DNA of 64,000 nt from an archaeon (lineage in GTDB: Archaea; Methanobacteriota_B; Thermococci; Methanofastidiosales; NM3), in assembly GCA_004212155.1 (NCBI GenBank), contig RXIG01000001.1, forward strand, positions 96,001 to 160,000, in the 5' to 3' direction. The notes beneath the pieces are model-generated. The model made no database searches and had not been told where the DNA came from. It saw only the letters and a program-made list of their open reading frames with translations. A program made the position numbers and the translations under genes. This document shows, one piece after another, positions 1 through 64,000 of the stretch. The stretch's first letter is position 1; the number at the start of each line of letters is the position of its first letter.

Positions 1-825
1 CTCAATATCGTTGTACGGACGACTGACGGCCAACCGGTCGAGGATGTCACGGTAACGATCGTTGACAATCAGGACAACGAGGTGTTCTCTCAGATGGCCG
101 CCCAGGGCATCGTGGGGACACAGCTTCCGGGCGGGACGTATACGGTATCAGCCTCTGCAGAGGGTTACGAGCTCGAAGAAGAGGTCACCACCACGGTGAC
201 GGCAGGCGAGACGACCCCTGTGACATTGCTTATGACCGTTGAAGAGACGCCACCGGAGACGGGAAGCATCCAGATATCGCTTTCCGATGACGAGGGTAAT
301 CCCATACAGCTCGTTGAGGTCTTTATCGACGGCGAGAAGGTGGGTGTGACCAATCAGGACGGCATACTCCTCATCGAGGACCTCGAGTCCAAGACATATC
401 AGATAACGTTGAAAAAGGAGGGGTTCAAGGAGGTCACCGTCAGCCAGGATGTCACGGCGGGCGAGACGAACACCGTGTCGAAGACAATGACGGTCAAAGA
501 GACGGCCGACACATCTTCCAGGCTGAAGTGGATACTTGGAGCGATTGCCCTGATCATACTCTTCGCCATCATACTCTATGCCTACACGCACAGGCAGAAG
601 GGATCCGAGGAAGAGGAGGAATACGGCACCGCCGCCCCCATCCAGGGCGGTTCAGGAGAAGGCGGTGAACGCAAGGTCTCGCCACGCGTGCCGCGCCAGG
701 GCGAATCACGAAAACCTGAACGAGGTGGCATACCCCAATCCTCAACGTCCAAGGAAATGGGATTCGGAAAAACAGGGGGCGCCAAGGGCGGTCTTCCCTC
801 ACAAAGGCGACTTGAAGGGGACTAA
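1..825 (+). CDS. PEGA/carboxypeptidase-regulatory-like repeat surface protein with C-terminal TM anchor (5'-truncated by window edge)
   Basis: Frame open from base 1. Repeated beta-sandwich motifs (LPGGTYTVSASAEGY, VFIDGEKVGVT, YQITLKKEGF), then TM helix WILGAIALIILFAIILYAY and a charged tail; T-rich terminator at ~831-845. Confidence 0.75.
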   Translation, partial: LNIVVRTTDGQPVEDVTVTIVDNQDNEVFSQMAAQGIVGTQLPGGTYTVSASAEGYELEEEVTTTVTAGETTPVTLLMTVEETPPETGSIQISLSDDEGNPIQLVEVFIDGEKVGVTNQDGILLIEDLESKTYQITLKKEGFKEVTVSQDVTAGETNTVSKTMTVKETADTSSRLKWILGAIALIILFAIILYAYTHRQKGSEEEEEYGTAAPIQGGSGEGGERKVSPRVPRQGESRKPERGGIPQSSTSKEMGFGKTGGAKGGLPSQRRLEGD

Positions 826-1038
826 TCCCCTTTCTTTTTCATTTGTTCTTTGTACAATCCCACGAGAAATTGATAGATTTTTCGTGTTATCTTTTTAGCG
901 GTGGTTTGAAAATCATAACCATATCTGCCACCTGTTCGTTTATCATCTGGACAGTATATGACCCATATGAAAGGCGTCTGTGTATACGGACCATAGTTCA
1001 CTTTTTACCAAATGGTCATCTACACTCTCGTAAGGTGG

Positions 1039-2136
1039 CTACTTCTTCTCCTTGAGTTCATGCTGGAACATGTGCAGGGTGCGTGTTGGGAAAGCGAATT
1101 CGATGCCTTCATTGTTAAGCTCCTCATAGATGCGCTGGACGGCCTCGCGCTCCTTGTCCCAGCGAGTGGTGAAGTCGCTCACCCAGAACGTGCCACGGAA
1201 TGAGAGATAGTAGTCGGCAAGCTCGAGGAAGTCGACAGTCGGTTCGGGGTCCTGAAGGATGCCGTCCATCGATGCGAGGGCACGTTTTGCGACCTCCTTT
1301 GTCTTTTCCACATTGCTTCCGTAGATGACGCCGAAGGGTATCACGCCGCGTTCCATGTATATTGGCTGTGCATAGTTGATGATCTTGGCCTTTGCCATGT
1401 TGCTGTTGGGAATGATGATGATATTGCCATCATAGGTCTGGACACGTGTGGAGCGCATGGTAATCTCATGAACGATGCCCACCTCTCCCGTATCGAGCCG
1501 TATCTTGTCGCCCACCTTGTAGGTCGTATCGAGGATGAGCATCACGCCGGAGAAGAGATCGCTGAGGCTGTCCTGCATGGCGAGGCCTATGGCGATACCG
1601 GCGATACCAAGTCCTGCAAGGAACGGTGCGATCTGTATGCCCCATACGCTGAGGATGACGATGACGGCAACGGCGGCGATGAATACCATCGATAACTTTC
1701 GGATAAGCGGAAAGACCGTATCCTTGTACTTGGAACGCGTCCTTCGCTTCCACATCCTCCCCCACGCCTCTATGATGATGTCTGATATCTTGATGAGTAT
1801 GTAGGCAAAGACGATGATAAGAATTGAGCTCAGTACGTTTTGCATGTCCTGAACGACTCCGCCCTTCCATCCCAGCGCAGTGATTACCGACTTCATGCCG
1901 ATAAGCACGACGAAGTAGATGACCGGAGTGCGCGTCTCATCGATGATCTTGGCATCAGTGTTTGCGGGAGATCGGCGGTAAATGAGGTGGAGAACGATCT
2001 TGTATGCGTAGGATATCGCGAAGGCGAGTCCCAAGAACACGATAAAAAGCACGATGGCGAACACATAGTCGTTGCCAAAGTATGGACTCAACATCTGGAG
2101 TATTTCACGTAATGGTCTATCGATATTGATGTCCAT
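1039..2136 (-). CDS. mscS: Small-conductance mechanosensitive channel (MscS family)
   Basis: Several TM helices; LAGLGIAGIAIGLAMQDSLSDLFSG, YKVGDKI, IIIPNS and GIEFAFPTR motifs. Confidence 0.92.
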   Translation of the reverse strand: MDINIDRPLREILQMLSPYFGNDYVFAIVLFIVFLGLAFAISYAYKIVLHLIYRRSPANTDAKIIDETRTPVIYFVVLIGMKSVITALGWKGGVVQDMQNVLSSILIIVFAYILIKISDIIIEAWGRMWKRRTRSKYKDTVFPLIRKLSMVFIAAVAVIVILSVWGIQIAPFLAGLGIAGIAIGLAMQDSLSDLFSGVMLILDTTYKVGDKIRLDTGEVGIVHEITMRSTRVQTYDGNIIIIPNSNMAKAKIINYAQPIYMERGVIPFGVIYGSNVEKTKEVAKRALASMDGILQDPEPTVDFLELADYYLSFRGTFWVSDFTTRWDKEREAVQRIYEELNNEGIEFAFPTRTLHMFQHELKEKK

Positions 2137-2184
2137 AAATAGATGTAATCCTCCCGTATTTATATAATTTCTCTAATATGGGGG

Positions 2185-2928
2185 TTATATCAAATAAAAA
2201 AGCAAAAATGCGAGAACGGCGCCTGCCACGGTACAAAAAAAGTTGGTGAAGTTGTTGCTGAACCATCGCACGTTCGACTCGAGCGTAGCACCGAGGTACG
2301 AATCGACCGTAGCGCCGACGACACCGCCAATGGTCGTCGTGATGATGATCTTCCATGCGGGCAGATCGGCGGCAGACAGCCCGACCGCAATGGCAACGAT
2401 CGCGATAAGGAGGCTAATTGCCACCTCAGCCCCCTTTCCTAGGAGCGAGATGCCGCCATCGGTCCCTGCAGGCACACGCCTGAATGTCGTGATGAGCCAG
2501 GGGTCGGCCTTCGAGAGGCGCCCGAACTCCCCACCTGCGGTGTCGGCCGTGGCAGCTGCGACGGCGCCCAGGTATGCAGCGATGAACGCCCCTCCCCCGT
2601 AGATGAGTTCCAGGAACAGCACGATGAGCGCAAACAGGCCGTTGCCAAAGACGTTTTTATACCCTCTCGCACCGCCCTTTGCCTCGGCGATGCCCTTTGC
2701 CTTCTTCTTGTCGTAGTGGAACTTCGTTGCAAGTCCGGACAGGATGAAGAAGAGCAAGATGATGGCAAACGCCCCCCATCCGCCGAGGATGATGATGCCA
2801 ACGCCCATTATGTAGCCTGAGAGCAGGCCCGACAGGCTTACCACACGGATGCGAAATGCGGGCAATCCTATGATCGAACAGATGATAAACGCGACTGCTA
2901 TGCGTACGAGCAGGTCTATTCCGTCCAT
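2185..2928 (-). CDS. DUF92/TMEM19 family membrane protein (TIGR00297-like)
   Basis: GGARGYKNVFGNG, AAATADT..EFG, RVPAGTDGGIS..G, DSYLGATLE and N..TNF motifs. Confidence 0.88.
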   Translation of the reverse strand: MDGIDLLVRIAVAFIICSIIGLPAFRIRVVSLSGLLSGYIMGVGIIILGGWGAFAIILLFFILSGLATKFHYDKKKAKGIAEAKGGARGYKNVFGNGLFALIVLFLELIYGGGAFIAAYLGAVAAATADTAGGEFGRLSKADPWLITTFRRVPAGTDGGISLLGKGAEVAISLLIAIVAIAVGLSAADLPAWKIIITTTIGGVVGATVDSYLGATLESNVRWFSNNFTNFFCTVAGAVLAFLLFYLI

Positions 2929-3151
2929 GTCAATCCAGGTCTACCTATATAAAACCGTATTTAAACCTTTGCATCGACAAAAAACAACCAATCTCAGCGC
3001 GTTTTGAAAAAGGAAAAATATGGTTGAAAAATCTATTTCATGCTTCAAATGTTTTCTTCCGATGCGGCGGTAAATACTATTTTTCACTTCATATTCTTCG
3101 TTGAATGTCGATTATTTCGTTCATGGACGAGAAGAACTACCCGCATTTTAG

Positions 3152-3165
3152 AAAAGTATTTAAAT
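3152..3165 (+). promoter_or_regulatory. BRE/TATA promoter of the DUF2666-OPT-panK-peptidase operon
   Basis: GAAAAGTATTTAAAT about 25-30 nt upstream of ATG 3189/3195. Confidence 0.55.
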
Positions 3166-3188
3166 CGCTCATAATAAGTGGGGTTGTG

Positions 3189-3617
3189 ATGGTTATGCAG
3201 GAACATATCAATTTTTCCGCTAAACACGGGTCTTGGATCGTAGTGAAAAAGATGGCCCTGGATGAGCACACGGCCGACGAGGATATCGCTCGTATCCTGC
3301 TCTCCATTAGAGAGACGCTCAACAACAAGATCTATGAGTATCTGGGCAAGGACTTCGACCTTGATACGCTCGAGAAATGGGCGGAGGAGATCGTGCCGAG
3401 CGGCCGGCTCAGCGAGGAAAAGATCGCCGAGGCCCTCAAGACCCTCAAATCGCCAAAGACGACCAAGCGGCTCAAGGAGCTCACGACCGAGAAGCAAAAG
3501 CTCGAGGTCTACAGGGGCCTTTTGACCGAACTGGTCCTGCAACGCCTCAAACTTAACACGCTCCAGCTCAAGGCACTCGAAAAGTACGTTGACAATAAGA
3601 ACAGGCGATTAGAATGA
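3189..3617 (+). CDS. DUF2666-like archaeal protein
   Basis: EHINFSAKHGSWIVVKKMALDE...EDIARILLSI resembles DUF2666. Start moved to the ATG after the TATA box (3189 or 3195). Confidence 0.65.
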   Translation: MVMQEHINFSAKHGSWIVVKKMALDEHTADEDIARILLSIRETLNNKIYEYLGKDFDLDTLEKWAEEIVPSGRLSEEKIAEALKTLKSPKTTKRLKELTTEKQKLEVYRGLLTELVLQRLKLNTLQLKALEKYVDNKNRRLE

Positions 3618-5353
3618 GGACACCCGAGGAGAGCGGCGGCAGCGGGTTTGGCGTACGGTCAGTGCTGCTAGCAGTCGCGCTCTCCTTGTTTCTTCTTTCC
3701 ACTTCGATCTATATCGCATTACGGCTCGGTGCGCTGCCGTGGCCAATTATATTTTCAGTCATCGTCTCCGCAGGCATACTGAAGCTGGTCTCCCGTTCGT
3801 CTCCTGCCAGCGAACACGAGGTCAACGTTGCGCAGGCAGGCGGAACGATCGGTGGTCTCATGGCGTCTGCCGTCTCGTTCACCATTCCCGGTATCCTTTT
3901 CCTGCGGGACTACATGGACGTCGAGATATCGATGCTCGACCCCTATCTTCTTGCAGCGGTGTGTGTGACGGGGGGTGTGCTTGGCGTACTGCTCTCGATC
4001 CCCCTGCGACGCACGTTCGTCGATGAGGAGAAACTACCGTATCCTTCCGGCGCGGCGGGTGCAGAGATACTCAAGGCGCAGATGCGCGGAGGCAGGGGCG
4101 CCCTGCTCATCGCGTTCGTCGTGCTCATGGCAGGCCTGTTCGCCCTTGCGCGCGACCTTTACATACCCATGGGCATCACCGCAACGAGCCTTGCGACGTA
4201 TGGTATCTACCTGACGTTTTCCGCGATGCCGCTTGGCGTCGGCGTCGGGTACATCCTCGGGCCACGCATATCGATCAACTCGTGGTTTACCGGTGCCGTC
4301 GCTGGCTGGATCGTCATCATCCCCCTTCTGGTCATGCGGGACTGGTTGGGGAGCAATGCCATATCATTCGTGCAAAACGCCGGTCTCGGCATCGTGCTTG
4401 GCAGCGGTGTGGGATTTTTCGTCGCCTATGTGCTTCCCCGTATGCGCCGCATCTTCGCACCGCTTTTCAAGTGGGAAGGACCTTGGTACTTCAAGCTCTC
4501 CCCGTTCTTCTCCTTGGTATCCCTTGCGGTGCTCATCGCCATAGGGGTGCCGATACTTGCCACCATCATCGCCGTTGCGGGCGTCTGGGTCATGACGACC
4601 ATCGCTGCGCGCATGACGGGCGAGACGAACATCGACCCCCTTGAACAGTTCGGCATCATCGTCGGACTCGTGGCGCTGGGGACATACTCTGCCATCTCGT
4701 ATGAACTATCATACATATCTGCGTTTATCATCGTGACATTCGTCGCAGTCGCCGCGGCCGTCGCTGGCGACATCGGGCATGACTACAAGTCTGCCTACAT
4801 CATCGGCACGAAGCCCAAGGACATCGTGAAGGTCGACCTCATATGCGCCGTCATCGTTGGCATTGCAGCGCCGTTCATACTTAACATCGTGCTCAATGGA
4901 TACGCCGACGTCCTCTTCACCGCACAGATGCCGGCACCTCAGGCTCAGCTTGTGGCTGGAAGCATCTTCGGGTTTGCCCACCCTAACGCGTTCTACGCAG
5001 GATTTGGCATCGCGTTCATCTATGAGGCCATCGTACGCGCGTTCAAGCGCGACGTGCCCTTTTCCGCCATGGCATTTGGCATCGGCATGTTCCTTGGCCT
5101 CACGCTTGCATTGCTCCTTTTCATCGGCGGCATCATACGTCTTTTCATTCGTCATCGCGGACCGGACCATGAGCACACGGGCATCCTTGTCTCGGCAGGG
5201 CTGATGGGCGGGGAAGGGATCGCAGGGTTCCTCACTGCCGCCCTCTTCGTCATGGGCGTTGCCATGACCACCGCCTCGCATGCCATGATCGTCGTATTCG
5301 GACTGGCCTTCGTGCTCGTGTTGATATACACGGTCTGGAACAGGAGGTGGTAA
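3614..5353 (+). CDS. OPT/YSL family oligopeptide transporter
   Basis: About 14-16 TM; EVNVAQAGG, IPLRRTFVDEEKLPYPSGAAGAE, D..HDYKSAYIIGTKP, MPAPQA and SAGLMGGEGI motifs. Confidence 0.88.
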   Translation: MRTPEESGGSGFGVRSVLLAVALSLFLLSTSIYIALRLGALPWPIIFSVIVSAGILKLVSRSSPASEHEVNVAQAGGTIGGLMASAVSFTIPGILFLRDYMDVEISMLDPYLLAAVCVTGGVLGVLLSIPLRRTFVDEEKLPYPSGAAGAEILKAQMRGGRGALLIAFVVLMAGLFALARDLYIPMGITATSLATYGIYLTFSAMPLGVGVGYILGPRISINSWFTGAVAGWIVIIPLLVMRDWLGSNAISFVQNAGLGIVLGSGVGFFVAYVLPRMRRIFAPLFKWEGPWYFKLSPFFSLVSLAVLIAIGVPILATIIAVAGVWVMTTIAARMTGETNIDPLEQFGIIVGLVALGTYSAISYELSYISAFIIVTFVAVAAAVAGDIGHDYKSAYIIGTKPKDIVKVDLICAVIVGIAAPFILNIVLNGYADVLFTAQMPAPQAQLVAGSIFGFAHPNAFYAGFGIAFIYEAIVRAFKRDVPFSAMAFGIGMFLGLTLALLLFIGGIIRLFIRHRGPDHEHTGILVSAGLMGGEGIAGFLTAALFVMGVAMTTASHAMIVVFGLAFVLVLIYTVWNRRW

Positions 5354-6180
5354 TCATTATCATAGGCATAGATATAGGGGGCACGACGACGGATGCCATC
5401 GCGCTTAGCGACGGAAAGATAGAGGCGCTCATATCCGTTGAGGCGGGCGATCCCGTCACTGCAGCGGCAGGGGCACTCGGAAAGATGATGGAGACGCTTG
5501 GCGCCTCACTCGACGAGGTCGAGTACATTGCATCGACAGGTGTGGGCACGGGTCACCTTGGCGACCGCCTCCTGGGCATACCGCTCGTCAAGGTAGACGA
5601 ATTCACATCGATCGGCACCGCGGGAGCCTACCTTTCTGGCATCGACAAGGCAATCGTGGTAAGCATGGGCACCGGCACGGCGCTGGTACGTGTCGACGGG
5701 GACTCGATATCCCACTGGGGCGGTACTGGTGTTGGGGGCGGCACGCTGCTTGGCCTCTCAAAGCTCATTCTCAACATCTCCACTATCTCGATACTCACGA
5801 AAAAGGCAGAGCACGGCTCCCTGGGTACGATCGACCTAACGGTGGGTGACATCTCAGGGGGTCCGCTCAACGGTCTGCCAGCCTCGGCAACGGCTTCCAA
5901 CTTCGGAAAGGTCGCCGATGATGCAAGCGATGCTGACAAGGCGCTTGCCCTCATCAATCTCGTATGCCAGACGATCGGTGTCATGGCCATGTTTGCAGCG
6001 CGCGCCAATTCGTTTAGCGACATCGTCCTCACGGGCAAGCTCACCAGCATACCGCAGGTCAAAGATGTCATTGAAGGTGTGGGCAAACTTTTTGATGTAC
6101 GCTTCCATATACCAACTCATGCGGATTACGCCACGGCCATTGGCGCCGCCATCCATCTTTACAACAAGGAGAGGAAATGA
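5347..6180 (+). CDS. coaW: Type II pantothenate kinase (S. aureus CoaW/Fumble-like, ASKHA fold)
   Basis: GIDIGGT, DEF, SMGTGT, GGTGVGGGTLLGL, HG...TIDLTVGDI and ASNFGK match the type II PanK motif series. Confidence 0.85.
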   Translation: MVIIIIGIDIGGTTTDAIALSDGKIEALISVEAGDPVTAAAGALGKMMETLGASLDEVEYIASTGVGTGHLGDRLLGIPLVKVDEFTSIGTAGAYLSGIDKAIVVSMGTGTALVRVDGDSISHWGGTGVGGGTLLGLSKLILNISTISILTKKAEHGSLGTIDLTVGDISGGPLNGLPASATASNFGKVADDASDADKALALINLVCQTIGVMAMFAARANSFSDIVLTGKLTSIPQVKDVIEGVGKLFDVRFHIPTHADYATAIGAAIHLYNKERK

Positions 6181-7127
6181 TGCTCAAAGAGGCTTGTAAG
6201 AGGATCCTCACCACCTCAATGGGGGTGCAGGAGGACGAGACGGTTTTGATAGTGACTGATACCGAGTTGCACGACATCGGTGCGACGCTGTTTGAAACGG
6301 CACGACCGTTGTGCCGTGAGGCGTTGCTCATGACGATGAATCCACGTTCGTCGCATGGTGAGGAACCGCCCCCTGCGATTGCCGCCGCCATGCAGCATGC
6401 CCATGTCATACTCATGCCCACCGTCATGTCGCTTTCCCATACCAAAGCACGTGGCGATGCATGCACACGCGGAGCACGCGTGGGGTCGATGCCTCATGTC
6501 ACGAGGGAGATGCTTGCACGCATGTCCAAGGCCGACTTCAATGAGATCGAACGGTATGCGAACACGTGGGCAGACCTTCTTTCAAAGTCATCGATGGTGC
6601 GCATCGTCTCGAAAAATGGCACAGACCTCTCCTTCAGCATCGCCGGCAGGCCCGGCAACGCCGATGGCGGCGTCTTTACCCACAAGGGCGCGTTTGGCAA
6701 CATTCCCTCTGGCGAGGCGTTCGTCGCACCCGTGGAGGGCACTGCCAACGGGACGCTCGTCATCGACGGGTCGATCGATGTGGTGGGCATCGTGCAGTCC
6801 CCCATCGTCATTACCGTCAAGGACGGATTGGCAGTGACGTTTGAGGGCGGTCCGGATGCAAAGAAGCTTGAAGAGGCCCTCATGAAGTTCGGCCCCGAGG
6901 CACGAAACATTGCCGAGCTTGGCATTGGCATCAATTCGGCCGCAACGCTTTCAGGCAACACCCTTGAGGATGAGAAGATTAAGGGTACGGTGCATATCGC
7001 CCTTGGCGACAATTCCACGTTCGGGGGTACCGTCTCAGCGCCTTCGCACCTCGATGGGCTCATCATGAATCCCACGATGTATCTCGATGGCGAGATGGTA
7101 ATCGAGGACAAGAAATGGAAGATTTGA
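6177..7127 (+). CDS. M29 family (thermophilic-type) aminopeptidase
   Basis: HGEEPP, GNIPSGEAFVAP, NIAELGIGIN, EDEKIKGTVHIALGDN and HLDG motifs. Confidence 0.85.
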   Translation: MMLKEACKRILTTSMGVQEDETVLIVTDTELHDIGATLFETARPLCREALLMTMNPRSSHGEEPPPAIAAAMQHAHVILMPTVMSLSHTKARGDACTRGARVGSMPHVTREMLARMSKADFNEIERYANTWADLLSKSSMVRIVSKNGTDLSFSIAGRPGNADGGVFTHKGAFGNIPSGEAFVAPVEGTANGTLVIDGSIDVVGIVQSPIVITVKDGLAVTFEGGPDAKKLEEALMKFGPEARNIAELGIGINSAATLSGNTLEDEKIKGTVHIALGDNSTFGGTVSAPSHLDGLIMNPTMYLDGEMVIEDKKWKI

Positions 7128-7191
7128 ACGGTCTCAAAGATATAGTACGTACCATAAGATATTTATTAATTAAAAAGGGTCTGGTGTAACT

Positions 7192-8346
7192 ATGGCAGAA
7201 TATGTGTTTACTTCTGAGTCTGTGTGCGAGGGACATCCCGATAAGGTTGCAGACCAAATATCTGACAGCGTCCTCGATGCGCTCATCGCTAAGGATCCGC
7301 AATCACGTGTTGCGTGCGAGACGCTCGTCACCACCGGCATGGCGTTTGTTGCCGGCGAGATCACCACCGATGCTTACGTTGATATTCCCCGTATCGTTCG
7401 AAACACGATCAAAGGAATAGGATATACTGATGCACGAATGGGATTCGACTACCAGACGTGCGCCGTCGTTACATCGATCGATGAGCAATCGCCCGACATC
7501 GCCATGGGCGTGAATCAGACCGCCGAGCGAGAACAGGGGGCCGGGGACCAGGGCATCATGTTCGGCTATGCGTGCAACGAGACCGAGAGCCTCATGCCCC
7601 TCTCGATATCGCTTGCGCACAAGTTGGCACAGCGCCTCTCAGAGACGAGGAAGAACCTCGAGCTCCCGTTCCTGCGTCCCGACGGGAAGACACAGGTAAG
7701 CGTCATCTACAAGAATGGCGTTCCGGACCGTATCTCGACGATCGTCATCGCGGCACAGCATGATTCTAAGGCGCCAAACGAGGAGATACGAAAGGGCATC
7801 ATCGAGAATGTCATCGAACCTGTCGTGCCAAAAGAGCTTCTCAAGAACACAGACTACCACATCAACGCCACCGGCCGCTTCGTACTCGGGGGACCGCTCG
7901 CAGACTGCGGATTGACCGGCCGAAAGATCATAGTCGACACGTACGGCGGCGTGGGAAGCCACGGTGGAGGATGTTTTTCTGGCAAGGATCCAAGCAAGGT
8001 CGACCGTTCGGCATCCTACATGGCGCGCCACATCGCAAAGAACATCGTGGCAGCAGAGCTTGCCGACAGCTGCGAGGTGCAGCTTGCCTACGCGATCGGC
8101 GTGGCAGACCCTGTTTCAGTATATATCGATTGCCGAGACACGAACAAGGTACCAGTTGAGAGGATGTGTTCCATGATCCGCGAGGTCTTTGACATGCGCC
8201 CGCGCGCCATCATCGACTATCTCGATCTCAAACGCCCGATCTACAAGAAGACAGCGGCATATGGTCACTTCGGCCGCAGCGATCCGGACTTCACATGGGA
8301 AAGCACGTCGCGCGCCGACGAGCTTCGGGACCTTGCAGGGCTCTAA
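7192..8346 (+). CDS. metK: S-adenosylmethionine synthetase, bacterial/eukaryotic type
   Basis: [49 protein letters not shown] and YGHFGR motifs. Confidence 0.96.
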
Positions 8347-8412
8347 ACCTCCCTCATTCTCCTTTTTATAGGTAAAATTTTATATATACATGTCGATTGG
8401 GTAGCATACGCG

Positions 8413-8916
8413 GTGATTCTATTGGAGATCAAGCGACGCCATGACATGTCAAAAAGCGATGTGAAGAAATTATTCAATTCGCTTGACACTGCCTATGACG
8501 AGATACCCGTACCGCCGGAGAAGGGACGATATATGTTGTGCGAGACCGACACGGACGTGTCGGTGGTGACATTCGAGGGCACTCCATCGTTCCTGCTTTG
8601 GAAGGACCAGGTCATACCGTCGCTTCATCTCTTCTTGGACCTGGACGTCCGCACGCTCGCCAACAGGGTGATCGTCGACATGGGCGCCATACGCTTCGTC
8701 ACGAACGGCGCAGACATCATGCGCCCCGGCATCGTTGACGTCTCAGCGTCCATTACCGAGAACATGTTCGTCATCGTCGGCGATGAGCGCCATGGGAAAC
8801 CACTGGCCATTGGCATCGCCCTTTATGATGGCGAGACGATCGCGGCCATGAGTGAGGGAAAGGCGGTCAAGAACGTGCATTACGTCGGCGACCCCATTTG
8901 GAACTTGAAAGTTTAG
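8413..8916 (+). CDS. PUA-domain RNA-binding protein (DUF1947/MCTS1-like)
   Basis: VDMGAIRFVTNGADIMRPGI, KPLAIG and GKAVKNVHYVGD motifs. Confidence 0.88.
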   Translation: MILLEIKRRHDMSKSDVKKLFNSLDTAYDEIPVPPEKGRYMLCETDTDVSVVTFEGTPSFLLWKDQVIPSLHLFLDLDVRTLANRVIVDMGAIRFVTNGADIMRPGIVDVSASITENMFVIVGDERHGKPLAIGIALYDGETIAAMSEGKAVKNVHYVGDPIWNLKV

Positions 8917-8924
8917 GTGGCGTT

Positions 8925-10001
8925 ATGAAGATACCACAGCGAAAGGATGAACACATCTACCATACGATGGGTAGCGATGTGACATGCAAGACCCCGGCGG
9001 GGTTTGACGACGTCACGCTCGTCCACAGCGCCCTTCCCGAGATCTCATATGCCGATATCGATACGAGCGTGGAATTATTTGGGAAGCGCATTGATGCGCC
9101 GCTGATGATCTCAGCCCTCACGGGGGGATCTGAGTTGACGGGCAAGATCAACAAATCGCTTGCCAAGCTTGCCCACGCATACAACGTTCCGATATCCGTT
9201 GGGAGCCAGAGGGCGATGCATGCCGAGTCATCGCTTAGGCCAACGTATGAGATTCGTTCATACGCCCCCGATGTGCTGCTGTTTTCGAACGTCGGCATAG
9301 CACAGCTCATAACGATGAGCGACGATGAGGTGGAGCATATGGTGTCGTCCATCGGTGCCGACGTGCTCGCTGTGCACCTCAACCCCCTTCAGGAGGCGCT
9401 CCAGCCTGAAGGCGATACGAACTTTTCCGGCGGCATAGGCCGACTGCGGGAGATAAAGGATGCGCTGTCCATCCCGGTGATCGTGAAGGAGACAGGCGCA
9501 GGCATCTCCTACGAGGCGGCCTCGCGAATCTCGTTCCTTGACGGCATCGATGTGGCTGGAGTGGGTGGAACATCGTTTGCAGCGGTCGAATACCACAGGA
9601 CCACTGACGAGATGCGAAAAAACATCGCCCGCTCGTTCTGGGACTGGGGCGTTCCCACGGTCGCGTCCATCGTCGAATGTATCGAAGTGTTCGATACGCT
9701 GATCGCATCAGGCGGCGTACGAACGGGCATAGACATAGCGAAGTCGGTAGCGCTCGGTGCCACGTGCGCCGGCATCGCTCAACCATTCCTTTCAGCCGTA
9801 TATAAGCGTCCGCACGACGAAGCGAGACACTACGTCGAAACGCTCATCGAGGAACTCAGGATCACGATGTTCCTTGTGGGGGCAGCCTCCATCAACGATC
9901 TCCGCAACGCACCGGTGGTCGTGGGTGGCACGACGCGAGATTATTTATTTGAACGCGGATTCTCGGTTGAATATCTGGCACGAAAAGGTGATATTAGATG
10001 A
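8925..10001 (+). CDS. fni: Type 2 isopentenyl-diphosphate delta-isomerase
   Basis: RKDEHI, GSQRA, HLNPLQE..QPEGD, KETG.G, GGTSF and ASGGVRTG motifs; AGGTGG SD before ATG 8925. Confidence 0.94.
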   Translation: MKIPQRKDEHIYHTMGSDVTCKTPAGFDDVTLVHSALPEISYADIDTSVELFGKRIDAPLMISALTGGSELTGKINKSLAKLAHAYNVPISVGSQRAMHAESSLRPTYEIRSYAPDVLLFSNVGIAQLITMSDDEVEHMVSSIGADVLAVHLNPLQEALQPEGDTNFSGGIGRLREIKDALSIPVIVKETGAGISYEAASRISFLDGIDVAGVGGTSFAAVEYHRTTDEMRKNIARSFWDWGVPTVASIVECIEVFDTLIASGGVRTGIDIAKSVALGATCAGIAQPFLSAVYKRPHDEARHYVETLIEELRITMFLVGAASINDLRNAPVVVGGTTRDYLFERGFSVEYLARKGDIR

Positions 10002-11293
10002 AAGTTTACGCATTGGGCGGTTATGAGGAAGTAGGAAAGAACATGACCGCCATCGAAGTTGATAAGAAAGTACTCATACTTGACATGGGCATCCGCCTCG
10101 ATCGCATCATGATCAGCGAGGATACCAATCTCCAGGACACGTCCACGAAGGAGCTGAACAGGATCGGTGCGATCCCGGACATAGCCCCATTAAAGCGAAA
10201 GAAGGTGGTGGGAGTCGTCGTGTCACACGGACACCTCGACCATATTGGGGCCATCGCGCGCCTTGCCCGCCGTTTCAAGTGTCCCATACTGGGCAAACCG
10301 TACCCGCTCAAGCTTGTGGCCTCCATACTCAAAGAGGAGAGGAAGCCGATGCCAAATCCCCTCTTCGAGGTGCAGGACTCTTCGGTGACCATCGGGCCGT
10401 TCGATATCAGGATCCTGCCTGTCACGCACTCCATACCCCAAGCGGGGTGTGTCGTCGTCTCGACGCCCGAGGGCGATGTATTCTTCACAGGAGACTACAA
10501 GCTGGACAACCACCAGCGACTGCAAAAACCCCTTAAGTTCTCAGAGCTCAAAAAGCTTGACATCAAGATCCTCATCACCGACAGCACGAACGTGCAAAAC
10601 GAGGGTATCACGCCTTCAGAGAAGGTCGCACGCACCCTGGTGAGCGATTACATGGGCATGATCGAGGACTCTGACAAGGGCATCGTCACATCGACGTTCT
10701 CCTCGCAGGTGGAGCGTATACTCACCATCATCGATGAGGCTGAGCGTATCGGGCGAAAACCGGTACTAGTCGGCAAGTCGCTTTGCAAGTACTACGGATT
10801 GGCACTCGAGATGGGCATTATCGACAAACCGGTCCAGATGATACGCAAGCGTGATGCGCTCGAGTCGACGCTCAAGGAGATCAACAAGAAAAAGGACGAA
10901 TATGTCGTCCTGGCTACCGGTTCACAGGGGGAGCAGGACGCCATCCTCTCACGCATCACGGACAAGAAGCTCCCCTATACGTTGGGCAAGGATGACACCG
11001 TCATCTTCTCCGCAAGCGTCGTGCCAAACCCCCTCAACATGGCCGCCCGCTACCGTCTTGAGACCAAGCTCAAGATGCAAGACGTTCGCGTCGTAAAGAA
11101 CCTCCACGTCTCCGGTCACGCAAGCAGGGAGGAGCATCGCAAGATGATACGCACGCTCTCGCCCGACTACGTCCTTCCCTGCCACGGCGCCCCCGACATG
11201 CTCATGTCGATGGCCGAGCTTAGCAACGAGGAAGGCTACTCGATAGGCAGCCAGGCGCTCGTGATGAGAAACGGCCAATCAATCTCCATCTGA
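9998..11293 (+). CDS. rnj: Ribonuclease J (beta-CASP metallo-beta-lactamase)
   Basis: GGYEEVGKNMT, SHGHLDHIGA, HSIP, GDYK, HVSGHA and PCHG motifs; the usual archaeal position after fni. Confidence 0.93.
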   Translation: MKVYALGGYEEVGKNMTAIEVDKKVLILDMGIRLDRIMISEDTNLQDTSTKELNRIGAIPDIAPLKRKKVVGVVVSHGHLDHIGAIARLARRFKCPILGKPYPLKLVASILKEERKPMPNPLFEVQDSSVTIGPFDIRILPVTHSIPQAGCVVVSTPEGDVFFTGDYKLDNHQRLQKPLKFSELKKLDIKILITDSTNVQNEGITPSEKVARTLVSDYMGMIEDSDKGIVTSTFSSQVERILTIIDEAERIGRKPVLVGKSLCKYYGLALEMGIIDKPVQMIRKRDALESTLKEINKKKDEYVVLATGSQGEQDAILSRITDKKLPYTLGKDDTVIFSASVVPNPLNMAARYRLETKLKMQDVRVVKNLHVSGHASREEHRKMIRTLSPDYVLPCHGAPDMLMSMAELSNEEGYSIGSQALVMRNGQSISI

Positions 11294-11309
11294 GGCTGCC
11301 ACTGGGTCT

Positions 11310-11371
11310 CTCTCAGTTCTCATAAGTATCGTCATAGCGTGAGCTCGGCATTGGATTCATTCATCATCGAG
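11310..11371 (-). ncRNA. Box C/D guide sRNA, sR-tMet-like (predicted Cm34 of CAU tRNA)
   Basis: The minus strand reads CTC-G-ATGATGA(C)-ATGAATCCAATG-CCGA(D')-GCTCACGCT-ATGACGA(C')-TACTTATGAGAA-CTGA(D)-GAG: four boxes, two 12-nt guides and a 3-bp terminal stem. Confidence 0.85.
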
Positions 11372-12091
11372 TGATACCCAGTAATGTATGCTATATCCTC
11401 GTTCGAGGACGACGGTCAGTCGCAGACGGAGCATATGCCCATACGGCTCACCGTCGCGCAGAAGTGTGACCGAACGTATGTCGTCACCGTAGGCTACCAC
11501 CTCCCGCTCGTGGCCGATGAGCGTCTCGGTATACGTTTCGGTGACGGTTCGTCCCTCTACGTCGACGTCAGGCATGGTGAACGCAACCGTCACGCGCTGC
11601 GATGCCTCGTCGTCGACAACTGCATCGCCGGAGATCGACTGATCGACAAGCGAGGCCGCCCATCTGTACGTCTGCGGCGCGCCCTCGCTGTTTGCTATCA
11701 CGAATCCAAAGGAGAACGTCTCCCCGGGATGGACGCTTGAGGGCACGTTTCGAACGACCATCTCTCGTGCGTCATCTGACACGTCCTCGACGCACCACCA
11801 CGTTCCGTGCGCCTCGAACGTGTCGTTGATGTAGAACGGCCCATACGATGTGGCATCATCCATGAGAACGAGGCCGCCATCGTGAGTCGTTGCGGCAAGG
11901 CCATGCCACGCGAGCGGCTCGTCGTCACCGAACACGAGCTTTTCGCCATGAAAGTAGAGTTCCGAAAACGGCGTCTCTGACGCTGGTGCAGTGGCGACAG
12001 AATATGCGATGACCGCTATACCGATGAGCGATGCAGCGATGATGGCACCATACAGGGCATTGGACGAGTCATTCATGCGATGTGCTATCAT
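11357..12091 (-). CDS. Membrane-anchored protein, DUF1616-like
   Basis: N-terminal TM, then PFSELYF (compare DUF1616 E.FTEFY), GFVIANSEG.PQTY and C-terminal IHYWV. Confidence 0.55.
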   Translation of the reverse strand: MIAHRMNDSSNALYGAIIAASLIGIAVIAYSVATAPASETPFSELYFHGEKLVFGDDEPLAWHGLAATTHDGGLVLMDDATSYGPFYINDTFEAHGTWWCVEDVSDDAREMVVRNVPSSVHPGETFSFGFVIANSEGAPQTYRWAASLVDQSISGDAVVDDEASQRVTVAFTMPDVDVEGRTVTETYTETLIGHEREVVAYGDDIRSVTLLRDGEPYGHMLRLRLTVVLERGYSIHYWVSLDDE

Positions 12092-12351
12092 CTATTCAAT
12101 GTTTTAATATAGTTTATGCTATTGGTCCCGTATGCCCTGCGGCATAATGATCACGGCCTCCATAGTCGTCCCACTCCGCTGCACACATGCAAGCGAATGT
12201 GTCAATGGCAAGCGACAGTTACCGGATTCAAAAGGCAAGAACCAATCTTTTGGATCCCCTTATCCGAGCGAACGCAACGTCATGGAAAAGCTATAAAAAG
12301 CCGTCGTAATATCTTTACCATCTATTATTATCCGGGTAAGCAGGTGTTTGA

Positions 12352-12882
12352 ATGGCCTATGAGTGCAATGGAACAGAATTTATATCAATGTATGGCGACA
12401 TAACCGAGCTCGACGTGGACGGCATTGTCATAGCATCGTCTCCCGACCTGAGCATGGATGCGGGGATCGCATGCAAGATCAGGGACACGGGAGGACCTTC
12501 GATCGAGGAGGCTGCGGACAAGCACAAGGGGGCGCCCCCCGGGTCTGTCATCACCACCCATTGCGGCACGCTCGAGGCATCACATCTCTTCCACAGCGTT
12601 ATCCTAGATGGAGACAAGACTGCCGACCCCGACATCTTGCGTTCGTGCGTGAGGGTCATGTTCGAGAAGGCACGCGAGCTGGGGGCCACAACGCTGGCGC
12701 TTCCCGCACTCGGGTCCGCGTTCAAGGGGCTCTCCCCGAAGATGTCAACAGACATCATCGTATCCGAGGCCAAGGCGGCGGTGGAGCAATACGCAGGTGC
12801 ATTCAAGAAGATCTACTTCGTCGTATGCGACCCGACGCCGTACCGATATTACAAGAAAGCGCTCAAGAAGCACTGCAAGTAG
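12352..12882 (+). CDS. Macro domain protein (degenerate catalytic motifs)
   Basis: GDITELDVDGIV, GGPSIEE, PGSVITT..G.L and LALPALGS give the macrodomain scaffold. Confidence 0.8.
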   Translation: MAYECNGTEFISMYGDITELDVDGIVIASSPDLSMDAGIACKIRDTGGPSIEEAADKHKGAPPGSVITTHCGTLEASHLFHSVILDGDKTADPDILRSCVRVMFEKARELGATTLALPALGSAFKGLSPKMSTDIIVSEAKAAVEQYAGAFKKIYFVVCDPTPYRYYKKALKKHCK

Positions 12883-12890
12883 GGGATACC

Positions 12891-13472
12891 ATGGACACAT
12901 CGAAGTTGCCTTCCGCATCATTTCCGACGAAGTATGGCACGTTTTGCATCTATGCGTTCAAGGAAGGGCGCATGGAGCACCTAGCGTTGGTCAAGGGCGA
13001 CGTATGCGACAAGGACGATGTTCCCGTGCGCATTCATTCGCAGTGCATCACTGGCGATGCGCTGGGTTCGTTGCGCTGCGACTGCGGCGTGCAGCTCGAC
13101 CATTCGCTCGAATACATCGGAGCCCAGGACTATGGCATTCTCTTCTACCTGGGCCATGAGGGCCGGGGCATTGGCCTTTTCAACAAGATAAAGGCATACG
13201 AGCTCCAGGACAAGGGGGACGATACCGTCGAGGCAAACGAGCGGCTCGGATTTGAAAGCGATATGCGCGATTACGGCATCGTGGCGGATTTCCTCATATC
13301 GTTTGGCGTGCGTTCCGTTCACCTCATCACCAACAATCCTTCGAAGCTTGACGACCTTACGAGGAAGGGTGTCGCCGTAACTCAACGCATCCCCCTCATC
13401 GTGCCGCCCAACAAGTTCAATGCGTTCTATCTCCAGACAAAGCGAGAGAAGATGCACCATATCTTCGGATGA
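12891..13472 (+). CDS. ribA: GTP cyclohydrolase II (bacterial type)
   Basis: RIHSQCITGDALGSLRCDCG, EGRGIGL.NKIKAY, DTVEAN..LG, RDYG and TNNP.K motifs. Real start is ATG 12891 after AGGGGA. Confidence 0.95.
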   Translation: MDTSKLPSASFPTKYGTFCIYAFKEGRMEHLALVKGDVCDKDDVPVRIHSQCITGDALGSLRCDCGVQLDHSLEYIGAQDYGILFYLGHEGRGIGLFNKIKAYELQDKGDDTVEANERLGFESDMRDYGIVADFLISFGVRSVHLITNNPSKLDDLTRKGVAVTQRIPLIVPPNKFNAFYLQTKREKMHHIFG

Positions 13473-13476
13473 TACG

Positions 13477-14544
13477 ATGTCATGTGACGATGTATATTTC
13501 ATGGGTCGTGCGCTCATGCTTGCGCGCAAGGGTCATCCCTCCCCCAACCCCCGCGTCGGCGCCGTGGTCGTCAGGGACGGTGTCATCATTGGAGAGGGCT
13601 TTCATGAACGTGTGGGCATGCCCCATGCGGAGGTCAACGCAATGAAGGGCATCGATGCCAAAGGTGCAACGCTCTATGTGACCCTCGAGCCATGCTCGCA
13701 CCATGGCCGCACCCCTCCCTGCACAGATGCTATCATCAAGGCAGGCATCGAACGTGTGGTATGTGCCATGCGCGACCCCAATCCAAAGGTTGATGGGTTA
13801 CGGCTTCTCAAGGAAGCGGGCATAACGGTCGAGGCCGGCGTCCTCGAAGCTGAGGCCAGGCGCCTCAACGAGGCGTTCATTCGATACATCGATACCAAAC
13901 GCCCATTCACGGTGCTCAAGTGCGGCATGAGCCTTGACGGCAAGATAGCAACGAAGACGGGTGAATCGAAGTGGATCACGTCACAACCTTCCCGTAAACG
14001 GTCTCGCTTGATGCGGGAGAACTTCGATGCGATACTCGTCGGCATCAACACCGTCTTGGCCGACGACCCCATGCTTCGCTCAGGTGGAACAAAGGACCCC
14101 AAAAGGATCATCCTCGACAGCGCGCTTCGCATCCCGCGAGAAAGCAACGTGCTCTCGGATGGCAACGTGCTTGTCGTCACCACTGGTCGGGCCGATGAGA
14201 CACGATTGAGGGAACTCAGAAACGATGGCATCGAGGTGCTCGTCTGCGGCGAGACGGAGGTCGATCTTGCTGCCCTTCTCAAAGTGTTGGGGGAGCGAGG
14301 CATATCGTCGCTTCTCGTGGAGGGGGGAAGCACTGTCCATGGAAGCTTTGTGATGGCAGGTCTTGTTGACAAGGTGCTTTTCTTCATAGCACCGTTGCTC
14401 ATACCCGGATCGGACGCTTTGAGCGCGGTGGGGGGCGTCGGCATCGAACAGCTCGGAGATGCATTCAGGCTGGGGACGATGAGGGTTCGTCGCTTTGGCG
14501 ACGACATTCTTATTGAGGCATACCCTGCTCAGAGGACTGAGTAG
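13477..14544 (+). CDS. ribD: Bifunctional pyrimidine deaminase/reductase
   Basis: PNPRVGAV, HAE, VTLEPCSHHGRTPPC, SLDGKIA, SKWIT and VEGG motifs. Confidence 0.95.
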   Translation: MSCDDVYFMGRALMLARKGHPSPNPRVGAVVVRDGVIIGEGFHERVGMPHAEVNAMKGIDAKGATLYVTLEPCSHHGRTPPCTDAIIKAGIERVVCAMRDPNPKVDGLRLLKEAGITVEAGVLEAEARRLNEAFIRYIDTKRPFTVLKCGMSLDGKIATKTGESKWITSQPSRKRSRLMRENFDAILVGINTVLADDPMLRSGGTKDPKRIILDSALRIPRESNVLSDGNVLVVTTGRADETRLRELRNDGIEVLVCGETEVDLAALLKVLGERGISSLLVEGGSTVHGSFVMAGLVDKVLFFIAPLLIPGSDALSAVGGVGIEQLGDAFRLGTMRVRRFGDDILIEAYPAQRTE

Positions 14545-15614
14545 AGCGTGTCACGCTGTCGCGGCTCTCTTCCTGCAAGACGTATCATGGCCTCGATGTC
14601 CTCCTTTTCCGTGCAGTCACCGTGCGTTCCTCCGGAGGCACGTGATATGTTCTCCTCATAAAGCGTTCCGCCAACGTCGTTGGCACCGCACGTGAGCGCA
14701 ACGTGGGTAAGCTTCCAACCGAGCTTCACCCACGATGCCTGTATGTTTGGGATAACGTCGTTGAGCACGATGCGGCTTATGGCATGCGTGGTGAGATCGT
14801 CGATGCCCGATGTCCCCTGTAGGCCGTAGCGAAGTCCCAGTTCGTTTCGAGGCAGATAAGAAAGCGGGACGAACTCGGTGAATCCGCCCGTCTTTTCCTG
14901 GATATCCCTTATAGCGAAGAGATGGCGCACCCGCTGCTCTGGCGTCTCCAGGTGGCCATACATCATCGTGGCGGTGGTCGGTATGCCAAGAGAATGCGCC
15001 ATCGTCACGACCTCCTTCCAGCGCGCCGTTGTGATCTTTTCTGGGCATATGACCGAACGCACCTCGTCGTCAAGTATCTCGGCCGCTGTACCGGGCATCG
15101 ACCCTAGGCCCGCTTCCTTGAGCACCAGGAGCGTTTCCCTTACGCCTATGCCCTCCTGTCTGGCCATATGGTCTACCTCTGCGGGAGAGAAGGCGTGGAT
15201 GTGCAGCGATGGATCCTCATGGTGCACCGTCTGGAGGAGCTCGACGTAGTACGGAAGCCCGAGCGAGGGGTGAAGGCCGCCCTGCAGGCAGACCTCAGTG
15301 ATGCCACCCGTCCCGAGCCGCTTGCGCACCTCGTCCATCGACATGGCGGCCCCTGTCTTGTTATGGAAGCTGCAAAACAGGCAGCTGCCTGTGCAGCATG
15401 ATGTGAAGTTGATATTCCTGTTGACCACATACGTTACTGCGTCACCGCATGTGCGGGCCCGCAGCATGTCCGCCGCCGACCACAGCGCGCGAGAGTCGTT
15501 TCCCCGTGCCGAAAACAGCATCGTCGCGTCAGCCGGCGAGATATTTTCGCCGTCAACCACCCTTTCAAGTATCTCCCCTATTACGGGGTCAAGTGCGAGA
15601 TGCATCGTGAACAT
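14529..15614 (-). CDS. cofH: FO synthase subunit CofH (radical SAM)
   Basis: VTYVVNRNINFT, CTGSCLFC, SMPGTAAEIL, TTATMMYGH, NIQASWVKLG and GANDVGGTLYEENIS motifs. Start uncertain (15605-15650). Confidence 0.9.
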   Translation of the reverse strand: MFTMHLALDPVIGEILERVVDGENISPADATMLFSARGNDSRALWSAADMLRARTCGDAVTYVVNRNINFTSCCTGSCLFCSFHNKTGAAMSMDEVRKRLGTGGITEVCLQGGLHPSLGLPYYVELLQTVHHEDPSLHIHAFSPAEVDHMARQEGIGVRETLLVLKEAGLGSMPGTAAEILDDEVRSVICPEKITTARWKEVVTMAHSLGIPTTATMMYGHLETPEQRVRHLFAIRDIQEKTGGFTEFVPLSYLPRNELGLRYGLQGTSGIDDLTTHAISRIVLNDVIPNIQASWVKLGWKLTHVALTCGANDVGGTLYEENISRASGGTHGDCTEKEDIEAMIRLAGREPRQRDTLYSVL

Positions 15615-16671
15615 ATCCCTTATCGTCGACTCTCGAGATTGCCTTTTCATAGAGTTGTTCGCTTAAAAAAGATGCGGTGATGAATCGGGGGTGCACAGGA
15701 AGGCGCTCCTTGAGCATCGCGGGCACCGAGGAGGGGTGTGGCCAGAGCTGTTCGGGATTGACATGGTCGATGGTAAGTGGCGATATGCCGCCAAGGTCGT
15801 CCACGCCGCATGCCATGATGTCTGTCAACGCGTTTCCGAGTAGATTTGGCGGCACCTGTATCGCTACGTCTGGAAACATCAGCCGCGCGACAGAAACGAC
15901 CGATCTCACATACTCGATCGTGGGGGGAGTGTGGCGTTCCATCGGCGTCCCTGGGTGGGGAACGAAGTTTTGGATGATGATCTCCTGTATGTGCCCGTAC
16001 CTGTCGTGAAGGTCTCGCAACGCCTTGAGCGATGCGTATACTTCTTCTGGTGTCTCACCGATGCCAAGGAGCAGTCCCGTGGTGAACGGCACTCGAAGCT
16101 GTCCCGCCGCACGTATCGTCGCAAGCCTCGTCTCCGGGTCCTTGCCCGGGCTATCCTTGTGCGCCACCGTGTCCATGAGCCGTTGTGATACCGTCTCGAG
16201 CATGAGCCCCATCGATGCCGTGACGGGACGCAAAAGGGCGATCTCATCCTTTTCCATGACGCCGGGATTGCTGTGAACGAACAGAGTCGTCGTATCATTT
16301 ATCGTTTCGCTGAGGTCATGCAGGTACGAGATGATCGAGTCATGACCGAGCGTGTGAAGTTCCCTTCGCACCCTCGCATACTCCTCGGGGCGCTCGCCAA
16401 ATGTGAAGAGCGCCTCGCTGCAGTGAAGAGTTTCCGCACGCCGTACAAGGGCCATGACCGATGCGCGCCCCATGATGTTCCCCATGGGAGCAGGCTGTTT
16501 CTTGAAGGTGCAGTACCCGCAGCTGTTCCTGCATACATGGGTAAGCGGCACGAACACGTTGCGTGCATAGGTAATATATGGTGAGTATGCCCGTTTCACT
16601 TCCCTGAGCCGTACAGGGTCCAGGTGTTCCCTTCCGTTGAGAACGTCAAGCGCCATGTCCCCATCTATCAT
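15589..16671 (-). CDS. cofG: FO synthase subunit CofG (radical SAM)
   Basis: TYARNVFVPLTHVCRNSCGYC, ASMGLMLE, PFTTGLLLGIGE, QVPPNL and DLGGISPLTIDHVNPE motifs. Confidence 0.93.
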   Translation of the reverse strand: MIDGDMALDVLNGREHLDPVRLREVKRAYSPYITYARNVFVPLTHVCRNSCGYCTFKKQPAPMGNIMGRASVMALVRRAETLHCSEALFTFGERPEEYARVRRELHTLGHDSIISYLHDLSETINDTTTLFVHSNPGVMEKDEIALLRPVTASMGLMLETVSQRLMDTVAHKDSPGKDPETRLATIRAAGQLRVPFTTGLLLGIGETPEEVYASLKALRDLHDRYGHIQEIIIQNFVPHPGTPMERHTPPTIEYVRSVVSVARLMFPDVAIQVPPNLLGNALTDIMACGVDDLGGISPLTIDHVNPEQLWPHPSSVPAMLKERLPVHPRFITASFLSEQLYEKAISRVDDKGYVHDASRT

Positions 16672-16737
16672 GTCCCTGTGTCCTCCGCTGAAAAGATTCG
16701 TTAGAAAGTCTTAAATAGGTTCGTTCTCATACGCGAA

Positions 16738-17223
16738 TTGATGGATATCTGGCTCGTAGCATTTCTCATCGCGGCATGTGCGGTGTTTGTGATCTGCTTT
16801 GCAATACCTCAGCTTGGCGGCCACAAGAAGAGCGCATCCATCCCGAAGGTATCGATGGACCACCAACCCGATACCTCCCCGGAAGAGGAACTCGTGGTGC
16901 ATGATGACATCTTTTTCGATGAGGAACCGTTTGAGTCCGATAGGTATGTGCCCCCGTCCGTCAAGGGCGTCCGCATAGCGTATCGCCAGTTCGCGCGAGA
17001 GCTTGACACGCTCCTCAACGAGGTGGAGGACACTTCGTCAGTAGGCTCCTATCATCGATTGAAGTATGAGGAGTTATCCTCCTTTTTCAACTCCACGCTT
17101 AAGGGATATTCCAGGGAGATCTCCCGCGATGAGATGAGCAACGTTTCTCAGAAACTTGAACGTATCGAATACCTTCTCGACAAAAAGGGTGCGCCTGGCC
17201 ACTACGATGCGTATTCCTCGTAA
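16738..17223 (+). CDS. Hypothetical protein with N-terminal TM helix
   Basis: Hydrophobic N-terminus, acidic linker and helical C-terminus; TTAAATA box upstream. Confidence 0.6.
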   Translation: MMDIWLVAFLIAACAVFVICFAIPQLGGHKKSASIPKVSMDHQPDTSPEEELVVHDDIFFDEEPFESDRYVPPSVKGVRIAYRQFARELDTLLNEVEDTSSVGSYHRLKYEELSSFFNSTLKGYSREISRDEMSNVSQKLERIEYLLDKKGAPGHYDAYSS

Positions 17224-17318
17224 GACAATAATAACAGTATTGATTATCATTATTGATAAGCGAAAGATATAAAAAGGTTAATCAGTAAAGGTATCTTATA
17301 TAAAAGGAGGTTTATTCA

Positions 17319-17786
17319 ATGCGTAAGCTATCAAACATTTTTGGCGGGTCAGAGGAAGAAACAAGGGAAAAAAAGACCCGTCCGACCGCCGAGGCCGTGC
17401 GACAGCAATCTCAGCGCCAGCACATGGAGGATGCACCCGAGGAAGATGAGGAGTTCAGCGGACTACGGGATGTTTCGCAGGTGCGCTATGAGGAGGACAT
17501 GCTCTCAAGCGACAAGTTCTTCGACTATGGCGTCACGTACGTCAAGACGTACAAGCTCAGGAGCCTTGCCGATGTGCAAAAGGTTTCACACGAGCTCAAT
17601 GAGGGAAATATCGTCCTAGCGGACATATCAATGCTTAACGACCGCGACCCCATGGAGCTCAAGCGCACGATCGATCAGATAAAAGGCATCTGCCGCGGCA
17701 TCGGTGGCGACGTGGCCGGAATAGGCGACACGATGCATGTCATCATCACGCCATCAAACATCAAGATCTGGCGAGAGAAGGTATAG
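17319..17786 (+). CDS. sepF: Archaeal cell-division protein SepF
   Basis: N-terminal amphipathic segment; ELNEGNIVLADIS, ELKRTIDQIK, GGDVAG and VIITPS.IKI motifs; AGGAGG SD. Confidence 0.88.
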   Translation: MRKLSNIFGGSEEETREKKTRPTAEAVRQQSQRQHMEDAPEEDEEFSGLRDVSQVRYEEDMLSSDKFFDYGVTYVKTYKLRSLADVQKVSHELNEGNIVLADISMLNDRDPMELKRTIDQIKGICRGIGGDVAGIGDTMHVIITPSNIKIWREKV

Positions 17787-17809
17787 CCTCCCCCAAAGGG
17801 GCGACTATA

Positions 17810-19684
17810 TCACTTTTCCACTATGGCACAAGTGCCTGGAGGCAATGCCTGGACCACCTCATCTAGGTCGTCCCAATCGAGCATTTTCTGCAATCGTTTA
17901 GCTACGTCCTCCTTGCTGCGAGGTCCCGGCACCACCCGCACGATCGTCTCGCAATTCTTTTCGACTGCGGTGATCGGTCCGCACATGACCTTGTCCTTAT
18001 AGATTCCTATCGCCACCTCAAGTGGCAGCTTCTTGAGATAGTTTTTCTTGCCCTTGATGGCAAAGGCGCCGGTGGTCAGAAACTCCCCGCTCGGGGCGTC
18101 CTTGGTGACCTGTTCGGGGTGTACCCAGTATGCATCTAGGCCACCCACCTGCATCTTCCATGCCTTAGAGAAGGAAACGGCAAAGATCCCCGCCTCGTGG
18201 AGCACGTCCTCTGACGCATTCGCCCCTTCCTTCAAGATCACCTGCGGCGCACCGGTCATGTCAGCATGCACGTGGATGTCGCCTTCCTCGAGATGTCGCT
18301 TGACGATCGATTCGTTCGAACGCGCGTCACGTCCTCCGATGACAAGGTGTCCTTCTGACGATACGAACCACCGATACCGTTCATACCACTCGCGCTTCCT
18401 GCGTTGCTTCTTCTCGACGCTCTCGACAACAACGTCCTCTTTCCGTGTACGTTCTATCGACTGCTGCGTTCGCTCAATGGCTGACCGGGCGCCCTTCATC
18501 TTGTGCTTGAACTTCTTGGCACGTTCGTAGTAGCGCTGGGCATTCTCGTTGAGCGAGCACGTGATGTCGAGTTCCACCTCCTCGCCGTCGAGTTCGACGT
18601 TGATCGTGCCCTCATGTTCGTTCATGCGCTTGACGATCGAGGAAAGCCTCTTGTCGGCGTTGACGCGGGATTGCGTCGCGTCCCATCCCTTTTCCTTGAT
18701 CGCAGTATAAAATCGTTTGATAAGCTCGTCAACGAACTGGTAATGCGCAAACAGGAGATTGCCCTTCTGCTGCGCCTGTTCGCTCTTTTTCTCGTAATCC
18801 TCTACCGTTCTCTGTTGTGTTGCCAGGATGCGTTCCAGCTTGTTGAGCTGTTTCTCCTTTTTCGATACCTCCTTTTTTGCGATCTGCTCGAGCTCGTGCT
18901 TGCCGTAGAGCTCGTCTGCGGCCTCGTTGAGTGTGGAAAACGGCTGGCGTTCCTTGCCCTCATGGACGAGCAGGTCGAAGGGCACGACATCGCCATTGAC
19001 GATCGCGGGAGAGGGTGGCAGCGCAAGCAGCGCGCGTATGCCTTCACGTACCTTGTCCGGGTCTGGGGAGTGGTCTCGCTTGTCAATGCCCGCTCGAAGG
19101 CAGATCTCCTCTGCGTAGATGCCGCCGATGTTCATCGTGTTTGCAAGCCGGCGAACGATCTCCGTCTCTCCGTCGATGAGCTCTTCTGGATCGACTTCAT
19201 ACGGGGAGCTCATGGCGGGCGGGGGCGCATATCGTTCACGGGTGGTCACCGATCGCGTGGACCACACCTTCTGCGAGAGGGCTCCGATGATCGTCAACTT
19301 CTCGTCGGTGAGAATGAGATTACCATCGCCAAATAGTTCGAGGATGACATAATACTTGGTCAGATTCTCCTCGCCGAAGAGACCGAACTCTATCTTCGCT
19401 ATCCTGTCAAATCCCACCTGCTCGATGCCGAGGATACGAAGTCCGCCCAGATGCTTGCGCAGCTGCATGGCAAATCCTGCGGGATGCTGCGGTGCTGGTT
19501 TGGGATATGACGTCGCGTAAAGGGCGATGCCAGGCTTGAGGACAAGGTCCCTACGGCCGCGGCCGTAAAGTTTGATTCGCACCTCGTCGCCTATCTTGTA
19601 GACCTTGTCGACCTTCATACCGACCATGTTATACTCATTTTTCAGTTCATCAATAATTATTTTAACATCGAAGCTCGAAAACAT
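17810..19684 (-). CDS. rqcH: Ribosome rescue factor RqcH/Rqc2 (NFACT family)
   Basis: MSSFD-like start; FAMQLRKHL, FDRI, ELFGDGN, ENAQRYYE.AKK, WYERYRWFVSS, GGRDARSNE and SGEFL..GAF motifs. Confidence 0.92.
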   Translation of the reverse strand: MFSSFDVKIIIDELKNEYNMVGMKVDKVYKIGDEVRIKLYGRGRRDLVLKPGIALYATSYPKPAPQHPAGFAMQLRKHLGGLRILGIEQVGFDRIAKIEFGLFGEENLTKYYVILELFGDGNLILTDEKLTIIGALSQKVWSTRSVTTRERYAPPPAMSSPYEVDPEELIDGETEIVRRLANTMNIGGIYAEEICLRAGIDKRDHSPDPDKVREGIRALLALPPSPAIVNGDVVPFDLLVHEGKERQPFSTLNEAADELYGKHELEQIAKKEVSKKEKQLNKLERILATQQRTVEDYEKKSEQAQQKGNLLFAHYQFVDELIKRFYTAIKEKGWDATQSRVNADKRLSSIVKRMNEHEGTINVELDGEEVELDITCSLNENAQRYYERAKKFKHKMKGARSAIERTQQSIERTRKEDVVVESVEKKQRRKREWYERYRWFVSSEGHLVIGGRDARSNESIVKRHLEEGDIHVHADMTGAPQVILKEGANASEDVLHEAGIFAVSFSKAWKMQVGGLDAYWVHPEQVTKDAPSGEFLTTGAFAIKGKKNYLKKLPLEVAIGIYKDKVMCGPITAVEKNCETIVRVVPGPRSKEDVAKRLQKMLDWDDLDEVVQALPPGTCAIVEK

Positions 19685-19738
19685 ACAAAAGCTTATTAAA
19701 TCAAACCACTTTTTATAGGTTGTCGTGTTCAGGGTGAT

Positions 19739-20023
19739 TTGCTTATGGATGAGAAAAACAGATTAGGATTATTGTTCACTGGAACGGGTGCTGTGGCAGG
19801 CATACTATCAGCATTCTTGACAAACCCTGTCCCATTGCCGCTCGTTCTTATCATCGCGTTTGGTATCTACTATGGGACAAGTTATATAACTCCCTACATC
19901 AATGTAGATATGGAGGCATACGGGGGGAGGAGAAAGATTCTGCAGACAGGAGTTTTCTCGTTCCTACAAGGCTGGTTAGTGCTTTGGTTCCTCGTATTCG
20001 AGGTCGCTGGCCTCTACTCCTAA
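19739..20023 (+). CDS. Small 3-TM protein, archaeal EMC6-like
   Basis: Three hydrophobic segments; TGAVAGILS and G.FSFL..WLVLW patterns. Confidence 0.6.
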   Translation: MLMDEKNRLGLLFTGTGAVAGILSAFLTNPVPLPLVLIIAFGIYYGTSYITPYINVDMEAYGGRRKILQTGVFSFLQGWLVLWFLVFEVAGLYS

Positions 20024-20117
20024 AGTGTGCAAAAAATAATTTAAAGTTGGAAAAGGAAATATTTACGTTATTTCCTTCCAATTAAGAGAAAACTTTAAAT
20101 ATAATATTTACTACATA

Positions 20118-21083
20118 ATGAAAGGAGGAACCCCTATGGCAGATACACCGGCAGATGAACCTTCCCCAAAGAAGGAGAAGGATTCGCCATCTTCGGATGA
20201 AGCAAAAGGATCATCCACCTCTTCCATGGACAAACAGAAGGAAGAAAATAGGATCGCAGAACTCGAGAACAAGGTCAAGTCGCTCGAATCGCGTCCACAA
20301 CCACAGTACGCTGCCCATTCCAACGGTTCGGCCCTCAAGGTCATTGCCGCCATATTGGGGATTTTGTTTGTTGTTGCCACGGCGGGCGCTGTTTATTTTG
20401 CCAATGAGGCACGGATGAACGAAGACTGTGATGATAATTACAAGGAGCTTCTTGCAACCTACAACGAGCTCTCATCATCGTATTCTGTCGCACTGTCCGA
20501 GAAGCAGAGCCTGCAGAATCAGGTCGATTCCCTCAATGCGCAGATCACGAGCCTCTCCTCTCAACTGGAGGACCTGCGTGCCTCTTCGACCGGTAAGGAC
20601 GAGGAGTTAGCGTCGCTTGAATCGCAAGTGGAAGCATTGACGTCTGACCTCGAGGAAGCGGAGTCGGATCTTCATACGAAGACGCTTCGTGTCACATACC
20701 TCGAGACGCTGATTGACTCATACGAGGAACGCAACACCGAACTGGAGAACCAACTTGCAGCATGTCTTGCCGACCATGAAGAGCTGTGCGGCCTGACACC
20801 ATACATCGGCAACTTCTGGACATCACCCTCGACGTACGTCTCCCTGGCACCAGGCGAGGATGATATCGCTACACGCGAATACTACATCTACCTATGTGTC
20901 GGATGCAGCGACTGCAACGTATGTTCGTACAATCCCTGCGACCCCTGCGGCATATGCGACCCCGTATGCTGCGACTACGACGGCCCATGGGAGAAGATAC
21001 GCCTTACAGTGCGCGTGACCACAGACTTCACCGATGGCGATGAGCGACAGAAAATAGAGATTGTATCGTGGAAATGGGTGTAA
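20118..21083 (+). CDS. Single-TM coiled-coil protein with Cys-rich C-terminal domain
   Basis: TM LKVIAAILGILFVVATAGAVYF, a ~110-aa heptad-like region, then CVGCSDCNVC...CDPCGICDPVCC. Start may be 20136 after AGGAGG. Confidence 0.75.
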   Translation: MKGGTPMADTPADEPSPKKEKDSPSSDEAKGSSTSSMDKQKEENRIAELENKVKSLESRPQPQYAAHSNGSALKVIAAILGILFVVATAGAVYFANEARMNEDCDDNYKELLATYNELSSSYSVALSEKQSLQNQVDSLNAQITSLSSQLEDLRASSTGKDEELASLESQVEALTSDLEEAESDLHTKTLRVTYLETLIDSYEERNTELENQLAACLADHEELCGLTPYIGNFWTSPSTYVSLAPGEDDIATREYYIYLCVGCSDCNVCSYNPCDPCGICDPVCCDYDGPWEKIRLTVRVTTDFTDGDERQKIEIVSWKWV

Positions 21084-21113
21084 CTTTTTTAATACCCTTT
21101 CTTTTCTTTTCTA

Positions 21114-22952
21114 TTGATTACTATGCGAATCGCTGTAGTTGAGTACGATAAGTGCAAACCGAAGAAGTGCTCGTATGAGTGCCAGACGTTCTGTCCAGGC
21201 GTGAGGATGGGCGAGGAGACTGTCGTCATCAGCGACGATAACAAGAAACCCATCATATCCGAAACACTTTGTTCGGGGTGCGGTATCTGCGTTCACAAGT
21301 GCCCATTCGGTGCTATCCACATCATCAACCTTCCCGAGGAGCTCGAGGAACCGGTCCACCAGTTTGGCCCAAACTCGTTTCGCCTCTACCGCCTTCCCGT
21401 CCCGAAGGAGAACTCCGTGCTGGGGATCATAGGCCCAAACGGCGTGGGAAAGACCACGGCCATCAAGATCCTTTCCGGCGAGATCGTTCCCAATCTTGGC
21501 AACTATGACGAGTTCTCCTCGTTGCTCGGCACGTTCTCGCAACACACGATATCAAGGGGGGAGCGCGCGCGCCAGTACGACATCATCGCACGTTACTTCC
21601 GCGGCTCAGAGCTTCAACCCTACTTTGAAAAGCTTCAGGAAGGCGAGCTCAAGGTCGTCTCCAAGCCGCAATACGTTGACAAGATCCCCAAGGTCGTCTC
21701 GGGCACCGTCGAGGAGGTCATAAACAAGGTCGACGAACGCAACATGGCAGACGGCCTCTTCGATGAGTTCGGCATGGAAGAGGTGCGCGAACGCACGCTC
21801 GAGGACCTCTCAGGCGGCGAGCTTCAGCGTCTGGCCATCATGGCCGCCATCGTGCGTGATGCAGACGTCTACTACTTCGACGAACCCTCGTCATACCTTG
21901 ACATCTACCAGCGTCTCAACGTCGCCCGCGTCATACGGCGCCTTTCAAAGGACAAGACGGTCATCGTCATCGAACACGACCTTGCCGTGCTCGACTATCT
22001 CAGCGACCATGTCCATCTCATCTACGGACGCCCCGCCGTCTACGGCATCGTCTCATCGCCGATGGGAGTCCGCGTCGGCATCAACACGTATCTCCAGGGA
22101 TTCTTGAAGGATGAAAACGTCAGATTCAGGAACGAGGAGATCAAGTTCACCTATAAGTCACCGAAGGAGTGGTCGTCCGAGGACGTGCTCTTCGCATACC
22201 CGGAGCTTACCAAGGACTTTTCGACATTTTCTCTCTCCGTCTCGCCTGGCGAGGTCTACAAGGGAGAGGTCGTTTCGATCGTGGGTCCAAACGCCACCGG
22301 AAAATCGACCTTCGTAAAGATGATCGCAGGCGTCGAGGAACCCACGTCTGGCGACCTTTCCAGAGAGCTCGAGGTGTCATACAAGCCCCAATACATCAAG
22401 CGTGACTTTGACGGCACCGTGCGGGAGCTGCTCTTTGCCGTGGCCAAGAGCACGCTTTATGAGAGCTGGTACAAGACCGAGATCCTCTCGCCACTCCAGC
22501 TCACCATGCTGCTTGACAATCGCGTCGATGAGCTCTCAGGCGGCGAGCTCCAGCGAACGGCTATCGCCGCATGCCTATCGAAGAAGGCGGACCTCTACCT
22601 GCTCGACGAGCCGTCTGCCTATCTCGACGTGGAGCAGCGCCTCGCCATGGCAAAGACGATCAGGAGACGTATGGAAAACGAGGACACGACCGCCATCGTC
22701 GTCGAGCACGACCTCGTCACGACAGATTACATCTCGGACCGCACCATCGTATTCTCCGGCACGCCGAGCGTTGATGGCTGTGCTTCGTCGCCCATGATGA
22801 TGCGCACTGGGATGAACGACTTCCTTTCCCGCATCGACATCACGTTCAGACGGGACTCGGAGAACGGCAGGCCCCGCGCGAACAAGCGCGATAGCCAGCT
22901 CGACAGGAAGCAAAAGGACATGGGAGAGTATTACTACTCCCAGGTCAAATAG
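21114..22952 (+). CDS. rli1: Ribosome recycling ATPase ABCE1/Rli1
   Basis: N-terminal Fe-S domain (CKPKKC, CSGCGICVHKCPF), two NBDs (GPNGVGKT, GPNATGKST, LSGGELQR twice) and TFRRD...RPR.NK. Start probably ATG 21123. Confidence 0.96.
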   Translation: MITMRIAVVEYDKCKPKKCSYECQTFCPGVRMGEETVVISDDNKKPIISETLCSGCGICVHKCPFGAIHIINLPEELEEPVHQFGPNSFRLYRLPVPKENSVLGIIGPNGVGKTTAIKILSGEIVPNLGNYDEFSSLLGTFSQHTISRGERARQYDIIARYFRGSELQPYFEKLQEGELKVVSKPQYVDKIPKVVSGTVEEVINKVDERNMADGLFDEFGMEEVRERTLEDLSGGELQRLAIMAAIVRDADVYYFDEPSSYLDIYQRLNVARVIRRLSKDKTVIVIEHDLAVLDYLSDHVHLIYGRPAVYGIVSSPMGVRVGINTYLQGFLKDENVRFRNEEIKFTYKSPKEWSSEDVLFAYPELTKDFSTFSLSVSPGEVYKGEVVSIVGPNATGKSTFVKMIAGVEEPTSGDLSRELEVSYKPQYIKRDFDGTVRELLFAVAKSTLYESWYKTEILSPLQLTMLLDNRVDELSGGELQRTAIAACLSKKADLYLLDEPSAYLDVEQRLAMAKTIRRRMENEDTTAIVVEHDLVTTDYISDRTIVFSGTPSVDGCASSPMMMRTGMNDFLSRIDITFRRDSENGRPRANKRDSQLDRKQKDMGEYYYSQVK

Positions 22953-22957
22953 CGGAC

Positions 22958-23581
22958 CTAGAGCAACTGCGAGACATCGTTGACAATCTCGCGCGTCACG
23001 TCCATTATCGCCTTGTCGCCGCGGATGGTGCGTATACGTGCGTCGTGGCGGGTTTCGAACTCCTCGAACACGTCGATGAATTCTTTGCGTATGCGCGCCA
23101 GGGTCTCTCGCTTCTCGAAGTACTCCGTCCTGTGCCGCACGCTCCTGCGGTCCTCGCTCACGAAGGGGTCCACATCGAGGAAGAACGTCGCATCAGGGAG
23201 CAGGCAATCCCGGTTGAGCTCCTTGATCCAAGCACGGTCAAGCTCCGTTCCCTGATACGCCATGTTTGAAAAGAAGTATCTGTCGCAGATGACGGTCGTT
23301 CCCTTCTCGAGCTCAGGCACGACCTCGTTGTGAAGGTGGTCCATGCGGTCAGCTGCGAAGAGGAGCGCGAAGCTGTGGGCGGTAAGCGATATCCTATGGG
23401 TGAGCGCAAGGCGTATGACCGCGCCAGCGGGCCCATCGGTAGGCTCCTTCGTCTTGCATACCTTGTACCCTTCATGCTCGAGCGCTTCCTTGACGGCCGC
23501 GGTCTGCGTGCTGAGCCCCGCCCCGTCGATCCCTTCGATCACGATGAGCTTTCCGTCGTACGTGTTGCGTGGGAACGCCAT
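22958..23581 (-). CDS. tmk: Thymidylate kinase
   Basis: IEGIDGAG, KEPT, LLFAADR, DRY..S..AYQG and PDATFFLDV motifs; the P-loop Lys is replaced (GLST). Confidence 0.88.
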   Translation of the reverse strand: MAFPRNTYDGKLIVIEGIDGAGLSTQTAAVKEALEHEGYKVCKTKEPTDGPAGAVIRLALTHRISLTAHSFALLFAADRMDHLHNEVVPELEKGTTVICDRYFFSNMAYQGTELDRAWIKELNRDCLLPDATFFLDVDPFVSEDRRSVRHRTEYFEKRETLARIRKEFIDVFEEFETRHDARIRTIRGDKAIMDVTREIVNDVSQLL

Positions 23582-23611
23582 CTCTTCACCGTATCTTTCG
23601 ACACAGGCGCG

Positions 23612-24421
23612 TTATAAATACCTTATGTTGGTCGCCCAACCGTTGCACCAGTATCCAAGGCAGTCTCGGCACGTGTTGGCGAGCCAGAGCGCGTTGCGCC
23701 GCACGCCACGGTACCAGAACGCTGACGCCACCTGGGCTTCTGCGTTTTCGTACTTGCACGCCTTGTGCGGAATAGGGGTGTCGACATGCGCCTGGCCGAC
23801 GATGAATGACCCTAGGTCCCATGTCCTCAGATGGTATCTCTCACCGCCCCAACGGTCCTTGAAATAGTTCGAGTCCTGAGCGTACATGCGCCCTCGATAA
23901 GGGACGAAGTTGATGTTTGCCTCGTAGATGCGCCATGTGGGGCAGCGTTCCCAACCGTCGCGCCCAAGCTTTCGTGAGACCGGCCATTCGCTCCCCGTGT
24001 TGAAGACGAGATTGATGGGGTCTGCCCTGACAAAGACGGTAAATCGCAACAGCGGGGCCCCGTACGCCTCGTAGGTCCACCGGGGGTACTTGCTTGAGCA
24101 TGGGATGCCGTAGCGGGGGTCGATGATCTCGATCTCCCTGACCGAGACGCGGTCGCGTTCGGGCGGCCGTGTCGTGCTTCGTGCCGTATGGTGTAGCGCA
24201 TCGACGCCGAAGCGTTGCCGTATCGACGGACCGCTCAGCGTCGTCTTCACGATATACTCCCCATCTTCCTCGATGACCGTCCTGTCCTCGAGTACCGTAA
24301 GCTCCATGCGCGGGTTGACAAGGGGTCCCCGCGAGGTGCGAAGGTTACGTGCGGTGACAGGAAATGCGAGCAGTATCAGCAATGCTGCCACAATCAATAT
24401 CCTTCCTTTGGTATTCATCAT
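23612..24421 (-). CDS. Secreted hypothetical protein, LssY C-terminal-like
   Basis: Signal peptide MMNTKGRILIVAALLILLAFPVTA; DPINLVF, RYHLRTW and GQAHVD resemble LssY_C motifs. Confidence 0.55.
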   Translation of the reverse strand: MMNTKGRILIVAALLILLAFPVTARNLRTSRGPLVNPRMELTVLEDRTVIEEDGEYIVKTTLSGPSIRQRFGVDALHHTARSTTRPPERDRVSVREIEIIDPRYGIPCSSKYPRWTYEAYGAPLLRFTVFVRADPINLVFNTGSEWPVSRKLGRDGWERCPTWRIYEANINFVPYRGRMYAQDSNYFKDRWGGERYHLRTWDLGSFIVGQAHVDTPIPHKACKYENAEAQVASAFWYRGVRRNALWLANTCRDCLGYWCNGWATNIRYL

Positions 24422-24516
24422 GAACGCGTTGTGCAGCAAAGAATAACTAGAATAATACGTATCTATTCCGTAGGATTGCAAAAAAGCCCTATACATTTAA
24501 ATAATTCTCCCATTAA

Positions 24517-25848
24517 ATGGAAACACGTGATACCATGGGGAATTACAAGATAATCCATGACGTCGTCCATGGGAGCATAAAGTTGGACGAGATCATGCTC
24601 GATCTCGCAAAGACGCCAGAGCTCAACAGATTGCATGGCATCAAACAGCTCGGTCTCGTCTATCTCGTCTTCCCTGGTGCCCACCATACACGATTCGAGC
24701 ATTCTCTTGGCGTGGCCCACATCGCAAGCAGGATCGCGCACGAGCTCAAGATCACCGAGCAGGAGGATACGTTCGTCAAGGCCGCAGGATTTCTCCATGA
24801 TATCGGCCACGGCCCATTCTCACACACGCTCGAATACATTTTCCATGATATGCTTGGCATCGACCACATGCAGATCACAAAAGATATCATCACAGGCGAT
24901 TACGACATCGTCGGACCAACAGCACACGACACCTGCGATGCCGACCCGATACCTGTCATCCTCGAACGGTACGGGCTCGATCCGAAGGAGGTCGCAGATC
25001 TTGTGACTGGAGGCGATCAGTCCACAGACTACCCGTGGTCCCTTCGCACATCTGAGGACGGCCAGCAGTTCATGAACGATCGCAGGTACCTTCCACAGAT
25101 CATCCATAGCCCCATCGACGCCGATCAGCTCGACTTCCTCCTGAGGGATTCGTACTACACCGGCGTGGCGCACGGAGCGGTCGACCTCGACCGCCTGCTC
25201 AAGACGATGGAGATCCATAACAACGACCTCATCGTACACCGCAAGGGCGTTGTGGCAGTCGAGGGCATGCTCGTCGCACGGGGGCTCATGTATTCCTCCG
25301 TTTACTTCCACAAGACCGCTCGCATCGCCGAGGTCATGCTCTCCCGCGCAGTAGAGTCGTTCGTTCGTGAGGCGCCCTCAGAGGAAATACCCAAGATGAT
25401 CGACGCCGACCTCATCAAGTGGATGGAAACGGGATCGGACTACTGCAAGGACATCATCGAACGCATCAGGTACCGCAACCTCTACAAGAAGGCATACATC
25501 ATCGGCCTCGAGGACCTTGATGAGGACCAGCGCACCGACCTGTCAGCCCTCGCCAATCAGCGTGAGCGCAGGCGTGTCGAGGAGGAGATATGCCGCAAGG
25601 CGCACATACCCGAAGGCAACGCACTTATCGACATCCCCGCCCCCGAGCTTCTCGTGTCCGAGCCTCGCATCGCAAAGACGAACGTCAAGATACTCGATGA
25701 CGACAACAAGGTCTCATCGCTCTCGCGATTCTCGCCGCTTGCAAGCGCGCTTCGCAAGCGCCGCGTGACGGATTGGGCGGCCATGGTGTTTTGCAACGGA
25801 AAGTATAAAAGTCAGGTTTCCAAAGTTGCGGAAAAGCTCCTTGAATGA
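24517..25848 (+). CDS. HD-domain phosphohydrolase (SAMHD1/dNTPase-like)
   Basis: IHDVVHG, RLHGIKQLG..VFPGAHHTRFEHSLG, LHDIGHGPFSH, DADQLDFLLRD and MYSSVYFHK motifs. Confidence 0.92.
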   Translation: METRDTMGNYKIIHDVVHGSIKLDEIMLDLAKTPELNRLHGIKQLGLVYLVFPGAHHTRFEHSLGVAHIASRIAHELKITEQEDTFVKAAGFLHDIGHGPFSHTLEYIFHDMLGIDHMQITKDIITGDYDIVGPTAHDTCDADPIPVILERYGLDPKEVADLVTGGDQSTDYPWSLRTSEDGQQFMNDRRYLPQIIHSPIDADQLDFLLRDSYYTGVAHGAVDLDRLLKTMEIHNNDLIVHRKGVVAVEGMLVARGLMYSSVYFHKTARIAEVMLSRAVESFVREAPSEEIPKMIDADLIKWMETGSDYCKDIIERIRYRNLYKKAYIIGLEDLDEDQRTDLSALANQRERRRVEEEICRKAHIPEGNALIDIPAPELLVSEPRIAKTNVKILDDDNKVSSLSRFSPLASALRKRRVTDWAAMVFCNGKYKSQVSKVAEKLLE

Positions 25849-25865
25849 GCAGATAAGGCGAGTCT

Positions 25866-27356
25866 ATGTTCTCCCTGGTAAATCGAGTGCTTGACATCAA
25901 ACTGATACTCAAGGATCTCGGGTCCATTCTGCAAGGCATCGGCATCGTGACCATGCTCCCCATTCTTCTCTGCTACTTTTACCGTTCAGAGACCGACCTC
26001 ATCCCGTACTTTGTCATACCAGGGCTCATAGCTTTCTTCATCGGCTGGATGCTTTCACGCATCGTTGTCGAGCTTCATCTCCAGATACGCCACGCCATGA
26101 TGATTTCGTCGCTTGCATGGCTTTCAGCTGCGCTCGTGGGATCGTTTCCTCTCTACTATCTTTCTGACCTTACCTTTTTTGACGCATACTTCGAGGCGAT
26201 GTCGGCGTGGACCGGCACGGGTCTCACGATGTTTACCAATCCGCTCTCAGTTGAGGGGCTGCCACACATCCTGCTATTCTTCAGATCGCTTCAGCAGTGG
26301 GCGGGAGGCATCGGCGTCGTGCTGGTCGCCATGGTGGTGCTGATACGCCCAGGGGTATCGGCTGCTCGCCTTTATATCTCTGAGGCGCGAGCAGAGAAGA
26401 TCAAACCAACTTTCCTTGGGACTGTTCGCGTCATATGGAAGATCTACGTCCTCTATACCATTATCGGGATCGTCCTTTTCACCCTTGTAGGCATGCCATT
26501 CTTCGAGGCGGTCAACCACTGCTTTACCGGCCTTGGCACGGGCGGCATGTCGACAAAGGACAGTTCGATAGCGTTCTTTGACTCGTTCAAGGTCGAGCTC
26601 GTCGCTATCTTTCTCATGACGATGGGTGCCATCAACTTCACCATCCACTACAAGGCATTTTTCAAGGGCAAGCTGCGCGCACTCATCAAGGACGTGCAGG
26701 TGCAGGCACTATTTGTCATTACCGGGTTCATCCTGGCGGTCCTCGTCCTTGACCTGTCACAGGTCTACTATCCATTCGAGGCGGCCCGCAAGGGTCTCTT
26801 CCAGGTCTTTAGCGCGATCACGTGCTGCGGATTCTCGACAGACGTGCTTGCGAACTGGTCCGAGACGAGCAAGCTGCTCATCATACTGCTCATGATATGC
26901 GGCGGCGGCGCCGGTTCGACCGCTGGCGCGCTCAAGCTGATACGCATCGTCGTCGTGTTCAAGACGCTAAGCACCCAGATCCGTCGGGCGCTCCTGCCCC
27001 GCGGTGCCGTCGTCTCGATAAAGGTGGGAGAAACGGTCTTCAAGGACAAGGATGTCATGGAGGCGCTGCTCTTCTCACTCGTCTATATACTCTTTTTGCT
27101 GGCAGGTTCGTTCATCCTCATGTGGCTTGGCAACGGGAGCATGAACGCGTTTTTCGAGATGGCGTCTGCCCAGGGCAACGTTGGATTGTCAGTGGGCATC
27201 ACATCCGTCACTCTCGATCCGGTGGGTAAGGCCGTACTCATCCTTGGAATGTGGATGGGCCGCCTCGAGATCATACCGACGCTTGTCTTCCTGGTCAACA
27301 TGGCGCTGATCCCGTTGAAGACGCCGCGAAGGCTAAGATCGATAAAAGAAGACTGA
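25866..27356 (+). CDS. trkH: TrkH potassium uptake protein
   Basis: FEAMSAWTGTGLT, QWAGGIG, TGGMS, GSTAGALK, SAQGNVGLSVG and MWMGRLEI pore motifs. Confidence 0.94.
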   Translation: MFSLVNRVLDIKLILKDLGSILQGIGIVTMLPILLCYFYRSETDLIPYFVIPGLIAFFIGWMLSRIVVELHLQIRHAMMISSLAWLSAALVGSFPLYYLSDLTFFDAYFEAMSAWTGTGLTMFTNPLSVEGLPHILLFFRSLQQWAGGIGVVLVAMVVLIRPGVSAARLYISEARAEKIKPTFLGTVRVIWKIYVLYTIIGIVLFTLVGMPFFEAVNHCFTGLGTGGMSTKDSSIAFFDSFKVELVAIFLMTMGAINFTIHYKAFFKGKLRALIKDVQVQALFVITGFILAVLVLDLSQVYYPFEAARKGLFQVFSAITCCGFSTDVLANWSETSKLLIILLMICGGGAGSTAGALKLIRIVVVFKTLSTQIRRALLPRGAVVSIKVGETVFKDKDVMEALLFSLVYILFLLAGSFILMWLGNGSMNAFFEMASAQGNVGLSVGITSVTLDPVGKAVLILGMWMGRLEIIPTLVFLVNMALIPLKTPRRLRSIKED

Positions 27357-27466
27357 CGTACTCCCACCACTGAAATAGTGGGGTTCTATGGCCGGCATGC
27401 TTCCCATCCGTTGCCATTCTGGGGTATCATTGCTCCCTCTGCCATGTCCCTTTCCAGACAGATCGA

Positions 27467-27790
27467 TTCACGCATGTGCCAACGCAATGTTGAAAGCGGC
27501 GTTGACATCCGCATGATCAACGCGCCCATATGAAGCACACGAGAACTCCTTCCCGTCCCTGTTACCCCAAGTCCCGCACCTGCTGTATCGCTGTCTGGCA
27601 TAGGAGGGGCCGGCATAGGCGACCAGCACTCCCTGCAGCATGGCCCTGTATCCTATGGGCTGCTGGAGCGGAATAGAATGGCCAGCTGTTCAGGGAGTAG
27701 TTGAACGAGCGAGCTTCTTCCTGCCCTATATGCCTGATAGGCCCCATACTTATATTTTCGCATGATATTTCTTTGCCTTGTTTACGATTT
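27467..27790 (-). pseudogene. tnpB: tnpB C-terminal fragment (RuvC-II/zinc finger/RuvC-III), frameshifted
   Basis: SFNYSLNSWPFY / frameshift / QQPIGYRAMLQGVLV...SRCG...FSCASYGRVDHADVNAAFNIA; two zinc-finger Cys are lost. Confidence 0.85.
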
Positions 27791-27946
27791 CAACGTTGAT
27801 CTGTTCCTTTTTTTGGTAGAGCACGTCTTTTAGGCGCGATTCAACATCTTCAACTAGCACACCTCGACGGTATGTGGGACACCATATGGGTTGGTATCTA
27901 TGTTGAATACGACCGTAGATTTACGTTTCCATCGTTGGCAAGGCAC
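27790..27946 (-). pseudogene. tnpA: tnpA (IS200 Y1/HUH transposase) N-terminal fragment, frameshifted
   Basis: QRWKRKSTVVFNI / frameshift / YQPIWCPTYRRGVLVEDVESRLKDVLYQK matches the TnpA Y(H)I.WCPKYRR..L motif. Confidence 0.75.
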
Positions 27947-28090
27947 AATGGATATACGATAATTTCCTTATTAAATAATAAGAAAAAAAATGACCAATAT
28001 TAAGACAAGCATATGTGAAAAAGAACAAAAATCATTCATCCCCCTGCAAAAGGCCGTGGGCTTTCTGGTAAAACTAGCGTACGGCGGGCG

Positions 28091-28594
28091 TCACTCGAGG
28101 ACGTCCTTGTCGATGATCTCGTCAGGCGTGATCACCGATATGCCCGTTCTGTTGCCAAGGATCTCCACCTTGACGATCTTTTTCGGATAATCGAGATTCA
28201 CGACAGCCCCCAGTTCGTCGACGATGCGCGCCCCGAGCTCGCGTTCGATATCCTTTGACGAGGACACCTTGTTGCCCCTGCGCTTGCAGCGCACGGCAAA
28301 CGCCTCCCCTTCGGCGATGCGTTCACGCGCCATCTCAAATCCTTGTTCGATGATGCGCCCCTTGTCGGTGGGGATCATCTCATCGAGCGGTATGGCGCGG
28401 TGGATGGCAGTGGTCTCGTACGCGCGTATCGCCTCCAGGGCAGCATCACGCTCCATGGGAACGGTGACGAGGATGACGCCCGGATACGGCGTCCGCTTCA
28501 CCTTCGCATCCTCTCCGAACGCCCATTCAAGCTCCCACATCGCGTCGAACTGCCGATAGAGGGGCGATGTCACGAGAAAGTACATGGTAGCCAT
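28091..28594 (-). CDS. Stand-alone THUMP-domain RNA-binding protein
   Basis: FAVRCKRRG, IERELGA, VNLDYPKKIVKVEILG and GISV motifs. Confidence 0.85.
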   Translation of the reverse strand: MATMYFLVTSPLYRQFDAMWELEWAFGEDAKVKRTPYPGVILVTVPMERDAALEAIRAYETTAIHRAIPLDEMIPTDKGRIIEQGFEMARERIAEGEAFAVRCKRRGNKVSSSKDIERELGARIVDELGAVVNLDYPKKIVKVEILGNRTGISVITPDEIIDKDVLE

Positions 28595-28610
28595 GGTGGT
28601 TCACATGCAT

Positions 28611-29843
28611 TTATTTTTTCCGTCTGAGGGCGGCCTGGCGGTGTGATTCGAGTCCCTCGGCCTTGGCGAGTTCCGCCACGATGTCGGCGATGAAGTCGGG
28701 CGAGGTGATCTTCTGGTAGGTCTGTATCTTCAGGAAGCTAAACACGGAAAGACCGCCCGTGAAGCGTGCGCATCCGCCAGTGGGCAGGATGTGGTTCGTA
28801 CCCGACGCATAGTCACCGAAGCTCTCGGCCGAGTTCTTCCCGAGGAAGAGCGAACCGTAGTGCTTGAGGGATTCGGCGGCGTGCTGTTCGTTTTCGACCT
28901 GGAGCTCCACGTGCTCTGGCGCCTTCTTGTTGGCGATGTCAAACGCCTCTTGCAGGTCATCGACGATCAGGATCATGCTGTTTTCAAGCGATTGTTCGGC
29001 GATCTCTCGCGTAGGGAGCACCTTGAGCTGTTCCCCCACCTCGCGAACGACCTCCTTGGCGATGCCGTCATCGGTCGTGATGAGATGCGCCTGCGCCATG
29101 GGGTCGTGTTCAGCCTGTGATATCATGTCGGCGGCGATGAGACCAGGGTCGCCCGACGAATCGGCGATGATGAGCACCTCGCTCGGACCGGCGAGGAAAT
29201 CAATGCCCACGTCGCCGTAGACCATGCGCTTCGCAGCGGTCACGTACTTGTTGCCAGGGCCGACGATCATGTGGACGCGCGGTACCGTCTCGGTGCCGTA
29301 TGCCATGGCGGCGATCGCCTGGACGCCGCCCATGGAAAATATCCTGTCAGCGCCTGCGATGTCGGCGGCGATGATTGTCTCGTCCTTGATCTTTGGCGAA
29401 CATACCACGATCTTGTCGACGCCCGCCACCCGCGCGGGGGTGATCGACATGAGGGCCGACGAGGGGAGGGGATACCTCCCACCGGGAACGTAACATCCGA
29501 CGACCTCGACGGGTATGATCTTCTGGCCCAGGATGCTCCACTGCGTCGTGAGCTCGAAGTCCTTGAGCGAAGCCATCTGTATCTCTGCGAACTCCTTGAT
29601 GTGTTCATGGGCGGAGCGTATCGCCTCGATGACCTTGTCATCGACCGCCTCATAGGCCCTCTTCTTGTCCTCGCCCGTTATCTCGAGGGTAGGGGGCTCT
29701 ATCTTGTCAAACTTCTTGGTGTATGCCCGTACGGCGGCATCACCCTGCGCGCGGACATCCCTGATGATGTCGTGCACGACCTCTATGTCCTCAAGCGGCG
29801 TTATGTCGAAAAACGACGATGGGACCTCTCGCATTATCTTCAT
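28611..29843 (-). CDS. hisD: Histidinol dehydrogenase
   Basis: GCYVPGG, GGVQAIAAMAYG, GPGN.YV, IDFLAGPSE, QAEHD, APEH and GDYASGTNHILPT motifs. Confidence 0.96.
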   Translation of the reverse strand: MKIMREVPSSFFDITPLEDIEVVHDIIRDVRAQGDAAVRAYTKKFDKIEPPTLEITGEDKKRAYEAVDDKVIEAIRSAHEHIKEFAEIQMASLKDFELTTQWSILGQKIIPVEVVGCYVPGGRYPLPSSALMSITPARVAGVDKIVVCSPKIKDETIIAADIAGADRIFSMGGVQAIAAMAYGTETVPRVHMIVGPGNKYVTAAKRMVYGDVGIDFLAGPSEVLIIADSSGDPGLIAADMISQAEHDPMAQAHLITTDDGIAKEVVREVGEQLKVLPTREIAEQSLENSMILIVDDLQEAFDIANKKAPEHVELQVENEQHAAESLKHYGSLFLGKNSAESFGDYASGTNHILPTGGCARFTGGLSVFSFLKIQTYQKITSPDFIADIVAELAKAEGLESHRQAALRRKK

Positions 29844-31069
29844 TTTCTTCTCCCCCTTAGTTCGTTCACTATCTCATGGGGTGCTATGCCCTTGCTGGCC
29901 ATGAGCACCAGTAAGAAGTATGTGATGTCGGCTATCTCCCATACAAGATTTGCCCTGTCTGTATAATTAATTATCTCCTGGGACTCCTCGGCGATCTTGG
30001 CCATGATCGCACGCTCGTCCTTCGAGAGCCGGTAAGTGTAGGAACCCTCGTCTCCCGATGCCACGCGGGCCATCAGCGTCTCGTAAAGGTCGCCAAGCTC
30101 GAATCCCTTGTCGCCGAAGCACGAGTAGCTGCCCGTGTGGCACGCCACGCCCTTCTGTTGCACCGTGAAAAGCAGCGTGTCGCGGTCGCAGTCGTAGCGC
30201 ACGGCAAGCAGCTCCTGCGTGTTCCCCGACTCCTCTCCTTTGACCCACAGGCGTGCTCGTGAGCGCGAGTAGTACGTACCGCGCCCCGTGTCAAGCGCGC
30301 GTGCGAGTGATGCAGGGCTAGAGTATGCCATCATGAGCACGGTGCCGCGCGTGTCCTGCACGATCGTTGGCACCAGGCCGCCGCTCTTGTCGAAATCGAT
30401 GATGGCACACATCGCCTCAGTGAGCGAGAGCGCCCCCGTGTAGACGGCCATGCCTATCTGGGAGTCTGCGCCCATCTCCTCGAGCGCGCGCACCTCGTCG
30501 ACGGTGGTGATGCCGCCGGCGACGGTAAGCGACATGCCATCGGGCACGGCCGCGCGTATCTCCCGGGCGACCTCGAGGTCGACGCCCTCCATCTTCCCCT
30601 CGATCTCGACGTTGGTGAAGAGGAACCCTCCACAGAGGTCCTTGACCTCGTCGATTCGTTTGGCTGTCGCGACGCCTGTGTCGTGCTGCCATCCCTTGTC
30701 TGTGATCAGGCCCTTCCTGCTGTCGATGGCCACGATGACGTCCTCCTTCCTGAAGTTGCTCAGGAATTCCGGGGTCGCAGCAGTGCCGATGATGATGCGC
30801 GTTGCGCCGCCCTTGAGCAGTTCGGTCGCACGCTCGACGGTGCGTATGCCACCGCCCACGCGGCAGTCGGCGACCTTCATGATCTCCTTGATCGTCTCGA
30901 TGTTGTCTCCGCGCCCCATGGCAGCGTCAAGATCGATGACGGCGATCTCGCCGTAACGGCGAAATGTCCTGGCCAGTTCGATGACGTCGTCACGCTCAAG
31001 CTTCTTTTCCCTGCCCTGCACGAGCTGGACCGCCTTTCCGTCCATGAGGTCGATGCTTGGGATGATCAT
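29840..31069 (-). CDS. hisA/hisIE: Trifunctional HisA-HisI-HisE fusion
   Basis: [22 protein letters not shown] and AGGI (HisA); [22 protein letters not shown] and ACHTG..SCF (HisI); SYT..L, KIAEE..E and WEIAD..Y (HisE). One frame from ATG 31069. Confidence 0.92.
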
Positions 31070-31821
31070 CGTCGCACCTCCAGTCCCCGTTTCGCGAGGT
31101 AGTCCTTGACGTCGCCGACAGTGTATGTGCCGTAGTGGAATATCGATGCAGCAAGCGCCGCATCGGCGCCCCCCACCGCGAGCGCATCGTAGATCGACGA
31201 GAGCGATCCCGCCCCTCCCGAGGCGATGATCGGTATGGAGAGCGCATCTTGGGCAGCACTGAGCAGCTCGAGGTCGTAGCCCTCCTTCGTGCCGTCGCAG
31301 TCCATCGAGGTGAGAAGGATCTCGCCTGCGCCGCGGGCCTCGACATCCTCCATCCACTTGATGGCGTCGATGCCGGTGGCCGTGCGTCCGCCGTGTATGT
31401 AGACCTCCCAGCCCTCTCCCGAGCGTTTGGCATCGACGGCGACGACGATGCACTGGCTGCCGAAGTAGCGCGACGTCTCGTTGACGAGCGTCGGGTCGTC
31501 GACGGCGGCCGTGTTGAGCGAGACCTTGTCAGCACCCGCCTTCAGGATGCGCTCGATGGCGTCGATCGAGCGGATGCCGCCTCCGACGGTAAACGGTATG
31601 AATATCTCCCGGGCCACTCGCCCGACCATGTCAACGACGGTGTCGCGCCGCTCGTGCGACGCGGTGATGTCGAGGAAGACGAGCTCGTCGGCCCCCTGCT
31701 GGTCGTAGCGCTTCCCGAGTTCGACAGGGTCGCCGGCATCCCTGAGGCTGACGAAGTTCGTGCCTTTCACGACACGTCCGTTGTCTACATCAAGGCACGG
31801 TATTATTCTCTTTGCAAGCAT
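31066..31821 (-). CDS. hisF: Imidazole glycerol phosphate synthase, cyclase subunit
   Basis: [44 protein letters not shown] and AALAASIFH motifs. Confidence 0.97.
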
Positions 31822-32387
31822 GATAACCACCATTGAAGCAGTGAGAGGCCGTAGGGGCCGCTCTTTTCCGGGTGAAACTGAAACGCCGTCATCGTCCCCG
31901 TGCGTACCGCCGCGATGAACGTGCCGTGATAGTCCGACGTTGCGATCGCGTGGGATGATGAGGCAATGCGGTATGAGTTGACGTAGTATGCCCATCCCTC
32001 GGGCATGCCGTCGATGAGCGTGTCGATGTGATTCCAGCCGATTTGCGGAACCTTGCCTTTCGTGAATCGCGTGGCGCGCCCCTCGAGAAGGCCGAATCCT
32101 TCGTGGTCGGGGCTCTCGTCGCTTCCCTCAAAGAGAAGGTGGAGCCCGAGGCATATGCCAAGGTAGGGAGTCCCACCTCTTACCTGCTCGAAGAGCGGTT
32201 CGAAGAGCGAGCGTTCCCGGAGATTATCGACCATCGCGCCGAACGAACCGACCCCAGGAAACACGAGCGCATCGCAGCGTTCCATCTTCTCCGGCCCCGG
32301 GATGATAGTGGTTTCCTTGCCGATGTAGGTGAGAGCATTGCATACGCTTGCGATGTTGCCCGCACCGTAATCGATGACGCCTATCAC
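31803..32387 (-). CDS. hisH: Imidazole glycerol phosphate synthase, glutaminase subunit
   Basis: IDYGAGN, PGVGSF, GICLG, VPQIGWN and QFHPEKS motifs; GTG start overlaps the hisB stop. Confidence 0.95.
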
Positions 32388-32974
32388 TCTATCACGCCCT
32401 TCGTGCTGGGGATGTCCTCGATCATGCGCGAGTCGTGCGAGCACGCCATGCGCATCGCCTTGCCGAACGCCTTGAAGATCGCCTCGGCCTTGTGGTGGTC
32501 GTTTCGCCCCTGGATGGCTCGCACCGCCACGGTGGCACGCAGATTGTCTGCGAACCCCTTGAAGAGGTCGTAGAGCAGGTCGGCGTCGAGCTCGCCTATG
32601 TAGCGTCGGGTGAACGGGGCGTCGTATTGGAGCGTCGGCCTGCCACTGATGTCCACGGCGACGACGGCAAGCGACTCGTCCATGGGGAAGACGAAGTAGC
32701 CCGTCCTGTTGATGCCGCGCCGGTCGTCAAGCGCCGCATCGAACGCCTTTCCCAGCGCGATGCCCACGTCCTCGACGAGGTGGTGCTGGTCGACCTCGAG
32801 GTCGCCCTCGGCCGATAGGGTGATGTCAAAGGCCCCATGGCGAGCGAACGATTCGAGCATGTGGTCGAGGAATCCGATGCCCGTTGCGACCTGTGAGGCG
32901 CCCGTGCCGTCGATGGAGAGCGTGAGCTTGATGCGCGTCTCCTTGGTCGTCCTGTTCACGGTGGCGGTCCTCAA
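32384..32974 (-). CDS. hisB: Imidazoleglycerol-phosphate dehydratase
   Basis: RTTKET, TGIGFLDHML, DQHHLVED, PMDESL and GRNDHHKAEA.FKA motifs. Confidence 0.96.
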   Translation of the reverse strand: MRTATVNRTTKETRIKLTLSIDGTGASQVATGIGFLDHMLESFARHGAFDITLSAEGDLEVDQHHLVEDVGIALGKAFDAALDDRRGINRTGYFVFPMDESLAVVAVDISGRPTLQYDAPFTRRYIGELDADLLYDLFKGFADNLRATVAVRAIQGRNDHHKAEAIFKAFGKAMRMACSHDSRMIEDIPSTKGVIE

Positions 32975-34020
32975 CAGATCTCCTCCTTGATCTCCTTAAG
33001 CGCATCCAGGAGCGTTCGCGCCTGGTCGCGCGTGCCAACGCCCATCCGTATGCATCCTTTGAGCAGGGGGTATGAGCTCCTGTCGCGGACGAGGATGCCC
33101 CGTTCCCTAAGGGCGGCGGCGTACGCCTTCGCGTCCTTGCCGATCCTGCAGACGACGAAGTTAGCCTCCGAATTGAACACGTCAAATCCCATCTTTTTCA
33201 GTCCTTCGATGAGATTGGCGCGCGCTTCGATGACCTCATCGACATAGCGTGCAATGTAGTCTTTGTCTTTGAGCGTTGCTATGGCGCATGCGAGTGCGAG
33301 CGTGTTGACGCTGTAGGGCGAGGCAACCTTCTTGAGCGTCGATATGATCTCGGGCGAACTGATGGCGAATCCGAGCCTGAGCCCTGCGAGGCCGAACGCC
33401 TTCGAGAACGTGCGGGTCAGTATGATGTTTTTCATCTCATCGAGCAGTGGAAGCGCCGTCGTCTTGTTGAACTCGCTGTACGCCTCGTCGACGAGGACGA
33501 GCTCCGCCTCGCCCGCTATACGGGCAATCGCATCTTGAGGCACGCTCGTACCGGTGGGATTGTTGGGATTGACGACCACCACGAGCTTTGCGCCACGGGC
33601 TGCCTCCACCATGCGCTCTACGGGAAATGAGAGATCGTCGTTGTAGTAGACCCTCTGTATGTCTGCACCGAAGAGCACCGACTCGAGCTCGAAGAGCGCA
33701 TATGAGGGCGCGGGCAAAACGACCACGTCCCCCTCATTGATGAACGTGTTGAATATGATGCGTATGGCCTCGTCCGTACCGTTCGTGGCAAGGATGTTCG
33801 AGACGTCTACGCCCCAGTGCCGCGCGAAGAAGTCGTACGCTTTCGCGTACTCCGGATAGGTTGAGAGCATCTCGGGCGTTGCGTTCCTGAGCACCTCGAG
33901 CGCCTTTGGCGAGGGTCCCTGGGTGTTCTCGTTGAAGTCGAGCCTGAGCTTGTCCCGCCTTCCCTCGAGCGGCGGGTCGTAGCGCGGCATCTCCTCGACG
34001 GTCTTTCTCGGCCTAATCAT
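32971..34020 (-). CDS. hisC: Histidinol-phosphate aminotransferase
   Basis: LDFNEN, NGTDE, NPNNPTG, DEAY and RTFSKAFGLAGLRLG motifs; start 34020 or 34029. Confidence 0.94.
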   Translation of the reverse strand: MIRPRKTVEEMPRYDPPLEGRRDKLRLDFNENTQGPSPKALEVLRNATPEMLSTYPEYAKAYDFFARHWGVDVSNILATNGTDEAIRIIFNTFINEGDVVVLPAPSYALFELESVLFGADIQRVYYNDDLSFPVERMVEAARGAKLVVVVNPNNPTGTSVPQDAIARIAGEAELVLVDEAYSEFNKTTALPLLDEMKNIILTRTFSKAFGLAGLRLGFAISSPEIISTLKKVASPYSVNTLALACAIATLKDKDYIARYVDEVIEARANLIEGLKKMGFDVFNSEANFVVCRIGKDAKAYAAALRERGILVRDRSSYPLLKGCIRMGVGTRDQARTLLDALKEIKEEIC

Positions 34021-34585
34021 GCTTACCACCTATGACGACGCAGTCGCTCCTGAATATGACCTCGTAGATCTCGAGTCCGAACTCATCGATGCTCCTGCCC
34101 GAGTAGACGATGTCGACGATGGCGTCGGCGATGCCCTCGCTGCAGCTCGTCTCGACGCTGCCGTTCACGTAGATCTCCTCGATCTCGTATCCCTGTTCAC
34201 GCAGTTTGTCAAGGTACGTGGACACGATCGTCTGGTACTTGCCGCAGGCGCAGACGGTAAATGAACGTGGGAGGTCCTCTATTGTTTTTCCCTCGGGGCC
34301 GATGAAGCAGAGGGCGGGCTTCTCGTAAAGGGCCTTTTCGTCTGTCCATTCGATGCGCGAGAGCACCTCTGTTGCGTCATCGCCGTTCTTTAGCACGTAC
34401 TCCTTGTAGAGGTCCTCCCCTGTGAGTCCGATTGCCTTCTTGCCCTTCTTAGTGAGTTGTTCGACCCAGAACGGAACATCCTCCCCCCTCACGGTGATGA
34501 CCTTGCACGACCCAAGGTGTGGATGATTGTCGAGAAAGATCGATGCATATCGCTTCAATCCGGTGTTCTTTGGGAGCACCAGCAT
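34013..34585 (-). CDS. hisG: ATP phosphoribosyltransferase, short divergent form
   Basis: LPK, RGEDVP, GLTGEDL, KY and GSVE...GIADAIVDIVYSG motifs; no C-terminal ACT domain. Start ATG 34585 or GTG 34645. Confidence 0.85.
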   Translation of the reverse strand: MLVLPKNTGLKRYASIFLDNHPHLGSCKVITVRGEDVPFWVEQLTKKGKKAIGLTGEDLYKEYVLKNGDDATEVLSRIEWTDEKALYEKPALCFIGPEGKTIEDLPRSFTVCACGKYQTIVSTYLDKLREQGYEIEEIYVNGSVETSCSEGIADAIVDIVYSGRSIDEFGLEIYEVIFRSDCVVIGGKHD

Positions 34586-34622
34586 TACGTTGCAGGCGTC
34601 TTCCTGCGGTCCGGGAATGTAA

Positions 34623-34658
34623 TTAGCAGCTATGAAAAGAGTCACCTTTGTCAGTCAT
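34623..34658 (-). other. Micro-ORF MTDKGDSFHSC* in the his leader
   Basis: AAGGAGG SD at 34673-34667, ATG 34658, TAA 34625-34623. Confidence 0.45.
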
Positions 34659-34845
34659 TTCGCAATCCTCCTTAGAAGATATGGTGCCACAACGCACAAG
34701 GGCCCTGGTTGCAAGAGTAAAAGAAGGCGTTGGACGCGGCCCTTTATCCGCATATATGAAGGCGACCAGCACTTCGTGCCTTAGCCTCCCCGTCTGTGGC
34801 ATTCATGTTACCAAACACCAAATTATCCTCAAGTCGTCCTGCGCC

Positions 34846-34860
34846 ATTTATAAAAGTTTT
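34846..34860 (-). promoter_or_regulatory. BRE/TATA promoter of the his operon
   Basis: Minus strand AAAACTTTTATAAAT, ~260 nt upstream of the hisG ATG. Confidence 0.55.
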
Positions 34861-34934
34861 GGTGCCAGCGGCGACAGGCGCGTTCGTAGATATGTTTTTA
34901 TTGGTGTTTCTCGAGCGCTTCATGGTGATAGTAC

Positions 34935-35675
34935 ATGCGCACATCAAGCTGGGAGTTCAGGCTCGCCTCGTCGCTTGTCATCGCGTCGGCCCTTTTATAC
35001 ACGTTCCATTACGTCATCTTCCATGATATGCACCACATCTTCATCTATATGGTGGGCGACGTCGCGTTCGTCCCCATCGAGGTGCTCCTCGTGACGTTGC
35101 TGATACACCGCCTGCTCGAACGCAGGGAGCGCACGCGCAAGCTCGAGAAGCTCAACATCGTCATCGGTACGTTCTTCAGCGAGGTAGGCACACGGCTTCT
35201 CACCTACTTTTCAGACCACGATCCCAATCTCGATGACATCAAGTCGCACCTCGTCTTCGACGCGGAGTGGGATGAGAAATCGTTCACGCGTGCCGCACGT
35301 GCCCTGGAAGCATATTCATACGATATCGATGAGGGCACCATCGAGATGCGCCCCGTGCGCGACCTGCTCCACGAGGAGCGCGACTTCCTTGTCCGTGTGC
35401 TGGAAAACCCCCTCCTGCTCGAGCATGAAAGCTTCACGGAGCTCATGCAGGCCGTATTCCACCTTGCAGAGGAGCTTGAGAGCAGGAAAGACCTCTCCTC
35501 GCTTCCCGCTTCCGACAGGTCTCACCTCGCGCTTGACATGAAACGCGTCTACACGCGCCTCGTCACGCAATGGCTCTTGTACATGCGCCACTTAAAAGAC
35601 CACTATCCATATCTGTTCTCGCTTGCCATGCGCACGAATCCGTTCGATGAGGGCGCAACGCCGATGGTGAAATAG
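34935..35675 (+). CDS. Conserved 2-TM hypothetical protein
   Basis: Two TM helices; KLEKLN..IG.FFSEVG, LENP.LLEHESFT and YPYLFSLA.R.NPF resemble a family common in anaerobes. Confidence 0.75.
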   Translation: MRTSSWEFRLASSLVIASALLYTFHYVIFHDMHHIFIYMVGDVAFVPIEVLLVTLLIHRLLERRERTRKLEKLNIVIGTFFSEVGTRLLTYFSDHDPNLDDIKSHLVFDAEWDEKSFTRAARALEAYSYDIDEGTIEMRPVRDLLHEERDFLVRVLENPLLLEHESFTELMQAVFHLAEELESRKDLSSLPASDRSHLALDMKRVYTRLVTQWLLYMRHLKDHYPYLFSLAMRTNPFDEGATPMVK

Positions 35676-35720
35676 GAAAAAAGACCACGTTTAAATAGTC
35701 CGGGCGACACATCTTCATGC

Positions 35721-37808
35721 ATGAATCCCGAAAGGTCGCCCAACAGGCTTATAGACGAACAGAGTCCTTACCTCCTCCAGCACGCCTACAATCCCGTCGA
35801 TTGGTATCCGTGGGGTGAGGAGGCATTCGAGAGGGCGCGGACCGAAAAAAAGCCTATATTCCTTTCGATAGGCTATTCCACATGCCATTGGTGCCATGTG
35901 ATGGAAGAGGAATCGTTCGAGGATGACAAGGTGGCGTCGATCCTCAACGCCCGCTACGTGCCTATCAAGGTGGACAGGGAGGAACACCCCGATATCGACC
36001 ATATCTACATGACCGTTGCACAGCTCATGACCAAGCGGGCCGGCTGGCCGCTCACCATCCTCATGACGCCCGACAAGAAACCATTTTTTGCAGCTACGTA
36101 CCTGCCTCGCAACAGTCGTGACGGCATGCTCGGGCTCATCGAGGTGCTCGAAAGGGTGTATCGTCTTTGGGTAACCGAGCGCAAAACGCTCCTCGAGGCT
36201 GCGGAGAAGGTCACGGCATCTCTTGATGTAGGCATGTCGATTCCGCCCGGCGACATGCTCGAACGTGAGGTGCTCTCCTCAGCGTTCGAGGAACTCACCG
36301 GCTCATACGACAAGGAGCACGGAGGGTTCGGCACATTCCCCAAGTTCCCCTCGCCCCACATGATACTATTCCTCCTTCGCTACTGGCGGCGCTTCCACCA
36401 TCCGCTCGCGGTCCACATGGCCGAGCATACCCTCTCGTCCATGCGGCGCGGCGGGGTCTACGACCACTTGGCAGGCGGCATCCACCGGTATTCGGTCGAT
36501 GCGGAGTGGAAGGTGCCCCACTTCGAGAAGATGCTCTATGACCAGGCGATGGTTGCGCTTGCCTACCTCGAGGCCTACCAGGCAACAGGCAACGAATGGT
36601 ACGCAACGGTCGCCCAGGAGACGCTTGACTTCGCCATAGGTGAGATGCGGGACCGTTCGGGAGCCTTCATCTCGGCAATCGATGCCGATACCGAAGGCGA
36701 GGAAGGTGGCTACTATCTGTGGTCTTTTGAAGAACTTGAACGCGAGCTCAACGAGTCAGAGCTCGTCGTGGCAAAAGGCGTGTGGGGCGTCAGCAGCGAG
36801 GGCAACATGCCCGACGAGGTGACGGGGGAGCCATCGGGCCGTAACGTGCTCTACCGTCCACGGCCGCTCTCAGATGTCGCCGAGGAGCTCGAAATGGACG
36901 AGTCAGAGCTGTCCGAACGATTGGAGCACCTGCGTTCACGCCTCCTTTCGCTGCGCAACGAACGAACACAACCCATGAAGGACGACAAGGTGCTAACCGA
37001 CTGGAACGGCCTCATGATAGCTGCATGCGCACGGGCGTCGTCCGTCTTGGGAAGCGATCGTTACCTCTCGGTCGCAGAGGAGGCAGTCGAGGCACTGCTC
37101 TCGCACATCTACGACGGGGGACATCTTCTTCACAGGTATCGCGGCTCGACGGCAGGGATACGCGGAAAGCTCGAGGACTACGCCTATCTCTCTTGGGGCC
37201 TCTTCGAGCTCTACGAGGCATCGTTTAACACGAAGCACCTCGAACTATCCAGGGAGCTTGTCGATTACGCTATCGACCACTTCTTCGATGAGGGAACTGG
37301 GGGCTTTTTCCTCACAGATGAGCATGATGAGACCGTGCTCGTGCGCCAAAAGGAGATCTATGACGGGGCCCTCCCGTCAGGCAACAGCGTGATGACGTAC
37401 CTGCTTTCTCTGTTCTCCGCGCTCGATGGGCGATCGGGATATGGCGCGCGCGCTTCGGATCAGATACGTGCGTTCTCGCGCCACATCGAACGAAGCCCTA
37501 CCGCGTTCACGTTCTTCCTTTGCGGCATCGACCTTCATCACGGTCCCATCGCCGAGGTGCGCCTCGTTGGTGACGACGTCTCTGCGTTCACCTCTGCGCT
37601 GCGAGGCGCATACGTGCCGCATGCGGTCGTGACGGTAAAGAGCTCGCGGTCAAACGAGGTGGCGATAGAGCGGCTCGTGCCATCGATGGCAGACATTAAA
37701 CCACCCGACAGGACACCCCGGGCCTATATATGCATTGATGCGACCTGCCAGGAACCGGCGACCGAACCCGAGGAGATGGTGGCACAGCTAGAGCGTATGT
37801 ACGAGTGA
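35721..37808 (+). CDS. YyaL/SSP411 thioredoxin-domain protein (DUF255)
   Basis: [47 protein letters not shown] and [11 protein letters not shown] motifs. Confidence 0.93.
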
Positions 37809-37943
37809 ACGAGATGGTGAGGACAGCATCCATGTCCTTTTTTCTCTTTTATCGTTCCTTTCTCTCATCACAAGAGAACGAAAGGTTTTTTTCCTCATAC
37901 CATAATACTTCCTTGTTAGCTACTGAATTTTCTCAGTGTTCCG

Positions 37944-38912
37944 ATGAAAAAGCTTACCGTTCGCGTCAATCCCGAAAAGGCCAAGAATCTCTCAGAAGTG
38001 CTTGAAGACCATATCGTCTACGAGACAAACGAGAATGGCATCGCCAAGCTCGTCGCATACATACCCGACGACGCGGTCGATGATATCCTTACCGAACTTC
38101 ACAAACGGATCGACCTTCGCTACAAAAAGAACATTATCGAGGTCTCATCACCCAGCTTCGTTATCTCATCAGTCCTTAGCAAGGCAGACAAGAACAAGAA
38201 GGAAGAGGAGAAGACACCCGTCGAGCAGCTTCTGGAGCATGCCAATACATATTATCATTTTGATAAGGACAAAGTGGCCCTCATAGCAATTGCGAGCATC
38301 ATAGCGCTCGTCGGATTGTTCCAGAACAACGTGACGATCGTCATAGGGGCGATGCTGCTTGCCCCATTCGTCGGTCCCATTTACGCATTTACCATCAACA
38401 CGGCCGTGGGCAAGGGCAAGTGTGCCGTTCGCAACCTCTCTCAAATTGGACTGTATATTTCCATATCGTTTTTGATATCCTTGATATCGACCCTGATACT
38501 CGAAACTCGGTTCGACCTGGCGCTCACGCATGAGATCATGCTTCGTCTTGATACGAATCCCGTCTACATCCTTATGGCCGTCATGCTCGGCCTTGCTGCC
38601 GTCGTCTCATTCTCCAAGAGCATCTCGGAGGGTCTTGCCGGCGTTGCCATAGCCGCCGCCATTCTTCCTCCCGCAGTGACGGCGGGCATCATGGTCGCGA
38701 TCGTCCCACACGAAGCATTCAATGCAATCATACTGACGTTCCAAAATGTGATAGGACTGATGGCAGGAGGATTGATTGCCACCATCGTCCTTGACATCGT
38801 GCCACGAAGGGACAGGGAGCGCACCTTTGCGCGCAAAATGCTTGCGCGCATGCTCATCGCACTGGGCATAATGATCGTGGCGCTTGCCGTCGTCGCCGTC
38901 TTCTTCACGTGA
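37944..38912 (+). CDS. TIGR00341/DUF389 membrane protein
   Basis: VIGAMLLAP..GP and LAGVAIAAAILPP motifs. Confidence 0.88.
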   Translation: MKKLTVRVNPEKAKNLSEVLEDHIVYETNENGIAKLVAYIPDDAVDDILTELHKRIDLRYKKNIIEVSSPSFVISSVLSKADKNKKEEEKTPVEQLLEHANTYYHFDKDKVALIAIASIIALVGLFQNNVTIVIGAMLLAPFVGPIYAFTINTAVGKGKCAVRNLSQIGLYISISFLISLISTLILETRFDLALTHEIMLRLDTNPVYILMAVMLGLAAVVSFSKSISEGLAGVAIAAAILPPAVTAGIMVAIVPHEAFNAIILTFQNVIGLMAGGLIATIVLDIVPRRDRERTFARKMLARMLIALGIMIVALAVVAVFFT

Positions 38913-39084
38913 TGTCAAAAAACCCCGTTGCGAAAGCTTTTTAAACAAAAAAACAGGTGCTTAATCCGTTTTCCGCTCCTTGTAATAAAGGAGCAATGGA
39001 AAATATTTGTGTTCTGAACGAATTCAGATACATTTAAATACCTCGCGAATTTAAGGAATTAGCAGTTTCATTGAGGTGAACAAT

Positions 39085-39312
39085 ATGGCTGAACGACCAT
39101 TGGACATCATTCATAAATCAGTTGAGAAAAACGTCCTCGTTGAATTGAAGGGAGGACGCGAATTCCGTGGAAATCTTAAGGGTTACGATATTCATATGAA
39201 CCTTGTACTAGAGAACGCAGAAGAGCTCAGGGACGGACAGCTCATCCGTAAGCTTGGTTATGCGGTCGTCCGTGGCGACAACGTCGTGCTCATCTCTCCA
39301 GACCTGAGGTGA
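39085..39312 (+). CDS. lsm: Sm-like archaeal protein (Lsm/SmAP1)
   Basis: [17 protein letters not shown] and VRGDNV..ISP motifs; GAGGTGA SD. Confidence 0.95.
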
Positions 39313-39317
39313 AGGCA

Positions 39318-39485
39318 ATGACCAAGGGAACACCGTCACAGGGAAAGAGGAACTCCAAGGTGCATATTCGCTGCAGAAGGTGCGGCAACCATTCGTACCA
39401 CATACGCAAAAAGAGATGCAGCTCGTGTGGTTATGGAATCTCACGCAGGTTACGAACCTATGAATGGAACAAGTACGGTTTCTGA
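39318..39485 (+). CDS. rpl37e: 50S ribosomal protein L37e (not in ORF track)
   Basis: [40 protein letters not shown]...YEW, 55 aa; GAGGTGA SD; the usual lsm-rpl37e pair. Confidence 0.96.
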
Positions 39486-40260
39486 TATACGCATTATCGT
39501 TGAAGGATTGAATGATGTCAGGAGGGTATGCGATGCACTCTCCGGATCGTTCCTTGGAAGCGACTATAACGCTTCTGTCACATCCATCATACCTACGACA
39601 GATGTTTCCATAGCCCATAGATCGGCGCAGGGGGCCCATGTCGTCATCATCGCCACCGATGCGGACGAAGCTGGCTCATCGCTTGCCAGGGCGCTGAGGG
39701 AACGGCTCGACGATGGCAGGTGCCTTGTCGAGACCGTCAGGCTCCCACAGGGTCAAAACATTGAGTATACTGACGCCGCCATGCTTCGCGAGGCCATTGA
39801 AAAGGCGATCGTTCGCGCCGGATTGGCAGGACTTGCGCGATATGTGCCTGCGGCAGCCGACAACGTGGACGATGGGGCGGATGCAGAATATGCGCCCGAT
39901 GAACCGGAATATGACTGGGACGACGATTCGTCGGACGAGGAGCCCGATAACGAGTCGGACGAGGAGGAGCTTCTCTACGAGATCAACCGCCTCGAGCTCG
40001 AGAACAAGAAGTATGCGTCGCGCATCGGCGACCTCGAGAATCGGCTCAACGAGATCATGATAGACTCCTATGGCAGATACAACATCGAAGAGGTGTGGGA
40101 GTCGCTCTTCGACGATCCCGTGCCCGATACGACGGAGTTGACTATGGCCGCATCGGAACTCTCTGACTCGGTTCACGTCTCCGGTAATTTTATATTTGCA
40201 CAGGGGCTCAAGGAAGTGGAAGTGTTCCTGAACGAATACAGGGATACCATCATGCAGTAA
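39460..40260 (+). CDS. Toprim-domain protein with acidic linker and coiled coil
   Basis: IRIIVEG..D and VIIATDAD..G toprim motifs; start uncertain, overlaps rpl37e. Confidence 0.75.
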
Positions 40261-40261
40261 T

Positions 40262-40338
<77 letters not shown>

Positions 40339-40443
40339 TTACTCTTTTTCGTGTTAATTTTCGTTACACTCGACATTTCCGCCGTGATTTTCAAAACCTT
40401 TAATAGTCTTGGCGATGATAAGATACGTGGGAGGTGTTAGTCG

Positions 40444-41124
40444 TTGGACGAAAAGGAGAAGATTGCAGCATTGAGTAAGTTATCTACGGCCTCTGTGGCC
40501 GACGTCCTGAACGGAAAGGGCGTGTTTAGCTCTTCTATCAAACCGATAGTGCCTGGCAAGAAGGTAGTAGGCAAGGCGTATACCGCCACCACCCCTGCGG
40601 GGGACATGCTTACATGTTACTGGGCGCTCAATAAGTCGCTTGAGGGCTACGTCCTCATCATCGATGGCGGAGGATACACCGAGTCCGCTATATGGGGCAG
40701 CCTCATGACGCAGGAGGCCAAGGAGAAGAAGCTGGCCGGCGTCATCATCGATGGGTCCATCCGCGACTCGGACGGCGTGCGCGACGCGGGGTTTCCCGTC
40801 TTTGCGATTACGACAACGCCGCGGGATGGGTCGATCCGTGCCATCGGTGAGCTTGAAGTGCCCGTCACATGCGGCGGTGCCACCGTACATCCAGGCGATT
40901 ACATCATCGGTGACGATGATGGGGTAGTCGTCATCCCCGAGCGGCTTCTTGAAAAGGTCATCGATGGCGCAAAGGACGCCGAGGAAATGGAAAAGAGCAT
41001 ACAAAAGGAGCTTAAAAAGGGCAAGTCGCTCTACGACCTATTTAGCCTTGACCGCATGGTGCTCAAGAAGGAGCGCGAGGACGTCACACTGCTCAACGAG
41101 CTCTACCGCGACATGGGCCTTTGA
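40444..41124 (+). CDS. RraA/HMG aldolase family protein
   Basis: STASVAD, VGKAYT, AIWGSL, IIDG.IRD and VHPGD.IIGDDDGVVVIP motifs; TTG start after GGAGGTG. Confidence 0.88.
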   Translation: MDEKEKIAALSKLSTASVADVLNGKGVFSSSIKPIVPGKKVVGKAYTATTPAGDMLTCYWALNKSLEGYVLIIDGGGYTESAIWGSLMTQEAKEKKLAGVIIDGSIRDSDGVRDAGFPVFAITTTPRDGSIRAIGELEVPVTCGGATVHPGDYIIGDDDGVVVIPERLLEKVIDGAKDAEEMEKSIQKELKKGKSLYDLFSLDRMVLKKEREDVTLLNELYRDMGL

Positions 41125-41162
41125 TAGGAACGTTTTTATTTTTTCTTCCTTTTTCTCTATTG

Positions 41163-42107
41163 ATGGCCAAGGACGTGCTCACCTATCTCCTGGACAATCA
41201 GGACACGTATGTCTCTGGCGAGTATATTGCCCATAAGCTTGGCATCACTCGCCAAGCGGTCTCCAAGAGGATAACGCAGCTCAAGGAACAGGGGTTCGAT
41301 ATCGATTCACGCACCAACAAGGGTTATCGCGTCGTCTCGTATCCGGATGTCATCCTTCCCGAGCTCATCGAACGTGAGACGAGCTTTGGTCCCGTGGTAC
41401 ACTTCGATACCATCGACTCCACCAACATCCACGCACGAAAGTGCGCCCTGGACGGCTCGCCCGAGCGAACGCTTATCGTCGCAGAGGAACAAAAGGCGGG
41501 ACGGGGGCGCCTCGGACGAGAGTGGGTGTCGCCCAAGGGCGGCCTTTGGTTCTCATTCATTATCCGACCTCGATGCAATCCCGCATCGGCCCCCCTCATC
41601 AACTTCGTGGCAGCAAACGCCGTTGCCAAGACGGTCCATGATTTGTATGGCATCGATGTTTCGATGAAGTGGCCAAACGACATCTATTACGAGGATCGCA
41701 AGATGTGCGGCATAGCGTTGCTCGTTTCCTCCGACACCGACCTGATCCATTACCTCGTCGTCGGCATAGGGATCAACGTGAACAACGATCCCCCTCAACC
41801 GACGCATACGGTGTCGCTCAAGGACATCGTTTCGCGACCGATCGACCGCAACTCGCTGCTCATATCGGTACTCGACCATTTCAAGGACGAGTACGCCCAT
41901 TTCGAAAGGGGGGACTACGAGACGCTGCTCTCGTACTCGCGGAGTATCTCGAACACGATAGGCAGATTCGTCCGCGTGTCGTTTCTTGGCAGGGACGTCG
42001 TGGGGAAGGTCAGGGACATTAACGACCAGGGGGCGCTCGTGCTCGAACACGACGGAACGACGCATGTGGTCTATGCCGGTGATGTCGACTTCCTGCGTCC
42101 GCTCTAG
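41163..42107 (+). CDS. birA: Bifunctional biotin-protein ligase/repressor (HTH + BPL)
   Basis: SGEYIA..LGITRQAV, DSTN, QKAGRGRLGR.W.SP, KWPND and GIGINVN motifs. Confidence 0.94.
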   Translation: MAKDVLTYLLDNQDTYVSGEYIAHKLGITRQAVSKRITQLKEQGFDIDSRTNKGYRVVSYPDVILPELIERETSFGPVVHFDTIDSTNIHARKCALDGSPERTLIVAEEQKAGRGRLGREWVSPKGGLWFSFIIRPRCNPASAPLINFVAANAVAKTVHDLYGIDVSMKWPNDIYYEDRKMCGIALLVSSDTDLIHYLVVGIGINVNNDPPQPTHTVSLKDIVSRPIDRNSLLISVLDHFKDEYAHFERGDYETLLSYSRSISNTIGRFVRVSFLGRDVVGKVRDINDQGALVLEHDGTTHVVYAGDVDFLRPL

Positions 42108-42115
42108 GTGAGCTC

Positions 42116-43096
42116 ATGGAGTATCTGTTCTATCTCAACGGGGACCATCCGGACCTCGCACGCTACGAGATCACATCGCTACTCTCTGCATATGGACACG
42201 ATGTCTCGTTGCGCATCATCCACCCGCAGCTCGTGCTCCTCTCGTCGCGTGAGCTGCCGCGTCCTGCGCTAGAACGTCTGTCCCTGACCCATTCGGTGGG
42301 CACCTATATGGGGGGCATGGAGGCGTCCACAGGCTCTCTGGAGCCTTCCACGATCGAGCACATCATGTGCGATGACCCATTTAGTGTACGGATCAAGAAG
42401 CTGGACAAGGGTATCAACGCGATGGGGGAGGAGCGGCGGCTGGCGCGCCAGATACTATCCGTCGTGTCGGCTCCTGTCGATCTCGGCTCGCCTGCTCAGC
42501 GCATCGTCGGTTTTCATGTGGCGGGCACCATCCATGTCGCAAACGTGATCGCCTCGACGAGCGCGCAAGCGTTTGACGGAAGAAAACCCCAATACCGGCC
42601 ATACTTCCACCCATCTTCCCTCCATCCGCGCATCGCGCGCGTGCTGGTCAACATCTCACAGGCGAGAAGGGAGGTCTTCGATCCGTTCTGTGGGACCGGG
42701 GGGATCCTCATTGAGGCGGGATTGATGGGCCTTGAGACCTTCGGCATGGACATTGAGGAGAAGATGGTCATCGGAACGAGAGAGAACCTTGCCCATTTTG
42801 GCCTCGAAGGCGATGTTCGCAAAGGTGATGCGACGCGCATCGGGGACACGTTCGATGAACCGTTCGAGTGCATCGTCTCCGACCTACCCTATGGCAAGTC
42901 CACGGTGGTGGCAGGGGGAAGGGAGCGCCTCTACGCGCGTGCGTTCGAGCAGATGTATGAGCATTCCCTACACAGGCTCGTAACTGTCATTCCCGTATTT
43001 TTCGACTTCGCATCCCGCGGATACACGGTGGAATCTCATTTCACGATCCGCGTCCACAGGTCGCTTGAACGCCACATCCATGTATTGAGCCATTAG
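42116..43096 (+). CDS. trm11: tRNA (guanine-10-N2)-methyltransferase
   Basis: THUMP-like N-terminal part; RPYFHP.SL.PRIAR.LVN, DPFCGTGG, SDLPYG and RVHRSL.R motifs. Confidence 0.9.
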   Translation: MEYLFYLNGDHPDLARYEITSLLSAYGHDVSLRIIHPQLVLLSSRELPRPALERLSLTHSVGTYMGGMEASTGSLEPSTIEHIMCDDPFSVRIKKLDKGINAMGEERRLARQILSVVSAPVDLGSPAQRIVGFHVAGTIHVANVIASTSAQAFDGRKPQYRPYFHPSSLHPRIARVLVNISQARREVFDPFCGTGGILIEAGLMGLETFGMDIEEKMVIGTRENLAHFGLEGDVRKGDATRIGDTFDEPFECIVSDLPYGKSTVVAGGRERLYARAFEQMYEHSLHRLVTVIPVFFDFASRGYTVESHFTIRVHRSLERHIHVLSH

Positions 43097-43190
43097 CAGC
43101 GGCTCAATCGGCATTGTTTGATATGTTTTTCTACTTTCTTTCTTTATTTTTTGAGAAAATAATATAAGAGTGGAGAATAGAGTTATTATA

Positions 43191-44222
43191 ATGAACCCAT
43201 CCATGAAAAAATACACAGTGGCCATATTCGTAGTCATCCTTTTTTCTTCGCTGCTTTCAGGTTGTATCGGTGGTGATTCAGACGATACCTCCGACAGGGA
43301 TGGTGATGGTGTCCAGGACACATACGATGCATGCCCCGATATCCCGGGCGAACCAACGAATCAAGGATGCCCCACCACGACACCGGCGCCCACGACGACC
43401 TCTCCGCCTACGACCACCGCAGCTCCCACCACGACACCTGCGCCCACGACGACCGCAGCCCCCACTACTACAGCCCCGCCTACCATTACCATATTTCCAA
43501 CATTCACAGCGTTTCCCACATACACCCTTCCACCAGACTTTTACAAGTTCTTCTGGTTGGGAGAGTGGGAACGAGAGGGGGTAACAAAGATCACGGGGAC
43601 GACCAAGGTGTGGATCGTCTATGATGAAGATAACAATCTCGAGGTCCACTACTTCGTGCGTTGCTTCCCGACATCGTGTTACATGGGCTACTTCCGAGCC
43701 TTCTACAGCGATGGCGACCTCGTTGGCATCATGAACTTCTCCGACAGACAGGAGCTCCTAACACTTGAACGGAACAGCGATGGCACGATCTCGTTCACAC
43801 GACAGGGATTCTATACGTCTGACGGCGGTGAGGACTATGAACAGACTTCAACGCTCGAGAAGACGGCAGCGCTGTCAAGCCTTCCCGAGGATCATTACAT
43901 CGAATCATTCACTGGCATGTGGATCGATTTTGACAATACCCACTTCCTAAGCTCCGTCAACATAACAAAGATAGACCCCAAGACGCTCGAGGTGCGCGTC
44001 TATGAGCACTGTACACCAGACAACTGTTACTGGGGCATAGACCAGTCGAACTTCTATCCGGGCGGCGTATCGTTTGACCTGACCAACCTCAATGGCGATG
44101 AGCTCTCACTTGACATCACTTTGACGGAAACAGGTGGGTTGCATGTCGAGTGGGACCTCGCGTATAAAGGTGGCGGAGTTGCCGCAGGCACACAGACGCT
44201 GGTGAAGATCATCTATCTTTGA
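43191..44222 (+). CDS. Lipoprotein with Ca-binding DxDGDG motif, Pro/Thr linker and duplicated C-terminal domain
   Basis: Lipobox LLSGC, DRDGDGVQDTYDACP, PTTTxx repeats and two copies of G.W...L(E)V....C.P..CY.G. Confidence 0.8.
   Translation: MNPSMKKYTVAIFVVILFSSLLSGCIGGDSDDTSDRDGDGVQDTYDACPDIPGEPTNQGCPTTTPAPTTTSPPTTTAAPTTTPAPTTTAAPTTTAPPTITIFPTFTAFPTYTLPPDFYKFFWLGEWEREGVTKITGTTKVWIVYDEDNNLEVHYFVRCFPTSCYMGYFRAFYSDGDLVGIMNFSDRQELLTLERNSDGTISFTRQGFYTSDGGEDYEQTSTLEKTAALSSLPEDHYIESFTGMWIDFDNTHFLSSVNITKIDPKTLEVRVYEHCTPDNCYWGIDQSNFYPGGVSFDLTNLNGDELSLDITLTETGGLHVEWDLAYKGGGVAAGTQTLVKIIYL
43371..43490 (+). repeat. Degenerate 18-bp coding tandem repeat (PTTT[PSA][AP] x6)
   Basis: CCCACCACGACACCGGCG-like units encoding PTTTPA PTTTSP PTTTAA PTTTPA PTTTAA PTTTAP. 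Confidence 0.85.
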
Positions 44223-44240
44223 TCGTTCATTCTTTTTTTC

Positions 44241-44432
44241 TTATTTTTTCTTTCTCCGCTTGTCATGCAGGAGCGCCCCGTCGATACCTACGTTCTCAGC
44301 AGCATTCTCCTTGATCAAGACGGTGATAGAAGATATACCGTACTCTTCTGATGCCGCTCTCGTGAGCCGTTCAACTAATCTTCGCTTCGTCTCTATGCCA
44401 ATGGGCGGGCCTTCTACAATAATCGTTGGCAT
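44241..44432 (-). CDS. 4-oxalocrotonate tautomerase family (archaeal DmpI-like)
   Basis: MPTIIVEGP (catalytic Pro1), KRRLVERLT and VLIKEN..ENVG motifs. Confidence 0.88.
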   Translation of the reverse strand: MPTIIVEGPPIGIETKRRLVERLTRAASEEYGISSITVLIKENAAENVGIDGALLHDKRRKKK

Positions 44433-44516
44433 TCGTAACACCATTCATCCTTCTACAAACACCTTTTTGTACGTTACCCAACAAAAGCATGGCTCAGACA
44501 AATGGTGCTCGTTTTT

Positions 44517-45011
44517 TTACGATGTGAACTGAAGCGTGGGCAGCGTGGTATTGATTGCTTCCTCAAGCGAAGAAGGCGATTCTGCAAGATAGAGGAATTG
44601 ATAGATGTAATCGCCACGGGCGGTAAGAAACAGTGCCGACTCGTATGTGGAAGTCTCGTCCTGGTAGCTCATGTCGAGCCGTTCGAACGTCACCCCTCCG
44701 TATGTCGCCTCGGACGTATCCCGCACGATGTATGATTCGTTATCGTTGAAGTTGTCTTTGATCTTTTGTATCTGTTCAGATACGTCCTTGTCTCCTAAAA
44801 AGCTCTCCCGTATGCCGAGGGCCGGCATGCCATTGGTGCCATAAAACATCTTCTCATCGACGGATTCGTCCCAGTGGGCAGGATAGGATATCTTGTATCC
44901 TCGGTCCTCATAGATAAAGGTCTTGAGGCCGTCGTTTGTCACGACCTTGCCGCCACCGGTGATGCATCCCATCACCATCACTGCACACATAAGCGCGAGG
45001 TATCGTTTCAC
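44517..45011 (-). CDS. PsbP/Mog1-like lipoprotein
   Basis: Lipobox VMGC, GYKISYPAHW and C-terminal TLQF. Confidence 0.65.
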   Translation of the reverse strand: MKRYLALMCAVMVMGCITGGGKVVTNDGLKTFIYEDRGYKISYPAHWDESVDEKMFYGTNGMPALGIRESFLGDKDVSEQIQKIKDNFNDNESYIVRDTSEATYGGVTFERLDMSYQDETSTYESALFLTARGDYIYQFLYLAESPSSLEEAINTTLPTLQFTS

Positions 45012-45373
45012 GCACTTATCTCGTTTATGTACTTTTTAAACATTGTCAATCTATGGGCTGCACATAGTGAAGGATGGAACTTCAAGCCCTCATCGACTGA
45101 CCAAACAGTATTTTTTTTCTCAATTTTTATATGTATGCCGTTCCATTTTACATTTATAATATACTCCATCATTCATGACGTCAACGCATATCAAATACGA
45201 ATAATGGCTCTACAAGGCGAATAATTTGTATAAGACTCGCTATAATGGAGAACGCATTCTCTAATGCACCTGGAGGATGAGGGCGTTATGTGCAAAGCTC
45301 AACCTTAGGGACAGGGTATTTATATCCACACATGAGAATGATTTCAATAGAAAATGTATTACATGGTGGTAAT

Positions 45374-46465
45374 ATGTCCTCTTTTAAGGAACAAGTAGAA
45401 GAATGTACCGAATGTGGAGAGTGCAATTTGGTTTGCCCAGTTTGCGCAGTTGATGACAGGGTAATATTCGGCCCCGAACACAAGATCAAGCTCCTGGCCA
45501 AGATAGAGGCGAATGGGCAGCTCAGTCAGGAGGAGATCGACTCCATCTATCTCTGCACCCGCTGTGGTGTATGCAACGATGTATGTCCGGTGGACATAGA
45601 TATATACAACATCGTACAGTATGAACGCTCGCTCCTGGCAAAACAAGGTCGCGAACCGGATAAGACAAAGCACATCACGAACAACATATTGACCAAGTAC
45701 AATCCTAAAGGACTTGACAACGAGGAAAGGGAATCGATGTGGGTCACCGATGATCTCGAGTTCTCGGACGACTCCTCGCTTGGCTACATGGCAGGATGCT
45801 GGGTGGCCTTCAAGAACCCACATATCGCCCAGGACACGGTGCGACTTCTCAACACTAGTGGCGTCAAGCCGCGTCTGATACCCGACGAGCGCTGTTGCGG
45901 GCTCTTTGTCATCGATAATGGCCATCTCGAGGAAGCACGTGATTACGCCAAATCATACACGGACTACCTCGAGTCGCTAGGCATCAAACGTTTGCTTGTA
46001 TCATGTCCTTCATGCTACAATGTTTTGAATAATCTCTACCCTGGCCTCTATAGGAAACCGAAATATGAGGTCGTCCACGCTATTGCCTACTTCAAGGAAC
46101 TCTACGATGCAGGAAAACTCGACTTCAACAACATGGGCGAGAAGGTCATGATCAAAGATGCGTGCCCGATGAAAGATCACTACGACATGGCAAGGGAGCT
46201 ACTCGATGCCGCAGGATACTCTGTTTTTGACCCATTTGATAAGAAAGGATTTTGTTGCGGGGCCCCTGCAGGAGTGAAGCCGAACTACCCGGAGATCTCA
46301 AATGCCATAGGCAAGTATTCCCTCGACAAGAGGGGCGATGCCACAAGCGTCGTGACATACTGTCCCTTCTGTATGCATCACTTCGATGGTGTACGGGAGG
46401 CGTACGACATTGAAACTCCCATCGAGGATATCGCCTCACTTCTATGGCGCGCAATGAAAAAGTAG
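45374..46465 (+). CDS. Fe-S oxidoreductase, HdrC/HdrD-GlpC-like (2x[4Fe-4S] plus CCG domains)
   Basis: CTECGECNLVCP, CTRCGVCNDVCP, ERCCG, SCPSC, FCCG and YCPFC motifs. Confidence 0.88.
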   Translation: MSSFKEQVEECTECGECNLVCPVCAVDDRVIFGPEHKIKLLAKIEANGQLSQEEIDSIYLCTRCGVCNDVCPVDIDIYNIVQYERSLLAKQGREPDKTKHITNNILTKYNPKGLDNEERESMWVTDDLEFSDDSSLGYMAGCWVAFKNPHIAQDTVRLLNTSGVKPRLIPDERCCGLFVIDNGHLEEARDYAKSYTDYLESLGIKRLLVSCPSCYNVLNNLYPGLYRKPKYEVVHAIAYFKELYDAGKLDFNNMGEKVMIKDACPMKDHYDMARELLDAAGYSVFDPFDKKGFCCGAPAGVKPNYPEISNAIGKYSLDKRGDATSVVTYCPFCMHHFDGVREAYDIETPIEDIASLLWRAMKK

Positions 46466-46470
46466 GCGCC

Positions 46471-47415
46471 CTATTCTATGACCCCCTCTTCGTAGGGGGC
46501 CTCTCTTGGTTTTGCACGGCTCTCCTGAATGATGATACCGGTAGCAACGATGATCAGCGCACCCCCTATGATGGTGCCCGGATTGACCTTCTCAGCAAGT
46601 ATGAGGTATGCCCAGATGCCGCTGAGCACGCCCTCCAGGAGGACGATGACCGACGCCTTGGCAGCTTCCAGGTGACGTAGGGCGATGTTATAGAGGATAA
46701 ACGAGAGAGCGGTGCAGAAGCTGCCCATGATAAAGAGCATGGCCAATGAATATCCTGTTATCATCCCAGATGTTCCTCCGAATGGGAGGGTGATGATAGC
46801 AGCGAAGAGGAAGAGCCAGAACGTCGATGTGATGCCCTCATGCGTTTTTCCAAGCAGCCGCATGGCAATGGTGTACGTTGCCCATCCGAATCCCGATGCC
46901 GTTGCGACGAGGTCACCGAAGAAATGGGTCCCACCGAACTCGACGGCACCGCCATAATCATACCAAAGGATGAGAAATCCGCCTGTGATGCCGATGAGTA
47001 CAGCCAACGTCGTGCGGCGCGTGATGTCCTCCTTTAGAAAGAAGTATGATATGATGAGCACATAGATCGGTGCAAGTTGCTGTAGGAAGACGGTGTTTGC
47101 GATCGTGGTGTTTTTGATGCCCACGGTATAAGTGTAGATCGTGAATGCGATGAGGACGCCCGGGATGATGAGACGTACGAGCTCGGACTTGGAGACCCGA
47201 AGCATTGGCAGACGTTTTGTCACCACCGCATAGAGCAACAGCACGAGCGATGCGAAAATGAAACGGTATAGGATGATGAGCCCGGAGCTCAATTCAGGGA
47301 CCTGTCTGACAAAGATGCCAAGGATGCTCCATAGGACGACGCCTATGAACGTGTATATCACCCCCCTGACGTCGTCTTGTACATCCATCATCTCACCTTC
47401 CGTATTATCTCCCAT
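46471..47415 (-). CDS. DMT/EamA family transporter
   Basis: About 10 TM in two repeats; APIYVLIISYFFLKE and ILAEKV...IIGGALI motifs. Confidence 0.88.
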   Translation of the reverse strand: MGDNTEGEMMDVQDDVRGVIYTFIGVVLWSILGIFVRQVPELSSGLIILYRFIFASLVLLLYAVVTKRLPMLRVSKSELVRLIIPGVLIAFTIYTYTVGIKNTTIANTVFLQQLAPIYVLIISYFFLKEDITRRTTLAVLIGITGGFLILWYDYGGAVEFGGTHFFGDLVATASGFGWATYTIAMRLLGKTHEGITSTFWLFLFAAIITLPFGGTSGMITGYSLAMLFIMGSFCTALSFILYNIALRHLEAAKASVIVLLEGVLSGIWAYLILAEKVNPGTIIGGALIIVATGIIIQESRAKPREAPYEEGVIE

Positions 47416-47504
47416 CGTCGCCTTTCATTAAAGCTTTTTGGTCTTTTTGTCTTTTGCTGACGAAACGATGCTTTTTTTAACTCGTTGGGGATAGTGGTAA
47501 GCAC

Positions 47505-47729
47505 ATGAAGATCTATGTCGTTATAAGGGTCGATGAGCATGACATCCTCTATGTCGACTCCGTGGGTAATGAGGTGAGCGCTGGCCTCAAGGAGGAACGC
47601 GAGGTCATACTCGTCACGACGGATGCATCACGTGCACATGACGCCTTCGACACGCCGACAGGATTCAGGAGAATCCTTGAAGTGTGGGAGGATGAGGAAC
47701 GTACCGAACAGAAGGAATCATACAAGTAA
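47505..47729 (+). CDS. Small hypothetical protein
   Basis: 74-aa ORF with TATA (TTTTTTAA ~47473-47480), GTGGT SD-like sequence and T-rich terminator. Confidence 0.6.
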   Translation: MKIYVVIRVDEHDILYVDSVGNEVSAGLKEEREVILVTTDASRAHDAFDTPTGFRRILEVWEDEERTEQKESYK

Positions 47730-47821
47730 GCACACTACCTTTTTATTGTGCCGCGCCATATACAATATATGCATTATGATATGGTGCTAGCAACATTAAT
47801 TGTTTGCCTGGAGTTGTGGTA

Positions 47822-48004
47822 ATGGCAATTGATATCGTATCCATCATCGTTCTCATCGTGTTGATATTCCTGGTCGTGGCCATCATCAAGAAGTTCCTCT
47901 GGCTCATCGTATTGCTCATAATGCTTGCGATAGTATTGACGGTGGCCAGAAGGTATGATGCGCTGCCTGACTTCTTAACTGCCGTGTTACAATTATATAT
48001 GTAA
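47822..48004 (+). CDS. Small 2-TM hypothetical protein
   Basis: MAIDIVSIIVLIVLIFLVVAIIKKFLWLIVLL...; SD-like GTGGT upstream. Confidence 0.55.
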   Translation: MAIDIVSIIVLIVLIFLVVAIIKKFLWLIVLLIMLAIVLTVARRYDALPDFLTAVLQLYM

Positions 48005-48431
48005 ACAGCGAGATTGCCTCGCCCTTACCAGGAAGTCAAAAGCATAGATTAGGTCATGGATCATCGTATTTTCTATTAGCATACGTATAGCCCCCATGGC
48101 TTGGCGCGCATGTGCAGTAGCTATGAATGGCGATGAGAGATGCATCCCCGACGCGGAGAGTCTCTTGTCCATCTGGCCCTAGTACTACCTCTTCATGTTG
48201 TCTTTAAGGGAAAAAGGGGCGTTACCACCTTGCCAGGGAGGTAGTCGTTTGCAAGAACGGCGAGTAGCACTCGCTCAGCCCTTTCCGTTACACATGGCGG
48301 TGGAACTGCTCCGCCACATCGTACTGTTCCTTGTTCACACCTTCAGCCCGCACCGCTGAGGATATCATAGGTGAAAGTTGAAAGGGGAACGAGAAAATAT
48401 ATTGCTTTAAATCCTAAATGATGAGAAAAAG

Positions 48432-48505
48432 CGCCCTCGCCGAGATTCGAACTCGGGATCTTCAGCTCCGCAGGCTGACGTCATATCCAGCTAGACCACG
48501 AGGGC
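48432..48505 (-). tRNA. tRNA-Arg(GCG)
   Basis: GCCCTCG/CGAGGGC acceptor stem, anticodon arm TCAGC-CTGCGGA-GCTGA, GTTCGAATC; TTTAAATA promoter ~30 nt upstream; CCA not encoded. Confidence 0.96.
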
Positions 48506-48558
48506 AACAGTTGACATAATTCGAAAACTTATTTAAATCTTTTTATTGCCCCTACTTC

Positions 48559-49605
48559 ATGGAAGCGTTTCCCGAAGGCACGTATCACGGCCCCATACCT
48601 GAAGGGTGTACGCTGTGCGCCCTCGGGGCGAAGATGGTCCTCTTCGTAACAGGCGCCTGTCTCGGGACCTGTTATTACTGTCCTCTTTCCGAGAAGAGAA
48701 AGGGTGTTTGGGCGACGTGGGCCAATGAGCGCAAGGTGTCCTCTGCAGAGGAGGCAGTGGATGAGGCCCGTTTGATGGATGCTCTTGGCACCGGTATCAC
48801 CGGCGGCGACCCATTGCTCGTGCTTGACGATACCATCACCTATGCCAGGGCACTCAAGGATGCGTTCGACCATCACCACATCCATCTCTATACGCCCGGG
48901 ACGCTCGTTGATTCGATGGCCATGCAATATATCGAGCAGGTAATCGACGAGATACGATTCCATCCCCCTGGCTACGACGTAGAAAGGATCGAGCTCGCGC
49001 TGCGTCATGACATCTCCGTTGGCGCAGAGGTCCCTGCGATCCCAGGTTTGAAAGATGACCTTATCTCATTTGCCTGCAGGCTTGACGACATCGGTGCCCA
49101 TTTTCTCAACCTTAACGAGCTCGAGTACTCCGAGACGAACGCATCGGGGCTCAGGGCGAGGGGATTTTCCTTTTCGACCGATTCGAACGCTGTCGAGGGA
49201 AGCGAGGAGCTTGCCATTGACATCGTCGGGGCCACGGCGGACCTTGACATCCCCGTGCATTACTGTTCTTCCCGGTTCAAGGACAGCATCCAGTTCAGGG
49301 AGCGCCTGAAGCGCCGTGCGAAGAACGTGAGAAAGAAGTATGAGGACATCGATGACGACGGCCTCCTTGTGCGAGGCGAGATCGAGGCGCATACTGTCAA
49401 GCGGAGAGACGAGGTGCTAAGCGCCATATCCGAGCTCTTCGAACGAGACGACGACATGGTAGAGGCGCGCGGAACGGCCGTACGTACCAGCTGGGCAGCT
49501 GTCGAGGAGCTTCGCGAGATCCTTAACATCCCCGGTGTTCAGTTCTCGATAGTAAAGGAATACCCCACCTATGATAGGCAAGTCGTAGAAAAAGAGATAC
49601 TCTAG
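48559..49605 (+). CDS. Archaeal radical SAM protein (COG2108-like)
   Basis: GC..C..GAKMVLFVTG.C...CYYCPLS, GITGGDPL, HIHLYT, DEIRFHP, LNLNELE and HYC motifs. Confidence 0.88.
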   Translation: MEAFPEGTYHGPIPEGCTLCALGAKMVLFVTGACLGTCYYCPLSEKRKGVWATWANERKVSSAEEAVDEARLMDALGTGITGGDPLLVLDDTITYARALKDAFDHHHIHLYTPGTLVDSMAMQYIEQVIDEIRFHPPGYDVERIELALRHDISVGAEVPAIPGLKDDLISFACRLDDIGAHFLNLNELEYSETNASGLRARGFSFSTDSNAVEGSEELAIDIVGATADLDIPVHYCSSRFKDSIQFRERLKRRAKNVRKKYEDIDDDGLLVRGEIEAHTVKRRDEVLSAISELFERDDDMVEARGTAVRTSWAAVEELREILNIPGVQFSIVKEYPTYDRQVVEKEIL

Positions 49606-50357
49606 GCCTTCTTGCCCATGTAGAGCATATACCCAAGCTTCTGTTCGCGAATGGCCTTCTCGCCCCTGCGCATGAGGTTTTCGAATCGTCCTGCATCGGC
49701 TGACGAGGCTTTAAGAAAGATGTTTGAGAAGAGGCGTATCTTCTTCCACTTCTGCAACAAGAGCTTCATGTTCTTCTCTGCGATCTGCTCCTTTTCCTCG
49801 GTGACGATGTTCGATAGGCCTGCCTGCTCCATGTAGTCCTTGAACGTTTCAACAGACAGGGAGGTGACCAGGCATGTAAGCTCCTTGAGCTCCTCTTGGT
49901 CCTCATCGCTCATCTCCGTTGTCGTGAAGTCGGCCATGGCAAACGTTCCCCCCTCCTTGAGGACTCGGCTACATTCGCTGATGGCCTTTGCCTTGTTGTC
50001 ATAGCATGACAGTGATCGTTCCAGGACGACGAGGTCAAACGTCCCATCCTCGAACGGGAGGTCTTCTGCAAAGCCCCTTACAAAGGAGACCTTCTTGGTA
50101 AGCTTTTCTCGGCGAGCGATCTTCTCGGCCTCCTTGATGTGCGCTTCGAAGATGTCGCTGCCCACGACGGTGCAACCGATCTCCTTTGCAAAATAGAATA
50201 CCGTCTCGCCACCCCTGCATGCCACTACCAGGATGTATGTGTTCTTGTCCACTGGAATTGTGTTGGTGAGTTCCTCGCGAATTTTCTGTGTTGTCGTGTA
50301 AAAGATGTCACCAAGGATCTTGTCGACAAAGCCCCTCTCGTATGCCTCTTCAACCAT
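49602..50357 (-). CDS. Class I SAM-dependent methyltransferase
   Basis: ILVVACRGG, GSDI, AEDLPFEDGTFD and RVLKEGG motifs. Confidence 0.85.
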   Translation of the reverse strand: MVEEAYERGFVDKILGDIFYTTTQKIREELTNTIPVDKNTYILVVACRGGETVFYFAKEIGCTVVGSDIFEAHIKEAEKIARREKLTKKVSFVRGFAEDLPFEDGTFDLVVLERSLSCYDNKAKAISECSRVLKEGGTFAMADFTTTEMSDEDQEELKELTCLVTSLSVETFKDYMEQAGLSNIVTEEKEQIAEKNMKLLLQKWKKIRLFSNIFLKASSADAGRFENLMRRGEKAIREQKLGYMLYMGKKA

Positions 50358-50593
50358 TGTACGTTAATAGGGGCGATAGATATATTAATTTTTTGTGGTA
50401 TCTAGAATATTATTCTATATTTTGTAATAAAATCACAAATGTACCTATATGTTATGCAATTATAAATTTTTATATATTGGTACTATAGTACCATGCAATG
50501 CGACACGTTGTCTACGTGTGCCACATAGCTGTCAAGAATGGTAGTTTTTCACCACTAAGCAATGTTTAAATAGTTTTCTATAGCAACGGGCAC

Positions 50594-51202
50594 ATGGGAA
50601 AACGAAGGCATCTGGCATGTTTGCTTGTCGTTTGCGTGACGCTCATACTCATCATGGTCGAGGATGCGTTGCCCGCATCGTCGTTTGATGGCTTTATATA
50701 CAAGGAGTTCGTACTCTATCTTGCAATACCCCTCGTGGCCGCATACGCTCTTCGCAGATCCGTGCGCCCATTTGGCTTTGCACTAGGCGACAGGAAGAAG
50801 GTGGCCCGGTATGCAGTGATGCTCTACGGGATTGGCATACCTTTCATGATCGTGGGGTCGCGCATGAGCGCATTTCGTGCGTATTATCCTCGTTTCTCAT
50901 TCGGCTCCTGGGAGGAGCTTGTATACTGGGAGCTCATGATAGGTGTTTTGATGCTCTCGACCGAGTTTTTCTTTCGTGGATTTCTCATGTTCGGGTGCAA
51001 GCGTGTCGGCAGGTGGGCCATACTGCTACAGGCCGTCCCCTATGCTTACATCCACCTGGGCAAGCCGATGCTCGAGGTCTACTACTCATTCTTCGCGGGC
51101 CTTGCGTTCGGATACATCGACTGGGAGTCCAAAAGCATCCTTCCTTCGTTTCTCGTTCACTGGTGCGCATCGGTGACCTTTGACATCCTCTGCATGGTGT
51201 GA
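50594..51202 (+). CDS. CPBP/CAAX intramembrane metalloprotease
   Basis: TEFFFRG, YIH.GKP and S.LP..LVH motifs; multi-TM. Confidence 0.85.
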   Translation: MGKRRHLACLLVVCVTLILIMVEDALPASSFDGFIYKEFVLYLAIPLVAAYALRRSVRPFGFALGDRKKVARYAVMLYGIGIPFMIVGSRMSAFRAYYPRFSFGSWEELVYWELMIGVLMLSTEFFFRGFLMFGCKRVGRWAILLQAVPYAYIHLGKPMLEVYYSFFAGLAFGYIDWESKSILPSFLVHWCASVTFDILCMV

Positions 51203-51233
51203 TAATCTTTATAAGCGAATCCTCAGAGAGTAT

Positions 51234-51791
51234 ATGACAACGATGAGGGCCCATTACAAGTATCCATTCTTGCTCGTGCTCGTCACGATCGTGGGCGTGG
51301 CGGTGTTTTCACTCTTCTACACGCCGGAACAGAGCCTCTCTATCGTGCTCCATGAGCGTGACACGAACATGACGGTCCATGTTCCCCTGTCGACCGTGCT
51401 CGAGCGATGCGAGGTAAAGGAACGGATCGTAAACGATGTGTGGCGAAACGAACTGATGACGTATGACTGCATCACGCTGCACGAGCTCCTTACGGATTCG
51501 GGGTATTTCTCCGAAGCACAGGAAGGCTTCGTATGCATGACAAACATACAGGGCACGATGGTATGCATACCAAGGGAGGACATCGCTGCCCATCCGCAAC
51601 AGTTCCTCTTCGCAGTGGGGCGATCGGGTGAGGACCTTGCCGTAAGCTTTTCCAACACACCCGAAGCAGGGGGCCCGATGCGCGTGCTTATCGAATATGA
51701 CGATACGCTTACTCAGGAGGAATACGGCCCATCGTACTGGATGTGGTGCGTCTACAAGATCAGTCTTGTACGAGAAGATCCTCGCTCGTGA
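51234..51791 (+). CDS. Secreted/membrane-anchored hypothetical protein
   Basis: N-terminal TM; GGPMRV..E and W...VYKI loosely resemble molybdopterin-oxidoreductase-like domains. Confidence 0.55.
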   Translation: MTTMRAHYKYPFLLVLVTIVGVAVFSLFYTPEQSLSIVLHERDTNMTVHVPLSTVLERCEVKERIVNDVWRNELMTYDCITLHELLTDSGYFSEAQEGFVCMTNIQGTMVCIPREDIAAHPQQFLFAVGRSGEDLAVSFSNTPEAGGPMRVLIEYDDTLTQEEYGPSYWMWCVYKISLVREDPRS

Positions 51792-51984
51792 CGTTAAGGA
51801 TCACGCTATCACCGAGCTTGGACACCTTGTCCATGCTCACGAGGACCGATGTGCGAAATCCCTTGTGCACCTCGAGTGCCGTGATGGCATACGTAGTGGC
51901 GTCGAACTCCACATCGTGTACCTTGCCCATTTCCCGGGCATCAACATCATATACCCGTTTTCCCAAGAGCGACTTTACCATCAT
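51760..51984 (-). CDS. Stand-alone PRC-barrel protein (CdpB-like)
   Basis: LLGKRVYD....MGKV.DVEFD and V.KLGDSVIL motifs. Confidence 0.82.
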   Translation of the reverse strand: MMVKSLLGKRVYDVDAREMGKVHDVEFDATTYAITALEVHKGFRTSVLVSMDKVSKLGDSVILNVTSEDLLVQD

Positions 51985-52097
51985 TGTGAACACCTTTTTT
52001 ATTATCATTACGGGCTGTTAATTATTTTTATTCTCTGCACTCTAAATTATATATTAGTGTCTATAAAAAACACTTCTATCCTTTAAAACCAAAAGAT

Positions 52098-52117
52098 TTA
52101 TAAGTATATACTTATAT
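52098..52117. promoter_or_regulatory. Palindromic operator, probably ArsR-type
   Basis: TATAAGTATATACTTATA (52099-52116) is a perfect 18-bp palindrome overlapping the TATA region of the DGC gene; similar box at 61417-61436. Confidence 0.65.
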
Positions 52118-52144
52118 CTATATATATTGAAGATAGGAAATGAT

Positions 52145-52819
52145 ATGATGAAGATTGGATTTTTACCCTGTCAGGGGACTTGTAATGTAGGAGTCATGAC
52201 CTCAAAAATAGCTATGGGATTTGCAGAAAAAGGGGTCGGCGACATGGTATGCCCGCTTGGTATACCTTTGGGTCTAGAAGGGATACTAAAGAAGGCAAAA
52301 ACAAATGATCGATTCATTGCATTGAACGGCTGCACCCTCAAATGTGCTTCAAAGACATTGGATTCGGCAGATCTACGAGAATATCAGGAAGTAGTGCTTA
52401 CTTCAGATTTCGGCATTGAAAAAAACAAGAACTACCATGAGGAGAATGGAATGGAACGGGTGGCAAAACACGTTTCCCAAATGCTTTCTGAAATGTTGGA
52501 AAAAGACGTGGAGTCCCCTATATTTCCTTCCGAACAAGAAAAACAAGAAAGAAGTGGTACCATGGACGAAGAACTGATGGAAAAGATAAAAACCCTAAGC
52601 AACGATGAGAAAGAGGAGGTCATTCGTATAATCCTTCCTGAAGCCTGTAAGGATATGCAACAGATGAAACGAATGATGATGCCTATTTGCATGGATATGA
52701 TGCAAAAAGGAAATACTACCATGGATGAGATGATGGGCATGATGATGAAGATGAGCAAAGAAATGCGCGAATCACAGAAAAAGCCCCCTCACAATGGATG
52801 CGGCTGCGGATGTTGCTAA
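52145..52819 (+). CDS. DGC-family putative zinc-binding protein with Met-rich and Cys-rich tail
   Basis: PCQGTCNVG, MVC, IALNGCTLKCA.K and DFGIEK (DGC domain); Met-rich helix; C-terminal HNGCGCGCC. Confidence 0.8.
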   Translation: MMKIGFLPCQGTCNVGVMTSKIAMGFAEKGVGDMVCPLGIPLGLEGILKKAKTNDRFIALNGCTLKCASKTLDSADLREYQEVVLTSDFGIEKNKNYHEENGMERVAKHVSQMLSEMLEKDVESPIFPSEQEKQERSGTMDEELMEKIKTLSNDEKEEVIRIILPEACKDMQQMKRMMMPICMDMMQKGNTTMDEMMGMMMKMSKEMRESQKKPPHNGCGCGCC

Positions 52820-53036
52820 ATAAGCTGTAAGATCGTGTACCAGAAACCACATTCATTTGGTGATCGTCGAGGCTTCAGTTGCCAGAGTATGTATTACACC
52901 CCCTGTGGCATAAAACCAATGTCATGAGCCCGGGGCTCTGGGAGATGACATTCAAGACCCAGTTGCTTTGGGGTTAGGTAGGGGAATGATTTCCAAGCTT
53001 CATTCGTATGAATGGCAATGAACACAAATCAAAAAC

Positions 53037-53411
53037 ATGATGGACATGGATCATACAATTGATATCTTCAGAATGCTGTCAGATGAATCAAGATTACGGT
53101 TGCTTATACTGTTGTCTTACCAACCGTTATGCGTATGCCAGTTGTCCGAGATAATGGAAAAAACCCAACCTGCCATCTCCAGCCATCTGGCAAAACTACG
53201 TGCTAATGGCCTTGTTGCATACGACAAACATGGACAATGGGTATTCTATCATCTAAAATATGATAACGAAGTTCTAGATTTACTGTTAAAGTATCTGGTA
53301 CATAATCGTACGAGCTTTCCCACTCTAGAAAAGGATAGAGCGGCGTACGATTCCGTGGTAAGAGGGGACACCAAATGCCAACATGGCATAGGGGTGAAAA
53401 ATGATGAATGA
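53037..53411 (+). CDS. arsR: ArsR/SmtB transcriptional regulator
   Basis: FRMLSDESRLRLL, LCVCQL, QPAISSHLAKLR..GLV and GQWVFY motifs. Confidence 0.92.
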   Translation: MMDMDHTIDIFRMLSDESRLRLLILLSYQPLCVCQLSEIMEKTQPAISSHLAKLRANGLVAYDKHGQWVFYHLKYDNEVLDLLLKYLVHNRTSFPTLEKDRAAYDSVVRGDTKCQHGIGVKNDE

Positions 53412-54135
53412 ATATCAGGTGATGGAAACACGACTCGTTGAACTTCTTCATCTATCACGATGTCCTGTGGGCGTAAAGTTCCTAGATTCAAAAAATACAA
53501 ATAATTATAAAGATTTGCTTGAATCGAGCAAAAGAGTACGATATTGCCAAGCGTTGATGCTCGCAGGCAAGGGGGAAAGAATCGTTCTTTCCAAAGATAA
53601 AATAGCATGCCCTGCTGCCTCGGCAGCTTTTGGATTCGCACCTCTGACCGAGGCTTTAGAGAGTGGGAAGATGCTTCATACATTGGGTCTTTTCGAGAGC
53701 ATCGAATCTTCTAGAGAGCTCATGGCAAAAATGCCCAGACTTGTTGCCGGGGCTTATGATGCAGTGTTGCTCAGTCCTTTGGGATGTATGGTAGAAGACC
53801 CAGACATCGTGGTATTGGAATCCCAGCCAGAGCACCTGATGTGGGTTGCACTTGCTAGCATCTATACAACTGGCGAAAGGATGAAATTCAGTACTGGCGT
53901 ATTTCAGGCAACATGTGTGGATGCCACAGTAGTGCCTTTTCGTGATCACAAGCTCAATGCTAGTCTTGGATGTTATGGGTGCAGGGACTCGACAGACATA
54001 GGAAAAGATGAAGTGTTAGTAGGGTTTCCATACTGTTCTACAATACCCATCATACGTGCCTTAGAGCAATTGTCAACAAAACCAATGAAGCGCGTGAGGG
54101 AAAAAACAGCGCTAAAACACCTAAATAAATGTTGA
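53401..54135 (+). CDS. DUF169 family protein
   Basis: PVGVKF, RYCQ, CPAAS.AFG, QATC.D and SLGCYGCR motifs. Confidence 0.88.
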   Translation: MMNEYQVMETRLVELLHLSRCPVGVKFLDSKNTNNYKDLLESSKRVRYCQALMLAGKGERIVLSKDKIACPAASAAFGFAPLTEALESGKMLHTLGLFESIESSRELMAKMPRLVAGAYDAVLLSPLGCMVEDPDIVVLESQPEHLMWVALASIYTTGERMKFSTGVFQATCVDATVVPFRDHKLNASLGCYGCRDSTDIGKDEVLVGFPYCSTIPIIRALEQLSTKPMKRVREKTALKHLNKC

Positions 54136-54205
54136 TTATATACTAAAATCTATAATCGTAAGTATTATATGGATAAAGTCGATAATAAAACAGGGTGATG
54201 AAGCG

Positions 54206-54427
54206 ATGACCGATACTTGGTATCCTATAATTGATATGGTGCGATGCACCAAATGTCTGGAATGTGTGAACTTCTGTCCACATGATGTGTTTACTGTTGA
54301 GAATGATCGACCCATAGTGGAGCATCCGGAGAACTGTGTTGAGTTTTGCAGGGGCTGCCAAAGAGGCGCTTGCGAATATGAAGCTATTCTATTTCGTGGC
54401 GGGGATGTATGTATGGAGGAATTCTGA
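54206..54427 (+). CDS. Ferredoxin (2x[4Fe-4S])
   Basis: CTKCLECVNFCP and CVEFCRGC..AC motifs. Confidence 0.88.
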   Translation: MTDTWYPIIDMVRCTKCLECVNFCPHDVFTVENDRPIVEHPENCVEFCRGCQRGACEYEAILFRGGDVCMEEF

Positions 54428-54786
54428 TGGGGAAGAAAGGTCTAATCGTATGTGTATGCCAAGGCACATGCCCTTCATTCCAAAAGATGAATGTATTCAA
54501 TGTGCTCAATGCTATACGAAGGAAAAAACTAGTTGATTTCGTTTCACTCCATCCACAGCTATGTGCCAAGGATGGCGACGAATACCTTCGGACGCTACTA
54601 TCAAATACTGATATTGATAGATTGTATGTGGCAGCCTGTGAGTCTCATATGCAGGAGAAGATGTTTGAGCGAGCTTTCAACGATGCAGGCTTTGATCCTT
54701 CAAAACATTCGTCTGTCGATATACGCAACATGAACACCGAGGAAGCTGTGACCGCAATTACAAAGCTCATCGAGGAAAATCCCTAA
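54427..54786 (+). CDS. Stand-alone HdrA N-terminal-like domain protein
   Basis: VCVCQGTC, LC..DG, LYVAAC and F..AGF.P....VDIR resemble the HdrA N-terminal domain. Confidence 0.7.
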   Translation: MGKKGLIVCVCQGTCPSFQKMNVFNVLNAIRRKKLVDFVSLHPQLCAKDGDEYLRTLLSNTDIDRLYVAACESHMQEKMFERAFNDAGFDPSKHSSVDIRNMNTEEAVTAITKLIEENP

Positions 54787-55015
54787 TTCGTATGTCCTCG
54801 GCATCCGCGCTTCGGCCGAAGAGAATGTGAATTCAAAAACACATGCACCATATCTTTTCAACGTCGTATCCCATGTAGCGGGATATTTTTCATTTTTTTT
54901 CTGCATATTTTATGTAGAAAAAAATAGGCTAGTAATTATTAATATTATAATATTATAGTAGTATCAACTTCGTGGATGTCACAATCTTTATATTAACGTA
55001 TTCTACCACTCTCAC

Positions 55016-55636
55016 ATGCTTAAGATCATCATAGCCGAAGCAGAGCTTGAACCAATGCCCCGCTCGCTTCGCAGCCTTCCAGTCATGAAGAAGAAATATG
55101 GACGAAAGGATGTGGTCCTGCTTGATAGCAACTACCATCATACCTCGATGCAGACACTCCCCGATGCATATCGAAGAGGGAGGCCGGACATCGTGCACGT
55201 CTGCCTGCTCAATGCCCTTGAGTCTCCGCTCAACAAGGACGGAGGGCTGGAGGTATACGTCCATACCCGCAATGACAAGGTCATATACATCGACCCGTCG
55301 TGGAAGGTCCCCAAATCATACAATAGATTCGTGGGATTGATGGAACAGCTCTTTTCAACCCGCCGCATCACAGCAGGTGATACCGAACTGCTCCGTATGG
55401 TGAACAAGACGTTGCCAGACCTCATCACCGAGGTATCCAGCGGCATGCCTGTCAAGGTGATGCACTACGAGGGCGCCCCGTATGAGCCGGACCCTGACGA
55501 GGTCCTCGTCATCGGAGGATTCCCTCATGGCGATTTTGTCAGCGACCTCCCCTTTTCGCGTTTTTCGATCCATGGCGAAGAGCTTGTGGCATGGGCAGTG
55601 CTCAACCATGTCGTATACGGCGCGCACGGTACATAG
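55016..55636 (+). CDS. nep1: rRNA pseudouridine N1-methyltransferase Nep1/Emg1
   Basis: IIAEAELE, LLDSNYHH, RGRPDIVH, SPLNK, YNRFVGLMEQL and IGGFPHGDF motifs. Confidence 0.93.
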   Translation: MLKIIIAEAELEPMPRSLRSLPVMKKKYGRKDVVLLDSNYHHTSMQTLPDAYRRGRPDIVHVCLLNALESPLNKDGGLEVYVHTRNDKVIYIDPSWKVPKSYNRFVGLMEQLFSTRRITAGDTELLRMVNKTLPDLITEVSSGMPVKVMHYEGAPYEPDPDEVLVIGGFPHGDFVSDLPFSRFSIHGEELVAWAVLNHVVYGAHGT

Positions 55637-55668
55637 GTTTAAATATTTCTCACATACTCTCATACGAT

Positions 55669-56304
55669 ATGAAGTGGAAGCGCCGAAGGCGCCAAAGACA
55701 AAAGATCGCTTCCAGGCACATATCCCGCCTCTTCGACCTTGCAATGGCATACGTGCATGAGAACCCGGCACGCGCCCGCCGCTATATCGAGATGGCGCGT
55801 TCCATCTCCCGCAAGCACAAGGTATCGTTTTCCAAGGAACAGAAACGGTCATATTGCGCGGCATGCAATCTCCCTCTCGTTACCGGTTCCACGGCACGGG
55901 TCAGGATCGGGCATGGCAGGGTGAGCATCACGTGCCTTTCGTGCGGACACGTTAAACGGTATCCCTACCGCAAGGAACGGCGCCTGGCGCGCACGCGCCG
56001 CCGTGGTTATGCAGAAACCAAGGTCAAGGGAGGGCTCGTCTGCGTTGATGTCACACTCGAGGGCCGTGCCATCAAAGACATACAGATAAGCGGTGATTTT
56101 TTCTTCTATCCGGAGGAGAAGCTCTCCTTGCTCGAAGATCGCATGCGCCATGTCCAGACGTTCAAGGTACGAGATGCCGTGCACGCATTCTTCGAGCAGG
56201 AGGGCGTGAAGGCGCCGGGCATGACGCCTGACGAACTTGCCGGCGCCATCATGCGCGCCTCAGGCAGGGCAATGCCCCTTAAAAGTTGGCCTTCACCGTC
56301 TTGA
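55669..56304 (+). CDS. rnp4: RNase P protein Rpp21 fused to a lipoate-protein ligase C-terminal (LplB-like) domain
   Basis: IA..HI.RLF.LA, ARRY, KRSYCAAC..PL.....RVRI and TCLSCG..KRYPY (Rpp21), followed in frame by KVKGGL..V.V...I.DI.ISGDFFFYPEE....LE and G.TP..L (LplB). Confidence 0.88.
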   Translation: MKWKRRRRQRQKIASRHISRLFDLAMAYVHENPARARRYIEMARSISRKHKVSFSKEQKRSYCAACNLPLVTGSTARVRIGHGRVSITCLSCGHVKRYPYRKERRLARTRRRGYAETKVKGGLVCVDVTLEGRAIKDIQISGDFFFYPEEKLSLLEDRMRHVQTFKVRDAVHAFFEQEGVKAPGMTPDELAGAIMRASGRAMPLKSWPSPS

Positions 56305-58327
56305 GGACACCAGCACGCGGTTCGAAGATGTCCCCGCCCCGCTTTAGTTCCTCGATGGCACGGACGATGAACTCCTTTCCGATGCCTGCCTCCTTTGCCG
56401 CCTTGACCACTTCCTCATACGGTGCTCCCTCGTCATAGTCCTGTTCGATCTTTTCGATAAGCTCATAGACCTGTATAATCTTTTGGCGCTGCGAGGTGGC
56501 CTTTCCAGTCATAAGGATATCAACGTCCATAGAGCCCGTTTCCTTGTCCATCATGATCTTTTCTATGACGCTTCGGTATAAGCTGATCGTGGCGTCAGCA
56601 TCTTCGGGCGTGACAACATTGGAGAGCCGCATGCGCGCTCTGGCCTCCGAAAGGCGGATCAATGCCTCGAGCTGTCGCGCCGTGATGGGGACCGCGCCAC
56701 CCTCTGCCCCCTGTTTGCGTATCGAGACGTAGAACTTGTGCAGTTTTTCCACTGTCTCCTTCATGAGCTCGGGATACACATTCCTCTTGGCATACGATAT
56801 GTACTTGACAAGGAACTCCGGCTCGAGGATGGGAGATATGTTTTCCTCGACACCGCTGTGGCTGTCGAGGATGTGTCGCGCGATGCGCGAGTCCTCCGCA
56901 TCGTTTGGCACGTCCTTGAGCACGAAGATGAGGTCGAATCGCGAGAGCAGAGAATGGGGAAGGTCGATCTGTTCGAGTTCGTTCTTATAGTTGTCGAATC
57001 TTCCAAGCTTCGGATTCGCAGCGGCAAGGATCGACGCCCTTGCATTAAGCGTCGCCACGATGCCCGCCTTGGCGATGCTGATCGTTTGCTGCTCCATCGC
57101 CTCGTGCACCGACGAACGGTCATCGGTGGTCATCTTGTCGATCTCATCGATACAGGCTATGCCCCCGTCGGCGAGCACGAGGGCACCTGCCTCTAGCGCC
57201 CAGCCGCCCGTTGTTTCATCCTTGACGACAGCCGCGGTAAGGCCGGCGCTTGACGTGCCCTTTCCTGAGGTGTAGACGCTACGCGGGGCGAGACGGGCGA
57301 CATATTGGAGGATCTGTGACTTGGCAACACCAGGATCACCGACGAGCAGCATATTGGAATCACCTCGCAATCTCGTGCCGTCGGGGAGCTCGCGCATCAC
57401 ACCTGCAAAGAGTTGGAGTGCTATTGCCTCCTTGACGTCGCTGAGGCCGTAGATAGAGGGGGATATGGACCCAACGACCTTCTGAACGATGTTCTCGTCC
57501 TGGGACAGCTCCCATATCCGCGCCTCGTCCTCATCGGTGATGAGCGTGTCGTCGACGTCCTTTTCGAGCACCTCGATGCAGTTCACCTCGATGTATTTGG
57601 AAAACGTTGTCTTCTTGACCTTGAACTGACTGTCCTGAACGGTCTTGAGGATGCCCGTGACGGTCACGCGTGAGCCTGCCTGGGCCATATCTACGATATC
57701 GTCGCGCAGCAGGCAGTTGATGTGCTGGGGCATGCGCCCTCCCTTGAGGGTCTCGGGACGCTCCTGCACCTTGATCAGCTGCCAGTCGATGAATCGCGAC
57801 TGATCTTCCAAAAGCTTGAAGGGACCTGACTTGCCGCATGCCGGATTGGGACATGCAGGGGGTTTCTTGAAGTTCGTCGAGTCCTGGCGTATGAAGATGA
57901 TCTCACCGCACCGTTCACATTCAAAGACCGCCTCTATGATCTCGGGCTTCACCTCGGAGGCCCGTCCTACGATGGCGATGATCTGTATGAGCTTGTGCAT
58001 ATCCTCCGTTCGTATCTGCCTGATCCCCTTATCGCGCGTGGCATCAAGATTGTGAAACCGTACATGAAGCGACTGGTCGGGAAACTCTGGCAAGGCCTCC
58101 TGGAGAACCTGTTCCGCGATGGGGATGACCTCAAGCGGCTTGTCGACCAGTTCGGTATAGATGTCCTGGTCATACGTTATGAGGTCGTCACAGTCGACGA
58201 CGAGGCTATGCGTGTCGTTCGCCCTCATATCCTCTATCTTCTTCTTGTACTTGGGAAACGATACGTCGGGATAAGTTTCGAAAAAATCCCTGAATCCGCT
58301 GATGATGGAATCGAAATCTACTGCCAT
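56279..58327 (-). CDS. mcm: MCM replicative helicase (no intein)
   Basis: CERCG..CPNPACG zinc finger; LVGDPGVAKSQ, GKGTSSAGLTA, IDEIDKM, EAMEQQ, LLSRFD and ITARQLE motifs. Confidence 0.97.
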   Translation of the reverse strand: MAVDFDSIISGFRDFFETYPDVSFPKYKKKIEDMRANDTHSLVVDCDDLITYDQDIYTELVDKPLEVIPIAEQVLQEALPEFPDQSLHVRFHNLDATRDKGIRQIRTEDMHKLIQIIAIVGRASEVKPEIIEAVFECERCGEIIFIRQDSTNFKKPPACPNPACGKSGPFKLLEDQSRFIDWQLIKVQERPETLKGGRMPQHINCLLRDDIVDMAQAGSRVTVTGILKTVQDSQFKVKKTTFSKYIEVNCIEVLEKDVDDTLITDEDEARIWELSQDENIVQKVVGSISPSIYGLSDVKEAIALQLFAGVMRELPDGTRLRGDSNMLLVGDPGVAKSQILQYVARLAPRSVYTSGKGTSSAGLTAAVVKDETTGGWALEAGALVLADGGIACIDEIDKMTTDDRSSVHEAMEQQTISIAKAGIVATLNARASILAAANPKLGRFDNYKNELEQIDLPHSLLSRFDLIFVLKDVPNDAEDSRIARHILDSHSGVEENISPILEPEFLVKYISYAKRNVYPELMKETVEKLHKFYVSIRKQGAEGGAVPITARQLEALIRLSEARARMRLSNVVTPEDADATISLYRSVIEKIMMDKETGSMDVDILMTGKATSQRQKIIQVYELIEKIEQDYDEGAPYEEVVKAAKEAGIGKEFIVRAIEELKRGGDIFEPRAGVLKTVKANF

Positions 58328-58770
58328 GCGTCTCCCTCGAACAATGAGCGCCCTATGTCTTCAACGAGCGATGAGAGCTTGACATAGAACTCAGCTTCCT
58401 TCGGTTGCATATACGCCTTGATGCTTTTAGGTTGATTGAGGTGTTTATGTATCTTTTCCAAGCGCACGTAAAGTAATTCCATGGTGGCCTGGCGCAGGCG
58501 TCCCTGCTCCTTTTCCTCCTTTTCTGTGGCGATCGAATGGGCAACGAGTTCATAGATGTTTGTTGGCAGTTCCTGCAGACCGGGTTGAGAACGTTCAGTC
58601 ATCACATATTTTCGCATCGCGGCGCTTGAAACACGGGGGATCTCGACCACTTCGTTGCGCTCGAGCACGTAGGCGATGTGCGGTGGCAATTCCTTCGTTT
58701 CGCCCTTCTTTATCACGACAGTGAGCAAGTCGGATTCGTACTGATATGTCTGCAGCCCCTTCACTTTCAT
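58318..58770 (-). CDS. GINS23-like subunit
   Basis: Beta-rich N-terminal B domain (KKGETKELP..IA..L), then ER..PGLQELP..Y and RLEKI; overlaps the mcm start (gins23-mcm operon). Confidence 0.7.
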   Translation of the reverse strand: MKVKGLQTYQYESDLLTVVIKKGETKELPPHIAYVLERNEVVEIPRVSSAAMRKYVMTERSQPGLQELPTNIYELVAHSIATEKEEKEQGRLRQATMELLYVRLEKIHKHLNQPKSIKAYMQPKEAEFYVKLSSLVEDIGRSLFEGDAWQ

Positions 58771-58861
58771 GTGCGGTACCCCGGGTTCATGCGTATGCTT
58801 GATGCATTAAAAAAATCTTCTCACATACCGACTGGTCCAGGTGTTCATAAAGATTGCTTCG

Positions 58862-58883
58862 ACCCCTTCATGTCCACTGGAAC
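58862..58883 (-). promoter_or_regulatory. ORB-like Orc1/Cdc6 binding box
   Basis: Minus strand GTTCCAGTGGACATGAAGGGGT: ORB core TTCCAGTGGA plus G-string, intergenic, upstream of gins-mcm. Confidence 0.6.
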
Positions 58884-58944
58884 TTTCTACTCATTTTTGT
58901 TAAATTACCCAAAAGCTTTTAACATCCGTGGGCATGGAGATACC

Positions 58945-59712
58945 ATGAAGCGCAACTCTCAAGAGATTGCCGTGATCGGACTCTTTATAGCACTTATCGC
59001 CGTTTTGCAGGTGTCCCCCCTCTACGTGCCTACGGCATGGGGAATGCGCATCGATATCGTCGCCGTGCCGGTGCTTGTGGCATTCTTCCTGTATGGCCTG
59101 CGCACAGCTCTTGCGGTCTCTGCCGGCATGTTCGTAGTGCTCTCCATCGTTGCTGCCGAATCGGTTATCGGCGCTTCGATGAAGTGGATAGCGACAGTAC
59201 CCATGGTAATCACTCCTGCAATCCTCAGATTGCAGGTAAGCAAGGAAAGCCTTCGAAACGACATAGGCACCATCGTAGGGGCCGTGATTAGCATCGTTGC
59301 ACTCATTGCACTCGTTGGCATCATGTACGAGATGGCGGGCTCCGAATCCCGGGAGCTGTATTCACCCTTCATCGTGCTCATCGCTTCCGCCGCGTTCTAT
59401 GGTGCTTTCTACATCGTCAGTCAGCGTCATGAACCACAAAGCCTCGGCATTTACAAGGAACCAAAGATGATTGCCACTGTGCTCATCCTCGCTGTCCTCG
59501 TACGGGGGATAACGACCACCGTTATCAACTATTACTTCACGCTACCCGTATTCTTCGACATACCCACGGCGGCGGCGCTCGAATGGGTACCGTGGTATGT
59601 GATGTTTGGCCTCAATGCCATACAGGGTGCGCTTGAGGTCACCGTTGCATGGCTGCTCGTGTTCAAGACGAAGGCATTTTCGTACGTGCAAAAAGCTTAT
59701 ATACAATCGTAA
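58945..59712 (+). CDS. ECF transporter S component (with extra TM insertion)
   Basis: IAVIGLFIAL, IDIVAVPVLVAFFLYG, IGASMK, N.YF.LP and FNAIQG-like motifs; ATG 58945 after GGAGA. Confidence 0.78.
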   Translation: MKRNSQEIAVIGLFIALIAVLQVSPLYVPTAWGMRIDIVAVPVLVAFFLYGLRTALAVSAGMFVVLSIVAAESVIGASMKWIATVPMVITPAILRLQVSKESLRNDIGTIVGAVISIVALIALVGIMYEMAGSESRELYSPFIVLIASAAFYGAFYIVSQRHEPQSLGIYKEPKMIATVLILAVLVRGITTTVINYYFTLPVFFDIPTAAALEWVPWYVMFGLNAIQGALEVTVAWLLVFKTKAFSYVQKAYIQS

Positions 59713-59724
59713 GCAGTGGGGCGT

Positions 59725-60306
59725 ATGGTACAGGCCGCGGTGCTCCTAAAGCTCGTGGACGCGAAATCACGCCTCGCTCCTTTTCTTTCCCTTGCTCAGC
59801 GCCAGACCATGGTATTGTACATGCTCTCGCATGTGCTCAACGTTCTTGAGGACGTGCCCACAATGATCCTTACACGATCGTTTTGCGCATTGGGTACGCG
59901 TAGCGACGAGGAAAACATCAACGAATGTATCGACATGGTGCGACGGTCGATCGATGACGACCTGGTCGTTGTCACGAGCGATCTGCCTTTTTTTAACAAA
60001 GAAGCGCTTCAGGCGCTTACAAGCGAACCTGAAACGCTGGCGATAGGACCCTCCCACAACGGTGGCACGAGTGGTCTTTTCATCCCTCGTTCGATCGATT
60101 TCTCGCCGCGTTTTGGAAGGGGGAGCCTCGAGCGGCATCGACAGCAGTCTGTGGAGAAAGGGCATACCATGCGTTTGGTCGATATGCCCGCATTCAGGGA
60201 TGTCGATACATGGGAGGATGTGGAATGGATATTTGAAAACGCACCTTCATCGGCCATAGGACGATTTTTGTCCGGATTGGCCAAGCGCCCTATAACTGCC
60301 TTTTGA
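59725..60306 (+). CDS. cofC: 2-phospho-L-lactate/PEP guanylyltransferase
   Basis: K....AKSRLAP.L...QR, SDLP, GGTSGL, FGRGSL.RH and DVDT.ED motifs. Confidence 0.85.
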   Translation: MVQAAVLLKLVDAKSRLAPFLSLAQRQTMVLYMLSHVLNVLEDVPTMILTRSFCALGTRSDEENINECIDMVRRSIDDDLVVVTSDLPFFNKEALQALTSEPETLAIGPSHNGGTSGLFIPRSIDFSPRFGRGSLERHRQQSVEKGHTMRLVDMPAFRDVDTWEDVEWIFENAPSSAIGRFLSGLAKRPITAF

Positions 60307-60934
60307 CAGACATTATCTCGAGGATGCTTGCGCTGTCCTCCATTCGGTCAGAGATGCTGGCGACATTGAGCACGAAGTCGCGCAGCCATAGTTTTTCTGC
60401 AAGGTGCAGGTCACTGTTTTCAAAGATCGTCTTCCTGAGCTTGTACTCGATCTTGTCAACGACATGCTCCTTTCGCTCCACTTCCTGCGTTTCCTTGATC
60501 GTCATCTCCCTGTCGGTTCGGAAATAGACGATCGCCTTCTTGAGATTCTCGAAGGGGGATATGGTGTTCTCGACAAGCTCGGTGAATCCTGATGACATCG
60601 ACGAAGGTATGTGGGGATGCTCGAGCACGAGCGTGTTGATGTTGAACTTGGCCTTGTCGGCTATGTCGTCATACGTATAGCTGAACGTATAGATGTCATC
60701 CCTGTAGAGGGGCATGAAAGCACCCTCGTAGAGCTTCATCTGCACGGCCCGCTTCTTCTCGTCGGCGATGTGCTCATCATGCATGATCTCATCGCGTATG
60801 GACTCGCACTGGCATATGTCGTCGCTTAGGTACGAATCCATGCCCCTCTTGAAACCTCGGAGACACTTTTCGATGTGGACCGTATGTTCATCGATGATCG
60901 AGGAGACTTCCTTCTCCTTCTTTCCAAAAATCAT
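60290..60934 (-). CDS. DUF47/TIGR00153 PhoU-like protein
   Basis: EHIADE.KR, LYEGAFMP..R.D, EH.VD and I.DR.ED motifs. Confidence 0.85.
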   Translation of the reverse strand: MIFGKKEKEVSSIIDEHTVHIEKCLRGFKRGMDSYLSDDICQCESIRDEIMHDEHIADEKKRAVQMKLYEGAFMPLYRDDIYTFSYTYDDIADKAKFNINTLVLEHPHIPSSMSSGFTELVENTISPFENLKKAIVYFRTDREMTIKETQEVERKEHVVDKIEYKLRKTIFENSDLHLAEKLWLRDFVLNVASISDRMEDSASILEIMSVKRQL

Positions 60935-61066
60935 TGAATATAGATTCTTGTGAAAAAATATATACTTTTCCATGACGGGCCGTGTGCGAACACACATGTC
61001 GTGCACTAATTGATGGCACGTTCATATACGGTAAGCTTTTTATCTGTCCGATAAAATGAGTATGCA

Positions 61067-61360
61067 ATGGACAAGGAACGGGAAGTAGCAAGCATCTTCA
61101 AAGCCCTTTCAGACGAGAATCGGGTGAAGATTGTGGAATTCCTGCGAGAAGGGGAGCGGTGTGTTTGCGAGATCGTGCCCTTCATCGGCACTTCCCAATC
61201 CAATGTTTCTCAACATCTTCGCGTGCTGCGTGAGGCGGGCGTCATCGATTACCGCCGCGACGGAAAGAAGATCATGTACTTCGTTGTTTTCAAAGATGTC
61301 TTTGATATCCTCGACACTGTCTATGCAACGACCACGCAGATGATGAACGCTTCCGAATGA
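61067..61360 (+). CDS. arsR: ArsR/SmtB transcriptional regulator
   Basis: FKALSDENRVKI, ERCVCEI and SQSNVSQHLRVLREAG motifs. Confidence 0.92.
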   Translation: MDKEREVASIFKALSDENRVKIVEFLREGERCVCEIVPFIGTSQSNVSQHLRVLREAGVIDYRRDGKKIMYFVVFKDVFDILDTVYATTTQMMNASE

Positions 61361-61416
61361 GCTAACTCTCTTGTGCATACCCTCCATACCAAAAGTTTTT
61401 TAAGCTAAATATAATC

Positions 61417-61436
61417 ATATTAGTAATTACTTATAT
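61417..61436. promoter_or_regulatory. Palindromic operator upstream of the permease
   Basis: ATATTAGTAATTACTTATAT, 16/20 identical to 52098-52117. Confidence 0.6.
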
Positions 61437-61450
61437 TTAGAGGGTTCAAC

Positions 61451-62494
61451 ATGGGGTACATAGAGCGTGCATTGGAATCTGGCATATCCGAACTCATCGA
61501 ATATCTCTCGGCACATACGCTGACATGCCTCGTGCCAGCGTTTTTCATCGCAGGCGCCATAGCGGTGTTCATATCAAAACAGGCCGTCGTCAAGTACTTT
61601 GGGTGCAATACGAAACGCTACATCTCCTATGGTGTGGCATCGATCTCCGGCGTAATCCTGGCTGCCTGTTCCTGCACCGTGATTCCTCTCTTTGCGGGTA
61701 TATGGAGGCGCGGTGCTGGCATTGGCCCGGCCAGTACGTTCCTCTATGCGGGTCCGGCCATAAACATACTTGCCATTTCCCTCACGGCCAAGGTGCTTGG
61801 ATTCGAGATAGGCCTTGCACGCGCCGTGGCAGCGATCATCATGGGCATCATGATAGGCCTCATCATGGAGTTTATCTTCGAGAGGCATAAGGGGGAACCC
61901 GAACAAACCCCCTCGGTAGCATGCGACATAGCCGAGGGCATCACTGGTAAGCGTTCAGTATACCTCTTCATAGTTCTCGTGCTCATACTCCTTGTCGGCA
62001 CTGCTGCTATTGGGACCTATGTCAAGGTGGCCGCAGTTCTGGCATTGGTGGCCGTCGTAGGCTGGATGACATATGCATGGCTGTCTCGTGAGGAGGCACG
62101 ATCGTGGGGCGAGGAGACATTCTCGCTTTTCAGGATGATATTCCCATTGCTTTTGATCGGCGTGTTCGCCGCCGGTCTGATAAAAGAGTTCCTCCCCCCT
62201 GCGTACGTAGCACAATATGTGGGATCGAACTCGATAGTGGCCAATCTCATCGCGTCCGTGGCCGGCGCGTTCATGTACTTTGCGACCCTTACCGAGGTGC
62301 CCATCATCGAGTCGCTGACAAGCCTTGGCATGCACAAGGGCCCTGAACTTGCCCTGTTGCTTGCAGGTCCGGCGTTGTCGTTGCCGAACATGCTCGCCAT
62401 CCGTCAGGTCATGGGCACGAAAAAGACAGTCACGTATATCGTCCTCGTCATCGTGTTCGCCACCATGTCGGGCATCATCTACGGGATGCTGTAG
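61451..62494 (+). CDS. ArsP/DUF318 permease
   Basis: HTLTCLVPAFFIAGAI, ACSCTVIPLF, AGPAIN, MYFATLTEVPI and LLAGPALSLP motifs. Confidence 0.9.
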   Translation: MGYIERALESGISELIEYLSAHTLTCLVPAFFIAGAIAVFISKQAVVKYFGCNTKRYISYGVASISGVILAACSCTVIPLFAGIWRRGAGIGPASTFLYAGPAINILAISLTAKVLGFEIGLARAVAAIIMGIMIGLIMEFIFERHKGEPEQTPSVACDIAEGITGKRSVYLFIVLVLILLVGTAAIGTYVKVAAVLALVAVVGWMTYAWLSREEARSWGEETFSLFRMIFPLLLIGVFAAGLIKEFLPPAYVAQYVGSNSIVANLIASVAGAFMYFATLTEVPIIESLTSLGMHKGPELALLLAGPALSLPNMLAIRQVMGTKKTVTYIVLVIVFATMSGIIYGML

Positions 62495-62558
62495 AGAAAC
62501 ATATAAGTACATTATCTTATACGTATATATTAATACTTGAAAACTGGAGGAAGATCAG

Positions 62559-62819
62559 ATGGTCAAGATGGAGTTTTTCACTGCAGAACCACCTTGCGCG
62601 GGGTGCGTGGCCCTGCTCGAGCTCGCGGACAGGGTGGCAGAAGAGTACCCCGAAGTGGAGGTCGTCAAGAATGTGGGTATGTGCGACGAGTTCAGAAAAT
62701 ATGAGATCACCTACGTACCGGCATTGATCATAGAGGGCGGAAAGATCGCCTTCATGGGACTTTGCCCTAGCTACGACACGCTCGTCGCTGCACTGGCGGA
62801 GATGGGGGTGAAGCGATGA
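62559..62819 (+). CDS. Small thioredoxin-like protein (CAGC)
   Basis: EPPCAGC, YVPALII and GLCP motifs; GGAGG SD. Confidence 0.85.
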   Translation: MVKMEFFTAEPPCAGCVALLELADRVAEEYPEVEVVKNVGMCDEFRKYEITYVPALIIEGGKIAFMGLCPSYDTLVAALAEMGVKR

Positions 62820-63070
62820 TCAAGGTGGAGGTGTTCGCGTCGGAACCACCCTGTTCGGGAGGGAGATTGCTTCTCAAACTCATAGACAGGGTTCGGTCGG
62901 ACTTTGAGGACAAGGCCGAGTTCATCGTCCACAAGGGCGTCAACGATGCGACCGAAGCATACGGTCTTGCGACGACGCCGGCCATCATCATCGATGGCGA
63001 CATTCGGATCATTGGTGTTTGCCCAAGCGAGGAAACGTTACGAAATGCCTTTTTCGAGGCAGGATTGTGA
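62816..63070 (+). CDS. Small thioredoxin-like protein (CSGG)
   Basis: EPPCSGG, YG..TTPAIIIDG and GVCP motifs. Confidence 0.82.
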   Translation: MIKVEVFASEPPCSGGRLLLKLIDRVRSDFEDKAEFIVHKGVNDATEAYGLATTPAIIIDGDIRIIGVCPSEETLRNAFFEAGL

Positions 63071-63074
63071 TAAC

Positions 63075-63323
63075 ATGGTAGAGGAAATTATGGTATTTGG
63101 ACCAGAACCAGCATGTGTGAAATGCAAGAAAACGACCGAGGTCGCACAACAGGTGGCAGGTATGCTCGGCATCAACATGGCCAAGTATGACGTGCTATCA
63201 GAGGAAGCGGACAAGTATGGCATCATGCTCTCACCGGCCGTTGTATTCAAGGGGGAGGTGTTGGTATCCGGAAAGGTGCCCACCTTCGACTCCCTGAAGG
63301 AAATGGTCGAAAAGCGGATGTGA
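63075..63323 (+). CDS. MTH895/ArsE-like small redox-active disulfide protein
   Basis: I.VFGP..ACVKC, KYGIMLSPAVV and GKVP motifs; ATG 63075. Confidence 0.85.
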   Translation: MVEEIMVFGPEPACVKCKKTTEVAQQVAGMLGINMAKYDVLSEEADKYGIMLSPAVVFKGEVLVSGKVPTFDSLKEMVEKRM

Positions 63324-63796
63324 ATGCCATCATGGCCATCAAAGGTGGAGGGAAGACCGTTTACATCTATGCGATGTGTATGTTAATCTTCCTTCCATTC
63401 ATGGCACAATGCATCACCGGCGATGGGGATGGCAGCGTTCCCGTCACGGCTGACCCATCGTTGAACGAGGTGCATGTGACATACTTCCATGAAACAAAGC
63501 GCTGTGAAGCCTGCATCCACATGGAAACATGGAGCTACCTCGTGCTCCAGACATACTTCGAGGGCGATGACATTCGCTTCTTTTCCTACAACATCGAGGA
63601 ACCTTCCTCATCCGATGCTGTCGAGTTGTATGATGCGTATTACACAAGCCTTTATGTAGACAGCATCTATGATGGCGCCCATCATATTGAGGAGTTCTCC
63701 GACTGTTGGCTGCTCTCGGGTGACAAGGAGGCGTTCATGTCGTCGTTTAAAGATTTTGTGCAACGGCATATTGACAATATGGAGAGATCATCATGA
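63320..63796 (+). CDS. ArsF-family-like periplasmic thioredoxin-fold protein
   Basis: Signal/lipobox-like segment; V.YFH..KRC..C..ME and W.L..DK..F motifs. Confidence 0.75.
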   Translation: MNAIMAIKGGGKTVYIYAMCMLIFLPFMAQCITGDGDGSVPVTADPSLNEVHVTYFHETKRCEACIHMETWSYLVLQTYFEGDDIRFFSYNIEEPSSSDAVELYDAYYTSLYVDSIYDGAHHIEEFSDCWLLSGDKEAFMSSFKDFVQRHIDNMERSS

Positions 63797-64000
63797 CACA
63801 ACGAGGAGGCATACCGAGGGAAAACGGCAATCGAATGGTAAATACGCATAAAAGCACCGATATGAAACGTACCGGCCAACACAAAAGAGGGGAGCATGGG
63901 AACAATTCGCGTGGCGGGGCCATGCTGCTTGTTGCGATCATCGCGCTGCTGATTATCGGCGCTGGATTCATCTTTGCTTTCGATACGTTTTCAGGCGATG
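63793..64000 (+). CDS. Partial CDS with TM segment (runs off window)
   Basis: ATG overlapping the previous stop (ATGA) after GGAGA; open to the window end; MLLVAIIALLIIGAGFIFAF. Confidence 0.55.
   Translation, partial: MTQRGGIPRENGNRMVNTHKSTDMKRTGQHKRGEHGNNSRGGAMLLVAIIALLIIGAGFIFAFDTFSGD

Follow-up and report, generated by a model that had tools for sequence, protein, structure and literature searches.

Our analyses identify, on the minus strand of the window (the whole stretch of 64,000 nt analysed here, of which positions 11371-11310 are concerned), what its sequence indicates is a genuine and complete archaeal box C/D sRNA of 62 nt. We consider it probable that this RNA is a guide for 2'-O-methylation of C34 (Cm34) of the sR49/sR-tMet kind, fused to a guide for 16S rRNA, and that the intron of its tRNA target mimics the 16S site and offers the particle a second docking point. 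The work was carried out in silico and covers anatomy, conservation, covariation, complementarities and machinery genes, from which we infer expression, RNP assembly, the methylations, docking and mRNA processing.

The host genome (1.49 Mb in 28 contigs, 89.8% complete) belongs to the Methanofastidiosales, a methanogen order that is sister to the Thermococcales. A gene for the methyl-coenzyme M reductase alpha subunit is present, and those for fibrillarin (283 bits) and Nop5 (230 bits) are adjacent on contig C16. Comparisons were made within the host family (f1), with further families (f2 to f5), and with class-level relatives, which include 97 genomes of ~2 Mb with a Pyrococcus-type sR46.

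Anatomy, conservation and genomic context of the sRNA

A box C/D anatomy had been claimed for the minus strand in the initial annotation, and all boxes, spacers and the stem were found to be present, its coordinates being exact. The features of the sRNA and the two genes around it are the following.

11310..11371, minus strand: whole box C/D sRNA, 62 nt (direct reading; Rfam box C/D matches; covariance model, 76.9 bits)
11369..11371, minus strand: 5' arm of the terminal stem, 3 nt, pairing with 11310-11312 and covarying across 17 genomes
11368, minus strand: single unpaired base between the 5' stem arm and the C box
11361..11367, minus strand: canonical C box, 7 nt, doubling as the D-D-E codons of the upstream gene
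11349..11360, minus strand: D' guide, 12 nt, complement of a 16S rRNA site and of a conserved intron block
11345..11348, minus strand: degenerate D' box, 4 nt, with one deviation from the canonical D box (direct reading)
11336..11344, minus strand: D'-C' linker, 9 nt, with a short internal stem whose first two pairs are kept in all seven f1 genomes
11329..11335, minus strand: C' box, 7 nt, with one deviation (direct reading and alignment)
11317..11328, minus strand: D guide, 12 nt, pairing with nucleotides 32-37 of pre-tRNA-Met and three intron bases, position 5 opposite C34
11313..11316, minus strand: canonical D box (direct reading and alignment)
11310..11312, minus strand: 3' arm of the terminal stem, 3 nt (stem covariation)
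11357..12091, minus strand: upstream sense gene of 244 aa, with an N-terminal membrane helix and a weak DUF1616 match (ORF and domain search)
9998..11293, plus strand: convergent RNase J-like gene (beta-CASP 79 bits, Lactamase_B 59 bits, RMMBL 48 bits)

Both spacers measure 12 nt. In the window, one base departs from the canonical form in each of the D' and C' boxes; most relatives have canonical versions of both, with a canonical D' box in all f2 genomes and in every other f1 genome except G001. The linker stem is lengthened in G002 to 5 bp closed by a tetraloop. Overall, the sRNA is weakly self-structured and folds less stably than shuffled copies of itself (z = +1.59), as is expected of an RNA whose guides must stay single-stranded.

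A covariance model (R1) built from 17 sequences and searched over the 133 genomes of a phylum sample returned 66-82 bits in exactly those 17 genomes, although these are kin to each other, so that this and the other counts across them overstate independence. The next best match reached 45.5 bits and came from the f5 RNAs, which resemble the model in only one of its two halves. By family, the composite sRNA was recovered in 7/7 genomes of f1, 6/6 of f2, 4/4 of f4 and 0/17 of f3. Four elements do not vary across the 17-genome alignment: the D box, the C box from its second base onwards (its first base is always a purine), the D guide core and the 10-nt core of the D' guide. The terminal stem, which measures 3 bp in the window and reaches 5 bp among the relatives, shows double-sided changes in all five of its pairs, with 73.8% of the cells paired. 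It scores 0.401 for covariation, whereas shuffles give 0.144 (none of 500 reaches the observed value) and slid controls 0.02-0.11.

When scanned at gathering thresholds, Rfam gave no match on the sRNA interval. A permissive scan of 401 nt (up to E = 10) returned 10 matches, all of them to box C/D families and nine on the sRNA interval, the best being sR46 (25.2 bits, E = 6.2e-4), sR3 (22.0 bits) and sR-tMet. The comparison with archaeal sRNA models that had initially been advised was therefore borne out in that such models, sR-tMet among them, do match the interval, but not in score, since all 10 matches lie below their gathering scores. Membership by score is accordingly not reached for sR46 (RF01130), with 25.2 bits against 50 and only the 5' half well aligned, nor for sR-tMet (RF02163), with 18.9 bits (E = 0.78) against a cut-off of 50.

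The sRNA is placed between two convergent genes. The RNase J-like gene ends 17 nt from its 3' end, while the last 15 nt of the upstream ORF lie inside it, the final DDE-stop extending from the C box into the start of the D' guide, of which bases 2-4 are the stop codon. This dual use of C box and D' guide as coding sequence, proposed at the outset, is kept in all seven f1 genomes. A homologous ORF of 240-256 codons with the same four final codons was found in the six f1 loci that reach its start (6/6), the upstream locus of G001 being cut at 144 codons. The encoded protein shares 74-84 identical residues over ~240 between divergent f1 genomes, that is, ~31-35% identity between genera. An unrelated upstream gene occupies this place in f2, with its stop within the C box in 6/6 genomes, and no long ORF was found upstream of the sRNA in f4. 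That the guides remain invariant in three different upstream contexts indicates that the RNA, and not the coding sequence, is what is conserved. The overlap of an sRNA gene with the 3' end of a gene on the sense strand is a known arrangement, according to the available text of PMC7994747 and PMC6009581.

A TATA-like stretch lies ~20-27 nt upstream of the window copy. None stands at a matching distance in four other f1 upstream regions (G003, G005, G002 and G004), which disfavours an independent promoter, and the sRNA is probably released by processing of the upstream mRNA, from its 3' end. Further out, ORFs at window positions 8898-10001 and 12352-14544 resemble, by eye, a type-2 isopentenyl-diphosphate isomerase, a macro-domain protein, a GTP cyclohydrolase II and a RibD-like deaminase/reductase.

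Pairing of the D guide with pre-tRNA-Met

ARAGORN annotated 40 tRNA genes in the host genome, three of them with the anticodon CAU. The initial annotation presupposed an intron-containing tRNA-Met(CAU), and one such gene was found, with the intron at its canonical place and a sequence of the elongator type common to relatives.

G000:C7:52527-52649, outside the window: tRNA-Met(CAU) with a 46-nt intron at 37/38 (ARAGORN and sequence)

Positions 3-11 of the D guide form nine contiguous Watson-Crick pairs with tRNA nucleotides 32-37 and the first three bases of the intron. Hence nine of the ten bases that had been predicted to pair across the 37/38 junction do so, with D+5 on C34. On the spliced tRNA the guide keeps only 7 pairs, and the predicted duplex is ~4 kcal/mol weaker (f1). 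Both guides were then compared jointly with the 39 tRNA genes that were kept (3412 nt). Each finds its best match in this one tRNA-Met gene, over 9 bp for the D guide and 10 bp for the D' guide, the runners-up reaching 7 bp and 6 bp, respectively, so that no other tRNA gene among the 39 exceeds 6 bp to the D' guide.

The pairing extends to relatives. In each of the 16 genomes in which both loci are available, the D guide forms 8-11 contiguous Watson-Crick pairs with the pre-tRNA-Met of the same genome, and position 5 always falls on C34. Most f4 genomes have a third intron base other than that of f1, and the guide carries the matching change; in f2, position 31 is a G that lies opposite a C at position 2 of the D guide. 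Not every change is of this kind, as four of the seven f1 genomes have an A at guide position 3 against C32, a mismatch and not a compensatory change, which leaves only 8-9 bp. The U32 that would match this G-to-A substitution was sought in these four genomes and is absent, C32 being kept.

As read from the sequence, the bulge-helix-bulge helix uses four anticodon-loop bases, C34 among them, which pair with the conserved 3' terminus of the intron. Since the D duplex needs intron bases and competes with this splicing helix, methylation must precede splicing, and the D guide most likely directs Cm34 of elongator tRNA-Met before its intron is removed. An exclusion of this type between guide pairing and the splicing fold is already accepted for pre-tRNA-Trp, according to the available part of PMC7994747.

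A second copy of the sequence that forms the 3' strand of the anticodon stem lies inside the 3' part of the host intron (G000:C7:52527-52649), and the minimum-energy fold pairs the 5' strand of that stem with this intron decoy instead of the true strand in the 3' exon. The copy recurs in G001 and G007 and is lacking in the other relatives.

The D' guide, its 16S rRNA site and the conserved intron block

Initially, the D' guide was read as a guide for the intron. It does pair with the intron, but it is not dedicated to it, being a class-wide, sR46-like guide for 16S rRNA that the Thermococcaceae-like relatives also have. The Rfam consensus of sR46 matches the C box and the whole D' guide. BLAST searches against 60 relatives showed that the core of this guide adjoins a C box in f1, in f2 and in all f5 genomes that were read out (22), the f4 copies having been read out separately; in f5, the same core is joined to a different D guide in sR46-like RNAs. 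The complement of the guide core lies within the 16S gene in four of the five genomes checked. An exact site of 23 nt is found in the order, outside f3, where the region is assembled (3/3 in f2 and 1/1 in f4), and the 16S site is present in every relative outside f3 whose 16S was examined. It is thus known from f2, f4 and f5, with an assembled 16S in none of the seven f1 genomes and both the 16S and the 23S rRNA absent from the host assembly. In the host family the D' guide would be an inherited 16S guide, with a target extrapolated from f2, f4 and f5.

The pairing with 16S rRNA involves positions 2-11 of the D' guide (10 bp) and puts D'+5 on the first G of a conserved GG, which in G007 lies at ~nt 906 of the 16S rRNA as delimited by the Rfam model. 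We take this region to be the Arch958R primer site, in helix 31. In f3 the 16S region is available from 13 genomes, and 12 of these show a U-to-C change inside the guide-paired core (e.g. G008:C1:653247-653269); G029 keeps the core, and G024 has, in addition, an exact copy on another contig. The same family has a short tRNA-Met intron in the three precursors read out. Model R1 matched 10 of its 17 genomes at no more than 39.6 bits, the best of these (G032), which was read out, belonging to an unrelated C/D sRNA that has no stretch complementary to tRNA-Met, and when G008 was searched by pattern for a tRNA-Met guide, a single unconvincing match came up; neither search found a Cm34 guide in f3.

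The host intron carries a 10-nt perfect complement of positions 3-12 of the D' guide, in the same register as on 16S rRNA. A complement to the whole 12-nt guide had been predicted; 10 contiguous bases of it are there, the shortfall being due to one extra U in the intron. Such a complement was reached in 56 of 200000 shuffles of the intron. Genome-wide, matches of at least 10 bases to the D' guide occur at 15 sites in ~3 Mb of two-stranded sequence, one of them being the opposite strand of the gene itself, so that a match in a given 46-nt intron is expected ~2 times in 10,000. Matches of 10 bases nevertheless arise by chance somewhere in the genome, which counts against a reading in which both guides grip the precursor.

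All seven f1 introns, of 30-54 nt and from three genera, pair with the D' guide of their own genome over 9-11 bp, and all four f4 introns, from two genera, do so over 11 bp. The longest block common to these 11 introns is a 9-nt complement of the D' guide, flanked by columns (14 to the left and 26 to the right) of 0.2-0.65 pairwise identity. The block always starts 13-16 nt 3' of C34, leaving 5-8 unpaired bases after the D target in 11/11 introns. Together with the two bases on its 5' side, the f4 block is identical to 11 nt of the 16S sequence. Folded to minimum energy, the host precursor presents the block in a hairpin loop. The duplex between D' guide and intron is predicted at -11.7 to -14.4 kcal/mol, at least as strong as the D duplex in all seven f1 genomes and in G009. 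The D'+5 rule would put a methyl on the intron block itself, for which there is no obvious use, and this also counts against a role of both guides on the precursor.

The families compared differ with regard to the block. The 22-nt introns of f2 lack the block, the best run with the D' guide being 4-6 bp in all five precursors found, and the D duplex there spans 10-11 bp. Mean energies of the D duplex are -15.9 kcal/mol in f2, -13.4 in f4 and -10.0 in f1, and those of the D'-intron duplex -1.4, -13.7 and -12.9, respectively. As f4 combines the block with a fairly strong D duplex, the correlation expected if a weak duplex needs an anchor is not clean. The introns of f5 are G/C-rich and without the block (5/5). 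There, a separate sR49-like RNA places its D guide on the C34 site through a duplex of 10-13 bp (5/5) that is richer in G/C than that of the present sRNA; unlike in the latter, its D' spacers differ between genomes and none complements the precursor, nor does any other 8-nt stretch (5/5). These sR49-like RNAs score at most 45.5 bits with model R1. The lineages without the block agree with what is published as usual for tRNA-targeting sRNAs, the use of a single guide (available text of PMC7994747 and PMC6009581).

Two observations on contig C9 of the host genome may be recorded here. A perfect 12/12 complement of the D' guide, one of the 15 sites mentioned above, was found at G000:C9:53873-53884 (minus strand), in an A/T-rich spacer downstream of the gene of a 740-aa repeat protein. 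It was suspected to be rRNA and rejected as such, with no Rfam family and no ORF of at least 100 aa over the site; it is a probable chance match, ~0.2 of the kind being expected per genome. On the same contig ARAGORN called a tRNA-Ala(UGC) with a 1260-nt 'intron' at G000:C9:60056-61405, which is probably a false call, given that Rfam at gathering thresholds detects no tRNA or rRNA in C9:48000-66000.

Proposed mechanism, alternatives and relation to known guide RNAs

According to the model that we favour, the sRNA would be released from the upstream transcript and would probably assemble with L7Ae, Nop5 and fibrillarin into an sRNP. Its D guide would pair with the anticodon loop and the first intron bases of the unspliced precursor, presenting C34 at D+5 for 2'-O-methylation, and its D' guide would direct 2'-O-methylation of 16S rRNA in the helix-31 region, on the first base of the conserved GG. 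In f1 and f4, the D' guide would also hold the intron block, clamping the precursor by two duplexes, of which the second may compensate for a D duplex that is short and A/U-rich. As the target of the D guide lies 5' and that of the D' guide 3', the ends at which the two targets face each other would come to lie on the C'/D' side of the particle, and the linker of 5-8 nt could pass around that side; this geometry presumes the arrangement known from structures of archaeal C/D RNPs with bound substrate. Once released, the precursor could form the helix between its anticodon region and the intron's 3' end and be spliced.

If the second duplex does help, it would provide a testable reason for the persistence and the sequence of the tRNA-Met intron, a natural accessory guide-target pairing in an archaeal sRNP, and a case of an rRNA-site mimic that recruits a modification machine.

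Different scenarios might explain the same complementarities. The two guides may act independently, D on C34 and D' on 16S rRNA, with the block kept for some other reason that gives no help to C34 methylation, such as the folding of the intron, a protein site copied from 16S rRNA, or stabilisation of the excised intron by its own methylation. The D' guide indeed predates the tRNA-Met function, as reflected by the different D guide of the sR46-like RNAs of f5; f2 guides C34 without any intron block, and f4 retains the block despite a fairly strong D duplex. In addition, tRNA-targeting sRNAs usually use one guide (available text of PMC7994747 and PMC6009581), only ~20% of them being dual guides in the account given in the latter. 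We nonetheless regard independent action as unlikely, because the block is the exact complement of a guide on the very RNA that targets this tRNA, because it stands 5-8 nt from the D target in 11/11 introns that have otherwise diverged, and because no other tRNA gene pairs with the D' guide over more than 6 bp.

A scenario that adds a regulatory layer, and that we rate as rather improbable, is that the intron was kept and lengthened as a mimic of the 16S site, so that a bifunctional sRNP would choose between nascent 16S rRNA and pre-tRNA-Met, linking Cm34 and splicing of the only elongator tRNA-Met to the biogenesis of the small subunit; were this true, tRNA maturation would be tied to ribosome assembly through target mimicry. 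Still less credit is given to the block being a regulatory decoy, over which nascent 16S rRNA and pre-tRNA-Met compete for the D' guide, either coupling Cm34 and splicing to small-subunit synthesis or titrating the sRNP away from 16S rRNA. Competition would be favoured by the single register in which the guide fits both RNAs, over 10 bp on 16S rRNA and 9-11 bp on the intron, whereas f2 and f5 manage without the block. As rRNA is far more abundant than one pre-tRNA, titration away from 16S rRNA by the intron is implausible. Finally, box-like motifs and complementarities arising by chance at the 3' end of a protein gene, with no functional RNA, would agree with the sub-threshold Rfam scores and with the coding constraint on the C box in f1, but this is barely credible in view of an element kept in f1, f2 and f4 within three different upstream contexts, of invariant guides beside an f1 protein only ~31-35% identical between genera, and of the terminal stem covariation together with the joint tRNA test.

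The study behind sR49 as a Cm34 guide is said to be that of Clouet d'Orval et al. in 2001, and Joardar et al. in 2011 reportedly described sR-tMet, with an unusual C'/D' motif and a 3' extension. Pyrococcus sR49 is predicted to guide Cm34 of the intron-containing elongator tRNA-Met (cited in the available text of PMC2584109 and PMC7994747), part of the tRNA-Met intron pairing with the sRNA (available text of PMC2584109). The present sRNA is likewise separately encoded, and it bridges exon and intron of pre-tRNA-Met with its D guide, C34 lying at D+5. The haloarchaeal sR-tMet (Rfam RF02163) acts in Cm34 on the intron-containing precursor (cited in the available text of PMC4033218 and PMC6601510), its D guide also putting C34 at D+5, and its model aligns the C' box, the D guide core and the internal D'-C' stem of the present sRNA. 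The latter differs from it in its length of ~62 nt, its canonical 12-nt spacers and a functional-looking D' guide. With regard to Pyrococcus sR46 (RF01130), the 3' half is different, sR46 having another D guide. In its make-up, the present sRNA resembles a composite of the 5' half of sR46 and the guide function of sR49.

More distant parallels are found in which either the modification or the use of two guides is shared. The human SNORD97 and SCARNA97 RNPs 2'-O-methylate C34 of elongator tRNA-Met(CAU) (Vitali and Kiss 2019, PMC6601510); these are eukaryotic, work as two cooperating guides in different nuclear bodies, and the available text of that article mentions neither a target intron nor an rRNA-mimic element. 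Dual-guide rRNA sRNAs of Pyrobaculum address two sites within 100 nt and are thought to aid binding and folding (available text of PMC6009581). They resemble the present case in that both guides bind nearby sites on one substrate, and no guide common to an rRNA site and its copy in a tRNA intron is described in the same part of that source.

RNA-guided Cm34 is therefore already known from Pyrococcus, haloarchaea and humans (in these without an intron), and the bare guide is one more lineage of it. What looks new is the presence of a 16S guide and a tRNA-Met guide on one RNA; an intron that appears to have evolved a copy of the 16S site, kept under selection at a fixed distance from the anticodon; and, apparently, a much stronger primary duplex in the lineage without that copy. 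No description of an intron mimic of the 16S site was found in the literature searched, which did not extend to d'Orval 2001, Joardar 2011 and supplements, and Additional file 5 of PMC2584109, on tRNA-Met guides, may show relevant pairings. The literature on sR46 and on pairing by both guides likewise gave nothing relevant.

A precedent for two guides on one tRNA is the euryarchaeal pre-tRNA-Trp intron guide (sR50), which methylates C34 and U39, both of them exon positions (available text of PMC7994747 and PMC2584109). As proposed for the present case, both guides of one box C/D RNA act on one pre-tRNA, the intron takes part in the duplexes, and methylation comes before splicing. Unlike sR50, in which the guide is the intron itself, the present guide is a separate gene, and its second duplex is wholly intronic and copies an rRNA site. 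The tRNA-Trp(CCA) gene of the host genome, at G000:C17:23468-23645 (minus strand), has a 102-nt intron without the exact C-box core or the D box of the present sRNA. By eye, this intron shows a C'-like box followed by a stretch that complements its own anticodon region in 9/10 bases, and is perhaps an intron-encoded guide like sR50 in degenerate form.
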